A stretch of DNA of 63,395 bases, the filler included, from Octopus bimaculoides (taxonomy: Eukaryota), in NCBI RefSeq assembly GCF_001194135.2. It is 6 parts of 6 records of this genome, joined end to end, with 100 filler letters (N's around TTAATTAATTAA, not from the genome) between each part and the next. Parts side by side here need not be neighbours in the genome. Positions count along the whole stretch, not along the records: positions 28,831 to 40,854 come from NC_068986.1; 5 more parts are not named here. One strand, written 5' to 3'. The notes beneath the pieces are model-generated. The model worked only from the letters and a program-made list of their open reading frames with translations. It did no database searches and was not told where the DNA came from. Numbering within the stretch: the stretch's first letter is position 1; each line of letters starts with the position of its first letter. The translations under genes were made by a program, and so were the position numbers. Shown one piece after another: positions 1 through 63,395 of the stretch.

Positions 1-14117: not shown

Positions 14118-14333
14118 CATATATATATATAGATAGATACATATAGATAGATAGTTAAGATAGATAGAGAGAGACAGAGAGACAGACAGACAGGATATAC
14201 GTGTGTAATTATATGTGCATGTATATGCATTATATGTATGTACGCAGAAAAAACATGATATATATGTATATATATATATAAACATAAACATGTATATATA
14301 TACCCATAAACATGGGTGCGTATATATATATAT

Positions 14334-14433
14334 NNNNNNNNNNNNNNNNNNNNNNNNNNNNNNNNNNNNNNNNNNNNTTAATTAATTAANNNNNNNNNNN
14401 NNNNNNNNNNNNNNNNNNNNNNNNNNNNNNNNN
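14334..14433. other. Assembly join spacer (44 N + TTAATTAATTAA + 44 N)
   Basis: Exactly 100 bp; the palindromic 12-mer has stop codons in all six frames. The same structure occurs five times. Confidence 0.95.
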
Positions 14434-14478
<45 letters not shown>

Positions 14479-15319
14479 ACGACATTGTCTAGCCAGTTGA
14501 CACTTATATCCATTATATTCTATGTAATCAACAATCAACGATCTAAACAGTCTGTCTATCCAATCATCATATTCAGACTGTGCCAGACTTGTCATCTTCT
14601 AAATGAGAGTTCCTCGGAAATAACTAATGGCGGCTAAGCCAAATAACCATATATTTACAGCTAACGACACAATCACCCCACTCCTAACTACTGCTACTTC
14701 AACACCAACAACAACAATATCAAAATCTGTTGATCATCTTGATCAACAGGAAAGATTTCACCGATACCGTGTTTTATATTTCGGTTTTTCGTTTTGGATT
14801 TAGCTGCTTTACATCCTTTGTTTTCTAAATTCCATTTATTGGTCTGCATTGTTTTGATAGTTAATGACGAAAACAACAAAGAAGAAAATCCAAAAATGCA
14901 GAAGAAAAAAAAGAAACGTCATGTCCGCCATAATTTCTAAATGCTTCATTTTCTAAATATATATTTTTTCTTCAAATTTTTCAGTTTTGTTTTTTTCTTT
15001 TAAAAAAAAATAACCAGGGATACTATAGATTATATGTAATTTTAAACTGTAGCCTTTATTCATATTTTATATATTTATATAGTTTTTCACAACACGTAAA
15101 AAAAGAGAATAAGATATCATTCGTTTACAACATTTATACGAGAAAATACGATATTTAAATACACAAGCTGGAAACGGATTCTTTTCGTTGTTTTATAGTT
15201 TTAACGCTTTTCTAGTTTTAGTATATATTTTCCTCTTATTGTTTGTACATTTTGTATTGTTACCGCTTGTTTCTTATTTATTTTTCCGGCTGTTGCTGCC
15301 GTTGTTTTGAGAATTACAT

Positions 15320-15336
15320 TTAACGTAATTTTTGTA

Positions 15337-15409
<73 letters not shown>

Positions 15410-15545
15410 GATTATTATTATTATCATTATTATTAGTATTATTATTATTATCATCATCATCTTCATCATCATCATCATGACCATCATCATCATCATCATC
15501 ATCATTAATGTTGCTGTTGTTGTTATCGTTGTTGTTGTTGTTGTT
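15320..15545. repeat. (ATT)n/(ATC)n/(GTT)n microsatellite
   Basis: Direct reading of the repeats. Confidence 0.95.
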
Positions 15546-15718
15546 TTCGGTGTTTTGTTATTATGGATTTGTTATTTTGCAGTTTGGTTAAAGGGTGATA
15601 TGATGTTTATTTCGACTCTAACGAGTTATTCAGTACAACCTGGTTTTCACAGATTCTCAGTAAAGAAAACAGTATGCCATGAAACAACGTTATGTATACA
15701 TAAATACATATATATATA

Positions 15719-15820
<102 letters not shown>

Positions 15821-16052
15821 ATATATATATATGTGTATATATATATGTGTGTGTGTGTATGTGTAGTATTCATGTTTGTGTGTCTTCATACACATGCATA
15901 TACATGCGTATTTATATACGTATATATGTGTACGTGAATGTGTATGTACATACTGTAGATAGATAAATAGATAGATACATACATACATACAGACAGACAG
16001 ACAGACAGACATACAGACATATAGACAGACAGACAGACAGACAGACAGATAC

Positions 16053-16104
<52 letters not shown>

Positions 16105-19100
16105 CAAAACAGGCAGACAGATAGACAACCTAACTGAACATTTAAAGCTAAAATGAACACGTTCAGATCTTTATTTATTTATTTTATTTTTGGTGAACTT
16201 TATTTTGTTTATTGTTATCATTCCCGACATCATTGTTATTTTGCTCTTCGTTTTTTTTTCTGTGCATATTTGTGTTGTTGCTGTTGTTATTGTCTCTTCC
16301 ATTGTTATTGCTATTTTCATTTGTGTTATCATTCTTACTGTTGAGTAGTCTGATGGTACTCTTGTTTATAATGCCGTTCTTAACGTTCTCTCTGGCACTG
16401 TCTTTATCGTATGTTGTGTTTTGCAATTTTGATAATAACAATAATAATAATTTTGATACTGTTCTTATTGGTTAGCCTTAGGTCATATACCGTAACGCGA
16501 ATCCATTTCTATTCATTCGTGTGTTGTCTCATGTGTTGAGGCCAATCCCAGTTGCTGATAATATGTAATATTTCTCAGCAATGCCCATTTCCCCCCAGTC
16601 TTTTCCGTTACTGCATTTTGTGAATATATTTTGCAAATACTCCATTTTATCAAGGTGTTTTTGATACTCCAACTTCACAATTATCGCCATGTATAACAAA
16701 AGAATAGGTGAATAATTATCCACACGTAACCATATAGAAACAATATATCCCTTAGCGTAGTGGAAACAGAAATACTTGAAAATTTGTATTGCAGTAGTCT
16801 CAGAATTTCCTTGGCGGAAATCAGACTTCTCATTACAGAATCCATTGCATAAACCTAAGGAATATCAGTCCTTATGAATAAGGAAAGCATAGACGAAGTT
16901 ATTAGGTATAAGCATATCATGAATAAGGATAAGATAGATTTATCCCATTTGTAACTATTAAAATATACCCTAATAGATGTAGCATATAACTTTCACATCA
17001 CATGACGCTTGTGGGTAAGGAAGATAACGTGCAAATCATTTCATATTCACGTGGGACAGAATCCAATTACTAAGACACATTTATATCGCTGAATGATAGC
17101 ATTGATTGAGAAATATTGAGTAGCAATAGGGGGATTCACTAGCTCTGTGGACACACACGCGCACACACACATACACACACACACTCAAGCTCACACGTGC
17201 ACGTATATATATATATATATATATATATATNNNNNNNNNNNNNNNNNNNNNNNNNNNNNNNNNNNNNNNNNNNNNNNNNNNNNNNNNNNNNNNNNNNNNN
17301 NNNNNNNNNNNNNNNNNNNNNNNNNNNNNNNNNNNNNNNNNNNNNNNNNNNNNNNNNNNNNNNNNNNNNNNNNNNNNNNNNNNNNNNNNNNNNNNNNNNN
17401 NNNNNNNNNNNNNNNNNNNNNNNNNNNNNNNNNNNNNNNNNNNNNNNNNNNNNNNNNNNNNNNNNNNNNNNNNNNNNNNNNNNNNNNNNNNNNNNNNNNN
17501 NNNNNNNNNNNNNNNNNNNNNNNNNNNNNNNNNNNNNNNNNNNNNNNNNNNNNNNNNNNNNNNNNNNNNNNNNNNNNNNNNNNNNNNNNNNNNNNNNNNN
17601 NNNNNNNNNNNNNNNNNNNNNNNNNNNNNNNNNNNNNNNNNNNNNNNNNNNNNNNNNNNNNNNNNNNNNNNNNNNNNNNNNNNNNNNNNNNNNNNNNNNN
17701 NNNNNNNNNNNNNNNNNNNNNNNNNNNNNNNNNNNNNNNNNNNNNNNNNNNNNNNNNNNNNNNNNNNNNNNNNNNNNNNNNNNNNNNNNNNNNNNNNNNN
17801 NNNNNNNNNNNNNNNNNNNNNNNNNNNNNNNNNNNNNNNNNNNNNNNNNNNNNNNNNNNNNNNNNNNNNNNNNNNNNNNNNNNNNNNNNNNNNNNNNATA
17901 TATATATATATATATATATATAGGGACAATTCACAAAAAAAACAACCGACGAAGACAGGTGGTGTAGAAAACAAATAGATGTATTAGTATAACAAACATA
18001 TATGTATACAAATAATCGTGGTCTATAGCAGCATCATCATCGTCAACATATTACTTCGATAGCATCATTATCATCGAACACATTAAGACCATTTAATATT
18101 GCCCTTACCTCTGCCACTACCAACTTCTGTTAAACATGCTCACTGCAACAGTTTCCATCCAATCAACGACAGCTACATAACATTCAACTATTCAGTTGTC
18201 AGCTGCCTCTGAATCTTGTAGCTAACTCTTTGCTATTGAAAGGGTCCAAATTCTTCAAATTTTGAAGATAAGTAAATTTATGTTGGATACTATTTCTTCA
18301 TTTTCTTTCCAAAATTGTTTTAAGTGCTCTTTTACCGCCTAAAACCTGATAACTCAGTGCTTTTAACGTCCAGTCTTCCGCAATTCGATGGTCGTCCCTG
18401 AAAAGTCCATCATTTTCGACCGATTTAAGAATCTCTGGTCTTCGAGACATCTTTTTAACTGGCTGTCTTTAGCAACGCTCACACTTTTGCAACTATCTAA
18501 GCCAGGTTTTTGGGTTGAAGTTACCGTTCTAACTAGTTCCATCGAGTCATTCTCAGAGGCTCTGTAAAGGTAAAGAGCAGTCTTTCTTCTCATTGGCTAC
18601 AAACAAAAGCAAGGACCAGGCAGGAACAAATTGTTGCAAACTTATTTTTAATTCTAGATTTACAAAATAATGTATTCTCTTGCTTAAAAAATATTTATAT
18701 CATCAATTTTATATAAACTTTCTCATCCCTTTACTAACATGTATTAGCTCTTCTCCATTTGTTAGAAAAGCGGTTCGTTCATTTATCACTTGATAATTGT
18801 ATATAATTTCATTCTTTTATGTTATTAAACATTCAAATAATTTTCAATATGTATGAGCAATTGTTATGATTCTGTTACCATTTCCGATCATGAGTCTGCT
18901 TTTGTTTATGCAATTCAAAATATATCAGCCGACAGCTTATCGTCTGCTTTTCGCCTGTTGAAAAATACAAGGACGTTTTTCTTTTTCTACTCTTCAAAGT
19001 TGTCTGCATTTTCTTTGCAATTGCTATTACTGTAAACTAATGAACTCTTTTTCTTTATCCCAGTGTCTTTGTCCAGTTAATGGATTCACAAACCTCTTGT

Positions 19101-19244
19101 GACAGAATTCAGAGAAGTGTATTTTAATTCTCGGATATAAAGCAAAGATTTTTCAGAAGATTATATGCTTTGATATCATTTAATACAGCTAAAATTTTGT
19201 TGACACACCACGCTACATGTGTCCCACGACATGCATATTATGTT

Positions 19245-19675
19245 AAGGTGGCGAGCTGGCAGAAACGTTAGCACGCCGGGCGAAATGCTTAGCGGTATTT
19301 CGTCTGCCGTTACGTTCTGAGTTCAAATTCCGCCGAGATTGACTTTGCCTTTCATCTTTTCGGGGTCGATAAATTAAGTACCAGTTACACACTGGGGTAG
19401 ATGTAATCGACTTAATCCCTTTGTCTGTCCTTGTTTGTCCCCTCTATGCTTATCCCCTTGTGGGCAATAAAGAAATAAGAGACGTTAGCACACCGGGCGA
19501 AATGCTTTGCGGTATTTCGTCTGTCTTTACGTTTTGAATTCAAATTCCGCCGAGGTCAACTTTGCCTTTCATCCTTTCGGAGTCGATAATGAAGTATCAG
19601 TTGCGTACTTTAGTCAATCTAATCGACTGGCCTCTTCGCCAGAAATTTTGGGTGCTGTGCCTAGAGTAGAAAAGG
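19245..19675 (+). mobile_element. SINE family B, one full copy (19245-19479) plus a tandem partial copy
   Basis: aggtggcgagctggcagaaacgttagc...gagttcaaattccgccgag (B box)...tttgcctttcatc(c/t)tttcgggtcgataaa core. The second copy restarts at agacgttagcac (19480). Confidence 0.88.
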
Positions 19676-20645
19676 ACATGTATATTAGGAGGAGGAGGAG
19701 GAGGAGGCTCATGATCAGCGATTTTAGGCAGAGATTTAAGTCGAAACATCGACACCAATTCTTGATTAGTACTTTTTTTATTACCGCCACCAACCACCAC
19801 CCCACCCCACCCCAAGAGACGCAAAATTCAAGTATACTTCGACGGTGTTTGAACTCTGCACAGAAACCAGATGGAAGAAATAGAGCAGAGCATATATTAT
19901 GCCGATGCTGTAACGATTCCATTTTCCAACTAACAGTAGTAACCAAGTCTCGATTTTATCAGGTTCACCGCGATGCAGTCTTGGCACAAGTAATAATAAT
20001 TGAATATGAAATATAATTCTGTTTCCTTTATTTGCTGTGATATTGTATATAACTATTTCATTCAGTATGTTGGTATGCGACAGAAACTATAAACTGCCGG
20101 ATTAAATGTTTTTCTTTTTCTCTAAATTTAATGTATCTCTCTATATTCTGATTCTATATTCTCCTATCACTGTCTTTCCTTATCGTATTTCTGTTACTGC
20201 TATTTTAAATAAATGATACAGTGAAGTATGTTACTCGATCTATCACCGAACATTTAGCTTTGCAAAAATTAATCAATTTTATATTTATTTATTAAAACAT
20301 CTTTTTTTTTTTAAAGATAATAATATTTTCAAAAAGTAAGTTTTGTGAGAATTGTTTACCAATGAGACTTGTAAACACAATCTACTTCAGTTTTCTTTTC
20401 TTTTCTTCTGTTCGCGTTCAAGTTGTTACATGATCGTGTATGCTTCTGATTGGAATCTCGTGGTTTGGTGGGCGCTGAAAGAACGTGGTTAAATGTTCAT
20501 ACGCTCATGTTGTTCTTCCCAAACAAATTCCAGCTTTGTTATAATACTTCCCCTGCACATTATATCTGGGGTTAAAGACGAAAAAATACATAAATCCCAC
20601 CATATAATATACCTAACATATGATTCGATATCGTTTATTTCTGTA

Positions 20646-21020
20646 GCGTAGGAGTGGCTGTGAGGTAAGTAGCTTGCTTACGAACCATATGGTTTCGGGT
20701 TCAGTCCCACTCCGTGGTACCTTGGGCAAGTGTCTTCTACTATAGCCTCAGGCCGACCAAAGCCTTGTGAGTGGGTTTGGTAGACGGAAACTGAAAGAAG
20801 CCCGTCGTATATATGTATATATATTTGTGTGTCTATGTCCCGCCAACATCGCTTAACAACCGATGCTGGTGTGTTTACGTCCCCGTAACTTAGCGGTTCG
20901 GCAAATGAGACCGATAGAATAAGTACTGGGCTTACAAAGAATAAGTCCTGGGGTCGATTTGCTCGACTAAAGGCGGTGCTTCAGCATGGCCACAGTCAAA
21001 TGACTGAAACAAGTAAAAGT
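20646..21020 (+). mobile_element. SINE family A, full copy
   Basis: gtaggagtggctgtgaggtaag...ggttcagtcccact...cttgggcaagtgtc...(TA)...aaatgactgaaacaagtaaaag; CpGs well retained. Confidence 0.9.
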
Positions 21021-21034
21021 GAGCCTATAAAGAG

Positions 21035-21268
21035 TAAAGGGTAAAGACCCCTTTTGCTCATGAATGACCATAGCATTGTACCTAGAAACTAACCCACCGA
21101 GACACAAGTCCCGGCAAGGTTGTTTATGGATTAGCGTTAAGGTTAGTACGCAGTCGGGTTAGGCTGGTATGCAGTCGCCCATGCATACCAACTTCCCCTC
21201 TGCACACCAACGATGTTATCCAAGGGAAAGGTAAAAGCCGATACAGCTTGGCACCAGTGACGTTGCAA
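21035..21268 (-). mobile_element. SINE family D/E body fragment
   Basis: cacaagtcccggcaaggttgttta...gatgttatccaagggaaaggtaaa..cgatacagcttggc is shared with 27199-27463. Confidence 0.75.
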
Positions 21269-22004
21269 CGGATGGAAGTCCTCCGCCCACGGGATCAACT
21301 GACTAGTATTTAAGCATCGAAATTCGATCTTAAGTCCTTCATCTCGGGATCATTAGCACCATTCAAAGTATGAAGTCATACACGTCTGACTTGCCTTACA
21401 GGAAAACTGGTATATTTTATTTGACGCTGAAATAAGTCAAATTTAGTTCAGATTTGCAAAATAGCAACCACAACAATACAATGTAGAGATTCAATAAAGA
21501 AAGTCTTTACAATTTACTGTACAGTGTACCAAAATATGTTACTAAACAGCTCCATAAGATTTTGTCATGCAGCTATATTCAGTAACCAAAATTGATATCT
21601 GACAAAACTTAATATATTGGCAGTCACAACTGTCAGAACTGCCTTCAGCTACGGAAACGATAGACAGTCTTATATGAAACGAGCAGCATTTCTTTGCCTT
21701 TAATGCAATGCACAAGCTGATTCTATCGCACAGTCAGCGAGACAGTCAGTGTCTGCAATAATGTGTGTTTTTTTTTAATGCCGGAGTGGTTGTTCCTAAA
21801 GCAAAAAAAAGCCTGTCTGTAATATCCTTCAACATATAACGTTTTCCTGCATTTATCACTTCTTTTACTCATGCCCTTCGCTTCTGGTTTGAGCTCTCCT
21901 TTCTTCTCTTCTATTGCAAAATACCTTCTTTTTAAGCTCTGCCTCAGTAAAATATCCCCCATCAGCACAATAATCCTTTCTCCGATAGGATAGTCACAAG
22001 GACT

Positions 22005-22185
22005 GAAATTTGGGGTAGGGGGCTAGTCGATTACATCGACCCCAGTGCATGAAGTATTTATCTCAACGACACCAAAAGGATGAAAGGCAAAGTCGATCTC
22101 GACTGAATTTAAACTCAGAATCTAAACCCAAAAAGAAATGCCGCTAAGCACTTTGTCCGGCGTGCTAATGATTCTACCAGCTAAT
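22005..22185 (-). mobile_element. SINE family B fragment
   Basis: Reverse complement of the family B core (aaaggatgaaaggcaaagtcgatctcgactgaatttaaactcagaa). Confidence 0.8.
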
Positions 22186-22964
22186 AATGAATATATAATG
22201 TCATATGTTTTGTTAAGAGAAGGATTTCGTTTGCCAGGTCTTGGTTTTGAATTGTAATCCATACTTTTTATATAGAGGTATTGAACCTACACAAGCTCAA
22301 TTTTACCTCAGAGAAGAGATGGTTCACACTAATTTGTACTTTGACATATCCATCATGGATAGTGTCCAATTCTTAGACACAACCTTAACAAGTTTTAGTC
22401 GACAAGATCGACTTCAGTTAATTCTAATAGAGTTCTGGGTTGTTGTTGATGGCTCTGATTTAGTGAGTGACAATGTATATAGTGAGAAGGATTTATAAGT
22501 CGGGAATCTTGCTGCTGCAGTAAACCTTGTTCCCTGCTTCTTTAGGTAGACTTATACGTTCACTATTCTCGTTTTACTTTGCAATGCAAATGGCCGGTGC
22601 ACAGCCTAAGACGATGAGAAGTTAATGGTTTTATGGACTTTGCGTTTTATTGTTACCAGGAGCACGCGCTCCGATGGCATAGCTCTAAGAGTCATTCCTG
22701 CAAACGAGTTACCTCGCTGCAACAAAGACTGAAACTTATGGTGGACGTTAATCACTGGGAATAAATATATTCGACAGTTTATACAATTGCTATTACATGA
22801 AGATTTAATGCAGATAATATACTTGTTGCTGAGCAAAATAATATATTTTTCTCAAGCGAATTAACAAAGAGAACGAAATGACTACAAAGGGGGATCTAAA
22901 CTAGATCGCAGAGACAATTAACTGCGTACTTCTATTTAGAATGTTTCTTTCATCCGTTATTATT

Positions 22965-23198
22965 TTTCACTCGTTTCAGTCATTGGACTGCGGCCATGCT
23001 GGGGCACAGCCAAGAAAGATTTAGCCGAATAAATCGACCTAATACTAGTTTTGTTAGTTCGGTATTTACTGTATCAGTTTGTTTTGCCGAAGCACCAGTT
23101 ATAGGAACGTAAACAAACCAACACTTTTGTCAAGCGGTCGGGAGGTCAAACAGGACACAAACATCCCCACTACACACACACATATATATATATATTCG

Positions 23199-23277
<79 letters not shown>

Positions 23278-23400
23278 TAGCCAAATTCACTCACAAAGTT
23301 CGAGGCTATACATCGAGATACCCAGCCTGCCGCACAGTGAGATTGAACCCAAAACCACGTGAGCGCAAAACGAGCTTCTTAACCACATTCCTATGTCTAC
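22965..23400 (-). mobile_element. SINE family A, diverged full copy
   Basis: Tail tttcagtcattggactgcggccatgctgg, internal (TA)n, then a diverged head. Confidence 0.8.
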
Positions 23401-23929
23401 ATCTTCGCTTGTGAATTTAAGAAAGCTGCCTTGAGTTATATAATAGAAACAGACTAAATAACTTAACAGATAACAACAATTCATTCTTAAACATGAATTG
23501 TTATCTAGCGATGAGAAGAGAAGATTGATACGTTACTAATGATGTCTAGATATGTTACTAGTTTAGGATAGATGTATACAATAGTATAACAGTAAATCAA
23601 GTGACTTGGCAAACAAGTACAGCTCCGAAATATACATTATAATTGTAAATAATGTATTCATCTATAAAATATAGATTTTCTTCATAAAGTTGTATGAAAT
23701 CATGTATAGCAATTCCAGTTAACAAAACTGGTTTGGAAATTGTGTTTCTTTCCTCCGCCTCCCCCTCTCTCTCTCTCTGTATCTCTCTCTATCTCTCTGT
23801 CTCTCTCATACGCTTTCTCTGTGTCTTTTCTTGACTAGAAACATGTCTTTGTTTATATTAAGGTCGAGGAAATATTTTCATACTGCGTTAGTGTAGACAA
23901 AAGGCAACCTACAATTCCAGAGTTAACGT

Positions 23930-24330
23930 CTGCGGAAATGTATGAAGGGTGAAAACTAGAATGTCTTGTGGTTTTGCAACAAAAATCTTTCTCTTCTGAC
24001 GTCATAACTGAACTATTTCACAAACTCCAAATGAAAAATCAAACGAAATTATAATTTACTAAATTTGTAATCAGCGAACCATCCCTACCCCCATCCTATC
24101 TTTACCTTTCACATTTTCGAAAAATATTGATTTTGATGACGTCATAAATGTTTTGTTCCCCCACATACACACACCTTCCACCCAATTTTCAAATACGTCT
24201 GAACGTTGATATCAATGAAATTAAATAAAATTTGTTTAAAGTTTTCAGTTAATTCATTTATTCGACCGATATCTTTGACGAAAAAAAAAATTATATATTA
24301 AATTGTGAGGTTTGTAATAGACAGACAACA
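23930..24330. mobile_element. Possible Helitron/HINE-like non-autonomous remnant
   Basis: Repeated gacgtcata motif and an end gatatctttgacg...gacagacaac resembling DINE-1/HINE-type 3' regions. Boundaries are unclear. Confidence 0.35.
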
Positions 24331-24470
24331 TGGAGTCTTATGGTTCGGGGTTAGTGTCAAATGAGGTATGAAATGATTCGAACCAGAATTTAAAGTGAAT
24401 GAAAGATACTAATCATTTCCGACAAAAAGGTATTCGAGCTTTTCTTTTTATTTATTAAAAATAAATAAAT

Positions 24471-24789
24471 GCGCCCTTTTAAAGCCTAACCAGGCTCATG
24501 AGCCCGGTTTCCCGGTTTCTATGGCGTATGTGTACTCCAGCTGGATGGGACGCGAGTCCATCGCAGCGCTGCTCATTTTTGCCAGCTGAGTGGACTGGAG
24601 CAACGTGAAATGAAGTATTTTGCTCAAGAACACAACACGTCGCCCGATCCAGGAATCGAAACCACAATCTTACAANNNNNNNNNNAGTATTTTGCTCAAG
24701 AACACAACACGTCGCCCGATCCAGGAATCGAAACCACAATCTTACAATCATGATGCTGACACCCTAACCACTAAGCCATGCGCCTCCAC
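24471..24789 (-). mobile_element. tRNA-headed SINE (family D)
   Basis: The minus strand reads gtggaggcgcatggcttagtggttagggtg...ggtttcgattcctgg (A and B boxes), then ttgagcaaaatacttcatttcacgttgctccagtccactcagctgg. Confidence 0.88.
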
Positions 24790-24918
24790 TCTTTTTATTT
24801 CTTATATTTTATTATTTGTTTATGTCTATCGTTGACACGTCCCATTCATTGGACTGCGGCCATGCTGGGGCTTTACCTTGACAGGATTTAATCGAAACTA
24901 TCGCTTCAGGTTTTAAAA

Positions 24919-25357
24919 TAGTGATTTTCAATCGGGATCCATATGGCACCTGAGAGTCCATATCTGATTTTTGGGGGTTCACGCAACAACATAGCAAATT
25001 AGGGATCCATAGTAATATTTTAAGCAACCTTGAAAAAATGTTTTGAAATCAGTGTCCATTGAAAGTCAGTGATCAGCTCTGACGATACCAGTATGACTTT
25101 GAATCTCTGTAATTATTAATTTTGAGTTAGTTCAGATGTATGCATTGGTATGTATTGCAAGAAACAACCAGGTTTCTTTCTCTAACGTTTTACAAAGTTC
25201 AACCTAAACGAATTAATGTGCGATAAACAAAACTGAAATTTTTAAAGAATTTTCTATAAAACAAGTTTTTAGACATCTAATGGCTATAGGAGTCCACCAG
25301 AATAAATTAGGAATCAAAGGGGTCCATGGATTTTTTTTAAATGGTTGAGAACCCCTG
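24919..25357. mobile_element. Old hAT-like MITE
   Basis: Degenerate TIRs tagtgattttcaatc and ggttgagaacccctg; flanks ttttaaaa and tttcagaa match 6 of 8 as a decayed 8-bp TSD. Confidence 0.55.
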
Positions 25358-25849
25358 TTTCAGAATGTTGCTCTAACACAATTCTGGGCTGTTGGTGGTG
25401 GTTTTATAATTTGTGAATCTTGCTGCTGCAGCACACCTTGTCCCTGAAATGATTGAAACGAATAAAGAAATAAAAGAATACTTCAAGGCGGTGCTCCAGC
25501 ATAGCCGCAGTCAAATGACTGAAACAAAGTAAAAACAATTAAATGAAAGAATATAAATCCCGTTTTTTTTTTCCATAAAATGTCTGCAGTAGATTTCAGA
25601 CCAGGAAATGCGTAGAAGCATGTGAATATTTCAAGCAGCAAGAAAAGTTATTTAGAATGCCAAGTTCTTAATAAAAAGAGTGAAAAAGTCTTTATTAATA
25701 TTGGTTTCAAATTTTGGCCGAAGACCAGTAATTTGGAGAGAGGGATTGGGGTCGATTACATCGACTCCAATGCTCAACTAGTAGATTATTTAGATTACTT
25801 GTCTAATTTAATAGCACCACCTGGAAGAGATACACGGTCAGCTCTTAGG

Positions 25850-26117
25850 CACCATAGCCCATTCGAGCAGAGAGTTATTGTTTCCAGAGACATATCCAGG
25901 GGTGGGTGGTTTGTCTGGTATTTGTTGGAGATAATAATCTAGGGACCGTTTGAATGCCGTAAAATTACTTTATTCCTTTATGTGGGCTGGCACGATGTTG
26001 AAGAGAGCAGGGCCAGTTGAGATGAAATAGTTCTGTCATAGTGTTGTGATACGACACGAACATGATTTCTGTAGTGGACAGATGGCAAAGGGGCCAAGCC
26101 TCGGATGAATTTTAAAG
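25850..26117 (-). mobile_element. CR1/L2-group LINE ORF2 C-terminal fragment
   Basis: One minus frame reads FKIHPRLGPFAICPLQKSCSCRITTL*QNYFISTGPALFNIVPAHIKE*SNFTAFKRSLDYYLQQIPDKPPTPGYVSGNNNSLLEW. This matches the GP.LFN.LP..I....FK..LD.FL..IPD.P...GY...NSL tail of CR1/L2-type RTs. Confidence 0.8.
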
Positions 26118-26293
26118 GGGTCTATCCATTCGACTAAACATTTTGTGCCCCAGCATGGTCGCAGTCTAATAATAGAAACAAGTAAAAGACAAAGAATAAA
26201 AGATTCTGCAAAGGTCGATAAAATCGATTAATCATCTTTCTCAAAATCTTTATTCCTTTTGCCTATAGCAGGAGGAAATTCAGAATGTCAAAT

Positions 26294-26524
26294 CTATTTA
26301 TAAAATGATCGGTAATCCTTCGTGTATGGGTATCTATTCATAAATACGTACGCCTTGACTCTTGACAACAGTTTAAAATGGATTCTCATGAAATCACAGC
26401 TGGAATTCTTCAAATACATGCGGTTTCCTCTATTATGATGACAGCTATTACAATGGAGGTGCTTATGGATATTCCACAGATATTTTGAAAATTGTAAGAT
26501 GATTTCAAGTTTGGAGACAACCAT
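26294..26524 (-). mobile_element. Penelope-like GIY-YIG C-terminal remnant
   Basis: The supplied ORF contains QFSKYLWNIHK (cf. LSKYIW.LK) and FKLLSRVKAY (cf. WKIL.RA.PY). Confidence 0.5.
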
Positions 26525-26695
26525 ATGTAATTTCTTTACAGTTTGTATTTTTCTATGTTTCTGAGATGAGGAATTTCATATCATGTATTAGTCGAATGGT
26601 GTTCATATCTTGATTGTTGCTTTCACAACGTTGCAGCTGTGAACGTTCCAGAATTCTTCAGGTGTATTGTGGTACATCTTAGTGACACTGACTAC

Positions 26696-26860
26696 GGGGC
26701 ATGACATAGCGGATAAAGGCGCTGGTTAATGCAGTGCAGTCACTCAGAGGTTCTGAGTTCAAATCTAGGCAAGGCACTAAAGTGAGTAGCAATACGCCTC
26801 AAGAAGACTGGGGCGAACGCAGCCGAAACATAATGGAAATAACAATCAAAACCAGGACAG
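26696..26860 (+). mobile_element. tRNA-headed SINE-like element followed by a hammerhead-like motif
   Basis: Head ggggcatgacatagcggataaagg (A-box-like)...gagttcaaatc (B box), then CTCAAGA-A-GACTG-gggcgaacg-CAGCC-GAAAC at 26798-26829. Confidence 0.5.
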
Positions 26861-27198
26861 CACTCCGATGAATTCATGTTTCGTATTACGCTTGAAATAT
26901 TTGTTTGTCTTTAGAACTCCCTTCGGTCACGAATGACCATGGGATTGCACCTTTGGATGAATATACAGCATGTATTTGTTCAGGAAAATATAGGAGCTAC
27001 ATTGGGATCTTATAACAGAGGGCCAAGTGTCAAGGCGCAATTTGAAGAAAATGCTATGATTGCGAACTAGCAGAGTCATTAGCACTCCGGACAAAATGGT
27101 CAGCGGAATTTCTTATGTTTATTTATGATCTGAGTAAATATCGGCTCTGCGGTCAGAAGCTTGCTTCCAAACCACATGGCTGGAGATTCAGTCGCACA

Positions 27199-27463
27199 GA
27201 GGCACAAGTCCCGGCAAGGTTGTTTAAGGAAGACCAGCAATCACCCAATCATACCAGCCTCCCCTCTTCATACCACTGATGTTATCCAAGGGAAAGGTAA
27301 AGGTCGATACAGCTTGGCATCTGTGACGACGCAACTCATTTCTACAGCTGATGTAACTGGAGCAACGTGAAATAAAGTGTCTTGCTCAAGAACACAACAC
27401 GCAGCCTAGACCAGGTATCGAACTTGCGACATCATGATTGTGAGCCCAATGCTCTAATCACTA
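27199..27463 (-). mobile_element. SINE family D/E, head plus body
   Basis: cttgctcaagaacacaacacgcagcc...gtatcgaac...gctctaatcact (reversed tRNA head); the body is shared with 21035-21268. Confidence 0.8.
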
Positions 27464-28642
27464 GTGTAAAATTCAGCAAACGTATTACTGTATGTGCCAT
27501 TTTAAGAAACATCTCTGTAATCAATAGTCCTTATTCTACTCTAGTCACCTCTTCAAACTTGGCAATTGTTATCTATTTTGTCTAGCTTACATTAAGGAGT
27601 AAACAGTCAAACTATGGAACGAAATTTAACATAATACATATTATTCTACTGATCTAAGTGTTCGTAGGAAAAGCTTTAACGTATCTTAACACGCTGAATA
27701 AATGAATAAAAATATATAAATGCCATACTTAATTCAATTTATTTATTTATATTATTATTATTATAATTGTAACAATTGGCTTAAGATATTTCAAATATGC
27801 TTAACATGACTACGACTTCAGTTGCAAATTGACTCCTTGTTTAGGCTTTACATATGTTTTCATATTTACTCTCAGTTTACACACACAAACACACAAACAC
27901 ATACACACACGTATATACATACTGCCATATATTAAGGTATATATATATATATATATATACGTATAAGTATGAATGTATATATATATAATACATGTATGTA
28001 TCTATATATACGGATATATATGTATGTATGAATATATATATNNNNNNNNNNNNNNNNNNNNNNNNNNNNNNNNNNNNNNNNNNNNNNNNNNNNNNNNNNN
28101 NNNNNNNNNNNNNNNNNNNNNNNNNNNNNNNTCTTGTACAAATAACTTTAAAGTGTGATGTACACAGAATACACTTAATAGATGTATGTATAAATAAATC
28201 TTAACCTTTTTCCGTTCTTGTATGAAAATAATTACTTCGTATACTGAAATATAATTACATAATTCAAAAACACTTCAATGAGACGTAGAGAGAAAGGGAT
28301 GAGAGAGAGGAAGAGACAGAAAGAGATAGGGAGCGGTAACAACAGAAAGAGAACCAGAAAAGTAGAATAACAATGAGATAACGAAAGACACTATGACGTC
28401 ACAAACTTTGCAATATTCTTATATTCTTCAGTCTCTTGCCCCTTTCATGTCTAAGTCTTCATATATCTTTCATTCCCCTTATCTTGCATGTATCACTCCC
28501 TGTCGCTTTATTCCCTCCCACTCCTTCTGCATGGTTCTCATTCGGAGTAACTTGTGAGAGTGGTACGGAAAAGATAGCAAGGAACTTACTGAATTGTGTC
28601 TATCTATCTATCTATCTATCTATCTCGCTCTCACTTTCTCAT

Positions 28643-28710
<68 letters not shown>

Positions 28711-28730
28711 GATTATATATATGTATGTAT

Positions 28731-28830
28731 NNNNNNNNNNNNNNNNNNNNNNNNNNNNNNNNNNNNNNNNNNNNTTAATTAATTAANNNNNNNNNNNNNN
28801 NNNNNNNNNNNNNNNNNNNNNNNNNNNNNN
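28731..28830. other. Assembly join spacer
   Basis: 44 N + TTAATTAATTAA + 44 N. Confidence 0.95.
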
Positions 28831-29039
28831 TTATTAATATATATATATATATATACATTTATGTATGTATATCCTTTTGTCTGTGATTGTTCATCATCAC
28901 TTGACAACCGATGTTAATGTGTTTAACTCCCCCGTAACTTAGTGGTTCAGCAAAAAGGACCGATAAAATAAGAACTAGGCTTACAAAGAATAAGGCCGCA
29001 GTCAAGAGACTAAAACAAGTATAAAAATAAAAGAATAAA

Positions 29040-29620
29040 CACTAACACACACACACACACACACACACGTCAGATGAAACCTTTCACGCAGCGCACAAAA
29101 CAAACTGGGAGGAACACTTGACACGTATACCAACATTACACACACACATATGCATATACACACACACACATACACACAAACACACACATACACAAACACT
29201 CACACATACACACACACAAAACACACACATACACACACACACAAAACACACACATACACACGCACACACACAAACACACATACACAAACACGCACACATG
29301 CACACACACGCACGCAAATCACACACATACACATACAGAGACACCCACACACATACATACCCATACACAAACACACACACACCCAACCACACACACATGC
29401 ACACAAACACACAAACACACACACACAAATTCTCACACACACATACACAAACACCCACAGACGCATACACACAAACACACATGCAAACACACACTCACAC
29501 TTAATACACACAAACACACACACACACACGCACACACATACGCACGAACAATCACATTAAAACACACACACAGACACACACACACACAGACACACACACA
29601 CACAGGCACACACACACTCT
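29040..29620. repeat. Long degenerate (CA)n microsatellite
   Basis: Direct reading of the repeats. Confidence 0.95.
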
Positions 29621-31071
29621 AAATACAAATACATATATACTATCAATTATACAGACAGCCACCAACTCGTATTACGAGCCAGTAGGTACAAACTGACTCA
29701 GATTAGGTTGGAGATCGCGAACATCACCACCACCACCACCACCACCATCGTCTCTGTCTTCACCCCCACACCATCACTGCGGCCACTATCGACGTCGCCT
29801 TCCCCCCACTTCCGCCTTTGCGAAAACCACAGCCTTGGTCATCACATTCGTAATTATTTCCACCCAGCCCGCCAACTTCATCATTGACTTCATTCCAAAC
29901 CTTAGTCCTTCACGTTCACCAAACCTACAACCACCACCAATACCACAACCAGCACCGCTACTAACACCACCACCANNNNNNNNNNNNNNNNNNNNNNNNN
30001 NNNNNNNNNNNNNNNNNNNNNNNNNNNNNNNNNNNNNNNNNNNNNNNNNNNNNNNNNNNNNNNNNNNNNNNNNNNNNNNNNNNNNNNNNNNNNNNNNNNN
30101 NNNNNNNNNNNNNNNNNNNNNNNNNNNNNNNNNNNNNNNNNNNNNNNNNNNNNNNNNNNNNNNNNNNNNNNNNNNNNNNNNNNNNNNNNNNNNNNNNNNN
30201 NNNNNNNNNNNNNNNNNNNNNNNNNNNNNNNNNNNNNNNNNNNNNNNNNNNNNNNNNNNNNNNNNNNNNNNNNNNNNNNNNNNNNNNNNNNNNNNNNNNN
30301 NNNNNNNNNNNNNNNNNNNNNNNNNNNNNNNNNNNNNNNNNNNNNNNNNNNNNNNNNNNNNNNNNNNNNNNNNNNNNNNNNNNNNNNNNNNNNNNNNNNN
30401 NNNNNNNNNNNNNNNNNNNNNNNNNNNNNNNNNNNNNNNNNNNNNNNNNNNNNNNNNNNNNNNNNNNNNNNNNNNNNNNNNNNNNNNNNNNNNNNNNNNN
30501 NNNNNNNNNNNNNNNNNNNNNNNNNNNNNNNNNNNNNNNNNNNNNNNNNNNNNNNNNNNNNNNNNNNNNNNNNNNNNNNNNNNNNNNNNNNNNNNNNNNN
30601 NNNNNNNNNNNNNNNNNNNNNNNNNNNNNNNNNNNNNNNNNNNNNNNNNNNNNNNNNNNNNNNNNNNNNNNNNNNNNNNNNNNNNNNNNNNNNNNNNNNN
30701 NNNNNNNNNNNNNNNNNNNNNNNNNNNNNNNNNNNNNNNNNNNNNNNNNNNNNNNNNNNNNNNNNNNNNNNNNNNNNNNNNNNNNNNNNNNNNNNNNNNN
30801 NNNNNNNNNNNNNNNNNNNNNNNNNNNNNNNNNNNNNNNNNNNNNNNNNNNNNNNNNNNNNNNNNNNNNNNNNNNNNNNNNNNNNNNNNNNNNNNNNNNN
30901 NNNNNNNNNNNNNNNNNNNNNNNNNNNNNNNNNNNNNNNNNNNNNCATAGAAGAAGTACTAGGCTTACAAAGAATAAGTCCTGGGGTCGATTTGTTCGAC
31001 TAAAGGCGGTGCTCCAGCATGGCCACAGTCAAATGACTGAAACAAATAAACGAGTAAGAGTAATATATATA

Positions 31072-32035
31072 AAGGGTGCGTACGATATTTGAGGACATAT
31101 TTATGTTTATAAAAGCAAAGAGTTACATAACATATAATAACTTTATTTATAAAAGAATTCTATAAGGATAAAAATAAACCTTCTCTTCTATAATGTTATT
31201 CAGTACAGCCACCTTCAGCTTCAACAACCGATTGTATTCGTGATCTAAACATGCTTGGATCCTTGTTCGTATTGGACATTACTCTGACTATGGCAGCTCT
31301 CAAAGAATCATTGGTGTCCTGCGCGTGTTCATTGACCTCTCTCTAAACAATGTAATAGTCTAATGGATTGAGATCTGTGGAATTAGGAGGCCAAATTTTA
31401 GTGGTCATGTGATCGTGAAAATTTTCAACCATCCATTCCTGCGTTACTAGAGCTTATGTGTGATAGTGTAGAGTCTTTCTGAAACACATATAGCCTTCCA
31501 TTGCATACACTGTCTATCCAGGGCTTAAAAATTGTTTCCAGGACCTCAATGTAGGTGGTAGAGTTAACTCTAAGGCCTTGTGGAAAGAAGTAAGGTGGCA
31601 TCACATGTCCTTCATTGCTGACAACCCCTAAAACCATGATAGTTGCAGGAAATTTTGTATGCATAACACTTGAAACTGCACATAACCATCTGTCATTTCT
31701 TCTGTTAACTTTTTGATTTTATTCGAAGATTTTCTCGTTTGCGAAAAACCAAATCAAATCTGCTGAATTTTTCAGTCTGTTTAAGAGCTTTTTACATCTG
31801 ATGTAGTGAATTTCTTTTGCTTTTTCGGACAAATTGACTTTTCCTCATCTTCGTGGACAACATTTCTGACTGTTCCTTCTGATACATGGAGATCTTTTGC
31901 AATATACTTCATGGATTTCCTGGAATTGTAATCAATGGTATGTTGAACTTGCTGGATAAATTCAGATGTTCTGATGATTTCAGAGCGTTTAGAATGCTTT
32001 TTATCCTGGTGATACGTTTCCATCTTCAATCTCTA
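31072..32035 (-). mobile_element. Tc1/mariner transposon remnant, maT (DD37D)-like
   Basis: Minus ORFs give IRTSEFIQQVQHTIDYNSRKSMKYIAKDLHVSEGTVRNVVHED (HTH) and TKFPATIMVLGVVSNEGHVMPPYFFPQGLRVNSTTYIEVLETIFKPWIDSVCNGRLYVFQKDS. Manual reading adds TDLNPLDYY and VVEAEGG. One TIR-like end (TA)aagggtgcgtacgatatttgaggac survives; the other is not seen. D-D spacing cannot be counted because of frameshifts. Confidence 0.85.
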
Positions 32036-33146
32036 GCTCCTTACAAACTTTCTAGACGAAAGATCTGGCAACTTAACAGAATGCTTCAACGAAGGTAAGT
32101 TCATTGTTATTTCGTGATCCGCCAAAAGTATCCAAAGATAACAAGAACCTAAGACATGGCATTGAAACGTTATAAATATAGACGAATGAGTTATATGGTA
32201 CTGCTACAAAAGTCTTTATTGTGATACAAACATGGTGCAGTCATGTATGTAGTATGTGCAACAACAATACGATTATGTAATGCATTATGCATCTCTCAAC
32301 TCATCAGGTTTACCAAATAAACAAGCGAGCTGTGACATGTTGATGAAATCAACAGATCATGTTTTTTAATGATCTGCTGATTCATCAAACAGACCCTTAA
32401 TGAGACAAGTGTAACTGTTTCACATACTCTGCAGTCTGTTTTTACTCTGTGTGTGTGTTGTGTGTGTTTGTATGTGTATAGGTATGGAATCCGGAAATTC
32501 TCTGGATTGCTGATTTTTCCGAACTAGGTGTTGTCAGTATGGTCAACACAGTCTAAATTTAAAACATAAAATTTACTTAAATGATTAAATGAAATACGAG
32601 TACTTGTACATCGGTGTGCATTAGTGCGGATTATAAGAGATTTCGGACTATCAAGGCCAAGAAAATTCAGTGATCTACCTGCGTGTGTGTGTGTGTATAC
32701 ATATATATATATCGTAGTTTTCCCTTCCTCCCATTTGTCTGTCTTTATATATATCTATCTATCAATCTCTCTATTTAACTCTTCTGTTGAACTTTTACCC
32801 TCCCTCCATTCTCCACTATTTCTCTGTTCCTTGCATTTTATTTTCTTAATTACGCATCGACTCTCTGTTGACATTTATATTTTTCTCCTGTGAAAGACGT
32901 GACCCGCCCTCCTGTTTACTTGCACACTTCTGCCAAACCAGAAACCGGTTTACTATTTATTGTTGTCATAACTCCAGTTCCATTATTTTTTTTTAAGCTG
33001 ATCAAGTATAAAGCTGGTTAGGTATTGCTGGAGCCACACCAACGCACCTTTCTGTTCGTCACCAAACTGTTTTAATGCGATTTCATAATATATGCACCAT
33101 GAAACACATCCTATAGGGAAGAAAACACTCAATTAATTATTTCTAC

Positions 33147-33185
<39 letters not shown>

Positions 33186-33404
33186 CCAGCGAGAGGGCTT
33201 TGCTTGTGATCACTCGTCTCACTAGAAATAACAGCCAAATCTCCCTTAAATTGCACTCTATCATCTTCCCTCTTAAACAAGATGATGATACATTGGATGG
33301 ATGTAGTGCTATATAGCCAAGACCGCCATGATATCAGTGGACAATACATGGATGAATAAGGCCATCTCATTGCGAACAAAAAGAGAGAAATCCTCAGTTC
33401 ATTG

Positions 33405-33720
33405 ATAGCCACCTATCAATGGAGGTGAATGCTGGATTATAAAGAAATTTGATAGAATTTGAAGAATATGAACAATAGTGTCTTAGAGACATTCTCAGTA
33501 TAAGCTACACGGATCAAAAAAGAAATGAGTGGGGTCTTCGCAAAATAAAATGCCAGGAAAGACTTAAATAATATCATGAGAAGAAAATGGATAACATCAA
33601 AGAAGCGATAACATCAAGGAAGCGAGTGGCGGAAATTTTACAGAACTATGCTGACTTTCACAGGTCAGATATGGTTAAAGGGCCGCAGTGGCTAGGGAAG
33701 AAGAGATATCTGTAAAACAT
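33405..33720 (+). mobile_element. RTE-clade LINE C-terminal fragment
   Basis: With frameshifts it reads GGECWIIKKFDR...CLRDILSISYTD...RNEW, similar to YG.E.W....E.RL..FE..CLR.IL.I.W.D.V.N of RTE ORFs. Confidence 0.55.
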
Positions 33721-33898
33721 TGGATATTCATGGGTGGAATGAATTTCATGAGAGGTCTCTTCGGCCAGGGCTTCCCTGAGGCTAAGCAACTATGAAAATA
33801 AAAACCACAACACACATTCACGCGCCCACAGTAGTTCTTTAATAAACTGGTATTTTATTTGATGGTTTCCCGGGATGAAAAAGACGCATGGTTTGAAC

Positions 33899-33970
33899 CA
33901 GAGCTGTGGATCCGGAGTCGTGGAGTCGGAGTCGGAGACGACAACAATGAAGGGGTAACCGGAGTCGGAG
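33899..33970. mobile_element. hAT-like MITE end with GGAGTC repeats
   Basis: cagagctgtggatccggagtcgtggagtcggagtcgg...ggagtcggag; truncated by a SINE B copy. Confidence 0.45.
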
Positions 33971-34135
33971 TTCTGAGTTCAAATTCCGCCGAGGTCGACT
34001 TTGCCTTTCATCCTTTCGGGGTTGATGAAATAATTACCAGTTACGCACTGGGGTTGATGTAATCGACTTAATCCTTTTGTCTGTCCTTGTTTGTCCCCTC
34101 TATGTTTAGCCCCTTGTGGGCAATAAAGAGAAATA
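33970..34135 (+). mobile_element. SINE family B, 5'-truncated
   Basis: Near-identical to 19315-19479. Confidence 0.9.
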
Positions 34136-35108
34136 AAGATATGTACGTATACAAAACGACACGCTTCTTCTCTGTCTCCGTCTAATAAATTCACTCACAA
34201 GGCATTGGTTAGCTCATCGCTATAGCAGAAGACACTTGCCCAAGGTGCCACGTTGTGCGAGGGAATCCGAAACCACGTGGTTGCAAAGCAAGCCTTTTAA
34301 CCACACCCCCATGCCTCATCTACCAGTCATATATTGGGGTAAATTTTCCCTGCCATTTTTTACTATTGCAAGTTCACGGTCCTTTGTTTATGTAAGCCCT
34401 CATTATATAAGCTTATAGACGTGCGGACTTCACTCATTTGTGTGCACTCGATTTCAGCACATGTTTCTCAGCCGGAGGCCTTATTCTGTATGGTTGTTTA
34501 GGTTGATTCAATGAATGTACACGAGTCATTGCGAGTATATACGTCTATGTATGCGTTTGTTTGCACGTGCATGTTTGTGTATATGTATGTGTATTTTTCT
34601 GTGTACCTTTGTGTGTTTACTTAAATGAACGTATTTCCTTGTATGCGTTCGTGTATAATTATTTCCGTGCGTGTGTGTATATACGTTTGAAAGAGTATGT
34701 ATATTTTAGTGTGAGTATGTGTTTTTTCGTGTGTGTTCGTATTTTTTCATGTTATTAAGTCCAAGTGTCCGAGTGTGTCTGTGTACAGTATTCGTGTCTT
34801 CGTCAAACATTCCAGAACTTTTAATATTGTTATCGAGAAGAAAAAAGAAAAATGGCGAACGACAGAATTTGATGACCGCCATATTGAAAAGTACTGATTC
34901 ACAGCAAACAACACTGGCCCACCCACTATTTTCCCGGTAATAACACACATATGTTAGCTATGAGACTTTCCTACATCATTCTCTCTGTCTCTCTCTGTCT
35001 TTCTTTCTTCTTTCCCTTTCTTTTTCCGCTTGTGTTTTTTTTCTCTTGGTTTTTCGTTTACATTTTGTAGAAGATATCTTTTGTCAATTTTTGAGAGTNN
35101 NNNNNNNN

Positions 35109-35178
<70 letters not shown>

Positions 35179-35359
35179 CGCACCAATGTTTTGATCGACC
35201 CGGAGCAACGGAAACCTAGGCGTCCACATTACCATCTGGTGCTGTTATTACGTACGTATCAACATTATAGCCACTCCCGTATGTATTGCAAATGACAGTT
35301 TTAATATTACAAAACGGTATAACATTTGCTGAGATATTCAAATATTATTGGTGTTACTA

Positions 35360-35905
35360 AAGTGGCGAACTGAGAGAATCTTTAGTGCGTCGAACAAAAT
35401 GGTTAGCAACATTTCTTCCGGCGTTTTCCGTATTCAAACGCTGCTGAGGTAAACTTTCACTTTCATCTTTTCGGGATCGATAAAATAAGTACCAGTTGCG
35501 CACTGAGGTTGATAGAATCGACTGACTCCTACCCCAGAAGTTCTGACCTTATGTCTATAGTAGAAAAGCGACGAGATAGCAGAATTCTTAGTGCGTCGTA
35601 CAAAATGTTTAGTGATGTTTCTTCTGGCTTTTTGCGTTCTGTATTCAAACCCTGCTAAGGTTAACCTTTCCTTTCATCTTTTCGGGCTCGATTTAATAAA
35701 TACTAGCTACGCACTGGGGTCGATGTAATCGACTGGCCCCTACCCTCAAAATATCTGGCCTCATGGCTACTGTAGAAAAGCGGCGAGATAGCAGAATCCT
35801 TAGGGCGTCGGACAAAATGTTTCCGGCTTTTTGCGTTTTGTGTTCAAACCCTACTGAGGTTGACTTCCAGTTTCATCATTTCAGGGTCGATAGAATAAAG
35901 TACCA
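35360..35905 (+). mobile_element. Head-to-tail trimer of a diverged family-B-like SINE
   Basis: Units of ~210 bp start at ~35360, ~35570 and ~35781, each reading (g)gcgag..gcagaa.c.ttag.gcgtcg.acaaaatg...ttcaaac...tttcatc.ttt.ggg.tcgat. Confidence 0.85.
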
Positions 35906-38519
35906 GAAAGGCTCAATTATAAGGATAACAACAACTGCAGCAGCAGCAAGAACAACGACAAGAACATGAGTCAACGCGGGAGCCTCTTCACAAGTGATTT
36001 TTTTTCAACCTTTTCCGGGAAGAGTACATTGAATAAAGTACTAAATGCATTATAACACACTATCAGCTTTTTAAGATGCTACACACACANNNNNNNNNNN
36101 NNNNNNNNNNNNNNNNNNNNNNNNNNNNNNNNNNNNNNNNNNNNNNNNNNNNNNNNNNNNNNNNNNNNNNNNNNNNNNNNNNNNNNNNNNNNNNNNNNNN
36201 NNNNNNNNNNNNNNNNNNNNNNNNNNNNNNNNNNNNNNNNNNNNNNNNNNNNNNNNNNNNNNNNNNNNNNNNNNNNNNNNNNNNNNNNNNNNNNNNNNNN
36301 NNNNNNNNNNNNNNNNNNNNNNNNNNNNNNNNNNNNNNNNNNNNNNNNNNNNNNNNNNNNNNNNNNNNNNNNNNNNNNNNNNNNNNNNNNNNNNNNNNNN
36401 NNNNNNNNNNNNNNNNNNNNNNNNNNNNNNNNNNNNNNNNNNNNNNNNNNNNNNNNNNNNNNNNNNNNNNNNNNNNNNNNNNNNNNNNNNNNNNNNNNNN
36501 NNNNNNNNNNNNNNNNNNNNNNNNNNNNNNNNNNNNNNNNNNNNNNNNNNNNNNNNNNNNNNNNNNNNNNNNNNNNNNNNNNNNNNNNNNNNNNNNNNNN
36601 NNNNNNNNNNNNNNNNNNNNNNNNNNNNNNNNNNNNNNNNNNNNNNNNNNNNNNNNNNNNNNNNNNNNNNNNNNNNNNNNNNNNNNNNNNNNNNNNNNNN
36701 NNNNNNNNNNNNNNNNNNNNNNNNNNNNNNNNNNNNNNNNNNNNNNNNNNNNNNNNNNNNNNNNNNNNNNNNNNNNNNNNNNNNNNNNNNNNNNNNNNNN
36801 NNNNNNNNNNNNNNNNNNNNNNNNNNNNNNNNNNNNNNNNNNNNNNNNNNNNNNNNNNNNNNNNNNNNNNNTATATATATATTATTTATATTTATATTGT
36901 TATTTAATTGAACGCCACGCATCCATTTCCAAGAAAGCTTATCTTCACCTATTTGATGCGACTTTACTCTATACTGTTTCTGCCTCCTTCTCTACTCCCC
37001 TTTTCCTACCCTCTCTCCCTCTTTCACCGTTTTTTATCTGCCTCTCTCTCTCTCTCATTTTCTCTCACTCGTAGCTCACACGTGACCATCGTCCATCTTT
37101 CTTTTCCTCACGTGACCATCTTTCTCTTCCTGCACGGACGTTCAAAGGACTGGATGATTTTTCTCTCTCTTCTATTTTTCCTCTTTTCGAAGAAAATCTT
37201 TCTCCTAACGCTCACTATTTTCCTTTCGTTCTGGTCTAACGACTATCCATGCTTGTTTTAGTTCGGTTTCTTTGTATGTCTCCTCTGTCCTGTTTTAGTT
37301 CCCAACTTTCACCATCCATAAATCCTAAATTTTATTTTAGAATTTATGGGAGCAACTCATATTGTCGTTAAATGCTCGAAATGAGGAGTAGATAGACAAC
37401 CGACAACTGATGAAGGGTCGTTTCTTTGTGTTGACTTCTGCTGTTTTACATTTTTTTCTCTCGTTGTTTGCGTATTTAACTCGTTTGTTTTCGTATTTCA
37501 TGTTGTTTGCGTAGGACTTAGTGCAAGTTTTCTACTATAGCCTCACGCCGATGAAATCCTTGTGAGAGTATATGGTGAACAGAAACTGAAGGAAGCCCCT
37601 CGCGTGTGTATCTGTTGTAGGGGAGGAGGTTAAATGGGTATTGAAATTATTTTGAAATAGGTGGTTGCAAGCATTGCTCCTAGCCGCCCGTCAAATTTAT
37701 TCAAATTGTACTCTGTTAAAGGTGGCATTTCACAAAGCAATCCCTGCTATAAAAAGAAAGTTGAATGTCATGGTTGGAACGGCGTTGATCACCAGTATAG
37801 TTAATTAAATAGGGTCTAGCTTTAAATTACAACATCAACAACTCCAACTCTACATCCTATCAGCCTGACCGCAGTCACCCCTGCTACCACCAACACCAGG
37901 ACCAATGCCAACACCACCTCAACCAAAAGCAAACACTACCGCCTACAAAAAAACGCAACAACTACAACTATATACACCGCTGATTCGTAGTGAATGGCTT
38001 GATCAGGTTTGTACAAAAAAAAACCTAAGCAGGTTAAAACAACAAAGCATGACAAAGAAGAATGTGGGAGGGAGTTAAGCGGAAGGGGCGAAAGAAGTAT
38101 GTGAAAGATAGCTAGAGTAAGGGGAGGAAATTCCCCAGCACAAGTAAAGTTTTTATATAGGCTTTTCAAAACTTCTGAGTGTGACTATTAATGTTGCTGG
38201 TGAGCGATAGAATGTACAGGAATTATTTGGTGGTTATGTTTTGTAATTAATTCTGTGTTGTGGGATTTAGTCTACATCGAAGATTACGTTGGAGAGAGAA
38301 TTTTTTTTTCTAAATCTATCTATGTAGTTGAGGTTGATAGGTAAAGAGTGGTAGAGAGAGAGAGAGAAAGAGAGAGAGGGGGGAGAGAGAGATAACAAGG
38401 GAACCAGAGGGGAGGAAAAAGAGGATAGAGAGAAGAAAACGGGGAAGGCAACAGAGAGAGAGAGAGAGCGTGTGTGTGTGTGCGTGAGAGAGAGAGTGTG
38501 TGTGTGTGTGCATAAGAAT

Positions 38520-38637
38520 AAGGGAGTAAAATAGATAGATAGATAGATACATACATACATGCATACATACATACATACATACATACATACATACATAGAG
38601 AAAGAGAGAAAGAGAAGAGAGAGGGGGAGAGAGGGGA

Positions 38638-38672
<35 letters not shown>

Positions 38673-38992
38673 CATACATACATACATACATACATACATA
38701 CATCACTTTGATGGCATACATACATACATACATACATACATACATACATACATACGTACATACATACATACATACATACATACATACATACATACGTACA
38801 TACATACATACATACATAAAGAAAGAGAGAGAGATAAGTGAAAGAGGGATAGATAGATATATAGAAAGATAGATAGATACATACATACATACATACATAC
38901 ATACATACATACGTACATACATACATACATACATACATACGTACATACATACATACATACATAAAGAAAGAGAGAGAGATAAGTGAAAGAGG

Positions 38993-39062
<70 letters not shown>
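38520..39062. repeat. Compound (TAGA)n/(TACA)n/(GA)n array with a duplicated ~140-bp unit
   Basis: taaagaaagagagagagataagtgaaagagggatagatagat occurs at ~38817 and ~38962. Confidence 0.9.
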
Positions 39063-39065
<3 letters not shown>

Positions 39066-40036
39066 GTAAAGAGGCAGGTGTTAAATTTTAGGTAGATTTA
39101 AACAAGAGTGGAGTAGGTAAATAAACAAGAGAGCCCAGTGAACGAGCAGGGGTGGGAAGGACTGGCTGTCAAACGAACGACTAGACGCATATACACACAC
39201 ACACACACACAGGCATACGAACACACACTGGCAAGCACACACACACATACATACACACACACATACACACTCGTAAAACACACACAGTTACACAGAAGAG
39301 AAACGCAAAGGACCAAATATAAACATTGACGCTCCAACGAGAAGAATGTGATTTCGTAGAGGCCTCGTTTCAAAACAAAGAAATTTTCTTCTTATGACAA
39401 CAAAGGACCTGCTTCAAACTTATTTTCAGAGCAGCGAGTTTATAGTGTTATACATATATACATATATATATGTAAATGATTTGGCAGTCAGGGAAAATTT
39501 ACGCCTCTGGGACTTCCTACTCACCCGTTGCTTTCGGGTGTGTTTCGATTATTACAAAATCAAACCCGAAATTGTTCTGCTTATCACGACTATTTACTGA
39601 TATTATTATTATTATTGTTGTTGTGGTTATTTTTATTACTTGTGTTATTGTTAGACCGGGATGGAGCTGTGAGTTACCAATAGTTGCTTTCGTGGTCGGT
39701 GACAGACAAGTATTGTTGTGGCGTGGTGATAATGTTGTTTGGACCACGTTGCTACTGTGACTCCTTTTGACTATTACTATCACTACTGTTGTTGCTACTG
39801 CTGTTGTTATTGGTGGCGGTGGATGTGGATGTGGTGGTGGCGGCGGCGGTGGTTGATCCGGCGTTGTTTTTGTTGCTTCTGCTGCTGTTATTTACGTCAT
39901 GTTGCATCGACTTAAACATCGAAAAAGAGGCGAAGAATGAAATTAATTGAGTTGGTAATTATGATCAGCTAGCGGGTTCGGAACCCCTCTTCTTGCAGAA
40001 GAATTTTTTTTATTTCAACAAAGGCTCAAGAGTGAC

Positions 40037-40487
40037 ATGATGTACGGAATATCTCACCTGCGAAACTTGGTCCCATATATTATCATCGTATTAACACTTT
40101 TCAATTTGTTATTGAATATCTCATTAGCAGAACATATCAGCGCTTCGGAGACCAATAAGGAATCTGATTCCGATCCTGTGAACAAGGAGAATCAACAAGA
40201 TACAACACTTTTCAGTGATTCGTCCACATCTGTCACCATGACATTTGCCGCTTTCACTGCAACCTCTCCAGCCGCCACGGAGAGTGACGATGAACAAAGT
40301 CAATGCAACCCTAAAATATCCCGTTGCCCAGGTAACAGGCTTCCATCACCAGAGGACTGCAGTTGCCTAGCAATGGCGGGTGAAAAATGTGGCTTTAATA
40401 CACGGAAACGATGTGACCAAAACTTAGGACTTAGGTGCATTCCAGAGAGGAAATCTTCGCTGAGCAAGAGCTACGGTGTTTGTCGCG
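40037..40487 (+). CDS. First coding exon of a secreted protein with an IGFBP/CCN-like N-terminal cysteine module
   Basis: An open frame of 150 codons plus 1 nt in otherwise repeat-filled DNA. It has a hydrophobic signal peptide (YIIIVLTLFNLLLNISLA|EH), an acidic S/T-rich spacer, then C.AMAGEKCG..T..RCD..LGLRC.........YGVC. The motif ends at the donor TGT CGC G|GTAAGC (intron from 40488, phase 1), as in exon-encoded IGFBP modules of CCN-type genes. The 173-aa ORF beyond this point is intron read-through. Confidence 0.85.
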
Positions 40488-40854
40488 GTAAGCCATTTCT
40501 TTATATATTGTTTTTAATCGACAGAAAATTATTGATTTTTGTATCTATTTTCCAGTAAGTTTATATAATACTTGATTTCTTTGTCGAAAAAAAAAAACTA
40601 TGAATAAGATTTCATGTCAAAATATCTGTCCAGCAATACACGTGACTTGTCAAAAAATCAATGCATTTGTCAACAAATTCGTCGCTCTGTCAATGTAAAA
40701 ATATATATGTATATATATAAATTTATATAAATGAGAAGATCAATATTTAAAATACCGATTTTATCAAGTGGCCAGCATGGGAATAAAAACCATCAAAAGT
40801 AATAATTAATCAAAATTATCTAAAATTATAATTTTAAATATATATATATATATA

Positions 40855-40954
40855 NNNNNNNNNNNNNNNNNNNNNNNNNNNNNNNNNNNNNNNNNNNNTT
40901 AATTAATTAANNNNNNNNNNNNNNNNNNNNNNNNNNNNNNNNNNNNNNNNNNNN
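40855..40954. other. Assembly join spacer
   Basis: 44 N + TTAATTAATTAA + 44 N, about 370 bp downstream of the exon donor. Confidence 0.95.
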
Positions 40955-41147
40955 GTGAAAGAAGCCCCAGAAATCTACAACCTTTGCGTCCATTTTTAAA
41001 ATGCTCCCTGCTGCAAGCATGGGATTCCCCGTTCTCTGATTAGGCGGGTCCTTAAGATGTAAAAGCATCCCAAGGAAAAAATCCCCTGTTGCCGTTCTTT
41101 TGGGCTAGATGAACTGGATTAAGGGAGTTTAACTCGTCATCGATGAC

Positions 41148-41672
41148 CCAGCGCATGTTAACATAAAGCTGAAGACCAGTGAAAAAGAGAACACCTATGC
41201 TGAACTATTGAGACATCTGCAGTTACTCCATCCAGATTACAAGTTCAGGTTTATACCTGTAATTATTGGGGCTCTGGGATAGGTAACATAATGCCTAAAT
41301 AGCAATCTTGAGAAATTGGGATTCTCAAAACCAGAAGGAAGAAAGTTGATTCGAAAACTACAGATGGAATCCATCACTGGAACTGTAAAAATCTGTAAAA
41401 CTTTCCAAAAGTTTGTCATTTAAATGTATATGAGCATGTCTAGATATGTAGCTATATGCATGAGAATACATGCATAAAGCAAAACATACAAATATGCACA
41501 TATACATACATAAATACACACATACACATATACATACTTACATACATACATACAAACAAACAAAAATACCCTGTTGTTGATGTTGACATTCCAATGAAGG
41601 AGCCTTGGATCTAGGTTAGAAACCGGTTCTTTCTCTATTGGCAAGAAATCTTGAAATAAAACTAAAGAATGA
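41148..41672 (+). mobile_element. R4/Dong-like non-LTR retrotransposon 3' end (restriction-like endonuclease C-terminus + 3' UTR)
   Basis: PAHVNIKLKTSEKENTYAELLRHLQLLHPDYKFRFIPVIIGALG*VT*CLNSNLEKLGFSKPEGRKLIRKLQMESITGTVKICKTFQKFVI* (stop at 41421-41423) matches the RLE tail K..KY..L...IPV.IGALG.V...L..LG...LQ...L.GT.KI. The UTR ends aaataaaactaaagaatga, followed by (CATC)n(CATA)n. Confidence 0.82.
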
Positions 41673-42444
41673 CATCCATCCATCCATCCATCCATCCATC
41701 CATCCATCCATCCATACATACATACATACATACATACATACATAAATGCATGCATACATACATACATTCATACATACAGACCAAAGTATGGCCGAACTTG
41801 AGTTCTTATAGAGAGCGCAACTCCTTAAATTATACACTACAAATGACGACGATATGCGGCACAGTAAATATCTGCAAGTCTTTTTCAAGACTTAAACGAT
41901 GATAAAAAAAACAAGATGCTTTACGTCGCAAACTTGTTTCTAAGTAAGAGTCCGGTCAAGAATTATTCTAAACTTTAAAATAAAAGAGAGCAAAGCACAT
42001 ACACGCATATATACACACATACATACACATACATACATGCATACATACGTACATACATATATATACACATTAGGTATGCTTACATGTTTAGTCAAAAGAT
42101 GAGGCGATCTGCTATTCCACAAACGAAGTCGATAAATTTAGAATGAAGAATTTATAAATTTTCTTTACTACTAACATTATTTTCTTTTTAAATAGATACG
42201 ATATCATACGTGTTATAACACGTTTCAATATTCGAGATAGATCTTGAGAAATTCAGAAGTGCTGATAAAATTTCTCTGAAAGTATGATGAAAGAAAACGA
42301 GAATAAATTTGGCAAAAAAATCCATAATCAAAAGAATGCAGTATGATATATNNNNNNNNNNNNNNNNNNNNNNNNNNNNNNNNNNNNNNNNNNNNNNNNN
42401 NNNNNNNNNNNNNNNNNNNNNNNNTACTTGTTTATGTGTGTATG

Positions 42445-42476
<32 letters not shown>

Positions 42477-42566
42477 TATTTATTTATTTATTTATTTATA
42501 TCTATATATATAATACATATACAAATATATATAAATATATATATATATTGTTATATGTATGTGTAT

Positions 42567-42599
<33 letters not shown>

Positions 42600-42600
<1 letters not shown>

Positions 42601-43457
42601 CTACTACATATGTGGCAGATTATGTTTGTGGAGTTGTTAGCTAACTCATCCTACATCGTTTTATCGATTTTAATGAAATTTGACACGTGAGTAGAACTCA
42701 TGTCTGGAAACCTCATGGCATATTCAGATTGTTGAAACAAGTCGATAATAGGGCCCTGGAAGGGATCCTTATATATATCTAATATATTTCATTTTAACAG
42801 CCAATAGAAATAACCCATTCATTTTCCTAAATCATGTGGTAAGTATCAAATAGCATATGCTTATTTATTAGTATTTGAACTGTTAGAGTTATCTTCGCAA
42901 TTCATCCAGTACAACCCTTAAACAAGTAAGTAGTATTTTCCTAAACAATAGATCCACTTATTTCGGTTAGTGACTTATTTACAAATATACCAACACTAGC
43001 ACCGCTGAGTGTAATATTCTCTGGGAACGCACAAAAGCCCCTTTTCAGAGTTATTTACTTTGAAATGTTATTAGCTCATATCTGATTAGCCTGTTATTAC
43101 ATAACATGCTTCACGATTTTAGTATACATACCTTATTAGTATTTCGTCCCATGTTCTATATACTCTGGAAACGCATTAAAGCCCTTTTCGGGGCTACTTT
43201 ATTTGAATTCTTACTATCAGGTAACTAATTTCATGTTATTACATAACTGACTTCACAATTTCGGTATTCATAACTTACTGGGAATTCCTAAAAACAAGAT
43301 CCTACGTAAGACAGTTTGGTATTCTCTGTAAATGCACAAAAACCATTTTAAGGGCTACATACTTTGTATTGCTGTTATTGGATTAGCGAAACAATTATGA
43401 GAACGGAACCAAGGGATAGGCCGCGCTTTCCCGGGAATTACCGGGTACATCAGCTTG
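42600..43457 (+). mobile_element. Non-autonomous Helitron with internal diverged tandem repeats
   Basis: Starts a|TC at 42600. A GC hairpin cccgg-gaatta-ccggg (43430-43445) lies 8 nt before CTTG|t (decayed CTAG), with no TSD. Internal ~145-160 bp units begin ctctg(g/t)(g/a)aa(c/t)gca at ~43019, ~43163 and ~43324. Confidence 0.7.
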
Positions 43458-43589
43458 TATATATATTCCGAGTTCGATTCGAGGCAGTGACCTGAATAAT
43501 GATATTAATAATGTGCGTGCGTCGTATTGATGGGAGTTAGAGGCTCAATGCTAGAGAAAGTGGATGTTAACGTGTGTTTTTATTGCTTT

Positions 43590-43670
43590 TACGAGTGGGT
43601 GCTGAAAAGTTCCTGGCTTTGGGTAAAAGCAAATACAAGAAGATCAATTATGATTTAGTAAAGTATATAT
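43590..43670. mobile_element. Mariner-type MITE end
   Basis: tacgagtgggtgctgaaaagttcctggctttgggtaaaag matches the TIR of the MITE at 50372-50594. Confidence 0.75.
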
Positions 43671-43715
43671 TTCTGCCTTTCGGTTATAAAATTGCGAATA
43701 AGCAACCCTTATATT

Positions 43716-44105
43716 GTGGTTGTGTGGTAAGAAGCTTGCTTCCCAACCACAAGGTCCTGGGTTCGGTCCCACTGCATGGCACCATGGACAAGTGTCTTCT
43801 ACTACAGCCTCGGGCCGACCAAAGACTTGTGAGTGGATTTGGTAGATGAAAACTGAAAGAAGCCCATCGTAAATATATATGCATGTATATGTTTGTGTGT
43901 TTGTGCTTGCTCCCCACCCAGCATCGCTTGACGACCAATGTTGGTGTGTTTACGTTCCCGTAACTTAGTGGTTTGGCAAAAAACACCGATAGAATAAGTA
44001 TTAGGCTTACAAAGAATAAGTCTCGGGGCTCGATTTGTTCGACTAAAGGCGGTGCTCCAGCATGGCCGTAGAGAAATGACTGAAAGAAATCAAAGAATAA
44101 GAAAG
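43716..44105 (+). mobile_element. SINE family A, full copy
   Basis: Colinear with 20646-21020. Confidence 0.9.
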
Positions 44106-44111
44106 AAAAGA

Positions 44112-44145
<34 letters not shown>

Positions 44146-44631
44146 CTATGTATGCGTATATGTGTCAGTATGTGTGTATGTATCTATGTGTGTATATGTG
44201 TGTGTACGTGTGTGTACGTGTATGCGTGCGTAGAACAAACGAGTTCATGAGTCATAAACGTATCATACGCCTTTGATCCTTCATACGCTTTTAACACACA
44301 CACACACACACACACGCACACATACACACACGCACGAACACATCCAACGCTTATACAGGGGCGCGTCGGGTCATACACACACGTATATACACACACACAA
44401 ACACAAACACAAACACACACGCATACAGATATATATTTATAGCTTTCTATATCTACTTTATCTTAATTAATTATATTGATATGTACACACACACACACAC
44501 AAACACACAAACACACAAACACACACACACGCATATTTATATACACACGTATATACGCTCACTGATATAATACATTTTACCATATCGATAAAAAGGCGAG
44601 AAAGTATTGATGTATGTATAAACGAAAGATG

Positions 44632-44697
<66 letters not shown>

Positions 44698-44781
44698 TGC
44701 ACACACACGCACATATCTGTGTATGTGTGTGGGGGCGTGTATATGTGAGGTGGGTTGTGTGAGAAAGAGAAAATAAGCTTT

Positions 44782-44839
<58 letters not shown>

Positions 44840-44884
44840 TATATATATATACATATATATACACATATATACATATATATGTAT

Positions 44885-44980
<96 letters not shown>

Positions 44981-45158
44981 TCGTTTACATGTATATGTTT
45001 GAATGCATATAATCACTCATATACGTATGGTATCTGTGTGGATGTATATATGTGTATATGCACATATGTATGCGTTTGTCACGTGTAACAGAGGTTACGG
45101 TAAGTACATACAGACATACATACATGCATGCATGCATGCAGGCACACATACATATATA

Positions 45159-45420
45159 GGGATATGTAACACGCTGCCTAAATAGCAATCTCGAGAAATT
45201 AGGCTTCTCAAAACCTGAAAGGAGAAAACTAGTTTGAAGACTACAGATCCAATCCATCACTGGAACGGTAAAAATCTGTAAAACTTTCCAGAGGTTTATC
45301 ATTTAAATATATATGAGCATGTCTAGATATGTAGCTATATGCATGAGAATACATACATAGAACATATACATCTGCACATATACATACATGCATATCTTTA
45401 TATGAAAATACATTTTGAAA
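45159..45420 (+). mobile_element. Second, more 5'-truncated R4/Dong-like copy
   Basis: GYVTRCLNSNLEKLGFSKPERRKLV*RLQIQSITGTVKICKTFQRFII* (stop at 45304-45306), followed by the same UTR (atatgagcatgtctagatatgtagctatatgcatgagaatacat). Confidence 0.85.
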
Positions 45421-45467
45421 CTTCTAATATGCCAAATAGACACACATGCATATATATATATCCATAG

Positions 45468-45533
<66 letters not shown>

Positions 45534-46500
45534 NNNNNNNNNNNNNNNNNNNNNNNNNNNNNNNNNNNNNNNNNNNNNNNNNNNNNNNNNNNNNNNNNNN
45601 NNNNNNNNNNNNNNNNNNNNNNNNNNNNNNNNNNNNNNNNNNNNNNNNNNNNNNNNNNNNNNNNNNNNNNNNNNNNNNNNNNNNNNNNNNNNNNNNNNNN
45701 NNNNNNNNNNNNNNNNNNNNNNNNNNNNNNNNNNNNNNNNNNNNNNNNNNNNNNNNNNNNNNNNNNNNNNNNNNNNNNNNNNNNNNNNNNNNNNNNNNNN
45801 NNNNNNNNNNNNNNNNNNNNNNNNNNNNNNNNNNNNNNNNNNNNNNNNNNNNNNNNNNNNNNNNNNNNNNNNNNNNNNNNNNNNNNNNNNNNNNNNNNNN
45901 NNNNNNNNNNNNNNNNNNNNNNNNNNNNNNNNNNNNNNNNNNNNNNNNNNNNNNNNNNNNNNNNNNNNNNNNNNNNNNNNNNNNNNNNNNNNNNNNNNNN
46001 NNNNNNNNNNNNNNNNNNNNNNNNNNNNNNNNNNNNNNNNNNNNNNNNNNNNNNNNNNNNNNNNNNNNNNNNNNNNNNNNNNNNNNNNNNNNNNNNNNNN
46101 NNNNNNNNNNNNNNNNNNNNNNNNNNNNNNNNNNNNNNNNNNNNNNNNNNNNNNNNNNNNNNNNNNNNNNNNNNNNNNNNNNNNNNNNNNNNNNNNNNNN
46201 NNNNNNNNNNNNNNNNNNNNNNNNNNNNNNNNNNNNNNNNNNNNNNNNNNNNNNNNNNNNNNNNNNNNNNNNNNNNNNNNNNNNNNNNNNNNNNNNNNNN
46301 NNNNNNNNNNNNNNNNNNNNNNNNNNNNNNNNNNNNNNNNNNNNNNNNNNNNNNNNNNNNNNNNNNNNNNNNNNNNNNNNNNNNNNNNNNNNNNNNNNNN
46401 NNNNNNNNNNNNNNNNNNNNNNNNNNNNNNNNNNNNNNNNNNNNNNNNNNNNNNNNNNNNNNNNNNNNNNNNNNNNNNNNNNNNNNGATCGCCTTCGATG

Positions 46501-46543
<43 letters not shown>

Positions 46544-46816
46544 AATGGAAGCCGTCGTCTCCTCCCTCCCCCCTCCTCATCGGCTTTATGACCGCGTTCA
46601 TAGTGATGAGGTGTAGGAGGAGGAAGGTTATATTATCATCCGTGTTATTATTATCATTGTTATTGTTAATCCAACTCCTGCGTCTGCTGCTCTCTCTCCT
46701 TCTTCTTCCTCCTCCCCCTCCTCCTCCTCCTCGGCGTCGCCACTATCGAAATCATCATCATCATTATCATCATCATAACCATCAATCCTCATCATCATCA
46801 TCATCCTCATCATCAC

Positions 46817-46848
<32 letters not shown>

Positions 46849-46849
46849 T

Positions 46850-46949
46850 NNNNNNNNNNNNNNNNNNNNNNNNNNNNNNNNNNNNNNNNNNNNTTAATTA
46901 ATTAANNNNNNNNNNNNNNNNNNNNNNNNNNNNNNNNNNNNNNNNNNNN
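46850..46949. other. Assembly join spacer
   Basis: 44 N + TTAATTAATTAA + 44 N. Confidence 0.95.
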
Positions 46950-47222
46950 TTGCAGGGTCTTTAAGCTTCCACACCCTTCTCCTCCAAGCCGGTCTAATTC
47001 TGGGCACCCATTTTGCCTTGATCCCAAAGTCGCTAACTACTAATCTATGTTGTGGGGTACATTCTACTCCAGGGTAGGTTTTGGCATTTATAAGCCGCCC
47101 TCTTTCCCTATTTCTGGCGAGGATGTAGTCGATTTGGCTAGAGTGTCTGCCGGAGCGGTAGGTGACTAGGTGACTGGCAGGTTTCCTGAAGTTGGTATTG
47201 CAGACCATAAGATCGGTTGCGT
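46950..47222 (-). mobile_element. RTE-clade LINE APE-endonuclease C-terminal fragment, open frame
   Basis: DLMVCNTNFRKPASHLVTYRSGRHSSQIDYILARNRERGRLINAKTYPGVECTPQHRLVVSDF contains the NT.F.K, QIDY and QHRL motifs typical of RTE endonucleases. It is cut by the spacer. Confidence 0.9.
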
Positions 47223-47427
47223 CACAGAAATAATAAATATATATATGCATGCATGAAATGAGGAGTAGATAGGACAGCAGACAGCTGATGAAGGGTCCTT
47301 TCTCTGTGTTTACTTGTCTTGTTCTCTATTTTTTCTTGTTGTTTATTTATTTAACTTGCTTATTAACGCATTTCATATTGTTTGAACCATTGGTGACGTC
47401 CTGTACCCATATATGCATGTATGTGTA

Positions 47428-47458
<31 letters not shown>

Positions 47459-47530
47459 CAGATGCTAGTGCCATGTGAAAAGCACCATTGCTGGTGCCTC
47501 ATAACAGGCATCCAGCACACTAAGTGAACT

Positions 47531-47838
47531 GGTTGGCATTAGGATGGGTATCCAGCTGTAGTAACCTTGCTGAAGCAGATGACTGGAGCCTGGTGCAGTC
47601 CTCCAGCTCCCCAGCAGCTCCTGTCAAACCGTCCAACCCACACCACCATGGAAAACGAACATTAAATGACGATGATGATGATATATCATCATCATCATAA
47701 TCGTCGTTTAACGTCCACTTTCCATGCTGGCATGGGTTGAACAGTTTGACTGAGGACTGGCAAGCCAGTAGGCTGCGCCAGGCTCCAGTCTGATCTGGCA
47801 AGGTTTCTATAGCTGGATGCCCTTCCTAATGCCAGCCA
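47531..47838. mobile_element. Two (GAT)n-tailed retroposon 3' ends in tail-to-tail inversion
   Basis: The left arm ends ...ccatggaaaacgaacattaaatgacgatgatgatgat; the right arm begins atcatcatcatcataatcgtcgtttaacgtccactttccatgctgg. Arm ends tggttggcattagga and tcctaatgccagcca are complementary. Confidence 0.85.
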
Positions 47839-47854
47839 CTATGAGAGTGTAGTG

Positions 47855-48045
47855 GGTGCTTTTTAAGTGCCACCAGCACTGGGCCTAGTCAGGCGGCACT
47901 GGCATTGACCACGCTCGAATGGTGCTTTTTACATGTCACTGGTACAGGAGCCAGTCAGGTGGCACTGGCATCGACTACACTCAAATGATGCCTTTTAGGT
48001 GCCACCGGCATGGGTGCCAGTCAGGTGGCACTGGCATCGGCCATG
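47855..48045. repeat. Three ~65-bp tandem units inside the retroposon body
   Basis: (g/a)tg(g/a)tgc.tttt...g(c/t)cac.(a/g)g.a.....cagtcagg.ggcactggcat.g.c occurs three times. Confidence 0.85.
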
Positions 48046-48432
48046 ACTATGATATATATATATACACACATACAGGGATGGCCATAAGTTGCTCTATCCA
48101 TTTCTTTATTATTATTATCAGGAATGGGTAAAGTGACTTATGGCCTTCCCTGTATATAGAATCTTCTGGTGGTTGTTGATGTGTAGCATCGATGTGTGTA
48201 TGTGTGTGTATATGTGGATGTACTTGTACGAGTTCATGAATTGAAGTTTGCCCCTTAGTTGGGGAAAGAAAATGAAAACCTGATGGCATTCGTTAGCAAC
48301 TGTTAAAACAAACAAATAGATAAATAAATAAATAAATAAAGATGGTGGGAGAAGATATAACTTCTAATTTCATAAAATCTTGAATTTTCATAATTAGGTT
48401 GAACTTACTTTTTTTTTTTAGCCTGTTTTGTC

Positions 48433-48563
<131 letters not shown>

Positions 48564-49006
48564 CACACTCTCATATAAACATATACACATACACAGACAT
48601 GCACATATATACAGATGCAAGACACAAATACGTATACATACACACACATATTCATGTAGCTATTTATACAGTGGTCTGTGTTGTGTGTGCATGTATGTAT
48701 ATTTGTGTGTGTGTCTGTGTGTGTGTATGTATGTGTAAATAGATGCAGATGTTCACTTTTATGATGGTCCAATTTTAGCCAATTTCACCATCATCATCAC
48801 CACCACCACCATCGTCCCATCACTTCTACTGCCGCCACCACCACCACCTTATCTGTCGTAACTCTTCATCCGTTCCCCCCACCCCCGCCCCACATCGACA
48901 CCACCCATCAACATCAATGTTTTGATTGAAGACTGTTTTATGAAGTACTTAAATATAAAATATCATATCTGTATGCGTATGCTCATGGGTGGAGGCATTT
49001 CTGTGT

Positions 49007-49041
<35 letters not shown>

Positions 49042-49609
49042 ATTCGTTGAGGCATCATTAGCTCACTTTCTCACTCTTTTACTCTCTCTCATTATCTCTT
49101 TCCATTATTCATTTACTCTCTCTCTCTCCATTTCACTCTCCATCCATTCTCTCTGTCTGTTTGTCTCTCTCTCTCTCTCTCTGATGGTAATCTGTCAGTT
49201 TGGTCTCCACCCTTTAGTAAGCTCTGCATGTTGCATTCTGACTTTCTAGCTGTTAATCATCACGGTCATCATCATCACAATCATTGTCATCATCATCATC
49301 ATCACCATCATGATCATCATCACCGTCATGATGATTATCATCATGTTCATCATAAGCTTCATCATCATCATTATCATCAACACCACCACCACCACCACCA
49401 CCACCATCATCACCATTATTGTTGCTTTACATCCATCTTCTGTGCTGGCATGGGTTGGAAGGGTTGCCTCGGCCGGATTCAGCACACATTTGCAGGGCAC
49501 TGCTCACCTGCCCATGATGGATGGGGGCACCACCTTGAAGGCTTGAGTGAAAGTACTGGGCTTGATGCTTTCACTGTAATCTAGCAGTTCAGCAAAAGAG
49601 ACTGATAAA

Positions 49610-50105
49610 ATGATTTTGATTCTGGGTGGTGCATTATGTCCTTGATCAAGAAACATTATTTCACGTTGCTCCAGTCCATTCGGCTGGCAAAAATAAGTTG
49701 TACCTGTAATTCAAAGGAGCAGCCTTGTCACTTTCTGTGCGTCACATTGAATATCCCTGAGGAATACATTAAGGATAAATCTGCCTGTTGAGTGTCCAGC
49801 CATGTGCTCATTAATTTCATGATTGGCTCAATTGATTGGATCCATTGATTGGATACCTTTAAAATGGCACACAGGAAATAGATGCCCTTAGACTGGGACA
49901 CAGGGAATAGATACCCTTAAACTGGTACACAGGGAATATATGCCCTTAAACTGGAACACAGGGAATAGATGCCCTTAAACTGACATGATTGGCTCAATTG
50001 ATTGGATCAACTGGAACACTTGCCTTCATAACTGACAGTGTGCCAGTTTAGGGGTGTCTTTCCTGTGTGCTAATATAAGGTTATCTTTCCTGTGTGCCAG
50101 TTTAG
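49610..50105 (+). mobile_element. Decayed SINE family C/D copy interleaved with a 29-bp minisatellite in both orientations
   Basis: cacagggaatagatgcccttaaactgg units (~49870-49983) are flanked by a 25-bp direct repeat catgattggctcaattgattggatc. Inverted units tgccagtttaggggtgtctttcctgtgtg follow at ~50041-50103. Confidence 0.7.
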
Positions 50106-50371
50106 CAATAAAAACTTGGCAATAGAGTTTTAATTAAAACTTCATTTGAATATATGCTTTGTACTAGCCACTAGTGCATGGCCTTGTGACTAGGATATTG
50201 CTCTCATGATCACAAGATCGAGGTTTCAGTCCACAAACTATGGAGTGTTATGTTCTCCAGTGAAACACTTCATCTCATGTTGTACTTCGATCACGTTGAT
50301 ATCTGACATGTGGTACACCGTGGACCTATACAGGCTGTGTCACTCTGATGGTGGGGTGGGGGCACTAATGC

Positions 50372-50594
50372 ATGAAGGGTGGGAGCTGGAAAGTTCCTGG
50401 CTTTGGGTAAAAGAAAATAGAGGAGGATCAGTTAATTATGATTTTATTCAATATATTCCCCTCTCAGATTCACACACTTACTGCAGCAGTCCTTCAGTTT
50501 TTATAAACCCTGTAAAAGAACTCGGAAGGTTTGGCCTCCAACCAGGCCTTTCGTGACACCCTTAAAACTAGGAACTTTTCAGTACCCCCTTGTA
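50372..50594. mobile_element. Mariner deletion derivative (MITE)
   Basis: TIRs gaagggtgggagctggaaagttcctggc and ctaggaacttttcagtacccccttgta. The internal minus strand encodes a transposase C-terminus, KLKDCCSKCVNLRGEYIE*. Confidence 0.8.
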
Positions 50595-50972
50595 CAACAC
50601 AAACGTTTGTTCACTGTAAGCAGATCATCTGTACACGTTGTTCAGCGACAAGTTAACTGAACCCTTGTCTATTGTTTATGACAATCCATTTTCTGTGTTA
50701 ATCGTGGGGCACAGATTTTTTGGGAAATTGAAGTGGAGTATAGGAGACAAAAAGAAAGGTTGAGAAAAACTGTCCTAGAGGAAGATGACTGTGGTCATTG
50801 GTGGTCAGGAGTCTCTACGATTAAATGGTTCATGGCACTTTCCACCAGAATTGAAAAGAACCAAAGAATGTCCTCTTGCAGGAAGTTGTTTTTGGTGAAG
50901 TTGTATTTATAAATTATGTAAAACATTTTCATAAACTTGATTATATATTGCTATTGTTGTTGTTGTAATTAA

Positions 50973-51642
50973 CCCTTTTGTTACCATATTTTTGTTGAAA
51001 TACATTGTTGTTCTTCCAATTTATTTAAAAATCAACAAAAAATTTAGCCCCCAAAAAATTCTTTATTAGTCTTTATTAACCCTTTAGCATTTAAATTGGT
51101 CAAATCTGGCCCAAATATTCTGTTTTATCTTCGAACTGGCCAGATCCATCTTCCCCACATTGTCATTGTAAAATTAAAACAATCACATCATTGGAATCTT
51201 GAAGCTATGAGATAATGCATGATTAATTCAAAACAATGTGAATAATTAAGCAATACATTTGACAGAGTAATCTGAGTGCTAAAGGGTTAAGCCAATGTTT
51301 GAAGCAAATTAACACAAAGTCTCTTTGGAAAGTTTTAATTCAAACCACTTTAAAACAGGACATTAATACCATCGAACCAAGGGCAGTCTTGAGCAGATTA
51401 ATATCAAAAGGATTAACCCTTTTGCTGCCATATTTCGGCTGAAATACAATGCCTTTGTTTCAGTTTATTTCGAAAATAATTGAGAATTTTTTGAAAATAA
51501 CTATGATTATTAAGCAGGTGTTTTTGGAACATAAACTAACATGAAGTTTTGATGGAAGGTTTTGATTTTGAATACTCGAAAAGGCAAAGTTTGTGACATA
51601 GAACATAGATGAGTAGTTTCTGGTGGTTTGGTAGCGAAAGGG
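50973..51642. mobile_element. Nested/tandem cluster of three TTAA-flanked piggyBac-like MITEs
   Basis: The outer element runs from TTAA|CCCTTTTG (50973) to aaaagga|TTAA (51412). The inner one is TTAA|CCCTTTAGCA...TGCTAAAGGG|TTAA (51080-51286). The third, CCCTTTTGCTGCCA...TGGTAGCGAAAGGG (51417-51642), shares the TTAA at 51413-51416. Confidence 0.8.
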
Positions 51643-51879
51643 TTATGTAATATTTAAATATATAAAAAAAAGAAAGAAAATGTTTTGTTTTTTTTTTTCC
51701 TCTCAGTCTTGTTGTTGATTTTCTGCTTTATTTGTTATCCTTCTTGCAGCTGGCTGAATACTAATGTCCACTAGTCCTGCTTATGTGTCAGGAGATCAGC
51801 GAAGTGTGTGCATGCGTGAGGGGCCTGGCATCACACACAAGGACACCAACACCACACCCTCTTCTCTCGACTCCTCTAT

Positions 51880-52290
51880 CTCTCTCCACTCCTCCTCCTC
51901 CTCCTCCTCCTTCTTCCTCTTCCTCCTCCTCCTTATCTCTTTCCTTACTCTCACCCCACTGTTGCCCGAAACACCACCACAACCACAACCACCACAACCA
52001 CCACCAGCACAACTGCTGCTGTTATTGCCATCGGTGGCGGCAGGTTCACCAACCTCTCCACCACCACCACCACCACTACTACAACTACCACAACCACCAC
52101 AACCACCACCACAACTACTACACCTACTACAACAATTACTCTTCATACTTCTACTCCAACCACCCATTCAGTCCACTTCATCACCGCCACCACCACCGCC
52201 ATCATCATCATCACCACCGCCGCCGCCACCACCCTCATCAGCATCATTGCTACCATTGCCATTACTACAACTCCCACCCACTCAGTACAG
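51880..52290. repeat. (CCT)n/(ACC)n/(ACT)n/(ATC)n low-complexity tract
   Basis: Direct reading of the repeats. Confidence 0.9.
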
Positions 52291-52490
52291 AACAGAATAA
52301 TTCTAAACATGACCAGGTAATCTCTCCCTCCGGGGTGCACAAGTGACAGCTATTTAGCCCTTTCTTCGCCCGGTCATCTGGCCTTCTTCAATCACACAGG
52401 AACAAAGTTAGTTAATTGCCAGGTAGGCTCTATAAATTTGTCCCTCTATTTTTGATGTTGTCATCTGTGTCTCCTTCCCTCGTTTCCCCC

Positions 52491-52527
<37 letters not shown>

Positions 52528-53415
52528 TAAGCACTGTCCTTCCACTCCCACATGTTGTAACTCCGTTTCCATGTTGTCCATTCCATCTAGTCCATCCATG
52601 TTCATCACTCTCTTCTTCCCTAGGCATGCTGCCATACCGTCTCACATGTGGCCCAGAGCAAAACCAGCATGAAACAAGCTCTGAGCTGTAAAAACACCCC
52701 TGAAGTACAACAAAAGCACCTTGTTCTGGCCCTTCTTGTCTTTTGACTTAAGAGAAAACTCTACACTTCTTTTTGGAAGTCAAGCAAACTGTTTATTGTT
52801 GTCGTTGTTATTATTCTATTTCTAGATGTTGTTGAAAATTATGTAACATCTCCAGTAGAAAGTAAAAAACATCAAGAGAGACATTTAGCTGTTTATGTAT
52901 CTGTGTCCCCTGAAGATCTCACATTTATTCTGAATCTGAGAAACCGCTTTCTGCATAGCAAATCAATCAATTCTTTCTAATATTCAATTCTTTATTAATA
53001 GATTGATTTATATATGTAGTATTTATGTCTATTTTTTTTTTTTCAAATATATTTATAAATGAAGTTAACTATTCTCAACAAACCGTTACAAAATAATATT
53101 AGTGTATTACTAATTTATAACATTTTTTCAACTATGAGCAGTTTTAAAAAACATTTTAGGTTTGCCATTGATGAATACTAATAAATATCATTACTGTTTT
53201 ATATATGAGTTTGTGGGGATATATTGTCTGGATGGATGATGTTAGCTCTCAATTGGATTCCAGATGCTGGTTAATGACTATGGTCAGTATCGCAAAGCTG
53301 CATCAGCAACAGTTAGTAGTCGCTGCAGTGGAAACACGTGTAGGTCATTGTGATATGTAGTATATAACTATAAGATAAATTTTTGGGGATGTACAACTCT
53401 CCATACTCCTTATTA

Positions 53416-53466
<51 letters not shown>

Positions 53467-53496
53467 AAACAAACACATATATATAGATACAGGTAT

Positions 53497-53650
53497 AGCC
53501 GTGTGATAAGAAGTTCGCTTCCAAACCACATGGTTCTGGTTTCAGTCCCACTGTGTGTCACCTTGGTCAAGTATCTTTTGCTATAGCCTGAGGCTGACCA
53601 AAGCTTTGTAATTGGATTTGGTAGACAGAAACTGTAAGAAACCTGTCACG
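53497..53650 (+). mobile_element. SINE family A head/core (further partial copies at ~34190-34315, 37515-37600, 58975-59130, 62333-62490)
   Basis: Colinear with 20646-20810 but with CpG to TpG/CpA changes (ccgacc to ctgacc, gacgg to gacag). Confidence 0.85.
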
Positions 53651-53672
53651 CACACACACATATATGTCAGTA

Positions 53673-53707
<35 letters not shown>

Positions 53708-53904
53708 CCTTGTCTTTACATTTCATAATAGCTGAAAAGGAGTGTCACTGTTGTATGGGTAGTGTTACACATTTCCAATGTCCTGTGAAAACATGTCTGA
53801 CAATGAGGAAGGGCATCTGGCCATAGAAAATCTGCCTCAATGAATTCTGTGATGTATGCAAGCATGAAGAAGTGGATGTTAAAACAAGGATGATGTTGAT
53901 GATG

Positions 53905-53936
<32 letters not shown>

Positions 53937-54338
53937 AAATAAATAGAGAGAGAGAGTGAGAGAGAGAGAGAGATTGTGTGTCTGTGTGCATGTAAATATG
54001 AGTGAAAGAAGATGGAAATAGACTCTGATAATCTGTCTCTTATTTCACTGTTATGAAAACTAGTAAATGTTATGAGGTCTCTAAAGCTGTACTTCAGTTT
54101 GATTTTTACTGTTATTCATTGATTAATACAACATGAACATGTTGTTGTTGTTGTTGTTTAGCCATGGGTCACACATTGCTATGTTACAAGGCATCACAGC
54201 CATGGATATTCTCATGTGTGTGTGTGTGTGTGTGTGGTGGATCTAGGACAACATCTTTTTCTTTTTAAATATAATATTTAAATATGATTTGAAGTGGGGG
54301 TTTAGCTACTATGTAACAGTTTGCATGGTTACATAGAG

Positions 54339-54620
54339 CAGGGGTTTTCAAACTTTTTGATTTGCGGACCCCTTTATATTTCAGGCTTTACCTTAGGGAC
54401 CCCCTTATAAACGCTTATGAAATTTATACATAAATATTTGCTTAAAATAACATATATTTTTACATTTATTTATTTAACAGTATTTAACAAATAGGTTTAT
54501 TGTCAATTAAAAGATTTCGATTAAAAAACATATATAAAATCAAATTGCCCATAAAAAGTATTTGCTGTCTTGTCCTTGCGGACCCCTTGTGATCCGCGGA
54601 CCACAGTTTGAAAACCCCTG
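54339..54620. mobile_element. Intact 282-bp hAT-superfamily MITE
   Basis: Perfect 16-bp TIR CAGGGGTTTTCAAACT / AGTTTGAAAACCCCTG and perfect 8-bp TSD ACATAGAG (54331-54338 and 54621-54628). Confidence 0.95.
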
Positions 54621-54653
54621 ACATAGAGAACCTTTTGCTAACTTGAGTACACT

Positions 54654-54684
<31 letters not shown>

Positions 54685-54711
54685 ATAGTAGCAGTAGTAG
54701 TAGTACTAAAC

Positions 54712-54938
54712 TGCTTAGTATCTAAACTAGCCATATCAGGCCCAGATATTTTATCTGTTTCATGTTCAAATCTGCCAAATCTGGCCTTTCACACCTACCC
54801 TAAAATGTCATTGTAAAAATGAAGAATCACATCGTCAGAATTTCGAAGCTACAAGATAATGTATGATTAATTCAAAGCAGTGTGAATAATTAATTAAGCA
54901 TTACATTTGAAAGAATAATCTGAATGCTAATGGGTTAA
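54712..54938. mobile_element. Second copy of the 51080-51286 piggyBac-like MITE
   Basis: Colinear internal sequence; ends gaatgctaatggg|ttaa. Confidence 0.8.
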
Positions 54939-57900
54939 ACTCCAGGTCAACACTGATTGAACCAGGCCTATAATCAAATTTAGTCCATTTGTGACCATCC
55001 CATCCCATCTTTTCATTTTAGGCACAATATTTCAGAATTAAACATGTTCTTTTTTTAAATTTTTTTAAAAATAAAAATAAGAGCAGGCTGTAATTTGAGG
55101 GCAATTTTGGCTACTCTGTTTTACCAGGATGAGTGACCACATATATGCGCTCTCATTGGTATGGCTGTATAGTGCAAATGTACTTTTTGTTAGTGTTACT
55201 GTTATGTCAAATAGACATTAAGTCAACAGTAGAATGAGTTATTAGTTCATAGTAATTAATATATATTGATCACTCTCTTATCTTTTATGGTGATTTATGA
55301 TGTACATCTGCATAATCTCACTCATCAATTTCCTGAGCCAATGTCCTAGACTCTTGAATAACAACAGCTCGGAAATGAAGTGGCAGGTTGGGGCTGATTG
55401 GAACTTGTTTGGTGGCTAGCCAAGACTCACATTAAACAAGGACCATTAATTATACACATAGTCTCCAACTCTTGCTCTCTCTTTCTCTCTCGCTTACATA
55501 ACATGTCAAACATACTGATGTACATGCGTTGAGAATAGATATATGTGTGTGTATGTGTGCGTGTGTTTATACATGTTTGGATGACAAACTACAGAACGAG
55601 TATTCAATATATGCTCAGAGTTTGTTCATTCATTCGAAACTCTCACAACTTCAGGTTTTCCACTTTGTAATTTTTTCAGGCGGAAAAAATATATATATAT
55701 GCATATATATTGTTTACATCATAAAATTTTATAAACATCAAAAGAACATTGAAATAATTCATTTTTAACTGCAAAAATTGAAGTAGGTAAAGCTATAAAT
55801 AGTAACATATAAATATTTGGTTAAAAACATTTTCTGATAGAAAAAAAAAAAAATTGGAGGCTGTCCTTCAGACTTAAACTTAGATTTTCTGTAAACAAGA
55901 CAGATATTCTACCATTGGACCAAAACAATCCTTTGAAATTAATTCTCTGCCATTTTTAGAAGCTTTGTTCTTACCTATGATAATTGTATATTGTTAACAC
56001 TATAAAAATTTAGAAACTTCAAGAGAATGTGAAATAATTCATTTTTGACCAGGGATCTTGAAGTAAATTAAGCTATATAAATAATAACATGTAGAATATT
56101 GGATAAAAAACCCTTTAGGATAGGAAAAATTGAAAGCTACCCATGGGACTCAGTCCCACATTTTCTGTAAATGTAACTAACATCATATACAGTGTATATA
56201 TTGCAGTAGGCTGCAATATCCATCGACAGCAAAGCTTTTGTTGCTATTAGAAGTATACTCTGTGTATGAGCTTCAAATCATTAGTTGTTGATAATCTGGA
56301 CAGCTCATCCTGGCCCTAGTTAGCCTATGCACAATTGCTGGGCATACAATCTCTGTTTGTCCAAAGTGAAATCATATCCCTTCTGCATATTATTATTATT
56401 GGGGGACTACTATCACTCAGCTCCCCTTGACGTGTAAACTGATTTATAAACCTGACTCCACCAAACTTTCCCTCATCATGTGATATGACAGTAAGTGATG
56501 TTAATGAACTCTGAAAAAATTCTATACATCACTGACCACTTGACACCGAAAGACTGTCTCCTCCACCACATGGAGCAGATATGAAATCAATTTCCTATTT
56601 CAGCTTTGCCAAAATATACAGATGATTTCAGCTGATGAAAGAAGATCTAATATTCTTATCTAGTAGCCATTTTAAAATTCTCTTCACTCTGTCCCTGTAC
56701 ATCTAATATAGTTTCTTTCATAGGTACAAACATGTAACTAAGTAATGTGAAGTTAAGCTAGCTTGTTATTAAATTCACTTATTTGGGTTGTACAGTTTGA
56801 CTGAAAACTGGTAAGCTAGGAAGCTGCACCAGTTTCCACTCTGATTTGGCATGGGATCTACAGTTGGATGCCCTTTCTAAGACCAACCACTCTAAGAGTA
56901 TAGTGGATGCATTTATATGCCACTGGCTCACGTGCCAGTTCTGCAGCACTTGCATTGGCCATGACTATAATCTCACTTGGTTTGAAAGGTTTTTTTTCAA
57001 GCATGGTGTACTGCCAAAGGTCTCAATCCGTTGTCACTGCCTCTGTGCGGCCCAACGTTCAACATTTTGATATTAATGAAAAATTCATTAAAATGACTGT
57101 TAATTTTGTCATTATTATTAAGTAGGTATTTAGGACATAAATTAACCTGAAATTTTATAGAAGGTTTTAATTTAGATCACCTTAAAATAGGGAGTTTATA
57201 ATACAGAACCAGGGAGGGTATCAGACAGATTGATATCAAAAGGGTTCAAGTTTTGAAAGATGTAAAAATTTTGAGGTTACAACAGTGAAAATTGCCTCAA
57301 GGTTTACGTTAGTATAATATTGAATGAACCATTTTTTATAGGTACCACTAGTTTTCAAAGAACCCCACCATTCTAGTTTCTGGTTTTGATAAATTCCTCC
57401 TCATACAGGCCATCATTATTAGTCTACCAATTCCAGTGACTCTCAACTCCATACAGTGCAAATGTTTCTTTTAGGTACCAAAATTATTATTTATTTCTTT
57501 AAAAGCTTATCTCCCACCCCTCCCCTAATAATATAAATGTATTTGTCTTTCATATATCTACATTAGTTCACCCATCACACTGCTTGCATGCTTTCTCCAA
57601 GCATGACCACCACCACCACTACCACCCTCCATTGAATTTAAATTTCAGAGATTGTAGTCGACTCTATATTTATTTTCACTGCTCCACCCCCTCCACCACC
57701 ACCGCCACCTTCTTCACTGACCACCATGTCTTTCTGCCTGCCTGTCTCCCATATTTCTCTATCATCAACTTATCTCTCTCCCTTTCTCTTTCTCTCTCTC
57801 TGGTTGTCTCTCTCGCTCACTCTCTCTTTTTCTACCACATCTTGAATGTCTCCTTGATGTTGTCCAATAGTTTGCATGCATTTAGTATATGATGGATCTT

Positions 57901-58032
57901 CATCTTTTTGTTTCATTTGCCTGTTTTCATTTTTTTAACCAGGTTCTAGAATATTCCCTTTGGGACGGTCATCATGCCAATGCCGGACGCATGCACCGGT
58001 CCATTTTCACTTCTCTATTATTGATCAGTTGG

Positions 58033-58406
58033 TTAACTATTTAACCATTTAACCAATCGTGTGCTTGGGTTGTCATTCAGTCAACCAACCAATTGTGTTT
58101 GCCAAAGTCCTTTCCTTACCATCCGCAACCTCTCCAATTACATACCCACTCCACCCCAAGTCAGCTTTGAATCTGTCTGTCTGTCTTTTAATTTTGTTTG
58201 TCTTCTCGCATACATTCCCACTCACATCCTTACAACTACATGAACATCGATCCTAAAACTAAAAGACACACATCTGAAGCTGACCTGGTATAGAGAGTGC
58301 GTGTCATTGAAGAGGCCCCGAATGGTAATCAAAGGACTTTGACTAACGCAACTGATTGATCCACGAGCTGGATGACGAGCCAAACAATGGTTAGGGTTAA
58401 GGTTAA
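58033..58406. repeat. Diverged ~370-bp fold-back inverted repeat
   Basis: ccaaagtcctttccttaccat pairs with atggtaatcaaaggacttttga, and aagtcagctttgaatctgtc pairs with gacacacatctgaagctgacct. The outer ends are ttaac and gttaa. Confidence 0.7.
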
Positions 58407-59130
58407 TAAAGAAGTGAAATAGAACCTGTGTGTGTGTGTTTATTGGTATAGTGACCCTCCCAAGATACCACAAAATCTGTTTCAACTCATGAGTCCACAT
58501 CAAGAATCTTAGAAATAAAATACCAAAATAGAATGTTCTATGCTTTTTCTTTATGATTAAAGAACAAGAATTTAAACTCAAATCTACTAAATGAAATATT
58601 GTTTTGGTATGATCTATATATGTGTGTGTAATACCAGATACACCTGTTTCATTATGTTGTTGTTATCGTTAGTATTATTAATATTATTATTAAGAAAATG
58701 TTGTTGTTCTTATTTACATTTTATGCTTTCTAACAGTTTCATGCAGATGTTTTACTGCACTTACCCGATGCACTTCTGTCTTATTGAAGTATGTGCAGTA
58801 TTGTCTTTTGGATGTGAAGAATATTTTTGTGTTGATTCTTTGCAGAGCACCAAGCTGGTCAATATGTTTGCTATCCATCTACCTATGCCTCTATCTATAC
58901 ATTCTGAGTTCAAATTCTGCTGAGTTTCGTTTTCACCTTTCATCACAGGCACTGGTGTGGCTGTGATAGGTGCATGTGTGACTGTATGTTAAGAACTTTG
59001 CTTCCGAACCACATGGTCACAAGTTCAGTTCCTCCATGAGACACTTTGGGCAAGCATCTTCTTTTATTATATCCTTGAGCTGACCAAAGTTTTGTGAATG
59101 GATTTGGCTGATGGAAACTGAACAAAGCCC

Positions 59131-59166
<36 letters not shown>

Positions 59167-59682
59167 TCTCCTTATATCATCTTCGTATGTTTGTTGTAAA
59201 TGAATGTCACTAACATTCAAGTTGTGTCCTCTGCTTCTAATCATCACCATCATTTCACATTGGTTTTTCCATGCTGGCATGCATTGGTGTCGTATAGTGA
59301 AACTGTATACCCCTCTCAGTAAGAAGTGGTAAAGTTGACCTCGGTGGAATTTGAGCTCAGAACGTAATGACAGATGGGATGCTGCTAAGCATTATGCCCG
59401 GCATGCTACTGATTCTGCCAGCTCACTGCCCTAATAATAATAGTAATAATTCATTATTTTATTGGCCCCAAGGGTTAATATAAATAAAAACATTAATGGA
59501 CAACACAAGATGACATACAAAGGGTTTTGTAAAAAAAAAGAAAAGCATTCATGTAAACATTTGATAATAATAAAACAATATAACAAGTAAAAATCTCCCA
59601 ATAGGGGGAGCTGCTTTAAAGGTTACTCGTGGAAAAACCCATAAAAGCCACGGGCACCTGATCAACATGGCAAGAGCCCTTC

Positions 59683-59719
<37 letters not shown>

Positions 59720-60674
59720 GTCGACAGAATAATAATAATAATTCTTTCTAATTTAGGCACAGTGCCAGCAATTTTTGAGGGGAAGGTCAGGTAGTATTAG
59801 CGACTATTAATAATAATAACAGCAACAACAACATTTCTTTTTGTGTGTTGATTATTTATCTGACTCGGGTTGCTGGGTTTGGAGCCAAATTATTGTTCTT
59901 GTTAATAAAGGCCTCTTTGTTCTGTTCCTTGAATTGCACCATTTAAGCTGCACACTTGTATAATGTCAGTTAATGCCAGCCAGTGTTTTTAATACTGCAG
60001 ATGATAATAATAATAATAATAATAATAATGATAATAATGATAATAATAATATTAACTACTGCAGTACATGATGAATTTTGGAGTGTTAGATTGTTGTGCC
60101 ATCCAGGCACACCAGCGACATTTTTTCTGAATTGCAGATTTTAGAAGAACGAAGAGCAAAAGACCAAAAAAAAAAAAAAAATTATTTTAAACCAACGAAA
60201 AAATTTGTATTGTTTCTTGTTTTCTTTCTTTGAGAATTAATTAATCTTATGCTTACTTGTGTATATTTTTGTGGAGGAAATAAAGTAAAACTCATTTATC
60301 TGGTGTGTGTGTGTGTGTGTGTGTGTGAATGGATGTCGATCATCCATCATCATTGTCATGATGTCCACTTTTCTGTGCTGGCATGGGTTAGATGAAATTT
60401 GTTGAGGCAGATTTTTCTACAGCTGGATACTTTTCCTGCCACCAACCCTCACCTGTTTCCAAACTAGGTCGTATTTCTCCACCATGGCCAGACAGGTTTT
60501 CATTGAGTTTTCGGAACCTAAACCCACGTGGCTCAGATGTAAGCTTTTCAATCATACTTCCTTGTGTAATAGTAACATTTGTTTACAACAATCAGTCATT
60601 CTTTCAGTTTCTATCTACCAAATCCATGCCTCATTCTGCCTTGAAGGGGTTTTAGGTACGAATCAACTGCAAAA

Positions 60675-60795
60675 CTAATTTTTTCAAGTATGGTACTTGT
60701 TTCATTGGTCTCTTTTTTGCTGAACTGGTTAAGTTATGGGGACATAAACAAACTAACACCTGTTGTCAAGCAGTGCTGAGGAACAGTCACAACAT

Positions 60796-60860
<65 letters not shown>

Positions 60861-61050
60861 CACGTGTAAAAAATAGCCTGTTATACATATATTTGTATAT
60901 ATGTGTTTGTGTCATAGACTTCTTTCAGTTTCGTTTTATCAAATTCACTCGCAAGGCTTTTGGTTGTTCCAGGGCTACAGTAGAAGGCATTTGCCCTTGG
61001 TAGCATGCAGTGGGGCTGAACCTAAAACCACACGCCTGAGAAGTAAGCGT
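60675..61050 (-). mobile_element. SINE family A, diverged
   Basis: Tail, internal (CA)n, then reversed core ttctttcagtttcgttttatcaaattcactcgcaaggcttt. Confidence 0.8.
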
Positions 61051-61054
61051 TTCA

Positions 61055-61061
61055 ATGTATG

Positions 61062-61092
<31 letters not shown>

Positions 61093-61419
61093 GATGTATA
61101 TGCATGTATGTATATGTATATATATGCATGTATGTATATGTATATATATGCATGTATGTATATGTATGTATGTATGTACGTATGTATGTATATATGATAT
61201 GCATGTATGTATATATGATATGCATGTATGTATATGTATGTATGTATATGTGTATATGTGTATATATATATGTGTATATATATATGTGTATATATATGTG
61301 TGTATATATATGTGTATATATATGTGTGTATATATATATGTGTATATGTGTGTATATATATATGTGTATATGTGTGTATATATATATGTGTATATGTGTG
61401 TATATATATATGTGTATAT
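61055..61419. repeat. Higher-order TA/TG minisatellite (units of about 20-22 bp)
   Basis: Repeated tatatgcatgtatgtatatgta and tatatgtgtgtatatatatgtg units. Confidence 0.9.
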
Positions 61420-61519
61420 NNNNNNNNNNNNNNNNNNNNNNNNNNNNNNNNNNNNNNNNNNNNTTAATTAATTAANNNNNNNNNNNNNNNNNNNNNNNNN
61501 NNNNNNNNNNNNNNNNNNN
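61420..61519. other. Assembly join spacer
   Basis: 44 N + TTAATTAATTAA + 44 N. Confidence 0.95.
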
Positions 61520-61609
61520 AGCTGCAGCAGCCTTTATGTTCGTGATGCTCGCGTTCTGGTCTTTCGTCGTCTTCGAGGACCCGGTCAGGTTACGCCGCTG
61601 ACACGTCGG

Positions 61610-61850
61610 CCTTTCCTGCTGTACTCTTCCACCACAACTTTCTCTCACTCTTACTTCCTGTTTCTGTTGTGCCTGTAATTCAAAGGGTCAGCCTTGTCAC
61701 ATTGTGTCACGCTGAATATCCCCGAGAACTAAGTTAAGGGCACACGTGTCTGTGGAGTGCTCAGCCACTTGCACGTTAATTTCACGAGCAAGCTGTTCCG
61801 TTGATTGGATCAACTGGAACCCTCGACATTGTAAGCGAGGGAGTGCCGCC
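61610..61850 (+). mobile_element. SINE family C, 3' part
   Basis: Close match to 7535-7775. Confidence 0.9.
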
Positions 61851-61944
61851 AACAACACTAAATACAAGGACCTCAGCCTAGGAATGACAAAACTGAAAAT
61901 TAAAACGCACTCACAAGTTACATACTGAACTCATTATAAGAGAA

Positions 61945-62714
61945 AGGGATGAAGGATGTTTCATTTAATTCCATTCTTTAGGTTCTTGACTACTTCTCTG
62001 CCAATATTGGGCATATAAGCAATGAGCATGGTAAGTATTTTCCTACAGGTCCCTGTTAAAGAAAATAGATATCAAGGGAACTTCATGTGAAATATGAGGG
62101 GTGATTATTGTTGGTTCCTGTACAAAGGGAGATTTTTATTCCACAAACAACAAATGTTGAGACTACAACAAAGTCTCACTTCACAATAGGAACTTACCTT
62201 TTGGTAGGATTGACTTAATGATCTACATACATTGATTAGATGATTGGGTACTGGGACAGTAGGTTTGTTGGCGAAACTCCACAGTCTGCCCTTAGTCAGG
62301 AGAAAGAAAGGCAAATTTTGATATTATTTAAGTATGGCTATGCGGTAAAACAGTTTGCTTCCCAATCACATAGTTCTGACTTCAGCCCCACTGTGTGACA
62401 CCCTGGGCAGGTGTCTTCTGCTATAACCCTTGTCCAACCAAAGCCTTGTGAATAGATTTGGTAATGAGAAGCTGAAAGAAGTTTGTCATATATATATATA
62501 TAAATATAAGGTGTATCATGAGCATTTATAGAACATGTATCCTATAGAAACTCAACAAACAATTCAAGATGGAGAAGAGAAGGTGTTATGAGTTTTATAA
62601 AATTTTAATCCATGCATGCGATCATTTCAAATGGTAATATCAACATGTAAGAAACATGGAAAAAATTAATTTAATTATAATCAAATTAATTACATATTAC
62701 CATTTTCCTCAGTG
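61945..62714 (+). mobile_element. DNA transposon 3' remnant, probably CMC/Chapaev3-like, interrupted by a SINE
   Basis: LDYFSANIGHISNEHG (61985-62032) and, after a frameshift, ENRYQGNFM*NMRGDYCW (62061-62114) match the HLDFFP.NLG.VSDEHGERFHQDI..ME.RYQG....MM.DYCW transposase tail. The end reads ...cattttcctCAGTG (reverse complement of CACTG). The superfamily name is from recall, not a search. Confidence 0.65.
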
Positions 62715-63253
62715 CTAAAAAAGAATACATCAGAAGAATATTATATTGTTAGAGAAGATGGAGTGAGTGTCATATATGTGATGTAAAAGAAGAAAAAGAT
62801 GGAAGTGGAGAGAGAATTGCGGTAGGCTTACCTGTCGGTCCAGAAAAGGGTCACTTTCAATGTCCACGTGCTCTGTCTCGATCTGCAAGGTTCACTCAAC
62901 ATCCTCATGTGCTATCCGTCGCTGTTCAGTCTAATACATCTGCTCTGAAGCGCTGTTCACCACCGACTGACTCCTCACACTTCACTGACCCTGCATGCCC
63001 AATGCGGCCTTCCGATTGGACCCACAGGCCCCACTTCCAACAGGACATGCCTATTCCCTTACTTTCGATCCTTCCCTACAACACAGCCTGGTTCATAACA
63101 TCACAATTTAATATGTTCGGACATTCATAATATAATTATGAAAGATTAGGTAGTGTTGAGTCTAGTTGTGTATGAATTATAACTGATGCGGCAAATGAAG
63201 ATAAGTAATTAAGTGATAAACATTCCATTTAAAGTATTTATCATAAGAAGTAA

Positions 63254-63296
<43 letters not shown>

Positions 63297-63395
63297 TAGA
63301 TAAACATAGATATGTTTCGACCAAAGATTAGTCCAGGCCATGTCTAACTTAATAGCACCACTTGATAGGATTATCTAAATCCTTTTTACAGTCAA

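What the first reader, a model, noticed from the sequence alone, without database searches (positions are those of the whole stretch)
40037..40487. Secreted IGFBP/CCN-like protein with a symmetric reduction from 12 to 8 cysteines
Seen: signal peptide, then a ~55-aa acidic Ser/Thr spacer, then C-x6-C-x10-C-x-C-x7-C-x7-C-x7-C-x14-C ending at a phase-1 donor. Established: the IGFBP N-domain has 12 Cys with GCGCCxxC; its C-terminal subdomain (C9-C11, C10-C12) is the main IGF-contact site, and IGFBP6 naturally lacks two Cys. Inference: here GCGCCxxC has collapsed to DCSC, and two N-terminal Cys are also gone. That removes two whole ladder disulfides while keeping the C-x4-GE-x-C register and the binding subdomain, which looks selected rather than decayed. 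The module mixes IGFBP-type (CG..T.RC, GLRC) and CCN-type (CD-x3-GL-x-C, GVC) signatures, so it may be a lineage-specific insulin-peptide binder or a divergent CCN, CRIM1 or IGFBP7-like first module.
Basis: partly seen in the sequence, partly recalled or inferred. Interest (0 to 1): 0.72.

Follow-up and report, generated by a model that had tools for sequence, protein, structure and literature searches.

The report
Secreted 8-cysteine IGFBP-like first exon
This is a real, conserved first coding exon of a secreted protein whose cysteine-rich module is a trimmed, distant relative of the insulin-growth-factor-binding (IGFBP) N-terminal domain; the rest of the gene lies outside the piece, so what it binds is unknown.

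Summary
Window 40037-40487 (+) is an ATG-started reading frame. It encodes a signal peptide (aa 1-31), a 58-aa acidic Ser/Thr spacer and eight Cys spaced C-x6-C-x10-C-x-C-x7-C-x7-C-x7-C-x14-C. It ends at a phase-1 donor, CG|GTAAGC.

The exon is under selection. An orthologue in a related species is 84% identical, has no indels in the coding part, keeps all 8 Cys, and gives dN/dS 0.28. Two more distant relatives share the same layout, Cys frame and donor position.

The IGFBP reading is partly supported:
- A profile of 17 Pfam PF00219-labelled domains scores the module 17.6 bits. The best of 2000 shuffles scores 13.7, human IGFBP7 17.5-19.9 and spider SIBD-1 about 12.
- hhalign (P 7.5e-5) maps the eight Cys onto IGFBP Cys 3, 4, one or two of the GCGCCxxC cluster, and 9-12.
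- Both AlphaFold models place SIBD-1 second in PDB-wide Foldseek searches, without significance.

Formal family features are missing: there are not 12 Cys, there is no GCGCCxxC, and no precomputed Pfam hit is on record. The IGF-contact loop is the least conserved part of the family, shrinking from 14 to 4 residues, so ligand binding is unproven. No downstream exons or transcripts were found. Verdict: a new variant of a known kind, of moderate interest.

The parts
39612..40036 (+). Conserved 5' flank, taken as promoter or 5'UTR. It holds a near-invariant block at 39853-39892 and an acceptor-like polypyrimidine+CAG at 39984-39997.
   Evidence: About 85% identical to L001/L005, with indels that are not multiples of three near the ATG. 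Its role is inferred.
40037..40129 (+). Start codon and signal peptide (aa 1-31), with predicted cleavage SLA|EH.
   Evidence: Sequence reading. The orthologue keeps the hydrophobic core and ISLAEH. This segment gives dN/dS 0.46. No SignalP was run.
40130..40303 (+). Acidic Ser/Thr-rich spacer (aa 32-89), probably disordered and O-glycosylated.
   Evidence: Composition read: 12 D/E and 20 S/T in 58 aa. This segment gives dN/dS 0.20 against the orthologue. Glycosylation is inferred.
40304..40483 (+). Eight-Cys module (Cys90 to Cys149), a reduced IGFBP-N/IB-like domain.
   Evidence: IGFBP profile 17.6 bits against a shuffle maximum of 13.7. hhalign P 7.5e-5. AF2 pLDDT 75, with SIBD-1 ranked second in Foldseek.
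40484..40487 (+). Arg150 and the first base of codon 151 (Gly); end of the exon, phase 1.
   Evidence: C-x-G before the donor is invariant in all relatives.
40488..40493 (+). 5' splice donor GTAAGC.
   Evidence: GTRAG stands at the same codon position in L001, L002 and L003. Identity drops and indels and stops appear just beyond it.
40494..40854 (+). Start of the intron, cut off by the edge of the piece.
   Evidence: 75% identity with indels against L001. The ORF that the gene caller placed here in L004-L007 is not conserved.

Best explanation
Window 40037-40487 is the first coding exon of a multi-exon gene for a secreted protein. The signal peptide is removed after Ala31. An acidic, Ser/Thr-rich, probably O-glycosylated spacer then presents a compact 60-residue module held by four disulphides.

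The module is a divergent, trimmed descendant of the IGFBP N-terminal (IB) domain found in IGFBPs, CCN proteins, HTRA1, IGFBP7, ESM1 and arthropod SIBD. Its C-terminal half (C-LAMAGEK-CG-FNTRKR-C-DQNLGLR-C-...YGV-C) matches the 'mini-IGFBP' beta-sheet subdomain with its two disulphides. Its N-terminal half is a two-rung rather than four-rung disulphide ladder. The inferred pairing is C90-C108 and C97-C110, then C118-C134 and C126-C149.

It most likely acts as an extracellular ligand-binding head, for an insulin-like peptide, another growth factor or a matrix ligand. This head is spliced in phase 1 onto further, still unknown, modules.

Shown: the exon, its selection, the conserved exon boundary, and a remote IB-type similarity. 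Inferred: the disulphide pairing, glycosylation, ligand binding and downstream architecture.
For: - Exon anatomy is read directly from the sequence.
- Orthologue P0001/P0005: 84% aa identity, 89% nt identity, no coding indels, intron 75%. dN/dS is 0.28 and all Cys are kept.
- Distant relatives P0003 (with P0006-8) and P0004 share the layout: signal, spacer, C-x6-CPGNR-x6-C-x-C-x7-CG-x6-CD-x2-LGL-x-C, and a phase-1 donor straight after C-x-G.
- hhalign of the family against eight IGFBP, CCN, HTRA1, IGFBP7 and ESM1 domains gives P 7.5e-5 over 58 columns. The real score is 23.3; 300 column shuffles give mean 3.7 and maximum 12.0.
- An HMM of 17 PF00219-labelled domains scores the module 17.6 bits, with a per-sequence E of 1.8e-7. 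The best of 2000 residue shuffles scores 13.7.
- The same profile run on the whole PDB reports only IB-domain chains. IGFBP7 scores 17.5-19.9 bits and SIBD-1 about 12 bits. That search ran with HMMER's default bias filter, which also drops this module, so it calibrates score levels rather than proving specificity.
- Among 604 six-frame ORF pieces of the window piece and L003, this exon is the only hit to that profile.
- Two independent AF2 models (pLDDT 75) each place spider SIBD-1 second among 350,542 PDB chains, with TM 0.43-0.48.
- The C1-C5, C2-C6, C3-C7, C4-C8, C9-C11, C10-C12 pairing of IB domains is as described in PMC7866140.
Against: - No hit in PDB sequence searches with the module or with the family profile.
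- No precomputed Pfam family is on record for P0001, P0003, P0004 or P0005. HMMER's bias filter alone removes the match, which may explain this.
- The Foldseek matches are not significant (E 1-3.5). Unrelated small disulphide-rich folds rank first: procolipase and AmFPI-1.
- The distant relatives on their own do not reach the IGFBP profile: 1.5 bits, and hhalign P 0.049 covering the C-terminal half only.
- The IGF-contact loop is not conserved within the family.
- No transcript, downstream exon or ligand evidence was found.
Confidence: 0.62

Rival explanations
1. Neuroparsin-like hormone precursor. Neuroparsins are invertebrate Cys-rich hormones related to the IB domain. They lack GCGCCxxC and carry C-A-K-G-x-G-x-x-CG and C-G-x-G-[ML]-x-C motifs. 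On this reading the remaining Cys would sit in exon 2 and the product would be a secreted hormone, not a binding protein.
For: The literature reports neuroparsin homologues in most mollusc classes and notes their similarity to the IGFBP N-domain (PMC8398477 and PMC6425005). Four Cys before the x7-CG motif, as here, is closer to neuroparsin (recalled from memory, not tested) than to the eight in canonical IB domains. The exon ends without a stop, so more Cys may follow.
Against: A 58-aa spacer between the signal peptide and the Cys module, with no dibasic site, is unlike neuroparsin precursors (knowledge). The motif search in the mollusc neuropeptide supplement found nothing, but the large files were cut when stored. 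No neuroparsin sequence was available for a real test.
Confidence: 0.12
2. An unrelated small disulphide-rich fold, for example a protease-inhibitor-like or toxin-like module, whose Cys spacing and few Gly/Leu positions resemble IB by convergence.
For: The top Foldseek hits are procolipase (E 0.72) and the insect fungal protease inhibitor AmFPI-1 (E 0.38, probability 0.80). There is no PDB or Pfam sequence hit with default settings. The distant relatives score about 1 bit on the IGFBP profile.
Against: The ordered match covers 58-65 columns including non-Cys positions (A-x-x-GE-x-CG, T, GLRC-x-P, GVC). It beats all 300 column shuffles against the 8-domain set, all but 1 of 200 against the 17-domain set, and all 2000 residue shuffles. 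SIBD-1 comes up second for two different models.
Confidence: 0.17
3. An unspliced small peptide gene. On this reading translation runs through GGT AAG and stops soon after, giving a single-domain product, possibly C-terminally processed at Gly-Lys.
For: In-frame stops follow within 1-22 codons in all loci: CVGK*, CKGE*, CRGKPFP*.
Against: What is conserved after the Gly is GTRAG(T), not an amino acid (Lys versus Glu). Tail length varies from 1 to 22 residues. The stops in L002 and L003 arise from the donor consensus itself (GTGAGTGA, GTAAGTAA). Identity collapses straight after the donor.
Confidence: 0.05
4. A chance ORF or decayed pseudo-exon in repeat-rich DNA.
For: The piece is full of microsatellite-derived ORFs, and no transcript was found.
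Against: The exon is conserved without indels, gives dN/dS 0.28, keeps all Cys, and has relatives in other taxa with the same exon boundary.
Confidence: 0.03

Closest known systems
IGFBP N-terminal (IB) domain, Pfam PF00219 / SMART IB, as in vertebrate IGFBP1-7, ESM1 and HTRA1
   Same: A signal peptide and the Cys module share one exon. The C-terminal subdomain register is C-[AL]-x3-G-E-x-CG-x2-T-x2-3-C-x2-4-GLRC-x-P ... G-V-C. The module scores on a PF00219-derived profile at the level of IGFBP7.
   Different: It has 8 Cys rather than 12. GCGCCxxC is replaced by DCSC with a 4-residue deletion, and the first two Cys are absent. A long acidic spacer precedes the module. The loop equivalent to IGFBP-5 Lys68-Leu75 is shortened. 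No Pfam hit is on record.
CCN family (CCN1/CYR61, CCN2/CTGF) and CRIM1 first module
   Same: It shares C-P-x-G after the second retained Cys, the seven-residue CD-x3-GL-x-C loop and G-V-C. The exon ends two residues after the last Cys, as in module-per-exon CCN genes (gene structure from knowledge; motifs from the and 40 alignments).
   Different: CCN genes put the signal peptide in a separate exon and have the full 12 Cys. The VWC, TSP1 and CT modules that define CCN could not be looked for, because the downstream part is missing.
Arthropod single insulin-binding-domain proteins (SIBD-1 of Cupiennius salei, PDB 3ZXB/3ZXC) and mollusc perlustrin
   Same: These are invertebrate secreted IB-type modules. 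SIBD-1 is the only recurrent structural neighbour of both AF2 models.
   Different: The SIBDs studied in shrimp and vertebrate IGFBP1-5 have 12 Cys and CGCCxxC (PMC7866140). SIBD proteins are single-domain, whereas this exon ends at a donor. The Foldseek E-values are not significant.
IGFBP-6
   Same: It is a natural IB domain with fewer Cys (10) (PMC7866140).
   Different: IGFBP-6 loses one pair only and keeps a C-terminal thyroglobulin domain. Here two pairs are missing.
Neuroparsins / ovary ecdysteroidogenic hormone
   Same: They are invertebrate IB-related Cys-rich secreted proteins without GCGCCxxC, and are present in molluscs.
   Different: Neuroparsins have 12 Cys with a distinct C-terminal CxCxxCxxC cluster and no long pro-spacer (knowledge). 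This was not tested here.

Membership tests
IGFBP N-terminal domain (PF00219 / PROSITE IGFBP_N) | Twelve conserved Cys forming six disulphides | tested here: not met
   Eight Cys in the window, in the orthologue and in the distant relatives.
IGFBP N-terminal domain (PF00219 / PROSITE IGFBP_N) | GCGCCxxC signature (PROSITE [GP]-C-[GSET]-[CE]-[CA]-x2-C-[ALP]-x6-C, recalled from memory) | tested here: not met
   The sequence reads E-D-C-S-C-L-A-M-A-G-E-K-C. Profile alignments place a 4-residue gap here.
IGFBP N-terminal domain (PF00219 / PROSITE IGFBP_N) | Mini-IGFBP subdomain register C-A-x3-G-[EQ]-x-CG ... C-x2-GL-x-C ... G-x-C | tested here: met
   C-LAMAGEK-CG-FNTRKR-C-DQNLGLR-C-x11-YGV-C aligns column for column. 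CG, CD, LGL and the flanking Cys are invariant in the family.
IGFBP N-terminal domain (PF00219 / PROSITE IGFBP_N) | Significant match to the family profile | tested here: inconclusive
   A surrogate profile of 17 PF00219-labelled domains gives 17.6 bits, against a shuffle maximum of 13.7, IGFBP7 at 17.5-19.9 and SIBD-1 at about 12. The match appears only with the bias filter off. No precomputed Pfam hit is on record for P0001, P0003, P0004 or P0005. Pfam itself could not be run.
IGFBP N-terminal domain (PF00219 / PROSITE IGFBP_N) | IB fold: disulphide ladder plus three-stranded sheet | tested here: inconclusive
   AF2 pLDDT is 75, with short strands in the C-terminal half. SIBD-1 ranks second twice, with TM 0.43-0.48 and E 1-3.5.
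IGFBP N-terminal domain (PF00219 / PROSITE IGFBP_N) | Binds IGF, insulin or insulin-like peptides | not testable with these tools
   From the alignment, the equivalents of the IGFBP-5 contact residues are Val49 to Phe, Tyr50 to Asn and Pro62 kept, with Lys68-Ala72 deleted. The loop is 4 residues long in the distant relatives.
CCN family | IB module followed by VWC, TSP1 and cystine-knot modules | not testable with these tools
   The piece ends 367 bases into the intron. No exon is recognisable in the 10 kb downstream of the relative in L003. No transcripts were found.
Neuroparsin | About 12 Cys including a C-terminal C-x-C-x2-C-x2-C cluster, with the mature peptide directly after the signal peptide | not tested
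   Only 8 Cys are visible in this exon, and a 58-aa spacer follows the signal peptide. No neuroparsin sequences were at hand.

The most novel reading that the evidence does not exclude
A lineage-restricted family, found here in only a few related taxa, has remodelled the IB domain into a minimal four-disulphide module with a two-rung ladder and a variable 'contact' loop. It uses this module either as a new binder of the animals' own insulin-like peptides or as a secreted signalling molecule in its own right. The family's conserved CPGNR and A-x-A-x-E-x-CG surface, rather than the classical IGF-contact loop, would be the functional site.
Probability: 0.2. Interest if true: 0.55.

Novelty: new variant of a known kind. 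Interest (0 to 1): 0.36.

Why it matters
In the one paper read on the point, vertebrate IGFBP1-5 and the shrimp IGFBP and SIBD proteins studied have 12 Cys and IGFBP-6 has 10 (PMC7866140).

That would show which part of the ladder is dispensable for folding. It would also give a small, tractable module for asking how invertebrates buffer insulin-like peptides. For genome annotation, it shows that such modules can be missed by default HMMER or Pfam runs because of the composition-bias filter.

If the module instead belongs to a larger CCN-, CRIM1- or IGFBP7-like protein, it is simply a divergent orthologue and of routine interest.

Tried and rejected
- Word-indexed protein search with the whole exon found only the orthologue P0001. 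The same search with the family alignment found nothing.
- The exhaustive HMMER search of 1.84 billion representatives found only P0001, P0003, P0004 and one spurious bacterial repeat protein, P0002.
- PDB sequence searches with the module and with the family profile gave no hit at E <= 10.
- NCBIfam gave only noise.
- The JGI metagenome scan found no relatives.
- An exact look-up of the window's read-through ORF was not on record, so no extra downstream DNA could be fetched.
- The 10 kb downstream of the relative in L003 was scanned for Cys-rich or other exons, and both loci were scanned for tandem copies. None was found.
- The downstream ORF that the gene caller placed in L004-L007 is intron sequence and is not conserved in the window.
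- Cluster members are all short genomic contigs, with no transcripts.
- Literature and supplement searches for cephalopod IGFBP or neuroparsin, and for the CPGNR and LGLRC motifs, gave nothing specific.
- The minus-strand ORF 39752-39919 was considered as a divergent gene and rejected, because the reading frame is not conserved.
- Rfam and tRNA scans of the piece were empty.
- The taxon of the window and of the relatives could not be established. The window and L003 share only microsatellites.

Full report
OBSERVATION. The piece (28831-40854) is AT-rich, microsatellite-laden eukaryotic DNA with three N gaps. At 40037 an ATG opens a frame that runs to 40487 and, if read through, stops at 40558.

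The product starts with MMYGISHLRNLVPYIIIVLTLFNLLLNISLA|EH. This has a basic n-region, a hydrophobic core and small residues at -3/-1. A 58-aa spacer follows (aa 32-89) with 12 Asp/Glu and 20 Ser/Thr.

Cys then stand at aa 90, 97, 108, 110, 118, 126, 134 and 149. Only the spacer length (58 aa, not about 55) differs.

IS IT A REAL EXON? A word-indexed search of 5.8 billion proteins found one relative, P0001, 84% identical. It lies on short genomic contigs from a set of sequencing runs (L001, L004-L007).

- Aligning L001 with the window gives 89.4% identity and no indel over the 451 coding bases. The conserved 5' flank is 84.5% identical, and the first 213 intron bases are 75% identical with 17 gapped positions.
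- Nei-Gojobori dN/dS is 0.28 overall: 0.46 for the signal peptide, 0.20 for the spacer and 0.26 for the Cys module. All eight Cys are kept.
- Upstream of the ATG, indels of 1, 2 and 4 nt break any frame, so coding begins at 40037.
- Downstream of the donor, the read-through tails differ: 22 codons in the window and 4 in L001.

A SMALL FAMILY WITH A CONSERVED EXON BOUNDARY. An exhaustive HMMER search of 1.84 billion cluster representatives with aa 84-150 found, besides P0001, two distant relatives. These are P0003 (E 2.5e-5) and P0004 (E 5.2e-5). A spurious hit to a bacterial repeat protein, P0002, also appeared.

- P0003, with near-identical P0006-8, lies on short Logan contigs. P0004 lies on a 765-kb ENA contig. 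L002 and L003 align with each other at 65% nucleotide identity.
- Both relatives have a hydrophobic leader, a spacer and the same Cys frame, with the last loop cut from 14 to 4 residues. Their spacers are different and share KKDV[LR]SFWRE.
- Invariant family positions are C-x6-CPGNR-x2-S-x3-C-x-C-x-A-x-A-x3-CG-x4-K-x-CD-x2-LGL-x-C ... C-x-G.
- In both relatives the frame meets a donor directly after C-x-G, in phase 1: tgc aaa g|gtgagt and tgt gta g|gtaagt.
- What is conserved there is GTRAG(T), not the amino acid (Lys or Glu). The in-frame stops that follow arise from the donor consensus itself. This makes a splice donor far more likely than a translated C-terminus.

WHAT IS THE MODULE? Direct sequence searches of the PDB with the module or with the four-sequence profile gave nothing at E <= 10. 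No Pfam family is on record for any family member. I therefore tested the IGFBP idea in four ways.

(i) Profile against profile. I aligned eight IB domains as bait. IGFBP3, 4 and 5 were checked against PDB chains.
- hhalign of the family against this set gives 62% probability and P 7.5e-5 over 58 columns.
- The first two Cys fall on IB Cys 3 and 4. There is a 4-residue gap inside GCGCCxxC. The last five Cys fall on IB Cys 8-12.
- In my own run, the real score of 23.3 compares with a mean of 3.7, SD 2.3 and maximum 12.0 for 300 column shuffles, and 7.9 for the reversed alignment.

(ii) A profile from tool-derived sequences. With the bait I fetched 120 proteins carrying the PF00219 label and kept 17 domains below 75% identity to each other.
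- Their HMM scores the window module at 17.6 bits (per-sequence E 1.8e-7) and the orthologue at 17.2 bits.
- The distant relatives score only 1.5 and -0.2 bits.
- The best of 2000 residue shuffles of the module scores 13.7, with a mean of -1.8.
- hhalign against these 17 vertebrate domains is weaker: score 22.7 against a shuffle mean of 11.2, with 1 of 200 shuffles as high. It covers only the C-terminal half.

(iii) Calibration. The same 17-sequence profile run on 177,635 distinct PDB sequences reports only IB-domain chains. IGFBP3, 4 and 5 score above 100 bits, HTRA1 35.7, IGFBP7 17.5-19.9 and spider SIBD-1 12.1-12.3.
- The window module therefore scores like human IGFBP7 and above an accepted invertebrate IB protein.
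- One caveat applies. With default settings HMMER discards the window module at the composition-bias filter alone; it passes the MSV, Viterbi and Forward filters with --nobias.
- This weakens the 'no false positives' reading. It may also explain the absent Pfam annotation.
- Among 604 six-frame ORF pieces of the window piece and L003, with filters off, this exon is the only hit.

(iv) Structure. AlphaFold2 models of the window module and of the P0003-type module both reach a mean pLDDT of 75, with short beta-strands in the C-terminal half.
- PDB-wide Foldseek gives no significant match.
- SIBD-1 is second in both searches: 3zxc_B (probability 0.60, TM 0.43) and 3zxb_B (TM 0.48 over the full length).
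- Unrelated small disulphide-rich proteins rank first, namely procolipase and AmFPI-1.

Taken together, remote homology to the IB domain is the best-supported reading. It is strongest for the C-terminal 'mini-IGFBP' half and for the window-type members. I put it at about 0.6-0.65.

THE 12-TO-8 REDUCTION. IB domains pair C1-C5, C2-C6, C3-C7, C4-C8, C9-C11 and C10-C12 (PMC7866140; this matches my recollection of the IGFBP-4 numbering).
- The alignments agree that C1 and C2 are absent and that C3, C4 and C9-C12 are present.
- They disagree on whether the C-S-C pair corresponds to C5 and C8 (window) or to C7 and C8 (orthologue).
- Keeping C3 and C4 predicts that their partners C7 and C8 are kept.
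- It is still untested. I had no access to model coordinates, and no experimental data exist.

FUNCTION. The IGFBP-5 residues known to contact IGF are Val49, Tyr50, Pro62 and Lys68-Leu75 (knowledge; the numbering fits the 7UFG sequence).
- In the alignment these correspond to Phe, Asn, Pro and a loop with a 5-residue deletion.
- In the distant relatives that loop is only 4 residues long, and the 49/50/62 equivalents are Tyr-Glu/Tyr-Asn and Asn.
- The classical contact surface is thus the least conserved part of the family. The conserved non-Cys residues lie elsewhere: CPGNR, A-x-A-x3-CG, K-x-CD and LGL.
- Binding of an insulin-like peptide remains a reasonable guess by analogy with SIBD and IGFBP-rP proteins, but conservation does not support it.

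ARCHITECTURE. The exon ends two residues after the last Cys, in phase 1, as expected for a shuffled extracellular module. The next exon is outside the piece.
- No exon is recognisable in the 10 kb downstream of the relative in L003.
- There are no tandem copies, no transcripts in the protein collections, no JGI metagenome relatives, and no record of the window's own ORF that could have given more flank.
- CCN-, CRIM1-, IGFBP7-, HtrA-, SIBD- and neuroparsin-like architectures therefore all remain open. Mollusc neuroparsins are documented and are IB-related, and I keep this as the main rival.

NOVELTY AND VERDICT. This is a real, selected first coding exon of a secreted protein with a reduced IB-like module. 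It fails the formal family signatures (12 Cys, GCGCCxxC, recorded Pfam hit), so I do not file it as a canonical IGFBP domain. It most likely descends from one and folds like one. I rate it a new variant of a known kind, of moderate interest (0.36). It would be more interesting if the four-disulphide topology and an insulin-like ligand were demonstrated, and routine if it proves to be the divergent head of a known multi-module protein.

Noticed in passing
window 39853-39892, within the conserved flank 39612-40036: A block of about 40 nt (TTGATCCGGCGTTGTTTTTGTTGCTTCTGCTGCTGTT...) is almost identical between the window and the orthologous contigs, more so than the coding exon. It follows a (GGN)n repeat that differs by 12- and 21-nt indels. 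A minus-strand ORF (39752-39919, 55 aa, N/S/T-rich) overlaps it but is not conserved as a reading frame. It may be a promoter or 5'UTR element.
   Followed up: partly
window 39984-39997: A polypyrimidine tract plus CAG (cctcttcttgcag|aag) lies 39 nt upstream of the ATG and is kept as ...cttcacgcag|aag in the orthologue. It looks like a 3' splice site, so an upstream non-coding exon may exist.
   Followed up: no
window 31425-32029 (-): Two adjacent minus-strand ORFs look like a decayed Tc1/mariner-type transposase: an HTH-like part and a ...VFQKDSTLSH... part. A similar mariner-like fragment lies in L003 at 14389-14634.
   Followed up: no
window 35375-35906 and 33956-34079: A SINE-like unit of about 211 nt is present as 2.6 tandem copies, with one dispersed partial copy 1.45 kb upstream (66-82% identity). 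There is no Rfam or tRNA match.
   Followed up: partly
window 29138-29617, 38531-38963, 38993-39065; N runs 29976-30945, 35099-35108, 36090-36871: Long (AC)n, (ATAC)n and (GATA)n microsatellites give rise to all other long ORFs in the piece. Assembly gaps interrupt the region upstream of the gene.
   Followed up: yes
L002 349-480 and L003 10467-10560 (spacers of P0003 and P0004): The distant relatives replace the acidic Ser/Thr spacer with a basic one that shares KKDV[LR]SFWRE-x-N-x2-NS, including a Lys-Lys that could be a processing site. The pro-region may therefore have its own function in those taxa.
   Followed up: no
window 40286-40486 (method note): HMMER's default composition-bias filter alone removes the 17.6-bit match of this module to an IGFBP profile; with --nobias it passes all other filters. 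Reduced Cys-rich domains of this kind may be missed systematically in precomputed Pfam annotation.
   Followed up: yes
P0002 (not in the window): A 1515-aa bacterial protein made of about 12 near-identical Cys-containing repeats matched the module at E 1e-20 through repetition. It was judged spurious, with 32% identity over 49 residues per repeat.
   Followed up: no
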